DNA from: a virus
Taxonomy: Duplodnaviria; Caudoviricetes
DNA: 52,683 nucleotides
IMG/VR virus record: IMGVR_UViG_3300034008_000022
Coordinates: 1 to 52,683 of that record
Strand: one strand, 5' to 3'
Below the pieces are notes generated by a model. That model worked only from the letters and a program-made list of their open reading frames with translations. It had not been told where the DNA came from and made no database searches. The position numbers and the translations under genes are program-made. Of this stretch, positions 1-52,683 are shown piece by piece. Numbering within the stretch: position 1 is the stretch's first letter; each line of letters starts with the position of its first letter.

Positions 1-277
1 CGCTGGACACGGGTGAGGTGCAACTGCTGGCCGTGCGTCTGGCGGCTGCTGGTGGCGCCGTGGGAGCACCTGCCGCCGCTGCAGTGCGCAAGACGGCCAA
101 GGCGATCGAGGCCACCATGAAGAGCAACGCCCCGAAGCTCTCCGGCGAGCTGGCTGGCTCGATCTCGACCAGCTACTCCGGTGACGGCCGCTTCTCCTCG
201 TTCAGTGCCGAGATCGGCCCGACCGCCCGCTACGGCGAGTACGTCGAGGACGGCACCTCGGTCATGTCTGGCCAGCC
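1..277. repeat. Terminal overlap, left copy (circular permutation point)
   Basis: 1-277 aligns ungapped to 52407-52683 with 12 mismatches counted by eye. Confidence 0.95.
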
Positions 278-362
278 TTACGCTGGCCCAGCCTTCGACC
301 AGCACGCATCAGACCTCGACGCCGCGCTCGCCAAGATCGCGGGAGCGGCGGCCGGGCTGTGA
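1..362 (+). CDS. HK97 gp10-like tail-component/neck protein, 3' part; true start GTG at 52388 across the junction
   Basis: Motifs AP..SGELAGSI, YGEYVEDGT, QPY.GPA; position between head-tail stopper and tail terminator. Confidence 0.8.
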   Translation, partial: LDTGEVQLLAVRLAAAGGAVGAPAAAAVRKTAKAIEATMKSNAPKLSGELAGSISTSYSGDGRFSSFSAEIGPTARYGEYVEDGTSVMSGQPYAGPAFDQHASDLDAALAKIAGAAAGL

Positions 363-799
363 CCATCGACCGCGCAGTCCTCACGGCCGCCGCGAAGGCC
401 CGCCTCGACACCGTCACTGGCGCCACCAAGTCGGTCGGTGAGCCGCGCGGACCACTGCCCCTCATTCCCGGCTCCGACGGCCGCGTGAAGCCCTACGCCA
501 TCCTCTGGCCCGGCGCCGGCACTCCTGGCCCCGAGCTGGACCTGGGCGACACGGTCGTCGACCTCGACTGGCTCATCCAGATCACGTGCGCCGGCGGGTT
601 CGTCGAGGACGTGCAGGCGCTCGTCACCCGCGTCGACGCCGCGTTCTACCGCTGGACCCCGGTGATCGAGGGCCTGTCCTGCGGGCCGTTCAGACCACCG
701 GCCGGCTATGACCCAGGGCCGGTCCGTCTGGACATCAGCATCAGCCCGAACCGCCCGTTCCTGCCGCTGCAGTACCGGACCACGATCACCGCCGACTAG
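359..799 (+). CDS. Tail terminator/completion protein
   Basis: 146 aa, PYAILW motif, position upstream of major tail gene, GTGA overlap. Confidence 0.65.
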   Translation: MTIDRAVLTAAAKARLDTVTGATKSVGEPRGPLPLIPGSDGRVKPYAILWPGAGTPGPELDLGDTVVDLDWLIQITCAGGFVEDVQALVTRVDAAFYRWTPVIEGLSCGPFRPPAGYDPGPVRLDISISPNRPFLPLQYRTTITAD

Positions 800-808
800 G
801 AGACCCCG

Positions 809-1009
809 ATGGCACGCAATCCCGAAGTGACGCCCGTCAACGAACCCGAGTTCGTCGAGGTCTACGTCAAGGCGACCGGCGAGAAGCAGACCGTCCCCGC
901 TGAGTGGGTCGACCACCCGGTGCTGTGGAAGCCATTCCGCAAGACCCCCCTGGAACGGTCCAGGGAGAACACCAACGCGCCGGCCACCGGCGAGAAGCAG
1001 GAGAAGTAG
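809..1009 (+). CDS. Small hypothetical protein
   Basis: AGGAG SD before ATG, phage-like codon usage, fills the gap. Confidence 0.7.
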   Translation: MARNPEVTPVNEPEFVEVYVKATGEKQTVPAEWVDHPVLWKPFRKTPLERSRENTNAPATGEKQEK

Positions 1010-1010
1010 C

Positions 1011-1529
1011 ATGCCCCGCTCGCTGGCCGATGGCCGTACGAAGTTCACCATCCTTACGACGAAGCCCGCCAACCCGGCCGCCCCCACAGCGGCCGAGCTC
1101 AACGCCGGCATCGACCTGTCCTGCAACATCCTCGCCTCGGACTTCACCTTCGGGGCCGGCGACTCCGAGAAGGTCGCGGAGAAGGCGCTGTGCACGATCA
1201 ACAACGCCAACGCACTCGGCGCCAGCAACTTCACCGCCGGCGTGACCGTGTTCCGAGCGGTGAACAAGACCACCGGAGCGATCGACCCGACCGAGGACGC
1301 GCCGTTCGCCGCGCTCAAGACCAAGGGCACGCAGGTGTGGGGGTACGCCCGCCGCACCGGCAAGCTCGCCACCGCCGCCTGGGCAACGGGTGACGAGGCG
1401 TTCCTCGGCGCGGACCTGCTCACTGACGAGCCGCAGCCCCCGGGTGACCTCGGCGGCTACATCAAGTACCGCGTGCCGATGGAGGTCCAGGACGCCTGGC
1501 CGTTCATCGCCGTCGCTGCCGGCGCCTGA
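1011..1529 (+). CDS. Major tail (tube) protein
   Basis: 172 aa, PANPAAPTAAELNAGIDLSC motif typical of actinophage tail tube proteins; synteny. Confidence 0.88.
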   Translation: MPRSLADGRTKFTILTTKPANPAAPTAAELNAGIDLSCNILASDFTFGAGDSEKVAEKALCTINNANALGASNFTAGVTVFRAVNKTTGAIDPTEDAPFAALKTKGTQVWGYARRTGKLATAAWATGDEAFLGADLLTDEPQPPGDLGGYIKYRVPMEVQDAWPFIAVAAGA

Positions 1530-1540
1530 CCCCTCTGATC

Positions 1541-1620
1541 GGCGGGGCCCGGGTTGGTCGAGCCCGGGCCCCGCTGTCTCGACCACCTCGACCAATCCTC
1601 GACCAAGGAGCACGCGACCA
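1541..1620 (+). promoter_or_regulatory. GC hairpin whose loop is complementary to downstream CTCGACCA repeats (putative pseudoknot/attenuator)
   Basis: 12-bp stem 1542-1553/1563-1574; loop TTGGTCGAG; CTCGACCA(A) at 1578, 1587, 1598, the last abutting SD AAGGAG. Confidence 0.65.
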
Positions 1621-1826
1621 TGATTTTTCGCAGCCGCAAGAGGACTGACGCGCCAAGGTGGCGGGACGTCCCGAAGATGCTCGCTGATGTGCTGGCAGAA
1701 AGCCGCCGCACCAAGAGTCACGTCACGAACTTCAACGGCAAGGTCTCTGTCGAGGAGATCGAGGCTCTGCTGGAGAAGCTTCACGCGAAGCAGCAGGCCG
1801 CGGCGCGCCTGGGGAGGCAGCGATGA
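1620..1826 (+). CDS. 68-aa protein, paralog of the tape-measure protein C-terminus
   Basis: AAGGAG SD; last 32 aa are 20/32 identical (ungapped) to the last 32 aa of the TMP. Confidence 0.75.
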   Translation: MIFRSRKRTDAPRWRDVPKMLADVLAESRRTKSHVTNFNGKVSVEEIEALLEKLHAKQQAAARLGRQR

Positions 1827-2443
1827 CCAGCGACCAGACTCTCGCCGACAGCACCCCGGCGGACGCCGCCAGCCCGTTCGTCCGCGCGCCCGAGCCGGAG
1901 ACCGTCCTCGATCTCGACGAGGTCATGTCCTCGGCGCGGCGGGTCGAGAAGGTCGCCCACATCTGCCTGCGTGGCGACCTTCAGGCCGAGTTCGACCAGA
2001 AGTCCGAGGAGCTCGGTGACCTCGTCGACTCCGACGGCCGGGTCCTCGCCGAGGGTGACCGGGCGCTGGCGGACGGCGCGAGGGCGCAGGAGCTCCAGGC
2101 CGACCTGACGGCGATCAAGGCCGAGATGAAGACCGCGATGCGGTCCGTCCGGTTCCGGGCGCTCCCCGACGACGAGTGGCGCGAGTTCCACGCCTCGCAC
2201 CTCAACTCAGCCGGCAACGTGAAGGACCTCACCCGCTTCAACAACGAGATCATCGCGAAGACCGCGATCGCACCCACGATGACGATCGACGCCATCGTGA
2301 AGCTGCGCAAGACGCTCGGCCCCACCCAGATCACGACGCTCGCGAACGCCGCGTTCTGGGCGTGCACCACCGGCGGTGTGGACATCCCAAAATCGCTGAC
2401 CTACTTGCCCTACCAGAAGCAAGACCTCTCCGAGACGAGCTGA
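1823..2443 (+). CDS. Tail assembly chaperone (G)
   Basis: Position between tail tube and TMP; slippery C_CCA_AAA near the 3' end. Confidence 0.85.
   Translation: MTSDQTLADSTPADAASPFVRAPEPETVLDLDEVMSSARRVEKVAHICLRGDLQAEFDQKSEELGDLVDSDGRVLAEGDRALADGARAQELQADLTAIKAEMKTAMRSVRFRALPDDEWREFHASHLNSAGNVKDLTRFNNEIIAKTAIAPTMTIDAIVKLRKTLGPTQITTLANAAFWACTTGGVDIPKSLTYLPYQKQDLSETS
2386..2392 (+). promoter_or_regulatory. -1 programmed frameshift heptamer of tail assembly chaperone (CCCAAAA)
   Basis: X_XXY_YYZ heptamer in the correct phase; -1 frame is open to 2847. Confidence 0.8.
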
Positions 2444-2847
2444 AGCTGGCTCGGAGCCTGGGAGTCCCGCCGACACGACTCCGGGGCCGCCTCCGCTCCA
2501 CGACGTACCTGTACGAAGACCTCGAGTATCCGGACAGAGTCACCGGCACCGTCGAGTCGCCGGAGTGGACCGAGGACGATCGAGGGCTGCTCCTGGGCCT
2601 CGAGCTGTGGGAGTCGCAGATCTGTCCCGGCAACTGTGGACACCCGATCGGCGAAGCGTGGCACACCGACAACGACGGCTGGTACGAGACCCAAGGCTTC
2701 AAGTGCTACGCGTGCACCGAGCTCGCCGGTGGGCAGGACGTCGTCTTCCATCAGGTCGACTCCACACGCGGCCCTGACGCGCCGCCACTGACGCCGTTCG
2801 AGATGGGCGTGACGACCTTCGCCCCCGACCCGCCCGCTACCGACTGA
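2386..2847 (+). CDS. Tail assembly chaperone frameshift extension (GT product, ~341 aa total)
   Basis: -1 frame reads PKIADLL...WTEDDR...CPGNCGH...CYAC, typical of actinophage T segments. Confidence 0.8.
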   Translation, partial: PKIADLLALPEARPLRDELKLARSLGVPPTRLRGRLRSTTYLYEDLEYPDRVTGTVESPEWTEDDRGLLLGLELWESQICPGNCGHPIGEAWHTDNDGWYETQGFKCYACTELAGGQDVVFHQVDSTRGPDAPPLTPFEMGVTTFAPDPPATD

Positions 2848-2866
2848 TCACTCGGTGCAGGTCACG

Positions 2867-3037
2867 TCAGCGCCACTCGGCCGGGAGTTGCGCGTCGCAC
2901 TGAGTGCACAACTGCGCTATGACCTCGCCCAGGACAGACTCGACAGGCTCGGTCGTCCCAGCGTGGTCGCACGGGCCTGGGATGTAGACGGGATCCTTGT
3001 CGCAGAGACTCCGCACCTCGATCCACTCGCGAGTCAC
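2867..3037 (-). CDS. 56-aa Cys/His micro-protein (CDH...CTQC), putative Zn-binding
   Basis: Hand-translated VTREWIEVRSLCDKDPVYIPGPCDH...LCTQCDAQLPAEWR; follows 3044..3265 after a 6-nt gap. Confidence 0.55.
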   Translation of the reverse strand: MTREWIEVRSLCDKDPVYIPGPCDHAGTTEPVESVLGEVIAQLCTQCDAQLPAEWR

Positions 3038-3043
3038 GGGCGT

Positions 3044-3265
3044 CTACTCCGGGGCGATGATCGGCGCGGCACCGTTGAACATGGCGAGGATCTCCTCGGC
3101 GGGCAGATGGACCGTGAAGTGGATCTGACCGTAAGGCTCGCCTCCCACGACTTCCCAGTCGAGCGGGCTTTTGACCAGTGCAGGGTCGAGCCCGAGTCGT
3201 TCGCAGACGGCCAACCCGAACCTCCGGTCCTGCGCTTTCGGAACGGGACGCATCGGAGCGCTCAT
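3044..3265 (-). CDS. 73-aa hypothetical protein in antisense cassette
   Basis: ATGA overlap with the upstream RHH gene. Confidence 0.7.
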   Translation of the reverse strand: MSAPMRPVPKAQDRRFGLAVCERLGLDPALVKSPLDWEVVGGEPYGQIHFTVHLPAEEILAMFNGAAPIIAPE

Positions 3266-3399
3266 CGCACGTACCTCTCTAAGAACTTGCGGACGGCCTC
3301 GCTGACCGTCTCTCCACGCTCATCGGCGCGCTTACGAGCGGCTGACCATAGCGTGTCCGGCACGCGAATCACACGGTTCTGCTTCTTCTCGACCGCCAT
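3262..3399 (-). CDS. Ribbon-helix-helix DNA-binding protein (45 aa)
   Basis: Hand-translated MAVEKKQNRVIRVPDTLWSAARKRADERGETVSEAVRKFLERYVR; Arc/CopG pattern; GGAGG SD upstream on the minus strand. Confidence 0.85.
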   Translation of the reverse strand: MAVEKKQNRVIRVPDTLWSAARKRADERGETVSEAVRKFLERYVR

Positions 3400-3465
3400 G
3401 CGTACAGCCTCCCACACGCATAGGCGTATGCATATGCGACCGACCGACTGAGAGGAGCCCGCCTG

Positions 3466-6400
3466 ATGGGTCTCGCCCGCTCAGTCTCGGTTCGTCTCGA
3501 CGCGAACGTCTCCGGCTACATCGCGAAGATGAACAGCGCGGGCGCCGCCACGTCGGCCGCCATGGGTCGGGCCGACAAGTCCGTCGTCGGCCACAGCAAG
3601 GGGCTCGCCCTGCTGGGCAAGAGCGCTGCTGTGGGCGGGCTCGCCGTCGCCACCGGCCTCGGGTACGCCGTGAAGACCGCCGCCGACTTCGACGCCTCGA
3701 TGTCCAAGGTCGAGGCGGCCACCGGCCGTGGCGGCGCCGGACTCAAGGCACTCCGCGACGCCGCGATCCAGGCCGGCTCTGACACCGCCTTCTCCGCCTC
3801 CGAGGCGGCGGGCGGCATCGAGAACCTCGCGAAGGCCGGAGTCTCCTCGCAGAACATCCTCGGCGGTGGGCTCCGGGGCGCCCTCGACCTGGCCGCCGCC
3901 GGCGAGCTCGGAGTTGCTGACGCTGCCGAGATCGCCGCGACCGCGCTGACCCAGTTCAAGCTCAAGGGTGCCGACATCCCCCACGTCGCGGACCTGCTCG
4001 CGGCTGGCGCGGGCAAGGCGCAGGGCGAGGTGTCCGACCTGGCCGCGGCGCTGAGTCAGGCCGGCCTGGTGGCCGCCGGCTCGGGCCTGTCCATCGAGGA
4101 GACCACCGGCACGCTCGCGGCGTTCGCGTCCGCCGGCCTGACCGGGTCGGACGCCGGCACGTCCTTCAAGACGATGCTGCAGCGGCTGCAGGCGCCGATC
4201 GGCGCCGGCGCGAAGGAGATGGAGCGGCTCAACGTCTCCGCCTACGACACCCAAGGCAACTTCATCGGCATGGCAGGGGTCGCCGATCAGCTGCGCGACC
4301 GGTTGAAGGGCATGACCAGCGAGCAGCGCGACGCCTCTCTGGCCACCATCTTCGGCTCCGACGCCGTCCGGGCGGCCCGTGTGCTCTACGAGCAGGGTGG
4401 CCGCGGGATCCGGAAGTGGACCGCCGCGGTCGACGACCAGGGCTTCGCCGCGGACACCGCCAAGACGAAGCTGAACAACCTCAAGGGCGACGTCGAGCAG
4501 CTCGGCGGTTCCTTCGAGACGGCGATGATCAAGCTGGGGTCCGGCGCGCAGTCCCCGCTGCGCGGCGTCGTGCAGGACATCACGAGCGAGATCAACAAGC
4601 TGTCCAAGGACGGGACGCTGGACCGGTGGGGCGAGAACGCGGCGACCGCCATCAGCGGCGTCATCGACGTCGCCAAGGACCTCGGTCCGGTGGTCGGCTC
4701 GGCGTTGAGCACCGTCGGGTCAGGCGTGAAGACCGTTGTCGAAGGATTCAGCGCGCTGCCGGACGGTGTCCAGAAGGCCCTGGTCACCGGTGCTGTGGTT
4801 GCAGCCGGCGCGAAGAAGCTCGGCGCGACCTCGCTGATCGGCGCCGCCGCGAAGACCGTCGGTGGTGGTGGCCTCGGCGGCAAGGGCGGCGTGACACCGG
4901 TGTTCGTCACCAATATGGGCGCCGCCGGGCTCGGTGGTGCCGCTGGCGGGGCTCCAGGTGGCGGCAAGGCCGGGAAGGCGGCCGCAATAGGCAGGGGCGT
5001 GAGCAAGGGCCTCGGTGTTGCCGCCGTTCTTACTGTCGGCGGCGCGATCATGGGGCAGGCGGCCACCAAGAGCCTCGCGGCCTCCGTGGCCTCCGGCGTC
5101 GCTACAGGCGCGTCTGCTGGGTTCCTCGTGGCAGGACCAGCGGGTGCCGCTGCCGGCGCCGCTGTGGGGGGCCTGGTGGGCGCCGCCGTGCACCAGAACC
5201 CGAAGAATCCATCGACGGCCTACCAAGACGCCATCACGCCGAAGAACGCGAAGAACGTGCAGCTGCTGGCGCAGTCGTACTCGGTGCTCCAGAAGGAGCA
5301 GTCCCGGCTCACCAAGGGCGCATCGAGGGAGCGGCTCGCTCGGCTGCTCGACATCCCCGGTCCCGTCCGCGAGAACGCCGACAAGATGGCGGTGCTGCAG
5401 CGCAAGATCGGTGAGGCTACCGGGCTGACCACCAGGGAGGTCAAGGAGCAGGCCGCCAGCCTGGCCAGCGGCTCCGCTCCCATCACCAAGGCGGCCAGCA
5501 ACTTCAACACCTTTGCAGCCAATGCGAAGTACGCCGGAGTGTCGACGCGCGAGCTGACCGTGGGGTTGAGCACCCTGCCCACCCAGGTGCAGACCAAGAT
5601 CCTCACGCCGGGCGCCGTGGAGTCGAAGGCCGACGTGTCGGCGCTGGGCAAGCAGTACGGGCTGACACCCACTCAGGTCAAGACGATCATGCAGCTCGTC
5701 GGGGCCGAGAAGGCCGGCGAGAAGACCAAGAGAACCCGCGAGCAGCTGGCTGCGTTCAACAACACGAAGTACAAGCCGAAGATCGACGTTCAGGACAACG
5801 CGTCCTCGAAGGTCAAGAGCGCCCGTCAGGTCGCGATGTTCTTCGCGAAGGACTACCAGAGCACGCTGAAGGCGAACGACGCTGCCTCTCCGAAGGCGGA
5901 GGCTGCTCGCAAGCGGGCCCAGGCGTTCGCCAAGGCGTACCTCGCGGCCCTCAAGGCGAATGACGCCGCCTCCGGGAAGATCGCGAACGCTGTCCGTCTC
6001 GTCAACTCGTTCAACGGCCGGACGGCGACGTCGAACATCTACGTCATCACGCATCGGGTCGAGCGGATCTCTCGGCAGATCGTGGGCGCCGCAGCCAGTC
6101 TGTTCGGGGGGAGGCCGTCAGCGGACGGCTCCTTCTACGAGGGCGGCGTCCAGGCCTTCGCAGGGGGCGGAACGACCGAGGGTGGCGCCTATGTGCCGCG
6201 CACCCCGCAGATCCGCTCCGGCCGAGGCAGGGGCGTGCTGTGGGGCGAGGAGGAGACCGGCTGGGAGGCCTACATCTCCGGCAAGCCTGGACAGGCAGAC
6301 CGCAACCGCGACATCTGGCGGATGGCAGGCGAGCGGCTCGGCGTCCGCTTTGAAGAGTTCGCCGACGGCGGCCTGACCGCCTACGCCAACGGCGGTGGCA

Positions 6401-7176
6401 GGCGCCGCAGCCGGCCGCCCGGCCTCGACATCAGCGGCGACGAGTCGAACCGCGAGATCCACCGCGACATCCGCGCCTACGCGAAGGCGCTGGACCGGTA
6501 CGCCAAGAAGCACCCGAACTTCAACGACCTCACGGCCAAGCAGCTGCGCCGCCTGGAAGTGGGGATCAGGCGGGTGGTCGACCGCTACCAGAAGCAGGAG
6601 AAGGAGCTCGAGAAGGCTCGCGAGGGCTTCAAGGCGCTGCGCGAGGCGGCCAGGTCCTACAAGCAGGGCGTCCGGGAGGCCTACGTCGACGACCCCTTCC
6701 AGTCGACGCTGGGCGGATTCCGCAACCAGACCGACCGCGAGACGAAGAACCTCGAGGGGACGAAGGCAGACCTGCGGACGCTGTCGAAGAACGGGCTCGA
6801 CGGCGAGCTGTACAAGCAGCTGGCCGCGTCGGGGAACAGCGCGCTGATCGACCAGTTCTCGAAGCTTTCCCGCGGAGAGATCGAGGCTGAGGAGCGGCGG
6901 TTCAAGCGCCGCAACGCCCTGGCCGGGCAGCTCGCGGCGCAGGCCACCACCAAGGTCTACGCCAAGGACCTCCGTGATGCGGCAAGCGAGGTCAGGGACC
7001 TCAAGTACGGCATGCGCGAGCTTCGGCAAGAGCTTGCGCTCCTGCGCAAGGGGCGGCACATCGGGCACCACATCGTGAACTTCAACGGCCGGGTCTCCGC
7101 GAGGGACACTGAGGGTCTGGCGAAGAAGCTGCACGACAAGCAGCGGGTCGCCGCCCGCCTGGCGCGGCAACGATGA
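3466..7176 (+). CDS. Tape measure protein
   Basis: 1236 aa, Ala/Gly-rich, TP901-like core (TAFSASEAA, GSDAGTSFKTML), AGGAG SD. Confidence 0.95.
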   Translation: MGLARSVSVRLDANVSGYIAKMNSAGAATSAAMGRADKSVVGHSKGLALLGKSAAVGGLAVATGLGYAVKTAADFDASMSKVEAATGRGGAGLKALRDAAIQAGSDTAFSASEAAGGIENLAKAGVSSQNILGGGLRGALDLAAAGELGVADAAEIAATALTQFKLKGADIPHVADLLAAGAGKAQGEVSDLAAALSQAGLVAAGSGLSIEETTGTLAAFASAGLTGSDAGTSFKTMLQRLQAPIGAGAKEMERLNVSAYDTQGNFIGMAGVADQLRDRLKGMTSEQRDASLATIFGSDAVRAARVLYEQGGRGIRKWTAAVDDQGFAADTAKTKLNNLKGDVEQLGGSFETAMIKLGSGAQSPLRGVVQDITSEINKLSKDGTLDRWGENAATAISGVIDVAKDLGPVVGSALSTVGSGVKTVVEGFSALPDGVQKALVTGAVVAAGAKKLGATSLIGAAAKTVGGGGLGGKGGVTPVFVTNMGAAGLGGAAGGAPGGGKAGKAAAIGRGVSKGLGVAAVLTVGGAIMGQAATKSLAASVASGVATGASAGFLVAGPAGAAAGAAVGGLVGAAVHQNPKNPSTAYQDAITPKNAKNVQLLAQSYSVLQKEQSRLTKGASRERLARLLDIPGPVRENADKMAVLQRKIGEATGLTTREVKEQAASLASGSAPITKAASNFNTFAANAKYAGVSTRELTVGLSTLPTQVQTKILTPGAVESKADVSALGKQYGLTPTQVKTIMQLVGAEKAGEKTKRTREQLAAFNNTKYKPKIDVQDNASSKVKSARQVAMFFAKDYQSTLKANDAASPKAEAARKRAQAFAKAYLAALKANDAASGKIANAVRLVNSFNGRTATSNIYVITHRVERISRQIVGAAASLFGGRPSADGSFYEGGVQAFAGGGTTEGGAYVPRTPQIRSGRGRGVLWGEEETGWEAYISGKPGQADRNRDIWRMAGERLGVRFEEFADGGLTAYANGGGRRRSRPPGLDISGDESNREIHRDIRAYAKALDRYAKKHPNFNDLTAKQLRRLEVGIRRVVDRYQKQEKELEKAREGFKALREAARSYKQGVREAYVDDPFQSTLGGFRNQTDRETKNLEGTKADLRTLSKNGLDGELYKQLAASGNSALIDQFSKLSRGEIEAEERRFKRRNALAGQLAAQATTKVYAKDLRDAASEVRDLKYGMRELRQELALLRKGRHIGHHIVNFNGRVSARDTEGLAKKLHDKQRVAARLARQR

Positions 7177-8456
7177 TCGTCGTCACCGCACAGGGGACAA
7201 CGGTCGAGGTTCCCACCGACCCCGTCGCGCCGGGAGTGCCGGGTACGCCGAACGCCGGCCAGGCGCTGGTGCGGATGTCCTATCTGGTCACGCTGACCGA
7301 CACCGACGGCACCGTCTGGGACCTGAACAACGGCCCGGTCACGCTGCTCGCCGGGGCAAAGCTGTTCGGGACCCCACCGGTGACGCAGCAGCGCAAGCAG
7401 TCCCCGACGATCGCCGGGACCCGCCGGACCGGTGTCCGCATCGAGGAGCGGCCTCTGCTGCTGCCCGTCTCGGTGAAGGGCTACGGCGACTGGGAGGCGT
7501 ACCGCGCCACCGACGTCGCGTTCTTCAACGGCCTGGACCCCGACCGGCCGGTGGTGGTGACGGTGACGTCCCCTGACGCCATCGCCCGTTCGCTGCCGTG
7601 CTACTTCGAGTCCGACGGCGACGTGGAGGACGAGTACGACCCGCTGCTGTTCGCCCGGAAGAAGTACGTGCTGGGGCTGATCGCGCCGGATCCGTACTGG
7701 CGCGGCGACCCGGTCGTGAAGACACTGGTCGCGACCGACACTTCTCTGCCGCTGTTCCCCGGGCCGCCGTTCGACATCATCACGGGCGAGTCGCTCGCTG
7801 AGGCGTCGATCTCGAACCTCGGTGACGTACCGGCGTGGCCGCGGTACACGATCACGGGCCCGGTCACTGCGTTCACGGTCGGTGTCGGTGACGCGGTCGT
7901 GTCGTCGACGGCGCCGGTTGCGGCTGGGGACCAGGTGGTCATCGACAGCGCTCCTCGGGCCCGGACGGTGCTGAGCGGTGGGGGCGCGCGGCTGTACGAG
8001 CAGATGGATCGGGTGCAGTTCCGACCCGTTCCCCGGGGGACGGACGTGCCGATCACGGTCAGCGTCGAGGGGGCAGGGTCCTCGACGCAGGTCATGGTCG
8101 AGCTGACCCCCTTGTTCCGTCGGCCGTTCGGGGTGCCTGATCCCCCACCGATCGAGCCGCCGCCTGTAGACCCCCCACCGATCGAGCCGCCGCCTGTAGA
8201 CCCCCCGCCGGTGACGCTGAACTTCTTCGGGATCGACACCGACGGCGCCGTCTACTTCGACTCTGCGGGCGTTCCCGCCGCCTCGGCCGCAGTGCTGCGG
8301 CTCGATACCGACGGAATGCCCTACCACGACGTCACCGGGACGGGGCCCGGTGCGCTGCTGACCGGCGGCGTCGACACCGACGGCGTTCCCTACTTCGTCG
8401 TCGCTGCTGAATCCAGCTCTGGCACCTTCACCGCCACCTTCACCGACACCTTCTAG
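7173..8456 (+). CDS. Distal tail (Dit-like) minor tail protein with Pro-rich linker and C-terminal DTDG repeats
   Basis: Directly after TMP; APDPYW and NLGDVPAWP motifs. Confidence 0.8.
   Translation: MIVVTAQGTTVEVPTDPVAPGVPGTPNAGQALVRMSYLVTLTDTDGTVWDLNNGPVTLLAGAKLFGTPPVTQQRKQSPTIAGTRRTGVRIEERPLLLPVSVKGYGDWEAYRATDVAFFNGLDPDRPVVVTVTSPDAIARSLPCYFESDGDVEDEYDPLLFARKKYVLGLIAPDPYWRGDPVVKTLVATDTSLPLFPGPPFDIITGESLAEASISNLGDVPAWPRYTITGPVTAFTVGVGDAVVSSTAPVAAGDQVVIDSAPRARTVLSGGGARLYEQMDRVQFRPVPRGTDVPITVSVEGAGSSTQVMVELTPLFRRPFGVPDPPPIEPPPVDPPPIEPPPVDPPPVTLNFFGIDTDGAVYFDSAGVPAASAAVLRLDTDGMPYHDVTGTGPGALLTGGVDTDGVPYFVVAAESSSGTFTATFTDTF
8142..8210 (+). repeat. 30-bp tandem repeat x2.3 encoding PPIEPPPVDP
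   Basis: 8142-8171 and 8172-8201 identical, partial third copy. Confidence 0.9.
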
Positions 8457-8488
8457 GTGTCCATCCATCTCGTGTCAGGAGCCTGACC

Positions 8489-9808
8489 ATGGTGCAGTCA
8501 CCTGCTCGCCGACTGATCCCCGAGTCGACGCTGAACGCGCGCCTGACGATCGGCGGGATCGTCGACGTCACGACCGGCGGGGACGGGGTCGCGGACGACA
8601 CGACCGCGGTCGCGGCAGCACTGGCCGGGATCTCGGCGTTCGGTGGCGGCACGGTCCGACTGAGTCGCCCGCACGTCGTCTCCGCCATCACGATCCCGGA
8701 GAGGGTGACCCTGCAGGGGAACGGCTCCGGCAAGCTCATCCACAAGTCGGGGTCGGCCGCGTCTGCGGTCACCCTGGCCGGTGGCGGCTCCACCATGCGT
8801 GACCTCGAGGTGGACGGCAACGCGGCCGGGCAGACCGTCGCAACGATGGTGCCAGTGGTCGCCAGGGGCGTCCGCACCCTGATCGAGAACTGCTACGTGC
8901 ACGACGCCAAGTGGGACGGCATAGCGATCGGGTCCGGGTCCAACCACAGGATCTCCGGCTGCACGGTCATCGGCACCGGCCGATTCGGGATCACCATCTC
9001 CGCGACCGGGGTCACCCCCACGACCCACTGCCGGATCGTGGAGAACTACGTCGAGGCCAGCACTGCAGGCGCGCTCGGAATCATCGCTACCGCCCACTAC
9101 GTCAGCTTCGTCGGGAACACGACGAAGAATCACGGCGGCGACGGGATCGCGGCGTACAACGCCGACAACCGGCGGATCACCTGCATTGGCAACGTCTTCC
9201 ACAACCCCGGGAACCACGGCATCCACCTCGGCGGGCAGGGCCTCGTCATCGCCGACAACGTCGCGGAGAACGTCGGGCAGGGTCACGGGTTCTTCATCCA
9301 GAACGACGACCTGTCCACGGCCTACAACGCCGTCATCGAGGGCAACACCGTCGAGGGCGTCACGATCGGCGAGGGGATCCGTGTCGGCGCGACCCGCGGC
9401 GTCGCCATCACCGGGAACAGCGTTCTGAACGCTGAGCGCTTCAGCATCCACCTCACCGACTGCTCCGACTACACGGTCGGGGACAACACGCTGGTCGTGA
9501 CCGCGGCACAGACGGCCGGCGCGGTCGGGATCAACCTCCTCGCGTCACCTCGCGGCACCGTCACCGGCAACACGATCCGAGGGATCAACGGCGACGCCAT
9601 CTTGCTGAACGACAACGGCGGCGTGTTCTGTCAGTTCGTCACCATCACCGGCAACACGATCAGCACCTGCGCGGGCTGGGGTCTGCACAGCATCGAGCTG
9701 TCGAACCGGATCCTGCACGGGTCGAACATCTACTCCGCGTGCACGGCGGGCGCGAAGTCCTTGGTCGGCGCGAACAACGTCGCATCCGGGCTGGACCTCG
9801 CCGCCTGA
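8489..9808 (+). CDS. Right-handed beta-helix (pectate-lyase-like) tailspike/depolymerase
   Basis: GDGVADDT N-terminal motif; repeated I.GN.. strands. Confidence 0.8.
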   Translation: MVQSPARRLIPESTLNARLTIGGIVDVTTGGDGVADDTTAVAAALAGISAFGGGTVRLSRPHVVSAITIPERVTLQGNGSGKLIHKSGSAASAVTLAGGGSTMRDLEVDGNAAGQTVATMVPVVARGVRTLIENCYVHDAKWDGIAIGSGSNHRISGCTVIGTGRFGITISATGVTPTTHCRIVENYVEASTAGALGIIATAHYVSFVGNTTKNHGGDGIAAYNADNRRITCIGNVFHNPGNHGIHLGGQGLVIADNVAENVGQGHGFFIQNDDLSTAYNAVIEGNTVEGVTIGEGIRVGATRGVAITGNSVLNAERFSIHLTDCSDYTVGDNTLVVTAAQTAGAVGINLLASPRGTVTGNTIRGINGDAILLNDNGGVFCQFVTITGNTISTCAGWGLHSIELSNRILHGSNIYSACTAGAKSLVGANNVASGLDLAA

Positions 9809-10983
9809 TGGTCGACGAGCCCCCGGTTGTCGCGGTCTGGCGTGACCTCGGATCCCAGTGGGCCAGGGTCGGGGAGATCGGCGAGTACAACGACCTCAAG
9901 TTCACGCCCACCTTCAACGACGTCGGCGACTGGACGACGACCCTCCCGTACGAGGATCAGGCGCTGCTCCTGACCAAGAACCGGCTCGTCACCATCGACT
10001 GGCGCGGGGTCCGCTCCACCTGGCAGGTCGTCGGCTTCAACCCGTCGTCGGATGAGGAGACCGGGGAGACGGTGCTCGCCGTCAGTGGTGGCGGGGCGCT
10101 CGCCCGACTCGGTTGGGTGCTGGCCTGGCCCAACCCCGCCCTGCCCATCGGCTCGCAGCCTGTGGTCGGCGAGGAAGACCCGGCGCCGTACGTCGGTCCT
10201 GCCGAGACCGTCATCCGGACCCTGGTGGCCGGGAACCTGCGCGACCGCTACGGGATGGCCATCACCTGCCCACCCAGCCAGGGCCGCGGCACCACGGTCA
10301 CCGCCCGCCCGGTGTTCGACAACCTCCTCGAGCTGGTCACGAAGCTGGCGAAGGACGGCGGGATCGGCGTCGACGTCGGGCTCGTGGATGTAGCCGAGTC
10401 GGCGACCCGGGCGAACCTCACGCTGCGGTTCTGGACGCCGGTGAACCGCGCCAAGTCGGTCCTGTTGACCGCAGCAGCAGGAACGCTGGACAAGTGGGAG
10501 CAGGCCGACACCGCACCGACCGCGACGAAGGCCCTCGTCGGTGGCGCTGGGAACGGCGGCGCGGACAGGTTCTTCACCTGGCCGGTCACCACCCCGAAGT
10601 CGACGGCAACAGCCAGCGAGTGGGGCGGGCATCGAGAGGTGTTCGTCGACGGCCCCGCCACCTTCGACCCTGCTGAGCTGCAACAGGCCGGCAGGCAGGC
10701 CCTCACCGAGGGCGCCGAGACCCGCACCCTGGCACTGACCTCGGCCGAGTCCGAGGGCCAGCAGGCGTTCAGACACTTCGCCGTCGGTGACATCGCCACC
10801 GGGGAAGTCCTCACCGGCGCATCGGTGCAGGACGTCATCACCAGCATCGCGGTCACCGTCGACGAGAACGGCATCGACGTCGTCCCCACCTTCGGGAACC
10901 CGTCCGCGACGGACGCAACCCTCGATCTCGCCGAGCAAGTCGGCGCCCTTCGCCGGGCTCTCCGCTACCAGGAACGGAAGTAG
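9808..10983 (+). CDS. Minor tail protein (Gp37-like baseplate hub)
   Basis: FNDVGDW, GPAETVI, REVFVD, F.VGD motifs; TGATG overlap. Confidence 0.8.
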   Translation: MVDEPPVVAVWRDLGSQWARVGEIGEYNDLKFTPTFNDVGDWTTTLPYEDQALLLTKNRLVTIDWRGVRSTWQVVGFNPSSDEETGETVLAVSGGGALARLGWVLAWPNPALPIGSQPVVGEEDPAPYVGPAETVIRTLVAGNLRDRYGMAITCPPSQGRGTTVTARPVFDNLLELVTKLAKDGGIGVDVGLVDVAESATRANLTLRFWTPVNRAKSVLLTAAAGTLDKWEQADTAPTATKALVGGAGNGGADRFFTWPVTTPKSTATASEWGGHREVFVDGPATFDPAELQQAGRQALTEGAETRTLALTSAESEGQQAFRHFAVGDIATGEVLTGASVQDVITSIAVTVDENGIDVVPTFGNPSATDATLDLAEQVGALRRALRYQERK

Positions 10984-10986
10984 CAC

Positions 10987-11736
10987 ATGGCCATCAACGT
11001 GTACGGGGTCGTCGGAACCATCGACGACGGCCACTGGGCGCAGCTGCTCCAGGACCTCGGCGACGGCGGGAACGGCATGTCGGTCGCTGCCGGGCTGCTG
11101 GTCTCACCAGCAACCGGAACGCGCCTGGTGTCGGTCACATCCGGCCGCTCGGTGCAGGCCGGGACCTGGGCGACGGTGGACGCGTCCACCGTCTCACTGG
11201 TGGCGAACACGACGTCCAACACCCGCTTCGACGTGGTGTGCCTGCAGGTCAACTGGGCGGCCGCGACCGCAGCGTTCAACGCGACCGCCGGCGACCTGGC
11301 GACCAAGGCGGCCGCTGCCCGCGGAGCAGCCGGGTCCCTGATCGCGGTCCAGGGCACCCCTGGGACATCCCCCGTGCTTCCCGCGCTGACACAGAACCCG
11401 GGGGTGCTGTGGCAGACCCCTCTGGCGATGGTGCGAGTGCCCGGTGGGGCCGGGCAGCTCGCGGCGTCCGACGTCACCCGCTGCCGTCCGCTGCCGCTGG
11501 AGAAGACCTGCTCAGGCACATCGACGCTGGTGACCGGTGAGAACCGGACCATCGCCTTCCCCTACTACCTGTTCGACTCGCCCCCGCGGGTGGCCCTGAC
11601 GCCACGCACCGCCGCTGGTGCGAGCACGAACTCGAACCTGTCGACCGGGTTGATCACCAAGGACTCGTTCGTGGCCGAGCTGTTCCGCTCGAACACCGCC
11701 GAGGTCACCTTCGACTGGATCGCGTCCGGCGTCTGA
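10987..11736 (+). CDS. Minor tail protein
   Basis: RFDVVCL..NW, P.LTQ..G..WQ.PLA motifs of actinophage minor tail proteins. Confidence 0.8.
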   Translation: MAINVYGVVGTIDDGHWAQLLQDLGDGGNGMSVAAGLLVSPATGTRLVSVTSGRSVQAGTWATVDASTVSLVANTTSNTRFDVVCLQVNWAAATAAFNATAGDLATKAAAARGAAGSLIAVQGTPGTSPVLPALTQNPGVLWQTPLAMVRVPGGAGQLAASDVTRCRPLPLEKTCSGTSTLVTGENRTIAFPYYLFDSPPRVALTPRTAAGASTNSNLSTGLITKDSFVAELFRSNTAEVTFDWIASGV

Positions 11737-11767
11737 TGTCCACGCACTGCACTGAGGAGACTCCCTG

Positions 11768-13126
11768 ATGGCACGCCTGCTCTACGGCCCCGTCCTGGTC
11801 GGCACCCCGACCCCGGCGACCGGTGACGGCAACGCGCTCGCGTTCGCCTCGACCAGCCTCCAGGCCTACAGGGCCCGGACTGGCGGGACGGCCGAGACGG
11901 ACCTGCAGACCGTCGCCGGCAGCCCCATCACGGCAGTCGTCCCGGACTCCGCGACCGGTGCCGCGACGTTCTACGGTCCCGATGGCTACACCGGTTCGAT
12001 GTGGCTGGCAGACCCGGCGACCGGCGTGCGCTGGCAGGTGCTCCCGATCGACATCGCCGAGCGGCTGGGGGGGACCGGACTCGACGCGGCCGGCGTCCGC
12101 ACCATCCTCGACACCGCACTCGTCGCCGGCACTCGGATGTCGATCGCCAAGGTCGGCAACACCTACGTCTTCGCCACCACCGCCACCACCAACCAGACCG
12201 ATGACTTCCTCCGCGACCTCGGGAACGCGACCGGCACCCTGTCCGCAGATGCCCTGGTCGATGGCACCACGAAGAAGGTCCTCACCGCCGCGGAGAGGAC
12301 GAAGCTTGCGGGTCTGACCGCGCCTCTGACCGACGCGCAGTTCAACGCGAAGGTGAAGGCGTACCTCGACGCGAGCGGCTACTCCCCGACCATCGTCGTC
12401 GGCGCCGACGAGGCCGACCCGAATGTCGTTGACGGCGCCACCCTGCTGCGCCTGGCCGCATCGACGGCAGCGAAGTCCGCTGCCGAGCTGACCGAGGGCG
12501 TGTCCAGCGGTGTGGTCGCCGCAGCCGGCACCTATGCGCTGACTCCGCCTGCGACCGTCGCGGACACCACGGTCTACGCGCACGTCATCACCGGACAGAC
12601 CGCGGCATCAGTGACCGGCGGCGCGGTCGCCGCGGCACCTTCGGGGCTCACCGGCGGGGGCCGCACCTGGACCCTGGTGCCGAACACGTCGGTCGTGTCG
12701 TCCAACAGCCAGATGCATTCCAGCGTATGGAAGGGTGTGGGCGCCAACCCGACGACAGCCAACGTCGTGATCACGGTCGCGGCCCAGCACGACCGGGTGG
12801 CAGCCAGACTCGTCGGGGTCACGAACAGCACAGGGGCCGTGGTGCAGTCGACCAACGGCGGCTCGACCACCTCGCAGACCCCCTCCGCCACCCTCTCGGG
12901 GGTCGCCGCAGGGAACCTGTCGCTGGCGTTCATGGCGCTCAACTCCGGAGGCGCCGCAGCATCGGTCACGACTGCCGGCTTCACCGAGCTGCTTCCGCAG
13001 CTCGTGAACAGCAACCCTGCCTTCAAGGGGCTGGCCGCGTACAACCCGACCGGGGTCGGCTCTGTCGCGTTCGGAACGCCGGGGAACGCCTCGGCCAAGA
13101 TGGTCACGCTCCTCGAGGTGGCCTGA
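11768..13126 (+). CDS. Minor tail/tail fibre protein
   Basis: 452 aa, Ala/Thr-rich, LTAAERTKLAG motif, AGGAG SD. Confidence 0.7.
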   Translation: MARLLYGPVLVGTPTPATGDGNALAFASTSLQAYRARTGGTAETDLQTVAGSPITAVVPDSATGAATFYGPDGYTGSMWLADPATGVRWQVLPIDIAERLGGTGLDAAGVRTILDTALVAGTRMSIAKVGNTYVFATTATTNQTDDFLRDLGNATGTLSADALVDGTTKKVLTAAERTKLAGLTAPLTDAQFNAKVKAYLDASGYSPTIVVGADEADPNVVDGATLLRLAASTAAKSAAELTEGVSSGVVAAAGTYALTPPATVADTTVYAHVITGQTAASVTGGAVAAAPSGLTGGGRTWTLVPNTSVVSSNSQMHSSVWKGVGANPTTANVVITVAAQHDRVAARLVGVTNSTGAVVQSTNGGSTTSQTPSATLSGVAAGNLSLAFMALNSGGAAASVTTAGFTELLPQLVNSNPAFKGLAAYNPTGVGSVAFGTPGNASAKMVTLLEVA

Positions 13127-13127
13127 C

Positions 13128-16100
13128 ATGGCGTGGCGGCCGGTGCAGACGATCGCGCACGGTGAGGGCGGCGCGTGGGTCGACGCGGTCGAGGAGAAGC
13201 TCGGCGTCGGCAGCGCGTGGGTCGACGTGGCGAGCCTCGCGCAGGGTGACGGCAACGCCCCTCCGCCGCCTCCTCCGCCGCCGACCGACCTGTTCATGGG
13301 CCGCTACTCCGCGAACCCGTCAGGGAACCCCGACCAGGCGTACTTCGCGACCTACGGCAACTGGCCCATGGGTGCCGTCACCTACATCGTCGACCAGGCG
13401 GTGAACGAGGCGTACGAGATAGCCCGGCTGAACCGCGGCACGAAGCTGTTCGTCGACCTCGACCCGAAGAACACGCCGGGACTGCTCTACGAGATCAGCA
13501 TCTGGTCAACCGCAGGGCAGACGTACGTCGACCGGTTCCTCACCGCCATGCAACGGGTCGCCACCGCCGCAGCAGCAGCGAGCCCTGACATCGTCCTCGG
13601 GTTCGTGCACGAGTGGGAGGTGAAGATCCAGCCGGCGCAGGGCCCGGTGTTCACCGACGCCCGCGACCGGGAGGTCGCCACCTTCGCAGCGGCGCTGTCC
13701 CGGTTCATCAACCGCGCCGCGCAGATCGCGCCGTCGTGCCGCACGTCGCTGTGGACCGGTGGGTACTTCACGTCTCTGATCGCCCAGGTGATGGCGGCTA
13801 TGACGGCCGTGCCCGACGCGGTCATCTTCGACGAGTACGTCACAGCCTCCGGGAGCCCCGCCACCACCCCGATGCAGGACTGGCAGCCGTTCGTCACGTT
13901 CCTCAACAGCAACTCCACCTTCCAGTCGTGGAACGGCGGCCGGACCCCGATCTACCTCGGCGAGTACGGCATCGACACGGTGCACGGTGACGCCGCATGT
14001 GCCCGGTTCTTCTCCGGGGTCGAGGATGCGATGCGCGCCCTCGGCATCGGCGGCTGCATGCACTTCAACCGCGACCGCACCGACAACGACGGCAAGGTCG
14101 TGTTCTACGACATCTCCACCGGGTCGACTCCCCTCGCGCAGCAGGCGTTCGCCGCCGAGGTCGCATCGATCCGCGGGATCCCGTCACAGCCACCCGCCCC
14201 GCCGGTCAACCTGCGACAGGCCTCGGCCCCGTCCCAGACGACCGTGAACCTGGCCATGGAGCCCGGCACCCCGCCTGCCGACGCCGACCCGGTGACCGAG
14301 TACCGGGTCTACACCGGCACCACGCTCCGGGCGACCGCACCGGCGCTGTCCGGCCCGATCGCCAGCGGCCCGGACGCGCTCAAGCCGGTCGTCGTACCGC
14401 TGAGCGGGACCACTCCGCCGTCGCTGCGACAGGGCTCGCCGAGTGGGCCGGAGCTCAAGCTCGTCGGCGCGTCCGTCTGGGGCGTCGACGACCTGGTGAC
14501 CCGCGCGGTGACCGTCGGCGGCCTCCCATTCTGGCAGCACCAGTACAACGCCCGGACCACCATCGCGGCCACCCTTAAGGCGTGGGGCGCGAACATGATG
14601 CGGTTCCGGCTCCTCGCGGACGCCTACAACGCCCAGCAGTCAGGCATCACCAAGGCGACCAGGATCGCGCAGATCGTCGCATGGCGCGACGCGGCCGTGG
14701 CGCAGGGGCTCTACTTCATGCCCTGCTGGTGGGATTCGCTCGACGGGTCCATGCAGGACGCCGGCTGGGGCACCCTCTACACCGGCGCGCACCAGATGAT
14801 GACCGACGTCCGCAACGCACTGATGATCCCCACCCCCGGCAACACGTCGGTGCTGATGGACGACCCGATGGTCATCTACGAGCTGTTCAACGAGCCGAAC
14901 CAGATCTCCGACGCCGCCTGGCAGAACGCGATGCAGCTGACGATCGCGCACTTCCGGGGCTTCCTCGGCTACCGGGGCGTGCTGCTGATCGACACGAACA
15001 ACTGGTCGCACCGCTACGACGACACGCGGATGACGCAGGTCGAGGGCTACGACGCCGGGATCGCGGTCATGGGCGGCACTCATCAGCTCGTGTTCTGCAA
15101 GCACGACTACGGCGACGAGTACCCCAACAAGGACCTGTGGACCACGGCAACGTGGATCAACAACGACGGCGTCGGCGGCACGAGCCCTTGGAACTTCACC
15201 AAGCACCTGGTCGTCGAGTCCGAGTTCGGGAACTACAATATCGACGGGCTGTCACACCCCGCCTGGTCGGCGGGCGCCTCGACCGGCCTCGCGGACCAGA
15301 TCAACGCCAACACCTATCCCACGCTCGTCGGCGCGTTCCCGTTCGTGTGGGGACCCTGGTCCGACGGGAACGCGATGACCGCCACCGACAACGTCACCCC
15401 GACCACCTGGGGCGGCTACGGCAAGAACAACCTCATGGCCCGCGTCGATCACGAGGTCGCCACCTCCGACGGCGTGTCCGTGCAGGTGACCGGCCTCACC
15501 GCCGCCACGACCTACAGCTTCACCGCCCGCTCGTTCAACGGGCAGGAGTCGGTCGACTCGGCTGCGCTGTCGGTCACGACACAGGCGGTCACCGGCAACG
15601 TCGCACCGAACGCCCCGGCGAACCTCCGGCTCGGCGCCACCGGGCCGACGACGTCGGCGATCCCGCTCGCGTGGGATGCGGCCACCCTGCCGACCGGCGC
15701 GGCGCCGGTCACCGAGTACCGCATCTACGAGGGCGCTACGCTGCGCGCGACCGTGGCCGGGCTCACCGGCACCGTCACCGGTCTCGCAGCCGGCACTGCG
15801 CACACGTTCACGGTCCGCGCCTACAACGGCCGCGAGTCGACCAACTCGAACGCGTTCACGGCCTCGACCACGGCCAGCCAGCCACCGGCCGCGCCCACAT
15901 CGCTACGGCAGACCGGGGTCACCAGCTCGTCCGTCTCCCTCGCCTGGAACGCAGCCACGGTCCCCGCCGGGTCCAACCCGATCACCGCCTACCGGGTGTA
16001 CCGCGGGGCGACCCTTGCGGCCACCGTCACCGGTCTCACCGCGACCGCCTCGGGACTCAGCGCCTCGACGGCGTACCTGTTCACGGTCCGCGCGTTCAAC

Positions 16101-16949
16101 GGCGCAGAGTCAGCTGCATCGAACACGCTGTCCGCCACCACCCAGGCAGCGTCGACCGGTTTCGCCGTCCCGGCCGGCTACAGCCTCTACCACGGCCGCG
16201 ACTTCACCGTGGCGAACGCGGCCGACGACGCGAACTGGGAGATCTACACCGGCCCTCAGGGCAACAACCGGGCCAGCTTCCGCGCCGCGAACGTCGTCAA
16301 GTCCGGCACCAACGGGCAGGAGCTGATCGCCAACCGCACCGCGGACGGCGCGACCGTCTACTCCGGCGCCGTCAAGAACTACGACATCGTGCTCCCGCAG
16401 TACTTCTACCTCCGGTACGTCTTCAAGCTGATGAACTTCGCGCGCGGCTCCTGGCCGTCCCTGTGGGCGAGGCCGCATCCCACGACTGGCGGCGAGGGCG
16501 AGATCGACTTCATGGAAGCGTTCGGTGGGCACATCGGCTCCACCCTCCCGAGGATCATCTGCGGCACCATCATCCTCACGCCCTACAGCAACGGCTCCAC
16601 AGGCGCCGTGCAGACCAACCTCCCCGGCCAGGACTGGGGGATCCCAGCGTCGTCGTACGGGTCGCCGGGCGTGTACGGCCCGGAGATCCTCCTCGAGGTC
16701 CGCAAGACGGTCGGCCAGGTGTCGTACACCGTCAACGGCGTCTCCAAGGGAGTCATCGCACGGACCACGTCGAACGCGGCGAAGTGGGACGCCCAGATGG
16801 AGAGGGCCAGCCAGCGGTGGTATGTCCGCCTCGACCACCAGGCCGGTGGTGTGGGAGCGAACGGGAACGGCGAGTCCGGTGACCCGGCGCCCGGCTGGCG
16901 TGAGTCTCGGCAGTCGATGATGGAACTCGTCGTCGGGCTGCCGGCATGA
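13128..16949 (+). CDS. Multi-domain virion glycoside hydrolase: GH26-like + GH5-like + Fn3 repeats + GH16-like
   Basis: HEWE/GEYG; YELFNEP/ESEFG; Fn3 Y.F.V.A.N repeats; WPSLW..GEIDFME. Confidence 0.75.
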   Translation: MAWRPVQTIAHGEGGAWVDAVEEKLGVGSAWVDVASLAQGDGNAPPPPPPPPTDLFMGRYSANPSGNPDQAYFATYGNWPMGAVTYIVDQAVNEAYEIARLNRGTKLFVDLDPKNTPGLLYEISIWSTAGQTYVDRFLTAMQRVATAAAAASPDIVLGFVHEWEVKIQPAQGPVFTDARDREVATFAAALSRFINRAAQIAPSCRTSLWTGGYFTSLIAQVMAAMTAVPDAVIFDEYVTASGSPATTPMQDWQPFVTFLNSNSTFQSWNGGRTPIYLGEYGIDTVHGDAACARFFSGVEDAMRALGIGGCMHFNRDRTDNDGKVVFYDISTGSTPLAQQAFAAEVASIRGIPSQPPAPPVNLRQASAPSQTTVNLAMEPGTPPADADPVTEYRVYTGTTLRATAPALSGPIASGPDALKPVVVPLSGTTPPSLRQGSPSGPELKLVGASVWGVDDLVTRAVTVGGLPFWQHQYNARTTIAATLKAWGANMMRFRLLADAYNAQQSGITKATRIAQIVAWRDAAVAQGLYFMPCWWDSLDGSMQDAGWGTLYTGAHQMMTDVRNALMIPTPGNTSVLMDDPMVIYELFNEPNQISDAAWQNAMQLTIAHFRGFLGYRGVLLIDTNNWSHRYDDTRMTQVEGYDAGIAVMGGTHQLVFCKHDYGDEYPNKDLWTTATWINNDGVGGTSPWNFTKHLVVESEFGNYNIDGLSHPAWSAGASTGLADQINANTYPTLVGAFPFVWGPWSDGNAMTATDNVTPTTWGGYGKNNLMARVDHEVATSDGVSVQVTGLTAATTYSFTARSFNGQESVDSAALSVTTQAVTGNVAPNAPANLRLGATGPTTSAIPLAWDAATLPTGAAPVTEYRIYEGATLRATVAGLTGTVTGLAAGTAHTFTVRAYNGRESTNSNAFTASTTASQPPAAPTSLRQTGVTSSSVSLAWNAATVPAGSNPITAYRVYRGATLAATVTGLTATASGLSASTAYLFTVRAFNGAESAASNTLSATTQAASTGFAVPAGYSLYHGRDFTVANAADDANWEIYTGPQGNNRASFRAANVVKSGTNGQELIANRTADGATVYSGAVKNYDIVLPQYFYLRYVFKLMNFARGSWPSLWARPHPTTGGEGEIDFMEAFGGHIGSTLPRIICGTIILTPYSNGSTGAVQTNLPGQDWGIPASSYGSPGVYGPEILLEVRKTVGQVSYTVNGVSKGVIARTTSNAAKWDAQMERASQRWYVRLDHQAGGVGANGNGESGDPAPGWRESRQSMMELVVGLPA

Positions 16950-17095
16950 TCGTCATCGCCCGCCCGAAGCCGGAGCCGGTCACCTCCACCATCACCGTGT
17001 GGCTGACCGCATCCGAGAAGGCTGAGATCACCCGCCGCGCACGAGCCGCAGGCATGTCCGTCTCGGCATGGGCACGGCGGCGGCTGACGACCTGA
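16946..17095 (+). CDS. MobC-like ribbon-helix-helix protein (49 aa)
   Basis: Hand-translated MIVIARPKPEPVTSTITVWLTASEKAEITRRARAAGMSVSAWARRRLTT; ATGA overlap. Confidence 0.75.
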   Translation: MIVIARPKPEPVTSTITVWLTASEKAEITRRARAAGMSVSAWARRRLTT

Positions 17096-17145
17096 CCGCC
17101 GAGCACGCGCCAAGGGATCCGCCGAACCGCTCTGGGAGGCCCGTC

Positions 17146-17598
17146 TTGATCGCACCACTCGCCACCACCCGATGGGGCCGCATCAAGGCTGCCGCTTCCG
17201 TCGCCCCGTTCGAGCTGCCCATCGTCACCTACCTAGCCGTCGTCGGTGCAGGTGCCATCCTCTCCGGGGCCGAGTCGACCCCTTCCACCCTCGATGACGC
17301 ACTCCCCGGATGGATGGTCGTCATGTGGGCCGTCTGCCTCACCGTCGGCGGCGGCTGCACCGCGTTCGGGCTGCTCCGGCACTCGCCGCACCTGGAGTCG
17401 CTGGGCCTGATCGTCCTCGCCTGGCCGTGCGGCATGTACGCCGCCGTGCTCGCCCTCGTCGCGGCCCCCGCAGGCATCGCCGCAGCCCTCGCCTACCTCG
17501 CGCTGCTCACCGGGTGCATCCTGCGACTCCGCGTGCTCTTCCTCGCCGACCGCGCCAGACGACTCGCCAACGTCATGCTCCGAGAGGGCAGCGCGTGA
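17146..17598 (+). CDS. 4-TM membrane protein, lysis-associated (holin-like)
   Basis: Four hydrophobic segments; GGAGG SD before TTG 17146 (ORF open from 17068). Confidence 0.65.
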   Translation: MIAPLATTRWGRIKAAASVAPFELPIVTYLAVVGAGAILSGAESTPSTLDDALPGWMVVMWAVCLTVGGGCTAFGLLRHSPHLESLGLIVLAWPCGMYAAVLALVAAPAGIAAALAYLALLTGCILRLRVLFLADRARRLANVMLREGSA

Positions 17599-17960
17599 AT
17601 CCCGATGTCATCCTCGCCAACGGCGGCATCGCCGGCCTGATCCTCGCCCTCGTCGCGGTCGGAAAGCTCGCGAAGGACTGGTGGCGCGACCGTCACGACA
17701 TCACCAACCGCGACGAGCTGCAGGAGCTCACCAAGGGCAGCACCGCCGTCGCTGATGCCTCTGCCGCCAACGCTGTCATCCTCGCCTCGCTCAACGACAT
17801 GCGCACCGAGAACGCGCGGCTCACCAGGAAGGTCGAGACCCTCGAGCTGCAGAACACCGCGAAGGACAAGAAGATCCGCGACCTCGAGTCGAAGCTCGCG
17901 GACGCACTCGACCAGATCCACGACATCGCGGCCGAGCTCGCCGCGCTCAAGACGACGTGA
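17595..17960 (+). CDS. 1-TM plus coiled-coil membrane protein, lysis-associated
   Basis: N-terminal TM, heptad-rich C-terminus; GTGA overlap. Confidence 0.7.
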   Translation: MNPDVILANGGIAGLILALVAVGKLAKDWWRDRHDITNRDELQELTKGSTAVADASAANAVILASLNDMRTENARLTRKVETLELQNTAKDKKIRDLESKLADALDQIHDIAAELAALKTT

Positions 17961-18115
17961 CCGCCCAGCCCGCTCCCCGTTGGTGGTCCTGCGTCTGCGG
18001 CGTCATGTGGAAGGACACCCACCCGGCCCCGTGCTGGTCCTGCGGTGGCGACGCCTCCCCCGCCTGGCAGCCCCGCATGACCTCTCAGCACGCCGCCCTG
18101 CTCAACCGACCCTAG
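17957..18115 (+). CDS. 52-aa Cys-rich micro-protein (CVC...CWSC)
   Basis: Hand-translated; GTGA overlap with upstream gene. Confidence 0.55.
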   Translation: MTAQPAPRWWSCVCGVMWKDTHPAPCWSCGGDASPAWQPRMTSQHAALLNRP

Positions 18116-18124
18116 GAGGCAACC

Positions 18125-18286
18125 ATGCACACCACCCCCGCCCCGCTGGTCCACTGGGCCGACCGAGGCCGCGTTCACCCCGTCGACCCCGGCAAGCCGA
18201 ACCCCACGACGCTCGTGCACGCCCTCATAACCTGCCCGACGTGCCGGACCCTCGCTGCCCAGTCGATCCAAACGTGGTCCGCATGA
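18125..18286 (+). CDS. 53-aa micro-protein, VHWAD..H..TCPTC (paralog 1)
   Basis: AGGAGG SD; similar to the next ORF. Confidence 0.7.
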   Translation: MHTTPAPLVHWADRGRVHPVDPGKPNPTTLVHALITCPTCRTLAAQSIQTWSA

Positions 18287-18447
18287 GCGCCGACGCGCCC
18301 GTCATGCCCGGCGAGGTGCCGGTCCACTGGGCCGACAAGGGCGCCGTCCTCCACCCGCTGCACCCGCGTCGCAGCAACGTCACCACGAACAACGCGGCAC
18401 TCGTGACCTGCCCCGACTGCCTCGAGCTGCAGCCGTCCGAGGCGTGA
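18283..18447 (+). CDS. 54-aa micro-protein, VHWAD..H..TCPDC (paralog 2)
   Basis: ATGA overlap; similar to the previous ORF. Confidence 0.7.
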   Translation: MSADAPVMPGEVPVHWADKGAVLHPLHPRRSNVTTNNAALVTCPDCLELQPSEA

Positions 18448-18602
18448 TGACCGTGGCCGCTGCGCACGCGACCACCTGCCCCTGCCGGCTGGCGCAGATC
18501 GCGATCGACCAGCACGCCTACGCGGTCCTGCGGGACTGCCCCACCTTCGAGGCACTCACCGCGCTGTTCACCGGCCCACCGCCACGCAAGGAGACCACCT
18601 GA
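18447..18602 (+). CDS. 51-aa micro-protein (H..CPC...C)
   Basis: TGATG overlaps at both ends. Confidence 0.55.
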   Translation: MTVAAAHATTCPCRLAQIAIDQHAYAVLRDCPTFEALTALFTGPPPRKETT

Positions 18603-20041
18603 TGCCCACCACAGCCGAGAAGATCCTCGCCCTCGCCAAGTCCCAGGTCGGCGTCAAGGAAGGTCGCTCAGGTGGACGCGGGAACAACAACACCCGCTAC
18701 GCCGACGAGGTGCCCGGCCTGGAGTGGGCCGACTTCCAACCCTGGTGCGCCACGTTCGTCTCGTGGCTCGCGCTCAAGTCCGGCATCGCGGCGCTCTACC
18801 CGCGCACCGCCTCGTGCGACGTGGCCGGGTCCTGGTTCAAGAAGGCCGGCCGCTGGTCGGAGTACCCCGCTGTCGGCGCGCAGGTGTTCTACGGCTACCC
18901 GCACGACCTCAACCACACCGGCATCGTGGTCAGCTTCGACGCCGACTCGATCACCACGATCGAGGGCAACACCAACGACGACGGTGGCCGTGAGGGTGAC
19001 GGGGTGTACCTCCGGAAGCGTCTGCGCCGCGGGAAGAACGTCATCGGCTACGGCTACCCGCGCTTCCCTGAGGGGATCGTCTCTGCGGACCCGAAGTGGA
19101 GCAAGGCCCCCGCGCCGACCCCGAAGCCGCCGGTGACCGCACCGCCCGTCACTGCCCCACCCTCGACGGTCGGGTTCAAGCTCGGCCGGATCGACTTCAC
19201 CGACTGGTCCCACTGGAACACCGTCGGCCCGGCCGGTCTCCGAACCTCCGTGGGCTCAGGGCTGTGCGGCACGTACCACAAGGCCACGCAGGGGCTCGGC
19301 TTCACCGACGGCGACTACATCGAGCGCCGGGCATGGATCCGCGAGATCACCCAGCACGGCGCATACCACTTCGCCGAGCCGCTGGTGTCCAACGGCGAGA
19401 TCCAGGCCCGCTACTTCCTCGACTTCGCCAAGGTCGAGGGCGGCGACCTCCGCCCGATGCTCGACCTGGAGGGCGACAAGTACCGCGGCAACATGAGTCG
19501 CGCCGCGCTCACCAAGTGGGTCGGCCAGTTCGTCAACGAGGTCAAGCGGAAGCTGGGCGTCGCCCCCTGGATCTACACCACCTGGGACCTCGACGACAAC
19601 TTCGGCTGCCCACTGTGGGTGCCGCGCTACAACGACGCGATGAAGCTGCCCCGCGTCCCCGAGCCGTGGGCCACCTTCGACGCCTGGCAGTTCTCCAACG
19701 GCCACGACGGCAAGCCCAACCGGATGCCGGGCTTCTCCGGCGTCCCGCTCGACCTGAACACCTTCAACGGCGACCCCGCCGCGATGATCCGCCGCTTCAC
19801 CCTCGGCACACCCACACTGGAAGAGGACGACATGACCCCCGCACAGATGGACCAGCTGCTCACCAAGGTGCAGACCATGATCGACACCGCGATCGACAAG
19901 CGCGTCGGCGACGTCGTACCGATCCCGGCGAACCTCGAGGGCGTGTGGAAGGAAGGCAACGACGAGCTGACCGTCGCGTCCGCGCTGTCCTACATCATGT
20001 CCAAGGTCGGCGCACCGGCCGGGGAGCAGCCGGGAAAATAG
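18602..20041 (+). CDS. Endolysin: CHAP peptidase/amidase + GH25 muramidase + C-terminal helical domain
   Basis: PWCATFVSW, HTGIV, TIEGNT (CHAP); D.SHW, KATQG, GAYHF, LDLE, WQFS, DLN (GH25). Confidence 0.93.
   Translation: MPTTAEKILALAKSQVGVKEGRSGGRGNNNTRYADEVPGLEWADFQPWCATFVSWLALKSGIAALYPRTASCDVAGSWFKKAGRWSEYPAVGAQVFYGYPHDLNHTGIVVSFDADSITTIEGNTNDDGGREGDGVYLRKRLRRGKNVIGYGYPRFPEGIVSADPKWSKAPAPTPKPPVTAPPVTAPPSTVGFKLGRIDFTDWSHWNTVGPAGLRTSVGSGLCGTYHKATQGLGFTDGDYIERRAWIREITQHGAYHFAEPLVSNGEIQARYFLDFAKVEGGDLRPMLDLEGDKYRGNMSRAALTKWVGQFVNEVKRKLGVAPWIYTTWDLDDNFGCPLWVPRYNDAMKLPRVPEPWATFDAWQFSNGHDGKPNRMPGFSGVPLDLNTFNGDPAAMIRRFTLGTPTLEEDDMTPAQMDQLLTKVQTMIDTAIDKRVGDVVPIPANLEGVWKEGNDELTVASALSYIMSKVGAPAGEQPGK
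19823..19834 (+). promoter_or_regulatory. Putative in-frame internal translation start of endolysin (GAGGA...ATG 19832), 69-aa C-terminal product
   Basis: EEDDM coded by gaagaggacgacATG right after the GH25 domain. Confidence 0.6.
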
Positions 20042-20079
20042 ATCCGCCGGCCGAGCCCACACCTGGGCCTGGCACGGCG
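20032..20079 (+). promoter_or_regulatory. Putative -1 frameshift signal: G_GGA_AAA + stop + stimulatory hairpin
   Basis: Heptamer 20032-20038 in phase, TAG 20039-41, hairpin 20045-20079. Confidence 0.75.
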
Positions 20080-20859
20080 ATCTACCGCAGCCTGCACGCG
20101 AACGTCCAGCAGACGGATTCGCCTGCGGTCGCCGCGCAGCTGATCTCGGTGCTGCTCGAGCCGGTCAACCCGGCCGAGGTCCCCGATGTGGTCGTGCTCA
20201 ACGAGCTCGGCACGCTGGCCCTGCAGACCCACGTCCGTCGGCTCATGTCCGAGCGGGTCCCCGACGTCTGGGCGTCCGCGAAGTGGCACAGCGACGGCAG
20301 CCGCGTCGACGACCGCGACGCCGTGATGATCGTGTGGCGCGCCGAGGTCTTCCAGTACATCCGAGAGACGATCGAGATCCTGCACGGCGGCAAGTCCGGC
20401 GTCACTCCCACCCGGGTGGTGCGGCGGGTCCTGCTCGAGCACCGCGCCACCAGGAAACGGGTGTGGAGACAGGGCACGCACACCGTGCACGGCGTCGAGC
20501 GCAACGGCGTCGCGTTCTCGGTCATCCCTGGCCAGCTCGACCGCGCCGAGGTCGCGTTCCCGAGGATCGCGGCCGACGTGCTGGAGGCGGCCGTCACGGC
20601 ACCCGTCGAAGGGTCCGGTGACCTCAACGTCGACGCCCTCGCCGAGGCGAAGCTGCCACCGGCGAAGCGCACGCCGTGGTTCCCGATGAACACCATCGGC
20701 AAGGTCGCCGCGTTCGCGAACCCGCCGAGGGGGACGCACGGCAACCGGTGCATCGACCAGCGGTGGATCCGCGGCCGCATCCGGGTCCTGTCGATAGCGG
20801 TGCTGCCGAAGCGGAGCTCGGACCACAACCCCGTGCTCGCCATCGTCGAACTCACCTGA
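20032..20859 (+). CDS. EEP (endonuclease/exonuclease/phosphatase) domain, probably translated as a frameshift fusion to the endolysin C-terminus
   Basis: HAN, PDVVVLNE, TH, GDLN, ID, SDHNPV motifs; -1 frame relative to endolysin; no start codon between the stop and the first motif. Confidence 0.8.
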   Translation, partial: GKIDPPAEPTPGPGTAIYRSLHANVQQTDSPAVAAQLISVLLEPVNPAEVPDVVVLNELGTLALQTHVRRLMSERVPDVWASAKWHSDGSRVDDRDAVMIVWRAEVFQYIRETIEILHGGKSGVTPTRVVRRVLLEHRATRKRVWRQGTHTVHGVERNGVAFSVIPGQLDRAEVAFPRIAADVLEAAVTAPVEGSGDLNVDALAEAKLPPAKRTPWFPMNTIGKVAAFANPPRGTHGNRCIDQRWIRGRIRVLSIAVLPKRSSDHNPVLAIVELT

Positions 20860-20870
20860 GGAGAACCATC

Positions 20871-21083
20871 GTGACGTCTGACGCTAATCCGACCCCCGTC
20901 CCTGCTCCCGCCTCGAGGTTGAGAGCCGCAGCGAGGGACGCCGAGGGTCTGCTCGTGGTGTTCGACTGCCTCGTGCGCGCCATCCTGCACGCAGACCCCG
21001 ACAAGGAGCCAGACGTCCTCGCCCGCCTCAAGCGCGAAGCGTCGGCCTATCACGAGTCGCTGCACGAATCCAACCTTCCGTGA
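20871..21083 (+). CDS. Hypothetical protein
   Basis: GAGGAG SD before GTG. Confidence 0.65.
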   Translation: MTSDANPTPVPAPASRLRAAARDAEGLLVVFDCLVRAILHADPDKEPDVLARLKREASAYHESLHESNLP

Positions 21084-21517
21084 GCGTCATCTCCCACCGC
21101 CGCGCGATCCGGGCGGCCCGCCGCGACGACCACGTCGAGGCCGTCGCCGACGCCTGGCTCAGGGTCCCTCACCACGAGCGGGTGGCCTTCCAGGAGCGCT
21201 ACGAGGACCTCCACGCGGCCGTCTCCCGCCTGTCCGCCCACCAGCACGCCACCACCCACCGAAGGAGCATCACCGTGTCCTCACCGCTCACCCCCGGGAC
21301 GCCTGTCGTCAAGGACGACCCAGCCAAGCCCTACAAGGCCTTCGCGGCCGCGCTCCTGGCGTTCCTGCTCGTCGCCGTCCGCGACTACTTCGCAGGTGCC
21401 GACGAGATCGCCTGGGAGGGGTTGCTGGCCAGCGTCCTGTCCGGGCTCGTGACCTTCCTGGTGACCTACTTCACCAAGAACCCGAAGGTCACCACCACCA
21501 CGAGCCGAGAGGTCTGA
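21080..21517 (+). CDS. Holin-like 2-TM protein (second in-frame start at 21275)
   Basis: KA.AAA..TM..W..TM..VTY...N pattern; AAGGAG SD before GTG 21275. Confidence 0.7.
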   Translation: MSVISHRRAIRAARRDDHVEAVADAWLRVPHHERVAFQERYEDLHAAVSRLSAHQHATTHRRSITVSSPLTPGTPVVKDDPAKPYKAFAAALLAFLLVAVRDYFAGADEIAWEGLLASVLSGLVTFLVTYFTKNPKVTTTTSREV

Positions 21518-21518
21518 C

Positions 21519-21929
21519 ATGCCTGGAGAAGCGAGCACCACGGGAGCCGGCATCGCACTGGACGCGATGACCGGCCGCGCCACACAGACCGCCCGCACCA
21601 CCTACCTCGCGCTGCTGTCGGCGGCCCCGACGGACTCGACCACGGTGGCCACGATGAGCGAGGTCACCACCGCTGGCTACGGCGGGCGGAAGGCGGTCAC
21701 CTGGAGCGCGCCCACGGGTGATCCTCAGGTCACCTCGAACACCAACGCGATGACCTTCGGTGCGTTCACCGCAGACCCGCCGTCGGTCGGCTGGCTGGCG
21801 CTGGTGTCCTCGGCGTCCGGCACCACCGGGGACCTCATCTACTTCTGGACCGTCGACTCGGCCCGCGACGCTGCGATCGGGGACAGCATCACCGTTGCCG
21901 TTGGCGCGGTCTCGATGTCGCTCGACTGA
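21519..21929 (+). CDS. Virion structural/fibre-associated protein
   Basis: YLAL..A.P....EV...GY..R.AV.W motif common in phage fibre subunits. Confidence 0.65.
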   Translation: MPGEASTTGAGIALDAMTGRATQTARTTYLALLSAAPTDSTTVATMSEVTTAGYGGRKAVTWSAPTGDPQVTSNTNAMTFGAFTADPPSVGWLALVSSASGTTGDLIYFWTVDSARDAAIGDSITVAVGAVSMSLD

Positions 21930-21984
21930 CCCGAGGCGCCACCCCCGCAGCATTCGGTGAACGAAGACCCGTAGGAGGCTTCCG

Positions 21985-23760
21985 GTGACTGTCTCCTACG
22001 GGGCGTTCGGCACGGTCTCCCACGGGACCGCGTCGTGCACACCCGCGTATCCGTCGCCGACCGCTGGGCAGGGCCTGTTCCTGCTCGTCGCGTTCGCGGA
22101 AGCCACCGGCACCCTCCCAGACACCCCCGCAGGATGGACGCTGCTCGGGTCGTCCTACGGCGGTGGTGGCACGTTCGGTGCCGACGCCGGCCCCCGTGGT
22201 GTGGCCTGGTATCGGCGAGACGCCGACGCGACCGGTTCCGAAGGCACCACCACGCTCACAGTGACCGCCGCCGGATCAGCGACCGGTCGAGCGATCAGCG
22301 GCTACATCGTGTCGATGACGAAGACGCTCGCCGCATGGCAGACATGGGTCGGTGCCAGCGCGGACACTACCGCCGGCACCGGCTACTCGACGACGATCAG
22401 CCCGGTCGAGCAGGGCCAGGCCGGTGACATCGCCCTGCTCGGGACGGCGTGGATCCCGGACACGGTCACCCAGTCCGCGCCGACCCTGTCCTGGACGGGC
22501 TACGGCGGCGCGATCACCGGCCGCACCGCCGCCGCGAACACCCAGGGCAACAACGTCCGCATCATCCTCCAGTCCGCGACGGTCACGGGGACCAGCTCGG
22601 GGAATGTCGTGTTCGGGATGACCGCGTCGGCGGCGTCGACCGGTGCGACCGCGATGCTGCTGATCCGGGACGCGGCCACCGTCGAAGCGACACTCACCGC
22701 GGCCGGGGCGGGCACCTCAGCCGGTGCCGCCGCGATCGAGCTCACGCTCGGAGCGGTGATTCACCACGTCGCCGCTACGGGAACGACGGCGACGACCGGC
22801 GCAGCCTCGATCGCCCGCGACCTTGTCCTCGCGGCGAGCGGCGCGGGAACGGCGGTGGGCTCGGCGGCCATCGTGCTCGAGGCGCGCACCTACTCGCTGG
22901 CCGCTGCCGGCGCAGGCGCGAGCACAGGCTCGGCCAGCGTCACCCGACTGGCCGGCGTGACCGCCGCTGGGACCGGAGTGACCATCGGCTCGGCCGCGAT
23001 CGCCCTCGGCGCCGTCACGCGCCAGATCACCAGCGCGGCCACAGGCGTCACCTCCGGGACCGCCGCACTCACCCGGCAGACCACCCTGGCCGCGATCGGC
23101 GCATCCACCGCGTCCGGCACGGCTACGATCGCCCGGCAGCTGCCGCTGGCCGCGTCCGGTGCCCAAGCCGCCACCGGGGCCGCGACGATCGCGCGCACCG
23201 CCGCTCTCACCGCAGCCGGCGCCGGAGTCAGCAGCGGCTCGGCGGCCATCACGATCGCTGCTGTGGCGCACGCCGTGACCGCATCCGGTACGGCGACCTC
23301 GACGGGGTCTGCGGCCATCACCCGGTCGGCAGCCGTCACCGGCGCAGGCGCGAGCACCCCGACCGGCACGGCCGCACTGTCCATGGTCACGGCCCATCAG
23401 GTCACCGCGAGCTCGGCCAGCGTCACCACCGGAGCGACAGCCGTCACCCGCGCGGCCGCGCTCACAGCGACTGCGGCGTCCACCAGCAGCGGCACGGCGA
23501 TCCTGGCGGGCACCGTCGCCCTCACCGCATCCGCCGCGGCCCAGCTGGCCGGAGACGCCTCGCTAGCCATTCTCCTGGCCGTCACTGCGGACGGCGCAGG
23601 CTCGACCGGTGGAGAGGCCGCGGTCACAGCGGCCACCCTCCGCGACGTCACCGTGCTCTCGATCCGCGAGGTCACCCGCCCCTTCACCGTGGCCGACCGC
23701 AGCCGCAGCGTCACCGTCACCGACCGGCAGCGCGTCGTCGGCATCCGCCTGATCCCGTGA
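21985..23760 (+). CDS. Ala/Thr/Gly-rich repeat fibre protein
   Basis: About 15 repeats of 20-23 aa (L.A.G.G...G.A.I); AGGAGG SD. Confidence 0.7.
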   Translation: MTVSYGAFGTVSHGTASCTPAYPSPTAGQGLFLLVAFAEATGTLPDTPAGWTLLGSSYGGGGTFGADAGPRGVAWYRRDADATGSEGTTTLTVTAAGSATGRAISGYIVSMTKTLAAWQTWVGASADTTAGTGYSTTISPVEQGQAGDIALLGTAWIPDTVTQSAPTLSWTGYGGAITGRTAAANTQGNNVRIILQSATVTGTSSGNVVFGMTASAASTGATAMLLIRDAATVEATLTAAGAGTSAGAAAIELTLGAVIHHVAATGTTATTGAASIARDLVLAASGAGTAVGSAAIVLEARTYSLAAAGAGASTGSASVTRLAGVTAAGTGVTIGSAAIALGAVTRQITSAATGVTSGTAALTRQTTLAAIGASTASGTATIARQLPLAASGAQAATGAATIARTAALTAAGAGVSSGSAAITIAAVAHAVTASGTATSTGSAAITRSAAVTGAGASTPTGTAALSMVTAHQVTASSASVTTGATAVTRAAALTATAASTSSGTAILAGTVALTASAAAQLAGDASLAILLAVTADGAGSTGGEAAVTAATLRDVTVLSIREVTRPFTVADRSRSVTVTDRQRVVGIRLIP

Positions 23761-23783
23761 TCGTCCTGCAGAGGGAGCCGTCC

Positions 23784-24053
23784 ATGATCCTGAGCCCCTA
23801 CGCCCGCGAGTGGTATCGAGTCGAGATCGCCACCGAGCCGGCCGTCGCCACCTGGGAGGCCTCCTTCGACGGCGGCACCACCTGGGAGGACCAGACGCTC
23901 ATCGAGGGCCTGCCCGCCTGGCTCATCGCCGGCACCAACGCCGACCCGGGGGCCGCGGTCGCCGTGCTCGCCGGGTCCGTCGCGCCCCTGCTCCGCGCCG
24001 TCGACACCCCCGAGATCGTCGTCCGCGAGGGCCCGAAGATCTACGTCCAGTGA
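23784..24053 (+). CDS. Small structural/adaptor protein
   Basis: GGAG SD; SFDGGTTW motif; lies in the fibre cassette. Confidence 0.6.
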   Translation: MILSPYAREWYRVEIATEPAVATWEASFDGGTTWEDQTLIEGLPAWLIAGTNADPGAAVAVLAGSVAPLLRAVDTPEIVVREGPKIYVQ

Positions 24054-24092
24054 CCTGCTCAGCCTGATGCACGGCCTACCCGAGGAGCCCCC

Positions 24093-25562
24093 GTGGCGAT
24101 AGACCCGGCACCCGAGATCGAGTTCCCGTTCACCATGAACCGCACTGTGGGCGCGGCCGGCCACCCTCAGGCGCACAACAAGCTTGAGTTCAAGGTCAAC
24201 GAGCTCGCCGAAGGTGTCGCGGGAATGGCGCCCGCAATCATCGCGGGTCGGAACGCTCGAGTGGCCTTCCTTGACGACCAGCCGGGCGTGCCGCTCAACG
24301 GAACCACCGAGTGCAGTGCTGCGATCCAGTCGGCCATCAACGCGGCCGAGGCGGCGGGACTGACTCTCGTCGCAGGCCGACGCACCTACGTCACGAACAA
24401 CACCCTCACGTTCAAGAAGTCAATGGACTTCTACGAGGCGACCATCGCCTACGCCGGGGTCGGCACCGCCGTCGTCATCGGTGACACCACCAACGGCATC
24501 AGCCGACAGAACATCCGCGTCGGACGTATCGTCAACACCAGCAAGGTCGTCGGCTCCTTCACCGAAGTTGCCGGATCCATTGGCGTGCAGATCGTCGACA
24601 CCAACAAGAGTCTCCTGTTCGTCAAGTCGGTCACCAAGTTCGAGGCCGGGATCGAGATGCTCGGTCACGCGCGAGGGACCGCCTACGACCAGGTATTCAT
24701 AGGCGAGCTGGTCAGCAACAAGATCAACATGCGATTCGCCACCGGCACCTCGGCTGGCTATACGAATGGCAACCAGATCTACGGCGGATCATGGAATCAT
24801 GATCAGACCGAATGCGGCGGCGCAAACGTTGCCGACACCCGGCACGTCCTGATGACATCGTCAACCCCCGGCCCGGTCGCGGACACAAACACGTTCTACA
24901 CCTGCTCATTCGAGGGCAACGTGGCCGAATACTTCCTCGAGTCTTACGGCAAGATGAACGCCTTCCGTGACTGCCGCTGGGAAGCCACATCGCCGAAGAT
25001 CTGGTGGCGGGCCGACTCCTATGGCAACGCCGTCCGTGATGGCTACAAGCCCGAGCTGTTGACCATCACCAACGAAGGCGACTACACCAACGTCGTGACC
25101 TGGCCCGCATCCGGCGACATCGCCGAGATCGTGATCCACCCTCACGAGATGTACGCCGCAGTCGGGTCACCAACCCTCGGCACGATCCTGCGGCACCCTG
25201 TGGTGAACACCGTCAACGGTGGAACGGAAGTGCTCGCCTTCACTGCACGACTGCCCCTGAACTGGCACACCTACGATGTCGACATCCACATCGCGCACGA
25301 CGTCACCGGTGGCACGGGCACCATCTCCTGGACGTGGCGGCCCTCATTCAACGGCACCGGCGACACCCTCGCTCAACCGACCGGGAGTACTTCATCGGCC
25401 ATCACAGCGGTGTCGGCCCAAAAGGTCAAGAAGGTCATGCCCGTAGTGACCGCCCAGACCGCCTCACCCGGTAAACAACTGACCGCGAACATTTTCGCGG
25501 GCGGTGGCACATTCAGTGGATCGATGGGGGTCCTTGCCGTAGTCCTCCGTCGCCGCAGCTAA
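24093..25562 (+). CDS. Second tailspike-like beta-rich protein
   Basis: AIQSAINAA motif, Asn/Gly-rich strands, GAGGAG SD; visibly more A/T-ending codons. Confidence 0.65.
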   Translation: MAIDPAPEIEFPFTMNRTVGAAGHPQAHNKLEFKVNELAEGVAGMAPAIIAGRNARVAFLDDQPGVPLNGTTECSAAIQSAINAAEAAGLTLVAGRRTYVTNNTLTFKKSMDFYEATIAYAGVGTAVVIGDTTNGISRQNIRVGRIVNTSKVVGSFTEVAGSIGVQIVDTNKSLLFVKSVTKFEAGIEMLGHARGTAYDQVFIGELVSNKINMRFATGTSAGYTNGNQIYGGSWNHDQTECGGANVADTRHVLMTSSTPGPVADTNTFYTCSFEGNVAEYFLESYGKMNAFRDCRWEATSPKIWWRADSYGNAVRDGYKPELLTITNEGDYTNVVTWPASGDIAEIVIHPHEMYAAVGSPTLGTILRHPVVNTVNGGTEVLAFTARLPLNWHTYDVDIHIAHDVTGGTGTISWTWRPSFNGTGDTLAQPTGSTSSAITAVSAQKVKKVMPVVTAQTASPGKQLTANIFAGGGTFSGSMGVLAVVLRRRS

Positions 25563-25579
25563 CTACCCCCCAATACCGA

Positions 25580-25616
25580 CGCCCCCGCTTCGCCCATCCG
25601 GGTTGGAGCGGGGGCG
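25580..25616. terminator. GC-rich hairpin between convergent genes
   Basis: CGCCCCCGCT/AGCGGGGGCG inverted repeat. Confidence 0.75.
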
Positions 25617-25628
25617 CTTCGTGCGTTG

Positions 25629-25964
25629 TCAGGTGAGGACCATCGCCCACAAGAAGGCGAACAGCACCGACCCGACCACGATCCGCAGACCGTGCTCGCT
25701 CCGGTTGATCTGCGTCAGTCCCAGAATGAATCCCAGCAGGGGGAACAGCACCGCGAACATGTAGCCGGCGATCACCACCTGAGAGACGGGCTCCCTCGCC
25801 TGCCGCTGCCTTGACGGCTGGTGCTTCAGCGGATCGCGCGGCCTCAGCAACGGTGCCGGACGTGCCTTCTCGGTCCATTCGTCGCCGTCCCAGAAGCGCT
25901 GCCGGTCAGCGTCGGTCGGATCCTCATACCAGCCCGGCACGCCCGCTTCCCCGAGCTTCATCAT
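25629..25964 (-). CDS. DUF2510-domain membrane protein
   Basis: PGWYEDP...RFWDG.EWT followed by two TM segments. Confidence 0.85.
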   Translation of the reverse strand: MMKLGEAGVPGWYEDPTDADRQRFWDGDEWTEKARPAPLLRPRDPLKHQPSRQRQAREPVSQVVIAGYMFAVLFPLLGFILGLTQINRSEHGLRIVVGSVLFAFLWAMVLT

Positions 25965-26056
25965 GCGATCCCCCGTCGTGAGGCGGTGACCGTATCACCG
26001 CAGCTACCGGTCAACGACCGACCGGCTCGGAGGTCACGGGCGGGCGGCCTGTCATT

Positions 26057-26286
26057 GTGTGTCAGTTAGTGAACAGGCACCTGGCCGGATAAGCAACCAC
26101 AGCGGCTGATCGTGCAGGTCAAACATGGTGGGGCGGACGCGACTCGAACGCGTGACCTAAGGATTATGAGTCCTCCGTAAGCGTACCCTTGACACGCTGG
26201 CTGACCGTAAACGCTCAGGTCAGAGGCCGTACGTCACGCACCGGAGTAGCGCCGAGCATTGTGCGTTAGTGTGTCACTTGGTGAAC
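26057..26286. repeat. Putative integrase arm-type sites flanking attP core
   Basis: GTGTGTCAGTTAGTGAAC (26057) and GTGTGTCACTTGGTGAAC (26269), 16/18 identical direct repeat. Confidence 0.6.
26126..26175 (-). other. attP: attP core: 3' half of a CAT-anticodon tRNA (Ile2/Met)
   Basis: Minus strand GAGGA-CTCATAA-TCCTT...ACGCG-TTCGAGT-CGCGT-CCGCCCC-A-CCA; no 5' half; adjacent to integrase. Confidence 0.85.
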
Positions 26287-26299
26287 CAAGGAGGAACGC

Positions 26300-27448
26300 A
26301 TGGCCGCACGACGGGGAAAAGGCGAAGGTGGCATCACGCAGCGCCACGATCACGCGACGTGCCCACCGCGCGTCGACGGCGTGCGCCCGGTGCACCGCTG
26401 CCAAGGCCGGTGGGTCGGCACCCTCCCGCTGCCGGACTCCGACCTCCGCAAGACGATGTACGGCCGGACCCGCAAAGAGGTCAAGATCAAGCTCGACACC
26501 GCCCGTCGCGACCGAGCTGAGCACATCCTGGTCACGTCCTCGCCGACCGTCGAGACATGGCTCCGCTACTGGCTGGACACCATCTGTGTCGAGCGCGGCC
26601 TCAAGACGAACACCCTCAAGTCGCATCGCTCGAAGGTCGAGCAGTATCTGATCCCTCACCTGGGGCGGATCCGCTTGGACAGGCTCGCGCCCGAGCACCT
26701 ACGGCGCATGTACGCACAGATGCGTGAGCAGGGGCTGGCGGAAGCCACGTTGCGACAGGCGCACGCCGTACTCCGCCGAGCGCTCGAGGTCGCCGTGCGC
26801 GAACGCAAGGCCGCCAGGAACGTGGCCGCCCTGATCGACCCGCCCAAGACGATCAGGGGTCAGCGCCAGCCACTCAGCCTCGCCGACGCACAGAAGGTGC
26901 TGCACGGCGCCGACCTGCGATGGTACGTCGCGCTCTACCTCGGCCTGCGCCAAGGCGAAGCGCTCGCGCTGCGCTGGTCAGACGTCAATCTCGACCAAGG
27001 CTTCCTGGTCATCAGTCGGTCCTTGGTCCGCAAGCCGGGGGCCGGCCTCATCTTCGACACCCCGAAGTCCGTGGCCTCGCACCGCGCCGTGCCGCTACCT
27101 GTGGTCGTGCTGTCCCGGTTCAAGGTCGCCTGGGCCGAGCACCTAGCCACCGGGGGGCACGAGGACGCCCTGATCTTCAACCACAACGGCGCCCCGCTCG
27201 ACCACCGCGCGGACTGGCAGGCGTGGGCCGACCAGCTCTCATCCGCTGGCGTGCCCCACGTCGCACTCCACGCCGCCCGCAACACCGCAGCCAGCCTGCT
27301 CGAGCAAGCCGGCGTGCCGGACCGGGTCGTCGCACAGATCCTCGGACAGACCAGCGTCAAGGTGACTCACGGCTACCAGAACGCCGATCTGCCCCGTCTC
27401 GGTGAGGCTATGAAGGCGCTGGAAGGACTGCTAGCACCGGAGGACTGA
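26300..27448 (+). CDS. int: Tyrosine integrase
   Basis: GLRQGE.L.L.W.D, PKS, LHAAR, ILGQ...Y; AAGGAGG SD. Confidence 0.95.
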   Translation: MAARRGKGEGGITQRHDHATCPPRVDGVRPVHRCQGRWVGTLPLPDSDLRKTMYGRTRKEVKIKLDTARRDRAEHILVTSSPTVETWLRYWLDTICVERGLKTNTLKSHRSKVEQYLIPHLGRIRLDRLAPEHLRRMYAQMREQGLAEATLRQAHAVLRRALEVAVRERKAARNVAALIDPPKTIRGQRQPLSLADAQKVLHGADLRWYVALYLGLRQGEALALRWSDVNLDQGFLVISRSLVRKPGAGLIFDTPKSVASHRAVPLPVVVLSRFKVAWAEHLATGGHEDALIFNHNGAPLDHRADWQAWADQLSSAGVPHVALHAARNTAASLLEQAGVPDRVVAQILGQTSVKVTHGYQNADLPRLGEAMKALEGLLAPED

Positions 27449-27616
27449 TAACCAGCACCCTCTCGTTCCCCCGCTCGATCAACAGCCACTCGTGGCCCGC
27501 TGGCAGATCGCTCTCGTCGACCACCACGACCCTGCATTTGACGCTCGTCGCCACCCTGCCCCCTCCCCCGAGTGGCCGACTGTAGCAATGGAAATGCGCA
27601 CATTGTCGGAATCCCG

Positions 27617-27979
27617 TCAGGACTGCTGACCCCGACCCGCTAAGAACCGCGTGGCCGCCTCGGCTACTCCATCGGCGGGCCCCGAAAACGTGACCTTGGT
27701 GCCGTCTGGCAGGTCGATGGTGCTTGTCACGACGTCGGGGGTGTCCTGACCTACCAGCAACTCGAGGCGCTCGAGCGTCGATGTCACCGCACCGATGAAG
27801 GTCGGGCCGATCGCAGGGTCGCCCTTCTCAAGCAACGAGAGCCGACCCCTGTCGACAGGTGTCAACTTCGCCAGCTCTCGCAGGCTTATACCGAGCGCCT
27901 CGCGCCGGTCCTTGATCGACTTCCCGATCACTCCATTGTCGTCGTCCACGCGCGCCAATCTAGGGCTTTTTTGACCCAT
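27617..27979 (-). CDS. XRE-family HTH immunity repressor
   Basis: IKDRREALGISLRELA...LS.LEKG; divergent from the early operon. Confidence 0.8.
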   Translation of the reverse strand: MGQKSPRLARVDDDNGVIGKSIKDRREALGISLRELAKLTPVDRGRLSLLEKGDPAIGPTFIGAVTSTLERLELLVGQDTPDVVTSTIDLPDGTKVTFSGPADGVAEAATRFLAGRGQQS

Positions 27980-28024
27980 GTTCGTCCATCCCCCCGGATG
28001 ATGTTCGTTTCAACTAGTGACGGT

Positions 28025-28042
28025 ATGTCCTAGTTCGGACAT
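28025..28042. promoter_or_regulatory. Putative repressor operator (ATGTCC-N6-GGACAT)
   Basis: Inverted repeat in the divergent intergenic region. Confidence 0.55.
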
Positions 28043-28071
28043 CGCGCAAGTAAAAAGTCAGCCGCCGGTGG

Positions 28072-28100
28072 TTGCGTACTCGACACCACTGCGGCATAGT
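28072..28100 (+). promoter_or_regulatory. Early rightward promoter, probably leaderless
   Basis: TTGCGT-N17-CATAGT, ATG 7 nt downstream, no SD. Confidence 0.6.
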
Positions 28101-28107
28101 CAGCCAC

Positions 28108-28332
28108 ATGCAGCCGTACTCCACCGCAGATGGCGGGCTCACCCCGATCTTCGTTTCGGTCAAGCAGGCCGCGCAGATGCTCGGCATTTCGCCCTGGTCC
28201 TGCTACCAGCTCCTGGACGCTGGCGCAGTCGACTCGCGCTACCAGGGCCGCCGCCGGCTCGTGCGCGTCACGTCGCTGCACGAGTACGCCGAGAGTCTGC
28301 CGAGCGCGCCGGCCGCCAGCGAGTCAGCATGA
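28108..28332 (+). CDS. Excisionase/Cro-like HTH protein
   Basis: SVKQAAQMLGIS...YQLLDAG...GRRRLV..SL.EY. Confidence 0.85.
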   Translation: MQPYSTADGGLTPIFVSVKQAAQMLGISPWSCYQLLDAGAVDSRYQGRRRLVRVTSLHEYAESLPSAPAASESA

Positions 28333-28877
28333 ACAGCCGCCGCACCATCGCAGCCGCAGCAGCCACCGCCCTGCTCCCGCTCACCCTCGCTGCAGCCCCG
28401 GCGCAGGCAGACACCGGATGGAACGGGCTCCACACCTCCGCACCACGGGCGGCCAGGGCCGAGATCACCCCGAGCGCGGGAGCCGTCTCTGTCAAGCGGC
28501 GCACGCACTACTACTACGAGGAGGGGTACGGCGACAACCCTCCCGTGGACTGGAAGGTGAGGTTCACCATCGGCTGGAAGCCCGCGAACCGTGGGCACGG
28601 CATCCTGTTCACGGACGTGTGGCTGTGGGTCATCAACCCCGGCGGTGGCCCGGAGAACGGCGTCGAGTCACCGCCGTTCAAGAAGATCAGCCTCCGACTC
28701 GGGGCGAACGCCTGGAACCTGCGGTGGCACCGTGGCGGGGGCCGGTTCCACCGGGACCTGACCGAACGTCGTCCCGGCTCCAAAGCGCGGGTCCGCCTGT
28801 CCTACACGATGGGCAAGACGGGCCTGCCTGACGGCGCCCGCAAGCGGTTCGTGTTCTACGTCAACCGCATCCAGTAA
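28329..28877 (+). CDS. Secreted protein with signal peptide
   Basis: MNSRRTIAAAAATALLPLTLAAAPAQA N-terminus; ATGA overlap. Confidence 0.7.
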   Translation: MNSRRTIAAAAATALLPLTLAAAPAQADTGWNGLHTSAPRAARAEITPSAGAVSVKRRTHYYYEEGYGDNPPVDWKVRFTIGWKPANRGHGILFTDVWLWVINPGGGPENGVESPPFKKISLRLGANAWNLRWHRGGGRFHRDLTERRPGSKARVRLSYTMGKTGLPDGARKRFVFYVNRIQ

Positions 28878-29038
28878 CCCCCTGATCGCCAGCCGTCGCG
28901 CCCACCACCGCGCGGTGACCGGCAACCACGTCCCGGCTCCGAGGAAGGGGAAGCCGACGGGCCGGGAGCACCACTCAGAAGACAGCAGCCGCCTCAAAGC
29001 CGGACAGGGCGAGGCGGCCACCAACAGGAAGGCTACCA

Positions 29039-29335
29039 ATGACCAACCCCCCAGGCGCATTCCGCACAACCGCCGCCGCACTCGAGTTCGTCCAACTCCC
29101 GCAGGCGACGGCCGGACTGCCCGCACCGTTCCGCATCGCTGGCGACACTTACGAAGCCGACATCCTGTTCAAGACCGACACCGACCTGCAGCAGTGGGTC
29201 GACTGGATCCGGCTCGACGACGAGATCGCCGACCCCGCGCGCCGCCCCGACAGCAACCAGGTCGCCGCGACGTTCGTGCACGACGCCGTCACCATCACCC
29301 TGGTCGGGTTCGTCCGCGACGCGGTGACCGCATGA
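29039..29335 (+). CDS. Hypothetical protein
   Basis: AGGAAGG SD, codon usage. Confidence 0.65.
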   Translation: MTNPPGAFRTTAAALEFVQLPQATAGLPAPFRIAGDTYEADILFKTDTDLQQWVDWIRLDDEIADPARRPDSNQVAATFVHDAVTITLVGFVRDAVTA

Positions 29336-29550
29336 TCTTCATCGTCGCGCTCCTCGCCTACCTGGGCTTCTGGGCCCTGGTCGCCGCCTACCTGCTGTGG
29401 CGCGACCGCAACGGCCACCCGAGGGACGAGCGCCCGATCGGCTACGGGTTCCACCTCGAGCACGACTACACCCGGGTCCACAGCGACCTCGCGCAGGCCC
29501 AGCGCGACCGGGCAGCGCAGCACATCGCCAAGCGTGAGGCTTCCCGGTGA
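29332..29550 (+). CDS. Small membrane protein
   Basis: N-terminal TM; ATGA overlap. Confidence 0.65.
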   Translation: MIFIVALLAYLGFWALVAAYLLWRDRNGHPRDERPIGYGFHLEHDYTRVHSDLAQAQRDRAAQHIAKREASR

Positions 29551-29792
29551 CCGCCGTCGTGTGGTTCGCGCTGGCCGCCGGTTGCTCGACCACGTTCCTG
29601 CTGCTCCTCGTCGACCGCGCCCGCGAGGTCCGCCGCGCACGCCGCGAGCGGGTCGCCCGCGTCCGTGCCGAGCTGACCGCGCAGACCCTCGAGCACCACC
29701 ACTGGCTCATGTGGTCGTACGAGCAGGCGGCATGGGAAGCCGCCGACCGACCGATGCCCGACGTGGCCGACCAGAAAGTGAGCCACCCATGA
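29547..29792 (+). CDS. Small membrane protein
   Basis: N-terminal TM; GTGA overlap. Confidence 0.65.
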   Translation: MTAVVWFALAAGCSTTFLLLLVDRAREVRRARRERVARVRAELTAQTLEHHHWLMWSYEQAAWEAADRPMPDVADQKVSHP

Positions 29793-30067
29793 ACCGCACC
29801 GTCACCACCCTCGCCGCAGCAGCCATCCTCGCGGCCACCGGTGTCGCAGCCAGCGCAGCGCCGACCGCCCCTGTGCGCGGCCGGATGGCCACTGTGGCGA
29901 CGACACCCTGCCCGTCCGAGGACTCGGTCAACTGCTACTGGAACGCACGGACGAGAGGTGACGGCACCGGCCACTCGTTCTACGCCATCGTCGTCGGGCC
30001 CCGGGTCTGCACGTTCTACTGGGCGAAGGCATACGCCCGGACCCATGACCGGTGCGTGGCGCGGTGA
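29789..30067 (+). CDS. Small secreted Cys-containing protein
   Basis: Signal peptide; PC.SEDS.NCYW.A..RG.G.G.SF motif. Confidence 0.7.
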   Translation: MNRTVTTLAAAAILAATGVAASAAPTAPVRGRMATVATTPCPSEDSVNCYWNARTRGDGTGHSFYAIVVGPRVCTFYWAKAYARTHDRCVAR

Positions 30068-30294
30068 GCGGCCCGGAGCACTACCGCGAGGCCGAGCGGC
30101 TCCTGGCCGAGGCGCGCGTCCCAGCACGCGACCGTGCGAAGCCCGGCTGGTTGACCGCCGCCGAGCGCTACGCCATGGCCCAGGTGCACGCGACCCTCGC
30201 ACTCGCGGCTGCCACCGCCGAGCCGATCGTCACGGGGTTCGCCGGCGACGAGGACACGGCGATCGCTGCAGCCTGGGCGGAGGCGGTCTCGTGA
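30064..30294 (+). CDS. Hypothetical protein
   Basis: GPEHYREAERLL...AQVHATLALAAAT motif common in actinophages. Confidence 0.75.
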   Translation: MSGPEHYREAERLLAEARVPARDRAKPGWLTAAERYAMAQVHATLALAAATAEPIVTGFAGDEDTAIAAAWAEAVS

Positions 30295-30677
30295 GCGCCG
30301 AGACGCTGCGCCGGGCCGCGAGCCTCATGCGCGAGAGGGCCGAGGGTGCTGGCTGGGCAACCCTTGATCGTCCGTGGGGCTCAGATGGTGAACAGGTCAC
30401 TGGCGGTGACGGACAGTGGATGCTCGTCGCCACGGCCGCCGACACACCCGAGGGCTCGTCCGATAGCGCCGTCGCGCCACACATCGCGGCGTGGCATCCC
30501 GCCGTCGCGCTCGCCGTGGCCGACTGGCTGGACATCGTTGCAGGGGCACACGAGAAGGCCCTGAGTCACAACAGCAAGTGGTGGAACCTCGCGCTTCGCA
30601 ATCTCTGGCACGTTCCCAACTTGGACCCGGCCCTCGCCGTCGCCCGCGCCTACCTCATCGGGGAGGCGGCGGCATGA
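30291..30677 (+). CDS. Hypothetical protein (Ead/Ea22-like motif)
   Basis: HIAAWHPAVALAVADWL. Confidence 0.65.
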   Translation: MSAETLRRAASLMRERAEGAGWATLDRPWGSDGEQVTGGDGQWMLVATAADTPEGSSDSAVAPHIAAWHPAVALAVADWLDIVAGAHEKALSHNSKWWNLALRNLWHVPNLDPALAVARAYLIGEAAA

Positions 30678-31831
30678 GCGGCGTCGGCTTCAACCGCGAC
30701 CTGGCCACCAAGCCCAAGCCGCCCAAGCCCAGCAAGGGCTGGCGTAGTGGCTGGTGCGGTCTCCGCGCCGAGCCGTGGCAGCACGACCGGTGCCCGGTGT
30801 TCAGCCCGGCCGAGACGCCCTGCTGCTGCTCGTGTCACGACGAGCTCGAGGCCATCGTCCTGCCAGCGGGTCAGCGTGTCACCGACCAGGCGACCGAGGT
30901 GATCCCGGCCGGCGGCTACCTGTCTCCCGAATGGCACGAGGCGCGTCGTACGACGGTCAGCGCGTCCGAGATCGCGGCCGTGCTCGGCCTGTCAACCTGG
31001 ACCAGCCCGTTTGACCTGTGGTGGCTCAAGCGCACCGGCGTGGACTCGCAGCCGGAGAACGCCGCGATGCGGCGCGGAAAGCGGGTCGAGCGGCTCATCC
31101 TCGAGGACTTCACCGAGGCGCACCCCGAGCTGACCGTGCGGCCCGCCGGGCTGTGCGTGAACAACGAGCGTCAGTGGCAGGCGTGCACTCCGGACGGCCT
31201 GGCGTACGACGGTGACCCGGCCCTCGTCGAATGGCCGAGCTTCCCCGAGCCGGTCGCTGTGGTCGAGGCGAAGAACGACCACAACCGCGACGCGTGGGGC
31301 GAGGAAGGCACCGACGACATCCCGGTGGCGTACCGGTGCCAGACGCTGTGGCAGATGGACACGCTCGGCGTGTCTGTCGCCTACGTGCCGATGTGGCTCG
31401 GCACCGACTACCGCGAGTACGTCGTGGAGTACCACGAGGGCGACGTGCGGATCATGCGCGAGGCCGCCGAGGCGTTCCTGACCTCCGTGCGCGAGGACCG
31501 GATGCCGGACATCGACTCGCATTCGGCCACCTCCCGCCGACTCAAGCGGCTCCACCCCGAGCTGGTCGACCGGACAGCACCTGTGCCCATCACGATCCTC
31601 CGCCAGCACCAGACGGCGAAGCGGCTCAAGAAGGCCGCCGAGGACCGGATGCGGCTCGCCGAGAACAGGGTCCGCGCGCTCGCCGGCCCCGCAGCCACGA
31701 TCGCCGCCGTCGGCGACGGCGGCCAGGTGCTCAAGACGTTCAGCCACACCCGCAGCGACATCAAGGAGCGCACGCAGGTCGTGCGCGCCCACTCCAGAGA
31801 CCTCATCAACTTCCCCCGGAAAGACGTGTGA
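30674..31831 (+). CDS. YqaJ/lambda-type exonuclease (RecE partner)
   Basis: W...RR..V.ASEIAAVLG, TPDG, EAK, Y..Q..WQM. Confidence 0.9.
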   Translation: MSGVGFNRDLATKPKPPKPSKGWRSGWCGLRAEPWQHDRCPVFSPAETPCCCSCHDELEAIVLPAGQRVTDQATEVIPAGGYLSPEWHEARRTTVSASEIAAVLGLSTWTSPFDLWWLKRTGVDSQPENAAMRRGKRVERLILEDFTEAHPELTVRPAGLCVNNERQWQACTPDGLAYDGDPALVEWPSFPEPVAVVEAKNDHNRDAWGEEGTDDIPVAYRCQTLWQMDTLGVSVAYVPMWLGTDYREYVVEYHEGDVRIMREAAEAFLTSVREDRMPDIDSHSATSRRLKRLHPELVDRTAPVPITILRQHQTAKRLKKAAEDRMRLAENRVRALAGPAATIAAVGDGGQVLKTFSHTRSDIKERTQVVRAHSRDLINFPRKDV

Positions 31832-31833
31832 CC

Positions 31834-32718
31834 ATGACGCAGACCATCGGCCAGGCCGTCGCCACCCGCGACAACACCCCCGCCGCACTCATCAGGCAGT
31901 ACAGCAACGACTTCAAGACGGTGCTGCCCTCCCACGTCCGGCCCGACACCTGGGTCCGACTCGCTCAGGGTGCCCTCAAGAAGGGCAAGAAGGCCACGGA
32001 CGGCCGCACCGAGCTCGAGGTGGCCGCAGCGAACAACCCTGGCGTGTTCCTCGCGGCCGTGCTCGACGCTGCCCGCCTCGGACTGGAGCCCGGGTCGGAG
32101 CAGTTCTACCTCACGCCCCGCAAGGTCAAGGGCCGGCTGGAGATCCTCGGCATCGTCGGCTACCAGGGCCACATCGAGCTGATGTACCGGGCCGGTGCGA
32201 TCTCCTCGGTGGTCGCCGAGTGCGTCTACGAGAACGACGGCTTCGACTACCAGCCCGGCCGGGACCAGAAGCCGGTGCACACGATCGACTGGGACGCTGC
32301 GGACCGCGGGATGCTCCGGCTGGTCTACGCCTACGCGATCATGCGGGACCGAGCGGTGTCCAAGGTGATCGTGCTCAACCGTGCGGCTATCAACAAGATC
32401 AAGGCGTCCTCGCAGGGGTCGGACTCGGAGTACTCCCCGTGGAAGAACCACGAGCACGCCATGTGGCTCAAGTCGGCGGTCCGCCAGCTGCAGAAGTGGG
32501 TGCCCACCTCGGCCGAGTACCGCGACGCGCTCCGGTCCGATGCGGTCGAGGTGCAGCGCGCCAGGGCCGAGGCCGAGCGCCCGACGTACGCCGGCGAGCC
32601 ACTCCCGCACGTCGACACCGACACCGGCGAGATCCTCGAGGAGCCGGCCGAGGGCGAGATCGTCGACGCCGAGTACGACCCGACGACGGAGCCCGACTGG
32701 AACGGCGGCCAGTCATGA
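31834..32718 (+). CDS. recT: RecT-family ssDNA annealing protein
   Basis: LGLEP, GYQG.IEL.YRAG, SPW..H..AMW.K. Confidence 0.92.
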   Translation: MTQTIGQAVATRDNTPAALIRQYSNDFKTVLPSHVRPDTWVRLAQGALKKGKKATDGRTELEVAAANNPGVFLAAVLDAARLGLEPGSEQFYLTPRKVKGRLEILGIVGYQGHIELMYRAGAISSVVAECVYENDGFDYQPGRDQKPVHTIDWDAADRGMLRLVYAYAIMRDRAVSKVIVLNRAAINKIKASSQGSDSEYSPWKNHEHAMWLKSAVRQLQKWVPTSAEYRDALRSDAVEVQRARAEAERPTYAGEPLPHVDTDTGEILEEPAEGEIVDAEYDPTTEPDWNGGQS

Positions 32719-32858
32719 GCCGCTGGGGTGAGGCGCCGTACGACTTCGCGCGTGAGCGCCACGAGGCCGAGAACGACGAGCCCGACGGCCGCTGGGTCGC
32801 CGGGGACTACGTCGACCTCAACGACATCCCCGACCTGGCTGACCTGGAGTGGGACTGA
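32715..32858 (+). CDS. 47-aa acidic micro-protein
   Basis: ATGA and TGATG overlaps; about one third D/E. Confidence 0.6.
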   Translation: MSRWGEAPYDFARERHEAENDEPDGRWVAGDYVDLNDIPDLADLEWD

Positions 32859-33415
32859 TGAGCGACTTTGAGTTCCAGGCTTGGCCCAAGATCGCTCGCC
32901 TGAACCGCGACATCACCATCACCGAGAAGATCGACGGCACCAACGCTGCGGTCCTCGTCGGGGACGATCTGTCTGTCGGCGCGCAGTCGCGGTCCCGGAT
33001 CATCACGCCCGACACCGACAACTTCGGTTTCGCCCGCTGGGTGAGGGAGAACGCGGAGTCGCTCGCCGCGATTCTCGGCCCCGGCCGTCACTTCGGGGAG
33101 TGGTGGGGCGTAGGCATCCAACGCCGCTACGGCCTCACCGAGAAGCGGTTCTCGCTGTTCAACACCGCCCGCTACGGCACAACCGACTTCACCGAACTTC
33201 CGCAGGTCGGAGCCGTGCCCGTTCTCTACGAAGGCCCGTTCGAGCAGTACGCCGTACTCAGCGCACTACAGGACTTGCAGGACAACGGGTCTCACGCTGC
33301 ACCGGGGTTCATGGACCCCGAGGGCGTCGTCGTGTTCCACAGCGCCGCTCAGCAGATGTTCAAGGTGACCATCAAGGGCGACGAGATGCCCAAGTCAGCG
33401 GAGCGTGCCGCATGA
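32858..33415 (+). CDS. RNA ligase-like nucleotidyltransferase
   Basis: TEKIDGTN (motif I), FGEW, PEGVV, FK. Confidence 0.85.
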   Translation: MSDFEFQAWPKIARLNRDITITEKIDGTNAAVLVGDDLSVGAQSRSRIITPDTDNFGFARWVRENAESLAAILGPGRHFGEWWGVGIQRRYGLTEKRFSLFNTARYGTTDFTELPQVGAVPVLYEGPFEQYAVLSALQDLQDNGSHAAPGFMDPEGVVVFHSAAQQMFKVTIKGDEMPKSAERAA

Positions 33416-33537
33416 CCCTCCGCCGCGCCCCGCGCGCCCTCATCCCCGGCCTGATCGGCCTGCTGTGGCGTCGCCCTGACGTCCGGCACGTCGGTGTCGC
33501 CGCGTACGTCGAGGAGGCAGTCCGATGGAACGCGTAG
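33412..33537 (+). CDS. Small hypothetical protein
   Basis: ATGA overlap; fills the gap. Confidence 0.4.
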   Translation: MTLRRAPRALIPGLIGLLWRRPDVRHVGVAAYVEEAVRWNA

Positions 33538-33884
33538 AGATGACCAACGAAGCCGCGCTCCGACTCCTGCGCGCCATGCTCGCAGCCGCCGAGACCGACG
33601 CACGCCACTACCGGGGTGCGTGGCTCAGCGCGAGGCGACGTGCGCATGGCCGTGCGGAGGCCGTCGAGGAGATCGACTCCGCTGTCACTGGTCGCGATCA
33701 GACGCCCCTGCCTGACTGGATCATGCTCCACGGCCTCAGCACGCAGGGCAGGCCGGGCACCTACTGGACCGCCCACTGCCTGCACGAGCCCTGCCCGACC
33801 GGGTTCTACGCGCAAGGCGGGCGGCAGCACGTCGAGGACGAGGCCGCACAGCACGTGCGGGCGAGCCACGGGAGCGAGACGTGA
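33525..33884 (+). CDS. Hypothetical protein
   Basis: GAGGAGG SD; Y..AW.SARRRA motif. Confidence 0.65.
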   Translation: MERVEMTNEAALRLLRAMLAAAETDARHYRGAWLSARRRAHGRAEAVEEIDSAVTGRDQTPLPDWIMLHGLSTQGRPGTYWTAHCLHEPCPTGFYAQGGRQHVEDEAAQHVRASHGSET

Positions 33885-35188
33885 GCCCCCGCATCGGCTC
33901 CCTCTGTTCCGGCTACGGCGGCCTCGAGATGGGCGTCCAGGCCGTCTATGGCGGCTCCCTGGCATGGGTGTCGGACATCGACAAGGGTGCCTCCAAGATC
34001 CTCGCCCACCGCTACCCCGACGTGCCCAACATCGGCGACATGACCGCCGTCGACTGGTCGGCCGTCGAGCCCGTCGACATCCTCTGTGGTGGCACACCCT
34101 GCCAGGACCTGTCCCACGCCGGGAAGCGCGTCGGCATGACCGAGGGGACCCGCTCCAACCTGTGGGTTTCCATGCGTGAAGCCATCGCAGTCCTACGCCC
34201 GGCCGTCGTGGTCTGGGAGAACGTCCGGGGGGCGTACAGTGCCGCAGCCGATAGCGAGATGGAACCCTGCCCGGGATGTGTGGGAAGCCGACCGGGGCAA
34301 CCTGTTCTGCGAGCACTTGGACGTGTACTCGGAGACCTTTCCGACCTCGGGTACGACTGTGGCTGGCACGGCCTACGCGCTGCCGACATCGGGGCGCCTC
34401 ATGGACGGTTCCGAGTCTTCGTCGTTGCCCACACCGGTCGCACAAGAGCCCGGCGGGACACCAGAACAGTATCGAGCTCGGTGGGCGAAATCGGACGGCA
34501 GGAAGTCCACATTCCTACCGCTGTCGATGGCGGTCTCTTGCCTACCCCCCGTGCCACACGAGGTGGGTCAAACACCGAAACCGTAAGTCTCTTGCCTACT
34601 CCTCGCGCAACGGACGGCACCAAGGGTGGCCCCAACCAGCGCGGCTCATCCGGCGACCTGATGCTGCCCAGCGCCGTCAACATGCTCCCCCACATGCTCC
34701 CCACCCCGCAAGCCGCGACGATGCAGGCCAAGCACGGCAACGGCAACGGGCACGGGAAGTCACTCAGCATCGAGGCGCAACGGCTGTTGCCGACACCGAA
34801 CGCCGGGGACGCCAAACAGGGTTACGTCAGCGCCGAGGACCACGAAGCCAAGCGAGCGCGCAAGGCCGAGCACGGCATCCACCTCCAGGACGACCTCCCG
34901 CAAGTGGTCACCACCGCAACCAACTGGGGCATCTACGCCGACGCCATCGCTCGCTGGGAGAGCCTGACCCGCCCCGCACCCGCGCCTACGCAGCCATCCA
35001 AGAAGGGCACACCGCAGCTCTCGCCGCGTTTCAGTGAGTGGCTCATGGGACTGCCCGCCGGATGGGTCACCGACGTCCCCGGCATCACCCGCAACGAGGC
35101 CCTCAAAGCACTCGGCAACGGGGTCGTGTGGCAGCAAGCAGAGGCTGCGCTCAGGTTCCTCGCCGCCATCCAGGAGCGTGCCGCATGA
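33881..35188 (+). CDS. DNA cytosine-C5 methyltransferase
   Basis: LCSG.GG, GG.PCQ, ENV, APH.R.R.F, LPTP repeats, EWLMGLP.GW, LGNGV. Confidence 0.92.
   Translation: MSPRIGSLCSGYGGLEMGVQAVYGGSLAWVSDIDKGASKILAHRYPDVPNIGDMTAVDWSAVEPVDILCGGTPCQDLSHAGKRVGMTEGTRSNLWVSMREAIAVLRPAVVVWENVRGAYSAAADSEMEPCPGCVGSRPGQPVLRALGRVLGDLSDLGYDCGWHGLRAADIGAPHGRFRVFVVAHTGRTRARRDTRTVSSSVGEIGRQEVHIPTAVDGGLLPTPRATRGGSNTETVSLLPTPRATDGTKGGPNQRGSSGDLMLPSAVNMLPHMLPTPQAATMQAKHGNGNGHGKSLSIEAQRLLPTPNAGDAKQGYVSAEDHEAKRARKAEHGIHLQDDLPQVVTTATNWGIYADAIARWESLTRPAPAPTQPSKKGTPQLSPRFSEWLMGLPAGWVTDVPGITRNEALKALGNGVVWQQAEAALRFLAAIQERAA
34239..34586 (+). CDS. Overprinted +1-frame ORF inside the methylase (possible beta-like polypeptide)
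   Basis: Contains its own SSSLPTP unit and LPLSMAV, matching the repeat style of the main frame. Confidence 0.45.
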   Translation: MPQPIARWNPARDVWEADRGNLFCEHLDVYSETFPTSGTTVAGTAYALPTSGRLMDGSESSSLPTPVAQEPGGTPEQYRARWAKSDGRKSTFLPLSMAVSCLPPVPHEVGQTPKP

Positions 35189-35352
35189 AGAGCCTCCTGC
35201 AGTTCCTCCACGACGTGGTCGCGAGCGCGCGCATCATGTTCGGCCGCACACCCCGCTGCTGCTTCTGCGGCGAGCGGCACGCCGACCTCGAGAGCCACAT
35301 GAGGACCTCTCACGCCGGCGACATCGACCTACAGAGACGAGCGTGGAGATGA
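35185..35352 (+). CDS. Micro-protein with C2H2-like motif
   Basis: CCFC-x9-H-x4-H; ATGA overlaps. Confidence 0.6.
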   Translation: MKSLLQFLHDVVASARIMFGRTPRCCFCGERHADLESHMRTSHAGDIDLQRRAWR

Positions 35353-36461
35353 AGATTCGAGCACAGCGCGCCGAGCTGGCGCAGACGCTGACGTGGGTCA
35401 CGTCAGCGATTTCCAAGCGGCCGGTGAACCCGGCCCTCGGCGGCATCCGACTGACGGCCACAGACGACCAGCTGCAGCTCCGCGCGTTCGGTGACTCCGT
35501 GGCGCACGAGATGCGTCTCGACGTGGAGGTCGGCGACGAGGGCGACTGCCTTGTCAACGGCCAGTTCCTCCGCGAGATCGTCAGCGCGCTCAAGGGCTCG
35601 GAGGTCGACCTGGACTACGACGACAGCGTGGGCCGGCTGACCATCTCGTCCGGCCGCGCGACGTACCGGGCCAGCGCGCTGACGCTGCAGGACTTCCCGC
35701 GACTGCCCGACTTCCCGACCGAGTGCGGGCGGGCGAGCGCCGAGGACTTCGCCGCGGCGGTGAGCGTCGTCAAGCACGCACCCGACGACGCCGGCGACTT
35801 CGACAACCTGCGCGGCATCCGGCTGGAGGGCGAGAGCGGTGGGATCGCCGTGGCCGGCCTCATGCCGCAGCGGATCGCGGCCACATCGCTGCCGTGGGCT
35901 CACCACCCCGCCGAGACGGACCTCCAGTGCCAGGTGCCCACGCTCGGGCTCGCGGCCGCCGTCAAGGGCATGTCCGGTGAGCTGACCATCGGCTACGACG
36001 ACGGCAGGTTCGGCCTCCGCGACTCAGTGCGCGCCGTGACACTGGCCTGCTACGCCGAGGACTACCCGGCTTGGCGCGCAGCGATCCCCGACGCGACCGT
36101 GCCGGGCGTGACCTTCGATGTGGCGGTCGCCGACCTGCTGGACGCGCTCAAGCGCACCAGCCTGCTGGTCACGATGGAGACCGCCGTCGTGCTGACGGTC
36201 ACCGCTGACGAGCTGGTCATCGACACCGACACCGAGGGCTCGGACGGGTCGGAAGGTGTCGCTATCGACGGCGTCACCGGCGAGGGAGCGGCGCGGCTCA
36301 ACCCCCGGCTGATGGTCGACGCGCTGAGCACCATCCCTGGAGGCCGCGTCCGCATGCACATCCCCGACGCGCTGAACAAGGCCGTGACCATGCGGCCCCT
36401 CGACTACCCCCACACGACCTACGCCGTGGCGCGCAAGCCCGGCACGAAGGGACGATCATGA
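35349..36461 (+). CDS. dnaN: DNA polymerase III beta sliding clamp homolog
   Basis: 370 aa; RP.NPALGGIRL, DFPRLP, YP.WR.AIP, L..ALKR motifs. Confidence 0.85.
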   Translation: MKIRAQRAELAQTLTWVTSAISKRPVNPALGGIRLTATDDQLQLRAFGDSVAHEMRLDVEVGDEGDCLVNGQFLREIVSALKGSEVDLDYDDSVGRLTISSGRATYRASALTLQDFPRLPDFPTECGRASAEDFAAAVSVVKHAPDDAGDFDNLRGIRLEGESGGIAVAGLMPQRIAATSLPWAHHPAETDLQCQVPTLGLAAAVKGMSGELTIGYDDGRFGLRDSVRAVTLACYAEDYPAWRAAIPDATVPGVTFDVAVADLLDALKRTSLLVTMETAVVLTVTADELVIDTDTEGSDGSEGVAIDGVTGEGAARLNPRLMVDALSTIPGGRVRMHIPDALNKAVTMRPLDYPHTTYAVARKPGTKGRS

Positions 36462-36670
36462 GCACGACGACTTCGAGCCGCACACTGGCACCGGTGGCCG
36501 AGGCTGTCACCCTCATGCCTCCCGCCGGCCACTCCTTCGCCGACCCGGCCGAGGATGGGTACGCCGAGGCCGTGCACGAGACGATGCGTGCTTGGCACAA
36601 CGAGACTCACCCCGGCGCCTTCCAGTCGTGCACTGAGCAGCCGTGTGACGCGATCAAGAGACTGTCGTGA
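36458..36670 (+). CDS. Hypothetical protein
   Basis: Overlaps at both ends; H..H..C..C. Confidence 0.6.
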   Translation: MSTTTSSRTLAPVAEAVTLMPPAGHSFADPAEDGYAEAVHETMRAWHNETHPGAFQSCTEQPCDAIKRLS

Positions 36671-37980
36671 CTCGATCCACGCCATACGAGTGCTTTCTGG
36701 CGACGAAGGTCGTCCGGACGAACGAGATCGGGCCCGAGATCTCGCTCGATCGGATCCACCCGCACCTGCACGACTGGCAGGCCGAGATCGTCCAGTGGGC
36801 AGTGCGTACCGGCCGCGCAGCCATCTGGGCGGACACCGGGCTCGGCAAGACCGTGATGCAGGTCGAGTGGCTCAAGCACGTCTCGGCGGAGGGCTACGGC
36901 CTCATCGTCGCCCCGCTGGCCGTCTGCCACCAGACCGTCCGGGAAGCCGCCACCGTCGATGTGCACGCCACCTACGTCCGCACGCCGGACCAGCTCGACG
37001 GCCCTGGCGTCTACGTCACCAACTACGAGATGGTCGAGCACTTCGACCCCTCCATGTTCCGCGCCGTCGTCCTCGACGAGGCGTCCATCCTCAAGCAGAG
37101 CGACGGCAAGACGCGGACCATGCTCATCCGGCACTTTGAGCCCGTGCCTTTTCGGCTCACATGCACCGCCACGCCGGCCCCCAACGATCCCGAGGAACTC
37201 ACCAATCAGGCCGAGTTCCTCGGTCACCAGTCCCGCGTGCACATGCTCGCCGCCTACTTCATCCACGACGACCAGGGCTGGCGGCTCAAGGGTCACGCGC
37301 GGGCCCCGATGTACCGGTGGATGAGCACCTGGGCTGTCGCCCTCCGTCGCCCGTCCGATCTTGGCTACCCCGACGACGGTTACCAACTTCCTGGGCTCGA
37401 GATCATCCCCGAGCTGGTCGACGTCGAGATCGAGCCAGAGGACGGCAACCTGTTCGGCGTCAAGCTCGGCGGGGTCAATGGGCGCTCGAAGATGCGCAAG
37501 CTGACGCTGTCGGCTCGGTGCGAGCGGGCGGCCGAGCTGGTAGCAGCCGAGCCTGACGAGCCCTGGCTGCTGTGGTGCGGACTGAACGCCGAGGCCGAGG
37601 AGCTCGCACGGCTCATTCCCGACTCGGTCAACGTGTCGGGCTCGTGGTCGCCCGAGGCCAAGGCTGAGGCCCTGCTCGACTTCGCTGACGGCAAGATCAC
37701 TCGCCTCATCACCAAGCCCAGCATCGCCGCGTTCGGCCTCAACTGGCAGCACTGCGCCCGCATGGCGTTCGTCGGCCTGTCCGACTCCTATGAGGCCTAC
37801 TACCAGGCCATCCGGCGCTGCTACCGCTACGGGCAGCGGCGAGTCGTTCACGCGCACGTGATCCTGTCCAGCGCCGAGCGACAGATCGCCGGCAACATCG
37901 CCCGCAAGGAACGCGAGGCGGGCTCCATCACCACCGCGCTGGTCGCCGAGATGCGCCGCGCCCGAGAGGACCGGACGTGA
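36667..37980 (+). CDS. SF2 (SNF2-like) helicase
   Basis: DTGLGKT, LDEAS, TATP, GLNWQ, QAIRR..RYGQ. Confidence 0.88.
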   Translation: MTRSTPYECFLATKVVRTNEIGPEISLDRIHPHLHDWQAEIVQWAVRTGRAAIWADTGLGKTVMQVEWLKHVSAEGYGLIVAPLAVCHQTVREAATVDVHATYVRTPDQLDGPGVYVTNYEMVEHFDPSMFRAVVLDEASILKQSDGKTRTMLIRHFEPVPFRLTCTATPAPNDPEELTNQAEFLGHQSRVHMLAAYFIHDDQGWRLKGHARAPMYRWMSTWAVALRRPSDLGYPDDGYQLPGLEIIPELVDVEIEPEDGNLFGVKLGGVNGRSKMRKLTLSARCERAAELVAAEPDEPWLLWCGLNAEAEELARLIPDSVNVSGSWSPEAKAEALLDFADGKITRLITKPSIAAFGLNWQHCARMAFVGLSDSYEAYYQAIRRCYRYGQRRVVHAHVILSSAERQIAGNIARKEREAGSITTALVAEMRRAREDRT

Positions 37981-38465
37981 CTGAGGAATGGCGCCCGGTG
38001 GTTGGGTTTGAGGGTCGGTACGAAGTGAGCAGTCAGGGCCGCGTGGCAAGCCTCCCGACTCCGAAGTGGCCCACTCGGCGCATCCTGGCGCTCGTGTGCC
38101 GGAAGCGCGACGGGTACATCGTTGCCTCGCTGTGGGCTAACGGGCACCAGGTCAACCGGAAGGTTCACCAGTTGGTCTGCGAGGCATTCAATGGTGCCCG
38201 CCCGGAGGGTGCGATTACCCGCCACCTGGACGGCGATCGTACGAACAACGTCCCAGAGAACCTTGCGTGGGGAACGTGCACCGAGAACAACCTCGACGCG
38301 GTCACTCATGGCACCCACTGGGCCGCGCGCAAAGCGGTCTGCAAGCACGGTCATTCACTGGCCGGCGAGAACCTGTACATCAACGCGACGAGCGGTAACC
38401 GCCAATGCCGGACCTGTCTCAAGCGTGCCCGTGATGACTACTCAGCCAGAAAGGCATCCGCATGA
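37977..38465 (+). CDS. NUMOD4-HNH homing endonuclease
   Basis: WRPV.GFEG.YEVS..GRV (NUMOD4); VH.LV..AF, RHLDG..NN..NL.W.T..EN. Confidence 0.9.
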   Translation: MTEEWRPVVGFEGRYEVSSQGRVASLPTPKWPTRRILALVCRKRDGYIVASLWANGHQVNRKVHQLVCEAFNGARPEGAITRHLDGDRTNNVPENLAWGTCTENNLDAVTHGTHWAARKAVCKHGHSLAGENLYINATSGNRQCRTCLKRARDDYSARKASA

Positions 38466-39361
38466 ACGCCGCGACCGACCCTTACGTCACCGACGATGCT
38501 CACGGGAAGATGTGGCGCCTCATGCTGGGGGACAGTTGCGAGCGCCTCGCAGAGTTGCCGGACGAGTCGGTGGATCTGAGCGTGATGAGCCCCCCGTTCG
38601 CAAGCCTCTTCACCTACTCACCGTCGGTCCGCGACTTGGGCAACAGCGCCACTCGGGACGACTTTCTTCGTCACTACGGCTACATCATCCGCGAGAACCT
38701 GCGGGTCACGAAGCCCGGCCGCATCGCCTGCGTTCACGTCCAGCAGCTCACCACCACCAAGGTCACGCACGGCTACACCGGCCTGACCGACTTCCGCGGC
38801 GACGTCATCCGCGCCTACGTCGACAACGGCTGGTACTTCCACGGCGAGATCACCGTGAACAAGGACCCGCAGGCGCAGGCCATCCGTACCAAGGCGCACG
38901 CGCTCACGTTCGCCACCAAGAACCGCGACAGCGCTGGCACGCGGCCCGCACTGGCCGACTACCTGCTGCTGTTCCGCAAGCCCGGCGACAACGCCGTCCC
39001 GATCAAGAACGACGTCAGCAACGACGAGTGGATCGACTGGGCTCAGCCGGTGTGGTGGGACATACGCGAGACCCGCACCCTCAACGTCAAGGTCGCGCGG
39101 GAGGACGCCGACGAGCGCCACATCTGCCCGCTGCAGCTCGACTTCATCGAGCGGTGCGTGCGCCTGTGGTCGAATCCCGGCGAGGTCGTCCTGAGCCCCT
39201 TCGCAGGCATCGGGTCAGAGGTCTACACCGCCCGCAAGCTCGGCCGCTACGGCCTCGGTTGCGAGCTCAAGCCGTCCTACTGGCAGACCGCCGTTGACAA
39301 CCTCCGGCGCCTCGATGCCGAGATGGACGCGCCGACGATCTTCGATGAGGTGCCCGCATGA
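38462..39361 (+). CDS. DNA N4-cytosine/N6-adenine methyltransferase (beta class)
   Basis: SPPF before PFAGIGSE. Confidence 0.9.
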   Translation: MNAATDPYVTDDAHGKMWRLMLGDSCERLAELPDESVDLSVMSPPFASLFTYSPSVRDLGNSATRDDFLRHYGYIIRENLRVTKPGRIACVHVQQLTTTKVTHGYTGLTDFRGDVIRAYVDNGWYFHGEITVNKDPQAQAIRTKAHALTFATKNRDSAGTRPALADYLLLFRKPGDNAVPIKNDVSNDEWIDWAQPVWWDIRETRTLNVKVAREDADERHICPLQLDFIERCVRLWSNPGEVVLSPFAGIGSEVYTARKLGRYGLGCELKPSYWQTAVDNLRRLDAEMDAPTIFDEVPA

Positions 39362-39762
39362 CGCTGACCCTCACGCTCCCCGCCGTCGACACCCCCCTCA
39401 CAGCCAACCAGCGCCTCGACCGGCACGACCGCGCCAGGATCACCAAGAACTGGCGCCTCATGGCCGCGCTGCAGGCCCGGAAAGCGGCACCGATGCAGCA
39501 CGCGCACGCCACGTTCTACGTCTCCCACGGCGACGCGCACCGCCGGAAGCGCGACGTCGCGAACTGGTCTCCGACAGCCAAGGCGGCGATCGACGGGTGC
39601 ACCGACGCCGGAGTCCTCCCCGGCGACGACGACCGCTACATCGTCGGCCCAGACCCGCGCCTCGGCCCCGTCACGGACAGCTTCGTCCTGACGCTGGTGC
39701 TCGATGACCACTGTGGCTGCCGAGAGTGCGTGGCGCGGTTCGGGACGGATGGTGCGGCGTGA
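39358..39762 (+). CDS. RusA-like Holliday junction resolvase
   Basis: RD..N...KA.IDG..DAG...DD. Confidence 0.75.
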   Translation: MTLTLTLPAVDTPLTANQRLDRHDRARITKNWRLMAALQARKAAPMQHAHATFYVSHGDAHRRKRDVANWSPTAKAAIDGCTDAGVLPGDDDRYIVGPDPRLGPVTDSFVLTLVLDDHCGCRECVARFGTDGAA

Positions 39763-39956
39763 CACGACGCACACACGCCTGCCTCGGATGCTTCGACTCG
39801 GAGAGCCGGATCACTGGGTTCTTCAGCCCGAAGAACCGGCGGACCCGGCACAAGGACCAGGTCTGCTCATGGTGCCGCCGTCGCGGCGTTTACATGCGCG
39901 ACGGCCACCTGCACGTCCCGATCGAGATCAACTGGCGAGGAGGGCGAGCCGCATGA
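39759..39956 (+). CDS. Small Zn-ribbon-like protein
   Basis: CxxC...CxxC; overlaps. Confidence 0.55.
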   Translation: MTRRTHACLGCFDSESRITGFFSPKNRRTRHKDQVCSWCRRRGVYMRDGHLHVPIEINWRGGRAA

Positions 39957-40261
39957 CCCCCAACCCCGAGCCGTGGATGCAGCAGGCCGCCTGCACGACG
40001 TCCGACCCTGAGCTGTTCTTCACCGATCAGATGGGCCGTCACACCGAGGGCTGGCGGCATCCGGCCGCCGCTGTCTGCGCGACCTGCCCGGTCACCGTCG
40101 AGTGCCTGGCGTACGCGCTGCGGATCGAAGGCGACGTCAGCATATGGGGGCGCCACGGTGTCTACGGCGGGCTCACACCGAACCAGCGGATCCGGCTCGT
40201 GCGCGAGAAGGCGATTGTTGCAGCCTCACAAGAACACCCCGCGAGATGGAGATCCGCATGA
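39953..40261 (+). CDS. whiB: WhiB-family Fe-S transcription factor
   Basis: AAC...DPELFF, C..CPV..EC, GVYGG. Confidence 0.92.
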   Translation: MTPNPEPWMQQAACTTSDPELFFTDQMGRHTEGWRHPAAAVCATCPVTVECLAYALRIEGDVSIWGRHGVYGGLTPNQRIRLVREKAIVAASQEHPARWRSA

Positions 40262-40806
40262 GCTACGAGAAGGCGTGCGAGGTCATCTGCGCAGTCGCCG
40301 ACCGCGACCGGGAGGCCGTGAACGTGGCGATTGGCAACCTGGACCGTGCGACCCTGCAATCCCTCACGGTCATGCTCGCCGCGATGGTGCCCGCCGAGAC
40401 CGGCCGCACGCCGGCGTCGGTGCTCAAGGCGCGGGCCGCGCACCTGCAGATGACCGCCGACCTCGAGGCTCCTAGCGATCTCGCTGTCGCCGCCGACCAT
40501 GTGTCCGCGATGTGCGGCATCTCCCTTGAAGCGCTCTATGGGCCCTCCCGCAACCAGGCCGTGACCGAGGCTCGGCAGGTGCTCTGCTGGGTCGCCAGGA
40601 CCGCCCTGGGCCTCTCCCTCTCCACCATCGGGCGGCATGTCGGACGAGACCACACCACCGTGCTGCACGCCGTGCGTCGGGTGACTAACGACGCTGGGAT
40701 GCGCGCGAAGGCATCGATCGTCGTGCAGTTGCTCGGCGCGGACTCCGAAACCGTCGCTGTCGGTCGGGACAGTGTCGCCATGACATCGACCAAGGCGGTT
40801 GCCTGA
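40258..40806 (+). CDS. Protein with DnaA C-terminal (domain IV) HTH
   Basis: SR....ARQV......LSL..IG...GRDHTTVLHA. Confidence 0.85.
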   Translation: MSYEKACEVICAVADRDREAVNVAIGNLDRATLQSLTVMLAAMVPAETGRTPASVLKARAAHLQMTADLEAPSDLAVAADHVSAMCGISLEALYGPSRNQAVTEARQVLCWVARTALGLSLSTIGRHVGRDHTTVLHAVRRVTNDAGMRAKASIVVQLLGADSETVAVGRDSVAMTSTKAVA

Positions 40807-41186
40807 TGGCCCGCATCCGCACGATCAAGCCGTCGTTCTGGGCGGACCTGGCAGTCGCCTCGTTGCGTCGCGATGCCCGACTGATGGCCATCGGACTGAT
40901 CTCTTTCGCCGATGACGAGGGCCGTTTCCTCGCGTCCGCCAGTGCCATCGCCGGCTACGTCTTCCCCCACGACGAACTGCCTCCGAAGGTCATCCGGCAG
41001 TGGCGCGACGAGATCGACAAGTCGGGTCTCATCGGGTTGTACGTTGTCGATGGACTGGAGTTCGGGTGGTGGCCGAACTGGACCAAGCACCAGAAGATCA
41101 ACCGACCTGCAGCGTCGCTATACCCATCGCCGCCGGGGGCCGCGATTCACGGATCATTCACTGAGTCATCACGGAGCGCTCAATGA
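40806..41186 (+). CDS. Replication initiator, N-terminal domain
   Basis: MARIRTIKP.FW, ADDEGR, W.KHQKIN.P. Confidence 0.8.
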   Translation: MARIRTIKPSFWADLAVASLRRDARLMAIGLISFADDEGRFLASASAIAGYVFPHDELPPKVIRQWRDEIDKSGLIGLYVVDGLEFGWWPNWTKHQKINRPAASLYPSPPGAAIHGSFTESSRSAQ

Positions 41187-41393
41187 GCGATCACGGAACG
41201 CCTCACGAATCCTGCACGAGTCGTTCACGCCCTCGCGCGCAGGCCCGCGTAGCGCGGGATGCGCGTCGCGTTGGAGACAGGAGACAGGAGACAGGAGTAC
41301 TCGCTGCCGCTATCTGGTCTGTGGTTGCTGTGGTTGCTGTGGTCGAGACCTGCATGCATCGAAAGTCTCTTACCGGCCAGCCAGGATGCATGC
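41143..41393. other. Putative replication origin (iteron-like and short tandem repeats)
   Basis: About 8 imperfect 11-bp units (41143-41231), GGAGACA x3, TGTGGT-NNN x3, GCATGCATC inverted repeat. Confidence 0.6.
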
Positions 41394-41415
41394 GCTCCGC
41401 AGATTCGAGGCCGTC

Positions 41416-41910
41416 ATGCCGCTGACCGAACGGCAAGCCTGGGCCATCGCCCACCTCGTCCACGAGATCCGACCAGCCTGGGATGCGGCCGGCGTCGTCA
41501 AGCAGCTCGCCAACCTCGTGCACCGTCGACCGTCCGACGTCGCCCTCGCCTGCATCCGAGCCGCCGCAGACCCCGGCGCGAAGACGCCCGGCGTCATCCC
41601 GACACCCGGGCCGCACTGGGCCGAAGGGCTCGTCTACGAGCCGTCACGGCCACCGCGTGGACCCGAGGAGTGCTCGCTGCACATCGGCCAGTGGGCCGAG
41701 AACTGCCACTCCTGCCGAGCCGACGCACTCGCCGGCGATCGCACCTTGCTCGCCGACCGCCGCCGGCCGGATCGAACCGACCAACTCGCCGAGCTGCGCC
41801 GCATCCACGCCGAGACGAAGGCGATCGCCTGCCGCCACGGGATCGACCGAGCTCGGGCCAGCTGCCACGAGTGCGACCGCCCAACTCCAGTGACGAAGGA
41901 GAATCGATGA
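41416..41910 (+). CDS. Hypothetical replication-associated protein, Cys/His-rich C-terminus
   Basis: RP.WD..G, KTP..I...G.HW, C..H...C..C. Confidence 0.7.
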   Translation: MPLTERQAWAIAHLVHEIRPAWDAAGVVKQLANLVHRRPSDVALACIRAAADPGAKTPGVIPTPGPHWAEGLVYEPSRPPRGPEECSLHIGQWAENCHSCRADALAGDRTLLADRRRPDRTDQLAELRRIHAETKAIACRHGIDRARASCHECDRPTPVTKENR

Positions 41911-42110
41911 CCACGCCCCCGGCCCTGGTAGCCGAAACCCGAGAAGCGCTGGCGAAGGCCGAGTGTGCGTGCGGCCATTTCGCCTCCTGGCACACTCGCA
42001 CGGGTTGCCATGCCGGGGCCGTTCGACAACGGTGCGCCGTGGACCGCGGAGATGTGCTGCCTGCCATGCCGGATTCGCGCCGCTCTCACCCCGAAGGGAC
42101 CAGCCGATGA
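41907..42110 (+). CDS. Small Cys/His protein
   Basis: AAGGAG SD; C.CGH...H...C. Confidence 0.55.
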   Translation: MTTPPALVAETREALAKAECACGHFASWHTRTGCHAGAVRQRCAVDRGDVLPAMPDSRRSHPEGTSR

Positions 42111-42643
42111 GTGACGTGCTGTTCGAGGCCGAAGGGCAGGCGGCGACGGCGGACATCTCAGCGTGCGGGCGATACCGCTACCACCTGACCCGCACCTGGG
42201 ACCAGGAGCGGCCGAATCTCACGTTCATCATGTGCAACCCGTCGATCGCGGACGCCCTCATCGTGGACCCGACCATCACCCGCTGCATCGGATTCGCCAC
42301 CCGGTTCGGGTACGGCGGCATCACCGTCGTCAACGCCTACGCCTGGCGCGCAACGAAGCCCGCTGACCTGTGGGCCGCCCACCGAGCCGGAGCGGACATC
42401 GTCGGCCCTGAGAACGACACCTACCTGACGGGGGAGCTGGAGCGAGCGGCCACTGCGGTGGTCCCCGTGGTGGCCGCGTGGGGTGCTCACCCGAAGCCAG
42501 ATCGGGTCGCGCAGGTGCTCGCCTTGCCCCATGCGGACGGTCTTCGGTCGCTCGGGGTGACCCGCAGCGGACAGCCGAGGCACCCGCTCATGCTGCGATC
42601 GGACACACCGCTGACGCCCTGGCCGCAGGAGGTCCTCCGATGA
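42107..42643 (+). CDS. DUF1643-family protein
   Basis: YRY.L.R.W, NPS.AD...DPT, AAWG, G.PRHPL. Confidence 0.85.
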   Translation: MSDVLFEAEGQAATADISACGRYRYHLTRTWDQERPNLTFIMCNPSIADALIVDPTITRCIGFATRFGYGGITVVNAYAWRATKPADLWAAHRAGADIVGPENDTYLTGELERAATAVVPVVAAWGAHPKPDRVAQVLALPHADGLRSLGVTRSGQPRHPLMLRSDTPLTPWPQEVLR

Positions 42644-42990
42644 GTGACGTGCCGACGCTGGGCGACCGGGAGCGGATCGCGCGGGTGCTGTGGGGGCACC
42701 AGATGGTCGACCGACCTGACCGGGTCTGCTGCTGCGGCTGGGACGTCCCAGCGCGCTACTGGTCGGTAAGGGTCGGCCGGTTCGTGAATCACCAGGCCGC
42801 CGCCGTGCTCGCTGTGCTGCCGTCGCCCGCCGTGTACGTCCGCGCCCTGGCCGACGACGAGGAACTGGTCGAGCGGACCTGCGAGACGTACCGAGCGCTG
42901 ACCGGCATGAACTACCCGTTGCCTCGCGTCATCGCGGCGATGATCCGCGCTCTCGCCGCTGCTCTCCCCACCGAAAGGACCGACCGATGA
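42640..42990 (+). CDS. Hypothetical protein
   Basis: AGGAGG SD; ATGA overlaps. Confidence 0.6.
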   Translation: MSDVPTLGDRERIARVLWGHQMVDRPDRVCCCGWDVPARYWSVRVGRFVNHQAAAVLAVLPSPAVYVRALADDEELVERTCETYRALTGMNYPLPRVIAAMIRALAAALPTERTDR

Positions 42991-43139
42991 TCAGCTACCC
43001 CCTACCCTGTCCTCATTGCGGCGAGGTCATCGACAGCGAAGATTCCATGAGCGACACCAGGGCCGACCTCGACTCCCACCTGCTCAGGAGCCACGCCGAC
43101 CTGCCGGACCCGACGCATGATCCTCGGTTCGACCGGTGA
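42987..43139 (+). CDS. 50-aa micro-protein with C2H2-like motif
   Basis: Hand-translated MISYPLPCPHCGE...LDSHLLRSH; AAAGGA SD; overlaps at both ends. Confidence 0.6.
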   Translation: MISYPLPCPHCGEVIDSEDSMSDTRADLDSHLLRSHADLPDPTHDPRFDR

Positions 43140-43492
43140 CCACCCCGGACCTGACCCCGGAGCAGCGGTCCCTGTCTGAGTTCGTCGGTCGTCTGCGTTC
43201 GGGAGAGACGCCCATGTCGAACGAGGATGCCGTCGCCTTCATCGAGACTGTTGCGGGATGGGCGCCCCGAAGCGTCGTGGCCCGCATGGTCGCGGAGGCT
43301 GAGCGGCGGGGGGCTGATCGGGCGCTACGTGAGACTGCCGACGCCTGGCAGTTCGGCGGGTGGACCGAGCTGACAGCGGTCAAGGTGGGGGCTGGGATCC
43401 CGGCGCTTGCCTACGGGCAAGCCGTGACCGACTGGCTGCGCGCCCGCGCTGCCCCGGCTCAGGTCACCACCCCCGAGAGGACAGCCGAGTGA
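43136..43492 (+). CDS. Hypothetical protein
   Basis: ALRE.AD...WLRARA motif; overlaps. Confidence 0.6.
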   Translation: MTTPDLTPEQRSLSEFVGRLRSGETPMSNEDAVAFIETVAGWAPRSVVARMVAEAERRGADRALRETADAWQFGGWTELTAVKVGAGIPALAYGQAVTDWLRARAAPAQVTTPERTAE

Positions 43493-44376
43493 CCGAGGAT
43501 CACACCGCACCGTCCGAGGTCACACGGGTGGCCCAGGATCTGAGCACCATCGTGGAGCTGGCCGCCCACCTCGACGACCAGGCCGAGCACCTGGCCAACG
43601 ATCGGGACTACCTCCCGGGCGGCATGGCCATGGTGGCCCTCGCGCCCGTGGCCAATCTCGAGGCGTGGCAGTACCGGGTCGACACCGTGATGCGCGCGGC
43701 GTACGACGCCGGCACAACGCCGCCTGAGATCGACGACACCGACGAGGACTACGAGCCGCCGCTGCAGACCCTGCTGTTCTGGTCCGAGCAGTGGCGGGTC
43801 GAGCACGGCCGCGAGATCGACCGCCGTCCCACCGTGGCCAGCGAGGCCGCCTTCATCCGCGAGTGTCTGGACTGGGCTTGGGCCAACGAGCCGCAGTTCG
43901 CGGACTTCGCCGAGGACGTGAGCAAGGCCCGGGTCCGGCTCGAGAACGTGCTGCTCGCGGGCAAGCGCAGCCAGCACGGGGTGCAGTGCTTCGACTGCCA
44001 GGTCGACCTGGTCCGCGACTCACGGGACCCGAAGGCCATCCACCACTGCACGGGACACGACGGCGTCTGCACCATCCCGCACCGCTTCTGTCCGCACGAC
44101 CGAGGCGGGCTGAGCGACGAGTGGCGTTGCCCGTCGTGCGACCGCAAGTACGACGTCGAGGCCTACCGCCGTGCTGTCGGCCATGCCCACTTCGTGCACG
44201 CCGACTTCCTACCGCTGGTCGAGTGTGCCGAGAGGACGGGAGCTCGGGGCGGAACGATCAAGGTGTGGGCCAACCGAGGTCAGGTACGTCGTCGCAAGGA
44301 CCAGGCGACGGGTCGGGTGACGTACTGCGTCGCGGACATCGAGGCGCGCTTGCCAGACGAGGGCGTTGCGTCGTGA
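43489..44376 (+). CDS. Zn-finger + HTH protein, putative late transcription regulator
   Basis: CxxC pairs and C-terminal TIKVWANRG.V; last early gene before a promoter. Confidence 0.65.
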   Translation: MTEDHTAPSEVTRVAQDLSTIVELAAHLDDQAEHLANDRDYLPGGMAMVALAPVANLEAWQYRVDTVMRAAYDAGTTPPEIDDTDEDYEPPLQTLLFWSEQWRVEHGREIDRRPTVASEAAFIRECLDWAWANEPQFADFAEDVSKARVRLENVLLAGKRSQHGVQCFDCQVDLVRDSRDPKAIHHCTGHDGVCTIPHRFCPHDRGGLSDEWRCPSCDRKYDVEAYRRAVGHAHFVHADFLPLVECAERTGARGGTIKVWANRGQVRRRKDQATGRVTYCVADIEARLPDEGVAS

Positions 44377-44394
44377 ACTACAGCCGTGTAACTT
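44366..44394 (+). promoter_or_regulatory. Putative late promoter
   Basis: TTGCGT-N17-TAACTT; GTAAC repeated 13 nt apart. Confidence 0.55.
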
Positions 44395-44459
44395 AGGGCC
44401 GTAACCGTCATGCCCACACTCAGGGGTCTGGCGGTTCCTGCATACCTGGGAGGTGTGCG

Positions 44460-44660
44460 ATGCCCGCACTCCCCACCCTGGAGCTGACCGTCATCAGCGG
44501 TGACAGCACGCGGGTCGAGGTCGAGGAAGCGCTGACCGAGATCAACGCACGCGCCAAGCGGGTGCAGACCCGTGACGGGCTGAGCCGGTTGAACCCCGAG
44601 CACGCCCGGCTGCACGCGTTCCTCGACTACCTGCTGCGGCTGTGGGAGGCAGCGACGTGA
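44460..44660 (+). CDS. Hypothetical protein
   Basis: GGAGGT SD. Confidence 0.7.
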   Translation: MPALPTLELTVISGDSTRVEVEEALTEINARAKRVQTRDGLSRLNPEHARLHAFLDYLLRLWEAAT

Positions 44661-45217
44661 CCTACTCGCCCGGTAAGAAGGACTGCACCAGCAACGATGG
44701 GCAGCACGACTTCGCTGAGGCCATCATTGGCCGGGAGGACGCGGACGGTGTACTCAAGGACGGCATGAAGGTGATGCTGCCCTGCAAGTTCTGCCACATG
44801 GGCGCGCTCGAACAGCTCAACGAGATGGGCTACTACCTCGAGGAGACGCAGCGCGCGTTCACTCGGCTGTTCGCCCATCGGTCGGTGGCGCTGTACCACT
44901 GGGCACCATCGGCCAGGCGCAAGCAGATCAACAGGTACGGGCTGCGACCAGGGCAGCGACCCACCACGCATGCGGGTACCAACTGGCGCGCCACCTGGGT
45001 GTGCTTCGCTGACACCCCATCATGGGCGTGGGCACTGTCCGGTGGGCAAGAGAGCGCCCCCGCTGGTGAGTGGGACCTGTGGCAGACATACACCGACCGC
45101 CTGACCGACGCACTGATCCTGCCCTCGATCGAAGGCAACGGAGTGCACGAGGTGCGCACCGAGCACCGCGTCTACAAGAGGGACCTGTGGCTAGCAGCAG
45201 GTCGGGTCAAGCCATGA
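44657..45217 (+). CDS. Hypothetical protein, possible ADP-ribosyltransferase-like fold
   Basis: LYHW.P.....I.R.GL.P...VCFA....A...HEVR. Confidence 0.5.
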   Translation: MTYSPGKKDCTSNDGQHDFAEAIIGREDADGVLKDGMKVMLPCKFCHMGALEQLNEMGYYLEETQRAFTRLFAHRSVALYHWAPSARRKQINRYGLRPGQRPTTHAGTNWRATWVCFADTPSWAWALSGGQESAPAGEWDLWQTYTDRLTDALILPSIEGNGVHEVRTEHRVYKRDLWLAAGRVKP

Positions 45218-45348
45218 CCGCCACACTCTGCTCGTGCATCAGAGTCGAGCAGGTCGACACCGACTGGCCGCACCCCATCGCGTACGCAGACCCCGAGTGC
45301 GAGTGGCACGGCGAGCAGCCGACGCACCTGGTGCTGGGCACCGAGTAG
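45214..45348 (+). CDS. Small Cys-containing protein
   Basis: C.C...DP.C..HG; ATGA overlap. Confidence 0.55.
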   Translation: MTATLCSCIRVEQVDTDWPHPIAYADPECEWHGEQPTHLVLGTE

Positions 45349-45350
45349 CG

Positions 45351-45701
45351 ATGGCCACCCGGCACGTCACCATCAACGGGCGACGGGTCATCGACCCGCG
45401 ACAGACCCGGGCGTGGCGGCGACTGCGCGACCAGGTTGTGAGCGAGGAGCCCACGTGCCGGCTCGGGTTCCCTGGCATCTGCACCACAGTCAGCACCACT
45501 GCCGACCACGTCAGGCCCGTGGTCACGCACCCCGAGCTCGCACTCGAGCGCAGCAACTGCCGCGGTGCCTGCAAGTCGTGCAACGAGGCGCGGCGCACTG
45601 TGCCTGATGAGTCGCTGAGGCTCGGGGGCAATGTGACGACGCTGACGACCACGAGGGCATGGCGGGTGGGGGGAGTCCCCTCCCCGGGCCCGGCTGACTA
45701 G
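45351..45701 (+). CDS. Terminase-associated HNH endonuclease
   Basis: W..LR..V..EEP.C...C....DH..P...N....C..CN. Confidence 0.88.
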   Translation: MATRHVTINGRRVIDPRQTRAWRRLRDQVVSEEPTCRLGFPGICTTVSTTADHVRPVVTHPELALERSNCRGACKSCNEARRTVPDESLRLGGNVTTLTTTRAWRVGGVPSPGPAD

Positions 45702-45819
45702 CGGCGAGCAAGCTCGCCGCCATATCCCCCCGAGCATCGATCCGGCGCTCATCACTGTCCGTCGAGTCCGGATGTCAAGCGCTCCGGGCCAGTTTCCTCG
45801 ACGGATCTCGGAGGCGGCG

Positions 45820-46410
45820 ATGGCTTCCTGCAAGGCGTGCGCTGCGGGTCGCCTGTGCCTCAAGCACTCGGCTGGCGTGGTGACCTCGAGCCTCGGTTCG
45901 ACGCTCAAGCCCGGGGAGTCCATCACCGTCACGAGCTCGAATCAGCCCGGCGAGTCGGTGACAGTCTCCGCTCCTGAGGACGACTCGCACCCTGGCGGTC
46001 TCCACCCGCGCGGCCGCTCGCTATGGGCCGCGCTCGGCCAGTCGCTCGACACCCCCGCTGGCCAGCTGGCGCTCGAGGCGTGCCGAACTGCGGACCGTCT
46101 CGACGAGCTCGACTCGGTCATCGCCGGCAAGGGCGTGCTGAACTTGCTGCAGTTCCGGACCCGGGACCGCTCATGGTGGGACTCCGATGGTGACGAGCAC
46201 GTGCACATCGAGGTCGGCTTCCAGAGCGTGCTGGCCGAGGCGCGCCAGCAGCAGATGGCGTTCAAGGCGCTGTTGACCGAACTGGGCCTAGATGTCGTAA
46301 AGGCCGGGCCTGAGAAGAAGGGCACGGCACTCGATGAGCTTGCGAAGCGGCGGACTGGTCGGGCACCAGGCCCCGCGAGTGCGCGTCGCGCCGCGAAGCC
46401 GAGCGACTGA
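45820..46410 (+). CDS. terS: Terminase small subunit
   Basis: G..LW, EACRTADRLD.L, EARQQ, LDEL.KRR; GGAGG SD. Confidence 0.8.
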   Translation: MASCKACAAGRLCLKHSAGVVTSSLGSTLKPGESITVTSSNQPGESVTVSAPEDDSHPGGLHPRGRSLWAALGQSLDTPAGQLALEACRTADRLDELDSVIAGKGVLNLLQFRTRDRSWWDSDGDEHVHIEVGFQSVLAEARQQQMAFKALLTELGLDVVKAGPEKKGTALDELAKRRTGRAPGPASARRAAKPSD

Positions 46411-47788
46411 CGGGGATGACGCTGCCTTCCTGTCGAACGCCTACGGTCTGACCCCAGACGAATGGCAAACCCTAGTCGTCGACGACTGGCTGGCCACCCG
46501 CAGGGACGGCAAGTGGGCGAGCTCGCGCTGCGGCCTGAGTGTCCCTCGGCAGAACGGCAAGAACGGCGCGCTCGAGGTGGTCGAGCTCTACAAGATGGTC
46601 ATGCTCGGCCGCCGGATCCTGCACACCGCGCACGAGGTGAAGACCGCTCGCAAGGCCTTCTTGCGTCTCACTAGCTTCTTCGAGAACGAGCGAAAGTACC
46701 CCGAGCTGGCCGCGCTGGTCGCCGACATCCGCCGCACCAACGGCCAAGAGGCGATCGTGCTCGCCAACGGTGGTTCGTGCGAGTTCATAGCCCGGTCGAA
46801 GGGCTCGGGGCGCGGCTTTACGGTGGACGACCTGGTGCTCGACGAGGCGCAAGAGTTGGACGACTTCGCGTACGCCGCGCTGCTCCCGACGATCTCGGCA
46901 GCACCGTCCGGCAACCCGCAGCAGATCGTGACGGGGACACCACCGGGCAGTCGCGACAACGGCGAGGTCTTCACGCGGCTGCGCGACGACGCGCTGAGCG
47001 GGAAGTCGACGCGCACCTCGTGGCTCGAGTGGTCGGCCGACGTGACGCCGGACCTTGATGACCGTGGACAGTGGGCCAAGTCGAATCCTGCACTCGGCGT
47101 GCGGCTCGACCTGGAGACGGTGGCCGACGAGCGCGCCGCGATGGACGACGCGACGTTCGCCCGAGAGCGGCTCGGCATGTGGGCGCCGGCGCGGCGTTCG
47201 TCGGCGGTCGTCCCGGCCAATGTGTGGAACGACCTCAAGGCGAGCGACCCGCCGGCGCAGGACGTCCCGCCGAGCGCGCTGGCTGCGGACATGTCGCACG
47301 GCCGAGTGGTCGCCATCGCCGGCTGCTGGCTCGACGAGGACCGCCCGTACGTGGAGCTCCTCGCACTGGATGCCGTCGATGACACCACGGATGCAGTGAG
47401 CTGGCTCGCGAAGCGTGCTGGCCGCCGGATCCCGGTGGTCATCGACGCTGACAGCCCGGCCGCCTCGATGGTCCCGGAGCTGAAGGCGCTCAAAGTGAAG
47501 GTGATCGTCGCCGCCGTCCCGGACGTCGGGAAGGCGTGCGGGGGCTGGCTTGATGACGTGCTCGAGCGGCGTCTGACCCACGCTGGGCAGTCCCAGGTCG
47601 ATGACGCCCTGGCGATGGCTAAGAAGCGCCTGGTCGGCAACGCCGGCCGGTGGGTGTGGGACGGATCAGACCCGACGAAGAACGTGGCCCCACTGCGGGC
47701 GGTGACCCTGGCGCGGTACGGCGCGGTCGTGACCAAGAAGAGAGCGCGGTCCAGCGCCAACAGCGGGAAGGTCGTGGTGCTCTCGTGA
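46334..47788 (+). CDS. terL: Terminase large subunit
   Basis: PRQNGKN Walker A, LVLDEAQ Walker B, GTP, NPALG, F.RERLG. Confidence 0.95.
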   Translation: MSLRSGGLVGHQAPRVRVAPRSRATDGDDAAFLSNAYGLTPDEWQTLVVDDWLATRRDGKWASSRCGLSVPRQNGKNGALEVVELYKMVMLGRRILHTAHEVKTARKAFLRLTSFFENERKYPELAALVADIRRTNGQEAIVLANGGSCEFIARSKGSGRGFTVDDLVLDEAQELDDFAYAALLPTISAAPSGNPQQIVTGTPPGSRDNGEVFTRLRDDALSGKSTRTSWLEWSADVTPDLDDRGQWAKSNPALGVRLDLETVADERAAMDDATFARERLGMWAPARRSSAVVPANVWNDLKASDPPAQDVPPSALAADMSHGRVVAIAGCWLDEDRPYVELLALDAVDDTTDAVSWLAKRAGRRIPVVIDADSPAASMVPELKALKVKVIVAAVPDVGKACGGWLDDVLERRLTHAGQSQVDDALAMAKKRLVGNAGRWVWDGSDPTKNVAPLRAVTLARYGAVVTKKRARSSANSGKVVVLS

Positions 47789-49152
47789 CCGTGCTTCCCC
47801 TCGAGGCACCTGCCTTCCTCACGCTGCAGAACCTCTCGGACGACGAGGAGCAGCGCCGGCTGCGGTTGATCTCGCAGTTGCGCCGCGCTCAGCTGGCGAA
47901 TCAGCGTCAAGAGTCGTTCTACGAGGGATCACGCAAGGTCCGTGACCTCGGCATCGCGATCCCTCCGCACCTCCGCGACGTGGAGGCGGTCGCGGCCGCT
48001 CCGGAGATCGTCGTCGACGTGATCGACGAGCGGATGGACTGGCGCGGATGGTCTGCCGACACTGACCTCGATCTGACCGCCGTGTACGACGAGAACCATC
48101 TGGCCATCGAGGTCGGCCAGGCGACGCTCGACGCGCTGATCTGCGGGCTCTCCTACCTGAGCGTCGGGACAGGTGACGATGACGAGCCGGACGTCTTGGT
48201 GAAGGCCGAGTCTCCGTCGCGGATGACGGCCACCTGGGACCCGCGCCTGCGCCGCGCCAGTGAGGCGATGGCCGAGCTGTACGACGAGCGTGGTCGCCTC
48301 TACGGATGGCGGACCTACGTACCGGGTGAGACGACCACCGTCGAGCGGCGCAACGGCCGCCTGTTGGTGACCGACCGCGACGATCACGGTCGTGACCGCA
48401 TCCCTGTCGCTGTGCTGCTCAACCGTCCCAGGGCGTCGCGAACGACGGGCCGCTCCGAGATCACTCGGGCCGTCCGGTCGCTGACCGAGTCGATGATGCG
48501 GACGCTGCTCGGCATGGAAGTCGCCCGAGAGTTCTACGGGGCACCACAGCGCTACCTGATGGGTGCCGACGAGTCGATGTTCGTCGACGAGAACGGCAAG
48601 CGGGTCAGCCAGTGGACGGCGATGATCGGGCGAATCCTGATGGCTCCGCGCGACGAGAACGACCAACTTCCCACCGCCGGTGAGTTCAACCAGTCGTCGC
48701 CGGTGCCGTTCACCGAGCTGCTCAAGACCTACTCGCAGATGATCTCGGCGGCCACCGGCATCCCCGCGACGCACCTCGGCTTCACGACTGACAACCCGGC
48801 CTCAGCAGACGCAATCCAGCGGGCCGACATGCGCCTGGACAAGCGCGCTGTCCGCCGGCAGAACCAGTACGACCTCGGCCTGGTCGAGCTCGGCAACCTG
48901 TCTGTGCTCTGGCGTGACGGCGAGCTCCCCAAGCCGCAGTCGGTCAAGTCGCTGTGGGTGGACCCTGGCGCTCCAAGCCCGGCCGCCCGCGCGGACCGCG
49001 CGGTCAAGATGATCTCCGCCAAGGTCCTGGACCCGACGTGGGACTTCACGCTCGAGCAGTTCGGCCTCTCCGATGACGAGATCAAGCGCGTCAAGGACGA
49101 GCGGGCACGGAAGCCGCTTGCACCTGCCGCACCCGTGCCGACCGGCCCCTGA
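47785..49152 (+). CDS. Portal protein (SPP1 gp6-like)
   Basis: YEG......LGI.IP, GRSEI, EFY.APQR, NPASADAI. Confidence 0.92.
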   Translation: MTVLPLEAPAFLTLQNLSDDEEQRRLRLISQLRRAQLANQRQESFYEGSRKVRDLGIAIPPHLRDVEAVAAAPEIVVDVIDERMDWRGWSADTDLDLTAVYDENHLAIEVGQATLDALICGLSYLSVGTGDDDEPDVLVKAESPSRMTATWDPRLRRASEAMAELYDERGRLYGWRTYVPGETTTVERRNGRLLVTDRDDHGRDRIPVAVLLNRPRASRTTGRSEITRAVRSLTESMMRTLLGMEVAREFYGAPQRYLMGADESMFVDENGKRVSQWTAMIGRILMAPRDENDQLPTAGEFNQSSPVPFTELLKTYSQMISAATGIPATHLGFTTDNPASADAIQRADMRLDKRAVRRQNQYDLGLVELGNLSVLWRDGELPKPQSVKSLWVDPGAPSPAARADRAVKMISAKVLDPTWDFTLEQFGLSDDEIKRVKDERARKPLAPAAPVPTGP

Positions 49153-49237
49153 CCCTCCACAGATCTTCCCGACGACGCGAGGTTGTCGGGCTGGCAGCGA
49201 TCCCGCGATGGGTGAGCGCCGACCGAAAGGGAACCCC

Positions 49238-49906
49238 GTGAAGCGAACCACCCTCACCGCCCAGCAGGCCGTGTGGCTCTCCGAGGTGTTCGACCGCAAC
49301 CGGCGCCTCTACGGAGGGTTTCGCATGGAGGACGCGCCGGCCGACAAGGGCGCGGGTGACGGCTCCGACAAGCCCGATGCCGACAAGGCCTCGGGTCAGG
49401 ACGGCGACAAGCCGGGCGGCGATCAGGCGCTCGGTGAAGGCGGCAAGAAGGCCCTCGATGCGGAGCGCGACGCTCGCAAGGTGGCCGAGGACCAGGTGAA
49501 GGCGCTCAAGGGCGAGTTCGACGGGTTCAAGTCGGCGCTCACCGAGGCGCTGGGGATCAAGACGAAGGACGGCGACGGACAGCAGGACGCCCTGACCGCC
49601 GTGCAGCAGCAGCTCGCGGCGATCCAGCGCGAGTCAGCGGTGCTCAAGCTCGCGAACGAGCACAAGATCACCGACAGCAGCGACATGGAGATCCTCGCGA
49701 CCGCGAAGGACGCGGACTCCATGAAGAAGTTGGCCGAGCGACTCGCGCCAAAGGAGCAGGAGCAGGACCGCGACGCGAGGTCGCGGCGCCCCAAGCCGGA
49801 CAGCGCCCAGGGCGGTACCGGCAAGAACGGCCGAACCGGCGGCGGAAGCGTCGCGCAGGTCATGGCCGACCGTGCCGCCGCTCGCGCGGCAAAGAACCCA
49901 GCCTGA
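49238..49906 (+). CDS. Capsid scaffolding protein
   Basis: LGEGGKKAL.AER, charged helical body, PD.AQG; alternative start 49325. Confidence 0.85.
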   Translation: MKRTTLTAQQAVWLSEVFDRNRRLYGGFRMEDAPADKGAGDGSDKPDADKASGQDGDKPGGDQALGEGGKKALDAERDARKVAEDQVKALKGEFDGFKSALTEALGIKTKDGDGQQDALTAVQQQLAAIQRESAVLKLANEHKITDSSDMEILATAKDADSMKKLAERLAPKEQEQDRDARSRRPKPDSAQGGTGKNGRTGGGSVAQVMADRAAARAAKNPA

Positions 49907-49934
49907 ATCCCACCCGTCCCGAAAGGACACCACC

Positions 49935-50300
49935 ATGCCTGGTCTCAAGACCACCACGTACGGCACCGGTGACTACTCCTGGATGCTCAACACCGATGGC
50001 CTCGACGAGGCTGTCACTGGTGTCCTGGACGTCAGCACCTTCACTGCCGGCACGCACTTCCCGAACGGATACTTCCCGTCCGGCCTCCCGGTCCGCGTCG
50101 ACGACCGCGACGTGATCCGTCCCTGGACGGACACCGCGGGCGCTCGCCTCGGCTTCCTCAAGGGCGACTGGAAGACCGATGGCGTCGAGGACGTCAACTG
50201 TGCCGTGGTCGTCCGCGGCAACGTCAAGACCGCGAAGCTGCCGATCGCGCTCACCGTCCCCACGACTGCGCCGCAGCCGCAGTTCGCGTTCTGGAGCTGA
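49935..50300 (+). CDS. Head decoration protein
   Basis: DYSW...LD.S.F...H.PNGY.PSG; between scaffold and capsid genes. Confidence 0.75.
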   Translation: MPGLKTTTYGTGDYSWMLNTDGLDEAVTGVLDVSTFTAGTHFPNGYFPSGLPVRVDDRDVIRPWTDTAGARLGFLKGDWKTDGVEDVNCAVVVRGNVKTAKLPIALTVPTTAPQPQFAFWS

Positions 50301-50305
50301 TCATC

Positions 50306-51355
50306 ATGGCACTGTGGACTGACCTCATCGACCCCGTCGAGGCGACGGGCATCGCGCGTGACGAGCAGTACCTCATCGAGCAGCAGCGCGGCGGCACACT
50401 CGCCCGCTACCTGCCGAACGTCGTGGTCGACTCCGACCACGTCAAGTTCTACCCCGGCGTCAACGGCCTGGTCGACGCGGCCCGCTACCGCGCGTTCAAC
50501 GCCCCCCCGGAGATCGGGAAGGGTCAGGGCGCCAAGTCGTCCACCATCGACCTGCCCGCGATCTCTCGGAACGAGCCGGTCGACGAGCTGACCCAGAAGG
50601 AGCTGGCCCGCCTCTCCGACGAGCGGGTCCGCAAGAGCATCGAGTCGGCGATCCGCCGGAACGTGCAGGCCATCTCCATGCGGCAGGAGCTGGCCCGCGG
50701 CAAGGTCATCGACGCCGGCGCGCTGGTCGTGGACGAGGACAACTTCCTCATCAACGACGTGTTCGGCCGTGACGGCTCCCTGAGCGTCTCGGCGGGCACC
50801 GGCAACTGGTGGGCGGACGCGGCGGTCGACCGCCTGACCTCCCTATCCACCTGGCAGGACGTGTACGCCTCCTTCAACAACGGCTCCGCGCCCGGCCGCA
50901 TGGTGTTCGGCAGCCGGGCGGCGTTCAACGCCTACATGGCCGGCAACCAGTTCAAGACCAACGTCGGCTCGTCCTCCTCGCGCCCGCCTCTGCGTGCCGA
51001 GGTCGAGGCCTACACGAGCTCCGCCGGCCTGCCCGACCTCGAGGTCTACGAGCGCCGGGTCTCCGTCGAGGGCACACTGACGCCGGTGCTGAACGCGAAG
51101 AAGGTGTACTTCCTGCCCGAGCCGACCGACCCGAACAACGAGGACGGCTCGCTGCTCGGGGCCACCTACTGGGGGCGCACCGTCTCTGCCGGATTCGCCT
51201 CGTGGGGCATCGAGCCCGACGAGCAGCCCGGCATCGTCTGCGGCGTCTTCAAGGAGGAGCGCGTCGGCGCATCGGTGGAGGTGCAGGGCGACTCCATCGG
51301 CGAGCCGGTGCTGGCCGGCCCCAACGCCTCCATGGCGATCCAGGTGCTGGCGTGA
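50306..51355 (+). CDS. Major capsid protein (lambda gpE-like)
   Basis: 349 aa; A.YRAF.A, LP.IS, LGATYWG.T, PGIV, PVL..P. Confidence 0.9.
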   Translation: MALWTDLIDPVEATGIARDEQYLIEQQRGGTLARYLPNVVVDSDHVKFYPGVNGLVDAARYRAFNAPPEIGKGQGAKSSTIDLPAISRNEPVDELTQKELARLSDERVRKSIESAIRRNVQAISMRQELARGKVIDAGALVVDEDNFLINDVFGRDGSLSVSAGTGNWWADAAVDRLTSLSTWQDVYASFNNGSAPGRMVFGSRAAFNAYMAGNQFKTNVGSSSSRPPLRAEVEAYTSSAGLPDLEVYERRVSVEGTLTPVLNAKKVYFLPEPTDPNNEDGSLLGATYWGRTVSAGFASWGIEPDEQPGIVCGVFKEERVGASVEVQGDSIGEPVLAGPNASMAIQVLA

Positions 51356-51645
51356 CCGCCAGCGTGATGCGGTACACCGTCATCGTTCTCCACTCGGAGA
51401 CGAACCAGCCGGTGGCCCTGCTGGCGGACGAGCCGGTCCCGGACTGGGCCTCGGACCTGGTGCACGCCGACGACCTGGTGTCGGCCGGTGGCGAGGCAGA
51501 CGAGGGCTACTCGTCCATGAAGGTCGACGCCCTCAAGGCCGAGATCGCCACGCGGAACGAGGGACGCGACGAAGCCGACCAGCTCTCCGGCGAGGGCAAG
51601 AAGGCCGACCTGATCGCGGTTCTCGAAGCCGACGACGAGAAGTAG
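51352..51645 (+). CDS. Small head-associated protein with HeH/SAP-like C-terminus
   Basis: YS.MKV..LK.EI..RN....G.KADLI..LE. Confidence 0.7.
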   Translation: MTASVMRYTVIVLHSETNQPVALLADEPVPDWASDLVHADDLVSAGGEADEGYSSMKVDALKAEIATRNEGRDEADQLSGEGKKADLIAVLEADDEK

Positions 51646-51660
51646 GACGGGAGGGGCGCC

Positions 51661-52074
51661 ATGCCGGACGTCTACGCGACACATCAGGACGTTGCCGACC
51701 GCTGGCGCCCCCTCACCTCCTCCGAGAAGCCGAAGGTCATCACCCTGCTGCTCGACGCGTCCCTGCGGGTCCGGCGACGGTTCCCGACCCTTGAGGCCCG
51801 GCTGACCTCGGGTGAGCTGGACCCCCGCGAGGTCACCGCAGTGGTGGCCGGGATGGTCAAGCGGGCGATGCTGTCCGGCGGCGCCGAGGGGGTCACCCAG
51901 TACGCCAACACCGGTGGCCCGTTCACGGAGTCGCGGACCTACGCGAACCCGGCGGGCAGCCTGGAGTTCACCGCAGACGATCTTGCGGTGCTGTCCGAGA
52001 GCGGCACCTCGCGGCGGGCGTTCTCGGTGGACCTGACTCCGCAGCCTGCGGTCCCGTACCGCCGAGACTGCTGA
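51661..52074 (+). CDS. Head-to-tail adaptor
   Basis: YAT..DV..RWRPL...LL.DAS, MVKRA, GPF....Y.NP.G.L. Confidence 0.85.
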   Translation: MPDVYATHQDVADRWRPLTSSEKPKVITLLLDASLRVRRRFPTLEARLTSGELDPREVTAVVAGMVKRAMLSGGAEGVTQYANTGGPFTESRTYANPAGSLEFTADDLAVLSESGTSRRAFSVDLTPQPAVPYRRDC

Positions 52075-52391
52075 TGCCGGTCCCTCCACAGTGGCTCGTG
52101 CACAGGGCCGGGGTCGAGGTCTACGACAGCACTACGGGCGAGTTCGCCCCCGAGGTGGAGGTGCCCTGCTTCTTCCTCAAGCAGGTGACGAGCCGCTACC
52201 GCGACACCGACGGCTCCGAGTCCGTCGCTGACGCCACACTGCACCTGGATCCCGGCGACCCCATCCCCACAGGCTCGCGGGTCACGGTGAACGGCTACGG
52301 CGGCAAGGTCGTCGCCGTCACCGAGCTTGACGACGGCGGCATCACCGGCCTCGCCCACCGCGAGCTCCTACTGAGGGTGTGGCCGCTGTGA
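52074..52391 (+). CDS. Head-to-tail stopper
   Basis: Synteny; RD.DG.E.V, P.GSRVT. Confidence 0.7.
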   Translation: MPVPPQWLVHRAGVEVYDSTTGEFAPEVEVPCFFLKQVTSRYRDTDGSESVADATLHLDPGDPIPTGSRVTVNGYGGKVVAVTELDDGGITGLAHRELLLRVWPL

Positions 52392-52683
52392 GCGTTCTGA
52401 CCGTCACGCTGGACACGGGTGAGGTGCAACTGCTGGCCGTGCGTCTGGCGGCTGCTGGTGGCGCCGTGGGAGCACCTGCCGCCGCTGCAGTGCGCAAGAC
52501 AGCCAAGGCGATCGAGGCCACCATGAAGGGCAACGCCCCGAAGCTCTCTGGTGAGCTGGCAGGCTCGATCTCGACCAGCTACTCCGGTGACGGTCGCTTC
52601 GCATCCTTCAGCGCCGAGATCGGCCCGACCGCGCGGTACGGCGAGTACGTCGAGGACGGCACCTCGGTCATGTCTGGCCAGCC
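52388..52683 (+). CDS. HK97 gp10-like protein, 5' part (continues in 1..362)
   Basis: GTGA overlap; MSVLTVTLDTGEVQLLAVRL... Confidence 0.8.
   Translation, partial: MSVLTVTLDTGEVQLLAVRLAAAGGAVGAPAAAAVRKTAKAIEATMKGNAPKLSGELAGSISTSYSGDGRFASFSAEIGPTARYGEYVEDGTSVMSGQ
52407..52683. repeat. Terminal overlap, right copy
   Basis: Matches 1-277 with 12 substitutions. Confidence 0.95.

Follow-up and report, generated by a model that had tools for sequence, protein, structure and literature searches.

Results

Organization of the endolysin-EEP locus

The window, that is, the whole analysed stretch of 52,683 nt, carries an endolysin gene followed, in the -1 frame, by an endonuclease/exonuclease/phosphatase (EEP) domain. 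The features of this locus are listed below, with the basis of each in brackets.

18602..20041, + strand: endolysin gene, 479 aa (ORF list, Pfam, PHROG)
19823..19834, + strand: internal Shine-Dalgarno (SD)-like GAGGA with in-frame ATG (19832-19834), opening the C-terminal module (sequence)
19832..20038, + strand: 69-aa C-terminal endolysin module, between GH25 and the putative slip site (sequence)
20021..20026, + strand: SD-like GGGGAG, separated by 5 nt from the heptamer and by 11 nt from the ATA overlapping the stop (sequence)
20032..20038, + strand: slippery heptamer G_GGA_AAA, in phase, immediately 5' of the endolysin stop (sequence)
20039..20041, + strand: endolysin stop TAG, zero frame (sequence, ORF list)
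20038..20076, + strand: Pro-rich linker, -1 frame, which would be read after a slip (translation)
20039..20084, + strand: hairpin with core stem 20046-20078 and lower extension 20039-44/20079-84 (predicted fold)
20077..20859, + strand: EEP domain, -1 frame, stop TGA 20857-59 (Pfam, AF2, Foldseek)
20871-21083, + strand: small ORF, 70 aa (ORF list)
21080-21517, + strand: small ORF, 145 aa, with hydrophobic C-terminal part (ORF list)

The 479-aa product is a CHAP and GH25 endolysin. Both catalytic domains were found by Pfam, CHAP at residues 46-123 (E 3.4e-8; nt 18737-18970) and GH25 at residues 201-366 (E 8.8e-19; nt 19202-19699), in a phage lysis context, and the ORF matched PHROG endolysin families. 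The CHAP part shares 67-78% DNA identity with Streptomyces phage endolysins. Pfam and PHROG searches gave no match for the 69-aa module, which was modelled by AF2 as a two-helix hairpin with low confidence (pLDDT 65.6) and shows only weak likeness across the window and two related loci, L002 and L003 (28-31% identity; pairwise BLASTP E 0.009 and 0.027). The SD-like motif and ATG opening this module, which the first-pass annotation had missed, are present at the equivalent position in L002 (GGAGGAG, then ATG 2070) and L003 (GGAGGA, then ATG 137), and thus in all three loci. It is inferred that ATG 19832 may serve as a start and add shorter products. The two small ORFs behind the EEP frame had no family match in Pfam or PHROG. 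The gene after the EEP in L002 is an r1t-type holin (PF16945 E 9.8e-16, phrog_443), and, by position only, the small ORFs of the window could be further lysis-cassette genes or a holin candidate.

The EEP domain in the -1 frame

The -1 frame between 20035 and 20856 matched PF03372 (Exo_endo_phos) with E 1.6e-5, a marginal pass of 25.2 bits against a gathering cut-off of 24.5. The fold was modelled confidently (AF2 pLDDT 93.2, beta1 at residues 15-23), and a Foldseek search with this model returned 294 PDB chains at E<=0.001, headed by Tdp2, the Bacteroides EEPs 3g6s and 3mpr, CNOT6L and nocturnin (E down to 2.7e-13, TM ~0.65). The model predicts the four-layer alpha/beta sandwich of the EEP superfamily. 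The catalytic set of EEP enzymes consists of Asn, Glu, Asp/Asn, Asp and Asp-His. Residues E57, D196, N198 and D241 are invariant among the aligned homologues, H149 and S262-D263-H264 are kept in at least 90% of 25 sequences, and N23 of the NVQ motif is present. The alignment shows that the catalytic residues are retained; phosphoesterase activity and substrate are inferred only. Hints at the substrate come only from the nearest PDB sequences, which include the mannosyl-6-phosphatase 4c1r (E 0.0039), and from relatives, which are fused to peptidoglycan hydrolases, as in a bacterial EEP+M23 protein, or, as in L008, have an N-terminus judged by eye to be signal-peptide-like. The 13-residue Pro-rich linker ahead of the domain aligns with that of P0005 and was modelled without secondary structure, its first four residues at pLDDT <50.

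In the EEP frame there is no ATG, GTG or TTG from GTG 19945 to GTG 20149, so none lies between the endolysin stop and beta1. The protein on record (P0002, 236 aa) begins at GTG 20149, and this gene call truncates the EEP fold because that start comes after beta1 and the NVQ Asn. The segment ahead of it holds beta1, the NVQ Asn and half of helix 1 in the AF2 model, and 19 of its 28 residues aligned with L002 are identical (EEP overall 58-60%), from which it is inferred to be conserved and needed for the fold. The GC content of third codon positions (GC3) shows that the coding frame switches exactly at the endolysin stop: over 19945-20038 the endolysin frame has 0.88 and the EEP frame 0.48, and from 20042 onward the EEP frame reaches 0.83-0.96. 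A rough Nei-Gojobori dN/dS of ~0.65 between the EEPs of the window and L002 does not clearly show purifying selection; with GC3 this extreme, dS is compressed.

The slip site and the downstream hairpin

The endolysin gene ends with the codons CCG (20030-32), GGA (20033-35), AAA (20036-38) and TAG (20039-41), which places G_GGA_AAA in phase for a -1 slip. AAA accounts for 6 of the 267 Lys codons in the window (AAG for 261), GGA for 69 of 942 Gly codons and CCA for 49 of 633 Pro codons; such a rare codon choice suggests, by inference, selection acting on the nucleotides. Only 13 heptamers of the form XXX(AAA/TTT)Z occur in the window, both strands counted, and the 10,422 coding-like codons contain 12 in-phase XXXYYYZ heptamers, just two of them with AAA. 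The core stem of the predicted hairpin begins 7 nt 3' of the heptamer and is topped by a GCCCA/UGGGC stem with the loop CACC. The fold of 20030-20110 (81 nt) has a predicted energy of -35.8 kcal/mol (z -3.33), and none of 200 shuffles was equally stable. The role of GGGGAG at 20021..20026 is ambiguous, either that of a frameshift stimulator or that of a re-initiation site. The only other in-phase X_XXA_AAZ heptamer in the window that is followed by a -1 ORF, C_CCA_AAA at 2386-2392, provides an internal control: it is flanked by the major tail protein and tape measure genes, the expected place of the conserved tail-chaperone frameshift, and is likely, judging by sequence, to be the site of that frameshift in the window.

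Most of what the first-pass annotation had described here was confirmed. The in-phase heptamer directly before the endolysin stop held in the sequence, the complete EEP domain in the -1 frame up to 20859 held in Pfam, AF2 and Foldseek, and the lack of ATG, GTG or TTG before the first EEP motif, with GTG 19945 as the nearest alternative, held in the scan of ORFs and starts. The hairpin, placed at 20045-20079 and six nt after the heptamer, held largely, the core stem lying at 20046-20078, 7 nt after the heptamer, with a lower extension in addition.

Related loci and in-frame fusions

L002, a metagenome relative whose EEP is 58% identical to that of the window, has the same layout. Its endolysin combines an N-terminal region without family assignment with a GH25-like part and ends CCC CCA AAA GCC TGA, so that C_CCA_AAA (2303-09) stands in phase one codon before the stop. 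The EEP lies in the -1 frame, which is closed upstream by a stop at 2150-52 and offers no ATG, GTG or TTG until GTG 2384, itself past the NVQQTD motif, and GC3 switches frame at the junction. The 3' flank of this heptamer is predicted to form a structure that begins 6-7 nt downstream (z -3.01; one shuffle in 200 was equally stable), and an SD-like GGTGGAG upstream is separated by 2 nt from the heptamer and by 11 nt from the CTG overlapping the stop. In the more distant L003, GTG 406 overlaps the stop (GTGA), and neither an in-phase heptamer nor a structure out of the ordinary (z 0.03; 91 of 200 shuffles equally stable) was found. Heptamer and structure are thus found where a start codon is missing, and are missing where a start is present. 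The downstream structures of the window and L002 are unlike in shape, and two sequences permit no covariation test. The first-pass annotation had called for a search for a conserved signal in homologues; of the two related loci with readable DNA, L002 has it and L003 has its own start instead, so that among the loci with readable DNA the signal is carried by the window and L002 only.

Among the 30 best EEP clusters (E<=1e-30), nine are in-frame fusions of 563-703 aa from metagenome assemblies with a C-terminal EEP (P0011, P0013, P0019, P0020, P0021, P0024, P0027, P0029 and P0034), in which the peptidoglycan hydrolase domains ahead of the EEP are CHAP/GH25, M15_4/Rv2525c-like GH or CHAP/Rv2525c-like. 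The endolysin part of P0020 is 53% identical to residues 1-402 of the window endolysin, and the 69-aa module is missing from it. In seven further clusters the gene call starts inside the EEP domain, in four of these at the V of the NVQ motif, as expected if no start lay upstream. Another seven of the 30 are stand-alone EEPs that have a Met of their own ahead of beta1. P0005 and P0007 are extended at the N-terminus by 20-50 aa.

Discussion

The comparison of relatives leaves a programmed -1 frameshift, by which the EEP is appended to the endolysin, as the best-supported explanation of this locus, and we favour it with moderate confidence. It remains an inference, since protein, ribosome-profiling and reporter data are lacking. 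The sequence signals, the frame switch, the layout of the relatives and the natural fusions are shown, and the fold is shown at the level of a model; the slip and its efficiency are inferred. According to this proposal, most ribosomes would end at TAG 20039 and release the 479-aa protein composed of CHAP, GH25 and the module. A minority, stalled by the hairpin while GGA occupies the P site and AAA the A site, would slip by -1 on G_GGA_AAA and read the Pro-rich linker and then the EEP to 20859, giving a ~752-aa product in which CHAP, GH25, the module and the EEP follow one another. If the SD-like motif and ATG 19832 were used too, which is likewise inferred, the 69-aa module alone and, via the same slip, a module-EEP protein of ~342 aa may be added. 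The EEP probably assists lysis as an accessory enzyme that attacks an envelope phosphoester, for example a phosphodiester-linked wall glycopolymer or a lipid, but this substrate is inferred. The ~752-aa CHAP-GH25-EEP frameshift product put forward in the first-pass annotation is supported by the relatives and the fusions; there are no data for the product itself or for its claimed fixed ratio. Some observations count against the proposal. Just two loci with readable DNA have the signal, the EEP of L003 comes from its own start, showing that a relative can make it as a separate protein, and the distance from the SD-like motif to the heptamer (5 nt in the window, 2 nt in L002) is shorter than that of the dnaX stimulator.

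The main rival, which is unlikely but not excluded, is translational coupling. Here re-initiation or new initiation at a near-cognate codon overlapping the stop (ATA of ATAG; CTG of CTGA in L002), aided by the GGAG motif, would yield a free EEP of ~273 aa starting with the Pro-rich stretch. L003 has exactly such a geometry with a canonical start, a GGAG-type motif stands exactly 11 nt before both the ATA and the CTG, the CTG-initiated peptide of L002 resembles the N-termini of the stand-alone P0030 and P0033, and stand-alone EEPs with their own Met are found among the best clusters (7/30). However, bacteria initiate only very weakly at ATA and CTG. Coupling also leaves unexplained the two different, exact, in-phase X_XXA_AAA heptamers built of rare codons, as well as the stable structures at or just after the proposed start, which are missing in L003. 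Moreover, the Pro-rich linker has no obvious role at a free N-terminus, whereas P0005 and the fusions use linkers to join the EEP to an upstream part.

The remaining explanations are very unlikely. In the first, the EEP frame is a decaying, unexpressed remnant of a former in-frame fusion or separate gene. The absence of a canonical start, the dN/dS value and the existence of in-frame fusions, from which a single 1-nt deletion could create the present layout, are in its favour. Nevertheless, at 58% identity between the two EEPs, both the 273-codon frame of the window and the full domain of L002 are still open, the GC3 of the EEP is 0.93-0.96, the catalytic residues are invariant and the model is confident, and two independent breaks would both have had to hit in-phase slippery heptamers beside the stop. 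In the second, the G/A run was misassembled or misread and hides a single in-frame CHAP-GH25-EEP gene; the first-pass annotation had named such an indel as a possible refutation. Errors are frequent in homopolymer runs, and many of the homologues are in-frame fusions, but the run of four bases is short, L002, an independent contig, shows this -1 offset too, though in another sequence, and a pair of Logan contigs drawn from two runs, with depths of 12 and 20.4, show 0 differences and 0 gaps over 18500-21000, with no indel listed at 20032-38, although these may be the source samples. The third, an independent start at GTG 19945, likewise named beforehand as a refutation, would give a ~95-nt endolysin overlap and a 304-aa EEP whose first 30 aa form an Arg-rich leader, and although this GTG is the only canonical start upstream of beta1 in the EEP frame and N-terminal extensions do occur in P0005 and P0007, the low GC3 of that frame ahead of the stop and the lack of such an option in L002 (stop 2150-52, no start until 2384) speak against it, and the leader looks out-of-frame and, by reading, bears no likeness to those extensions.

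The frameshift reading resembles several known systems in part. The tail assembly chaperone G/GT of lambda-like and actinobacterial phages is reportedly made by a -1 frameshift (Levin 1993 and Xu 2004, references in PMC12859696), and it shares with the present locus an in-phase X_XXA_AAZ close to the 3' end of the first ORF, and a short major product accompanied by a C-terminally extended minor one. It differs in that lysis enzymes are concerned here, an entire catalytic domain of ~260 aa would be appended, 0-1 codons separate the slip site from the stop, and the predicted hairpin is strong. The cassettes of E. coli dnaX and the IS3 family consist of a slippery heptamer, a 3' stem-loop and an upstream SD-like motif; the same order of elements is seen here, but the spacing of the SD-like motif is 2-5 nt and not the ~10 nt of dnaX, and the dnaX shift shortens its product whereas here it would be lengthened. 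In Alteromonas virus vB_AspP-H4/4, a -1 frameshift at a slippery sequence was predicted to lead from the endolysin into an overlapping downstream ORF (genes 39/40; PMC5658483). The downstream part there is a podovirus internal virion protein, not an EEP, and the prediction was made in a genome announcement only (PMC5658483). No case of a frameshift-appended EEP behind a lysis gene was met in the literature searched, in agreement with the first-pass annotation, which knew of no described frameshift-controlled endolysin-EEP fusion.

The in-frame fusions share with the window locus the peptidoglycan hydrolase domains, the Pro-rich linker and the same EEP family. In contrast, they use a single frame, so every molecule has the EEP, they are without the 69-aa module, and some of their EEPs are circularly permuted. 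Endolysins of the Lys170 and CTP1L type have an internal in-frame start, and the conserved SD-like motif and ATG at the beginning of the C-terminal module are comparable, except that the module here belongs to no known wall-binding family and internal initiation is only inferred. Mycobacteriophage LysB is a cutinase-like serine esterase encoded by a separate gene. The likeness to it consists in a second, non-peptidoglycan-directed enzyme encoded beside the endolysin in the lysis cassette, whereas the EEP has a metal-dependent phosphoesterase fold. The identity of the EEP as LysB (mycolylarabinogalactan esterase) was ruled out by its sole Pfam match, PF03372, its EEP fold and the absence of a cutinase signal; it can be at most a functional analogue, and the 'LysB-like' accessory role suggested in the first-pass annotation stands only as a hedged guess, the domain not being a member of the LysB family.

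On balance, we infer that this phage of soil actinobacteria most likely makes two forms of its endolysin, the longer one with the EEP. A bolder reading is possible, in which high-GC soil phages carry an undescribed class of accessory lysis enzyme, an EEP phosphodiesterase removing or cutting phosphodiester-linked wall glycopolymers, or a membrane lipid, as the LysB counterpart for non-mycolate actinobacteria. The dose of the EEP would then be set in three interchangeable ways, by in-frame fusion, by a separate coupled gene or by a -1 frameshift, and the frameshift together with the internal start would here give four products (endolysin, endolysin-EEP, 69-aa module and module-EEP), maybe assembling via the shared helical module. 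If the frameshift is true, lysis enzymes join the short list of phage proteins with a frameshift-set ratio. Gene callers truncate or mis-start the EEP, as in the record call at GTG 20149 and the four clusters called at the V of NVQ, and the EEP family is therefore systematically mis-annotated. The recurrent link between EEP and peptidoglycan hydrolases, seen in the phage fusions and in bacterial EEP+M23, suggests an envelope phosphoester target in lysis and offers a lead for enzybiotic domains. With their three genetic arrangements, the relatives amount to a natural experiment on what selection for a fixed ratio might be based on.

Results

The endolysin ORF (18602–20041, 479 aa), in which Pfam CHAP (E 3.4e-8) and GH25 (E 8.8e-19) domains were found and which matched endolysin PHROGs, ends in CCG GGA AAA TAG, and the heptamer G_GGA_AAA (20032–20038) is thus in phase. 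The observation of the first-pass annotation, which had proposed that a programmed −1 frameshift fuses this endolysin to an EEP phosphoesterase domain, was correct on every point that could be checked. The hairpin it had described was recovered in the predicted fold as a core at 20046–20078 with a 4-nt loop, lengthened by the pairing of 20039–20044 with 20079–20084; the fold has a predicted energy of −35.8 kcal/mol (z −3.33), and no equally stable fold was obtained in 200 shuffles. Its claim that the −1 frame reads through a Pro-rich stretch into a full EEP domain held as well. The Pfam PF03372 match on this frame was only a marginal pass (25.2 vs 24.5 bits), and an NCBIfam search with the EEP gave no match. 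The AlphaFold2 model of the domain, built with 25 homologues, was confident (pLDDT 93.2, pTM 0.90). Its PDB matches at E≤0.001 numbered 294 chains, the best being to Tdp2, two Bacteroides EEPs, CNOT6L and nocturnin. Four residues (E57, D196, N198 and D241) do not vary in the alignment, and H149 and S262-D263-H264 are kept in at least 90% of the sequences. These residues are catalytic in EEP enzymes, and the catalytic set is conserved in the window's EEP.

The position at which EEP translation begins was examined in the −1 frame. The recorded protein of this EEP (P0002, 236 aa) starts at GTG 20149, a start that was rejected because, in the AlphaFold2 model, it would leave out β1 (residues 15–23, with the NVQ Asn) together with half of helix 1. 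The EEP frame already has a coding-type composition ahead of this codon (GC content at the third codon position, GC3, of 0.83), and 19 of the 28 aligned residues before it are identical to those of L002, a related metagenome locus, vs 58–60% over the whole domain. GTG 19945 is the sole canonical start further upstream in this frame, and initiation there had been named at the outset as a result that would refute the frameshift. The evidence is against it, and this start was rejected: GC3 over 19945–20038 reaches 0.88 for the endolysin frame but only 0.48 for that of the EEP, and L002 has no equivalent codon. Taken together, the start-codon, GC3 and β1 evidence indicates that the frame switches at the stop codon and that the EEP is served by no ATG, GTG or TTG.

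An indel in the G/A run, another result that would have refuted the frameshift, was not found in two Logan contigs, each from a different run (28,747 nt, depth 12; 52,401 nt, depth 20.4), which are identical to the record over 18500–21000, without any difference or gap. Since these may be the source samples themselves, they exclude an assembler artefact and are not independent support. Both runs that contain the complete stretch are biocrust metagenomes; no RNA run was present among the sequencing runs with matches to it, and X3 and X4 cover only minor parts. In X4, a 2025 run, low-depth contigs of a relative cover 18683–20234 and are about 85–92% identical across the endolysin and its C-terminal module (the last 69 aa, 19832–20038), a rough figure derived from the number of differences in each piece (records 25 and 28–30). 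The match of one of these contigs (record 30) stops at 20049, just past the endolysin stop.

The record (IMG/VR, 52,683 bp) is classed as linear with an estimated completeness of 67%. Its source is inferred to be a temperate, siphovirus-like, high-GC phage, the temperate call resting on the integrase reading in the following list.

1011–1529, major tail protein
3466–7176, tape measure; minor tail proteins come next
26300–27448, 382-aa ORF, read as an integrase from sequence alone, without a family search

The CHAP part of the endolysin has 67–78% DNA identity to endolysins in 69 phage records, 66 of which are Streptomyces phages. Structural-type genes at 21519–23760, beyond the lysis genes, are in an unusual position: a 136-aa ORF (21519–21929) matches phrog_240, a 'head protein' PHROG (E 9.4e-10), and no family match was obtained for a 591-aa ORF (21985–23760) rich in Ala/Thr/Gly repeats.

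Whether the heptamer could be due to chance was judged from its frequency. Only 13 XXX(AAA|TTT)Z heptamers occur on both strands of the window, and 12 in-phase XXXYYYZ sites in 10,422 coding-like codons, of which two contain AAA. AAA accounts for 6 of 267 Lys codons, GGA for 69 of 942 Gly codons and CCA for 49 of 633 Pro codons; therefore, the heptamers of both the window and L002 are made of disfavoured codons. In-phase heptamers can nevertheless arise by chance, since L002 has one more, CCCAAAG at 1424, a long way from the stop. The window has just one further in-phase X_XXA_AAZ site with a −1 ORF after it, C_CCA_AAA at 2386–2392, located 17 codons ahead of the stop of ORF 1823–2443, between the genes for the major tail protein and tape measure. 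The −1 ORF past this site runs to 2847, GC3 switches near 2440, and the downstream fold has a z of −2.27. By its conserved position, 1823–2847 is probably a tail assembly chaperone G/GT frameshift, but no match in a family and PHROG search of its ORFs confirms this. Two further candidates were rejected as slip sites. GGGAAAA at 26314, at the start of the integrase-like ORF, is in phase by codon position (a local GC3 test marked it out of phase because the upstream sequence is non-coding), has no −1 ORF after it and is likely a chance occurrence; GGGTTTG at 38004 is out of phase and part of the next gene. The start of the gene at 37977–38465, whose N-terminus was read as HNH/NUMOD-like, overlaps the gene before it as GTGA.

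The EEP family is rare. A word-index protein search gave six proteins, a tblastn search of 50,697 phage records gave nothing at E≤1e-3 (one meaningless match at E≤10), and two scans of IMG/VR viral contigs found no further EEP locus. The genome contig search returned one distant EEP locus, 401 genomes of the class of genome G001 contained one with an EEP match at E≤1e-20, and the metagenome contig search returned L002 and L003 only. When the homologous protein P0030 was used as the tblastn query against the phage database, only eight records were matched, six from Streptomyces phages of 121–127 kb and two Yosif records, with genes 25–30% identical and labelled 'phosphoesterase' or hypothetical. 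Yosif gene 5 lies at 1.7–2.0 kb, a site far from the usual position of lysis genes.

The L002 EEP is 58% identical to that of the window and lies downstream of an endolysin with a different N-terminal region (no assigned family) and a GH25-like part. This endolysin ends in CCC CCA AAA GCC TGA, which places C_CCA_AAA (2303–2309) in phase, one codon ahead of the stop. The EEP is in the −1 frame, in which, after a stop at 2150–2152, no ATG, GTG or TTG occurs before GTG 2384, itself 3′ of the NVQQTD motif. GC3 is 0.91 in the endolysin frame before the junction and 0.96 in the EEP frame after it, a predicted structure begins 6–7 nt past the heptamer (z −3.01; 1 of 200 shuffles), and an r1t-type holin gene comes next after the EEP. 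The L003 EEP (41% identical) is also in the −1 frame, and its start GTG overlaps the TGA stop (GTGA) of an upstream ORF, 5′-open at the contig end, which by eye and without a family search may be the end of an amidase-type endolysin. L003 lacks an in-phase heptamer, and its predicted fold is unremarkable (z 0.03, 91 of 200 shuffles). The pattern is therefore complementary: heptamer and structure are present where a start codon is missing (window, L002) and absent where there is one (L003).

A profile (HMM) search of 1.84 billion representatives gave 563 matches at E≤1e-3, of which 30 reached E≤1e-30. Nine of these 30, all from Logan or ENA assemblies, are proteins of 563–703 aa with the EEP at the C-terminus and, in every case, Pfam peptidoglycan-hydrolase domains in front (CHAP+GH25, M15_4+Rv2525c-like, CHAP+Rv2525c-like, Rv2525c-like alone, or partial GH25). 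A word-index search for longer fused forms had found none, whereas the full HMM search recovered them. The fusion P0020 shares 53% identity with the window's endolysin (residues 1–402), after which a Pro-rich linker leads directly into the EEP. Seven of the 30 are stand-alone proteins with a Met shortly ahead of β1, and another seven are gene calls starting within the domain, in four cases at the V of NVQ. Such calls would be expected if no start lies upstream. In the homologues P0019, P0021, P0034, P0023, P0026 and P0032, the SDH(N) strand, normally the last in EEP, precedes the NVQGTD motif, and the C-terminus comes after the GTHG..ID motif. The domain of these proteins may be circularly permuted.

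The C-terminal module belongs to no known family (family and Atlas searches gave no usable match), and a protein search with it returned only the window's own protein. Its AlphaFold2 model is a two-helix hairpin of low confidence (pLDDT 65.6). The module was found in all three loci where the EEP lies out of frame or stands alone, and is missing from P0020. Its homology to the N-terminal extensions of the proteins P0005 and P0007 was dropped, as only Pro-rich matches supported it. In all three loci it starts with an in-frame ATG after GAGGA or GGAGGA (window 19823–19834, L002 2058–2072, L003 127–139), and the SD-like motif of L002 consists of two rare GGA codons. Internally initiated small products are known in some Gram-positive phage endolysins. 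The conserved SD-like motif and ATG may point to a product of this kind, a possibility inferred from sequence alone.

Discussion

A programmed −1 frameshift is the explanation that best fits this locus, and it is preferred with moderate confidence, in the absence of protein data. Slippage would occur at G_GGA_AAA, with ribosomes over the hairpin; the major product would be the 479-aa endolysin and the minor one a protein of about 752 aa (479 + 273) carrying CHAP, GH25, module and EEP in this order. The internal start, if used, would also yield the module alone and a module–EEP protein of about 342 aa.

The main rival, considered unlikely, is re-initiation at a −1-frame codon overlapping the stop, as at the GTGA of L003. 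The codon would be ATA (in ATAG) in the window and CTG (in CTGA) in L002. Support comes from a GGAG-type motif 11 nt ahead of the overlapping codon in both the window and L002, and from the L002 peptide read from CTG, which is similar to the N-termini of stand-alone homologues. However, re-initiation leaves unexplained the two exact in-phase heptamers of rare codons, the structures that begin at the would-be start codon and the reason why a free protein would carry the linker N-terminally. The remaining readings (decay, sequencing error and a start at GTG 19945), taken jointly, are less likely still, and an error in particular is argued against by L002, in which the same −1 offset occurs at a different sequence. 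The dN/dS between the window and L002 EEPs was uninformative.

The predicted fold of the EEP singles out no substrate: it resembles nucleases, deadenylases and phosphatases to a similar degree (TM-scores of about 0.65). The cell envelope is a possible target, with both activity and substrate inferred, and four points suggest it. The EEP lies in the lysis cassette, in L002 between endolysin and holin. It is repeatedly fused to peptidoglycan hydrolases, including in a bacterial ORF of Microlunatus aurantiacus (L005, 1231–3729; 832 aa) in which an EEP (profile E 3.8e-17) is joined to an M23 peptidase (E 1.6e-22) at the C-terminus. A 316-aa bacterial homologue (L008) has, by eye, a signal-peptide-like N-terminus, and there are weak profile matches to a glycan mannosyl-6-phosphatase (4c1r, E 0.0039). 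The Microlunatus ORF, with an N-terminal hydrophobic stretch as judged by eye, is a case of EEP–wall hydrolase fusion in a cellular organism. The LysB-like role suggested by the first-pass annotation can be retained as a functional analogy at most, since the fold is different.

The literature searched, judged mostly from the search results, contained nothing on endolysins with an Exo_endo_phos-type domain, and only one predicted frameshift out of an endolysin gene, that of Alteromonas virus H4/4 (PMC5658483). There, the predicted frameshift leaves the endolysin gene into an internal virion protein, whereas in the window the downstream part is an EEP domain. On balance, the evidence leans towards the window's locus being a −1 frameshift of the tail-chaperone type, which here would append a catalytic domain to an endolysin.
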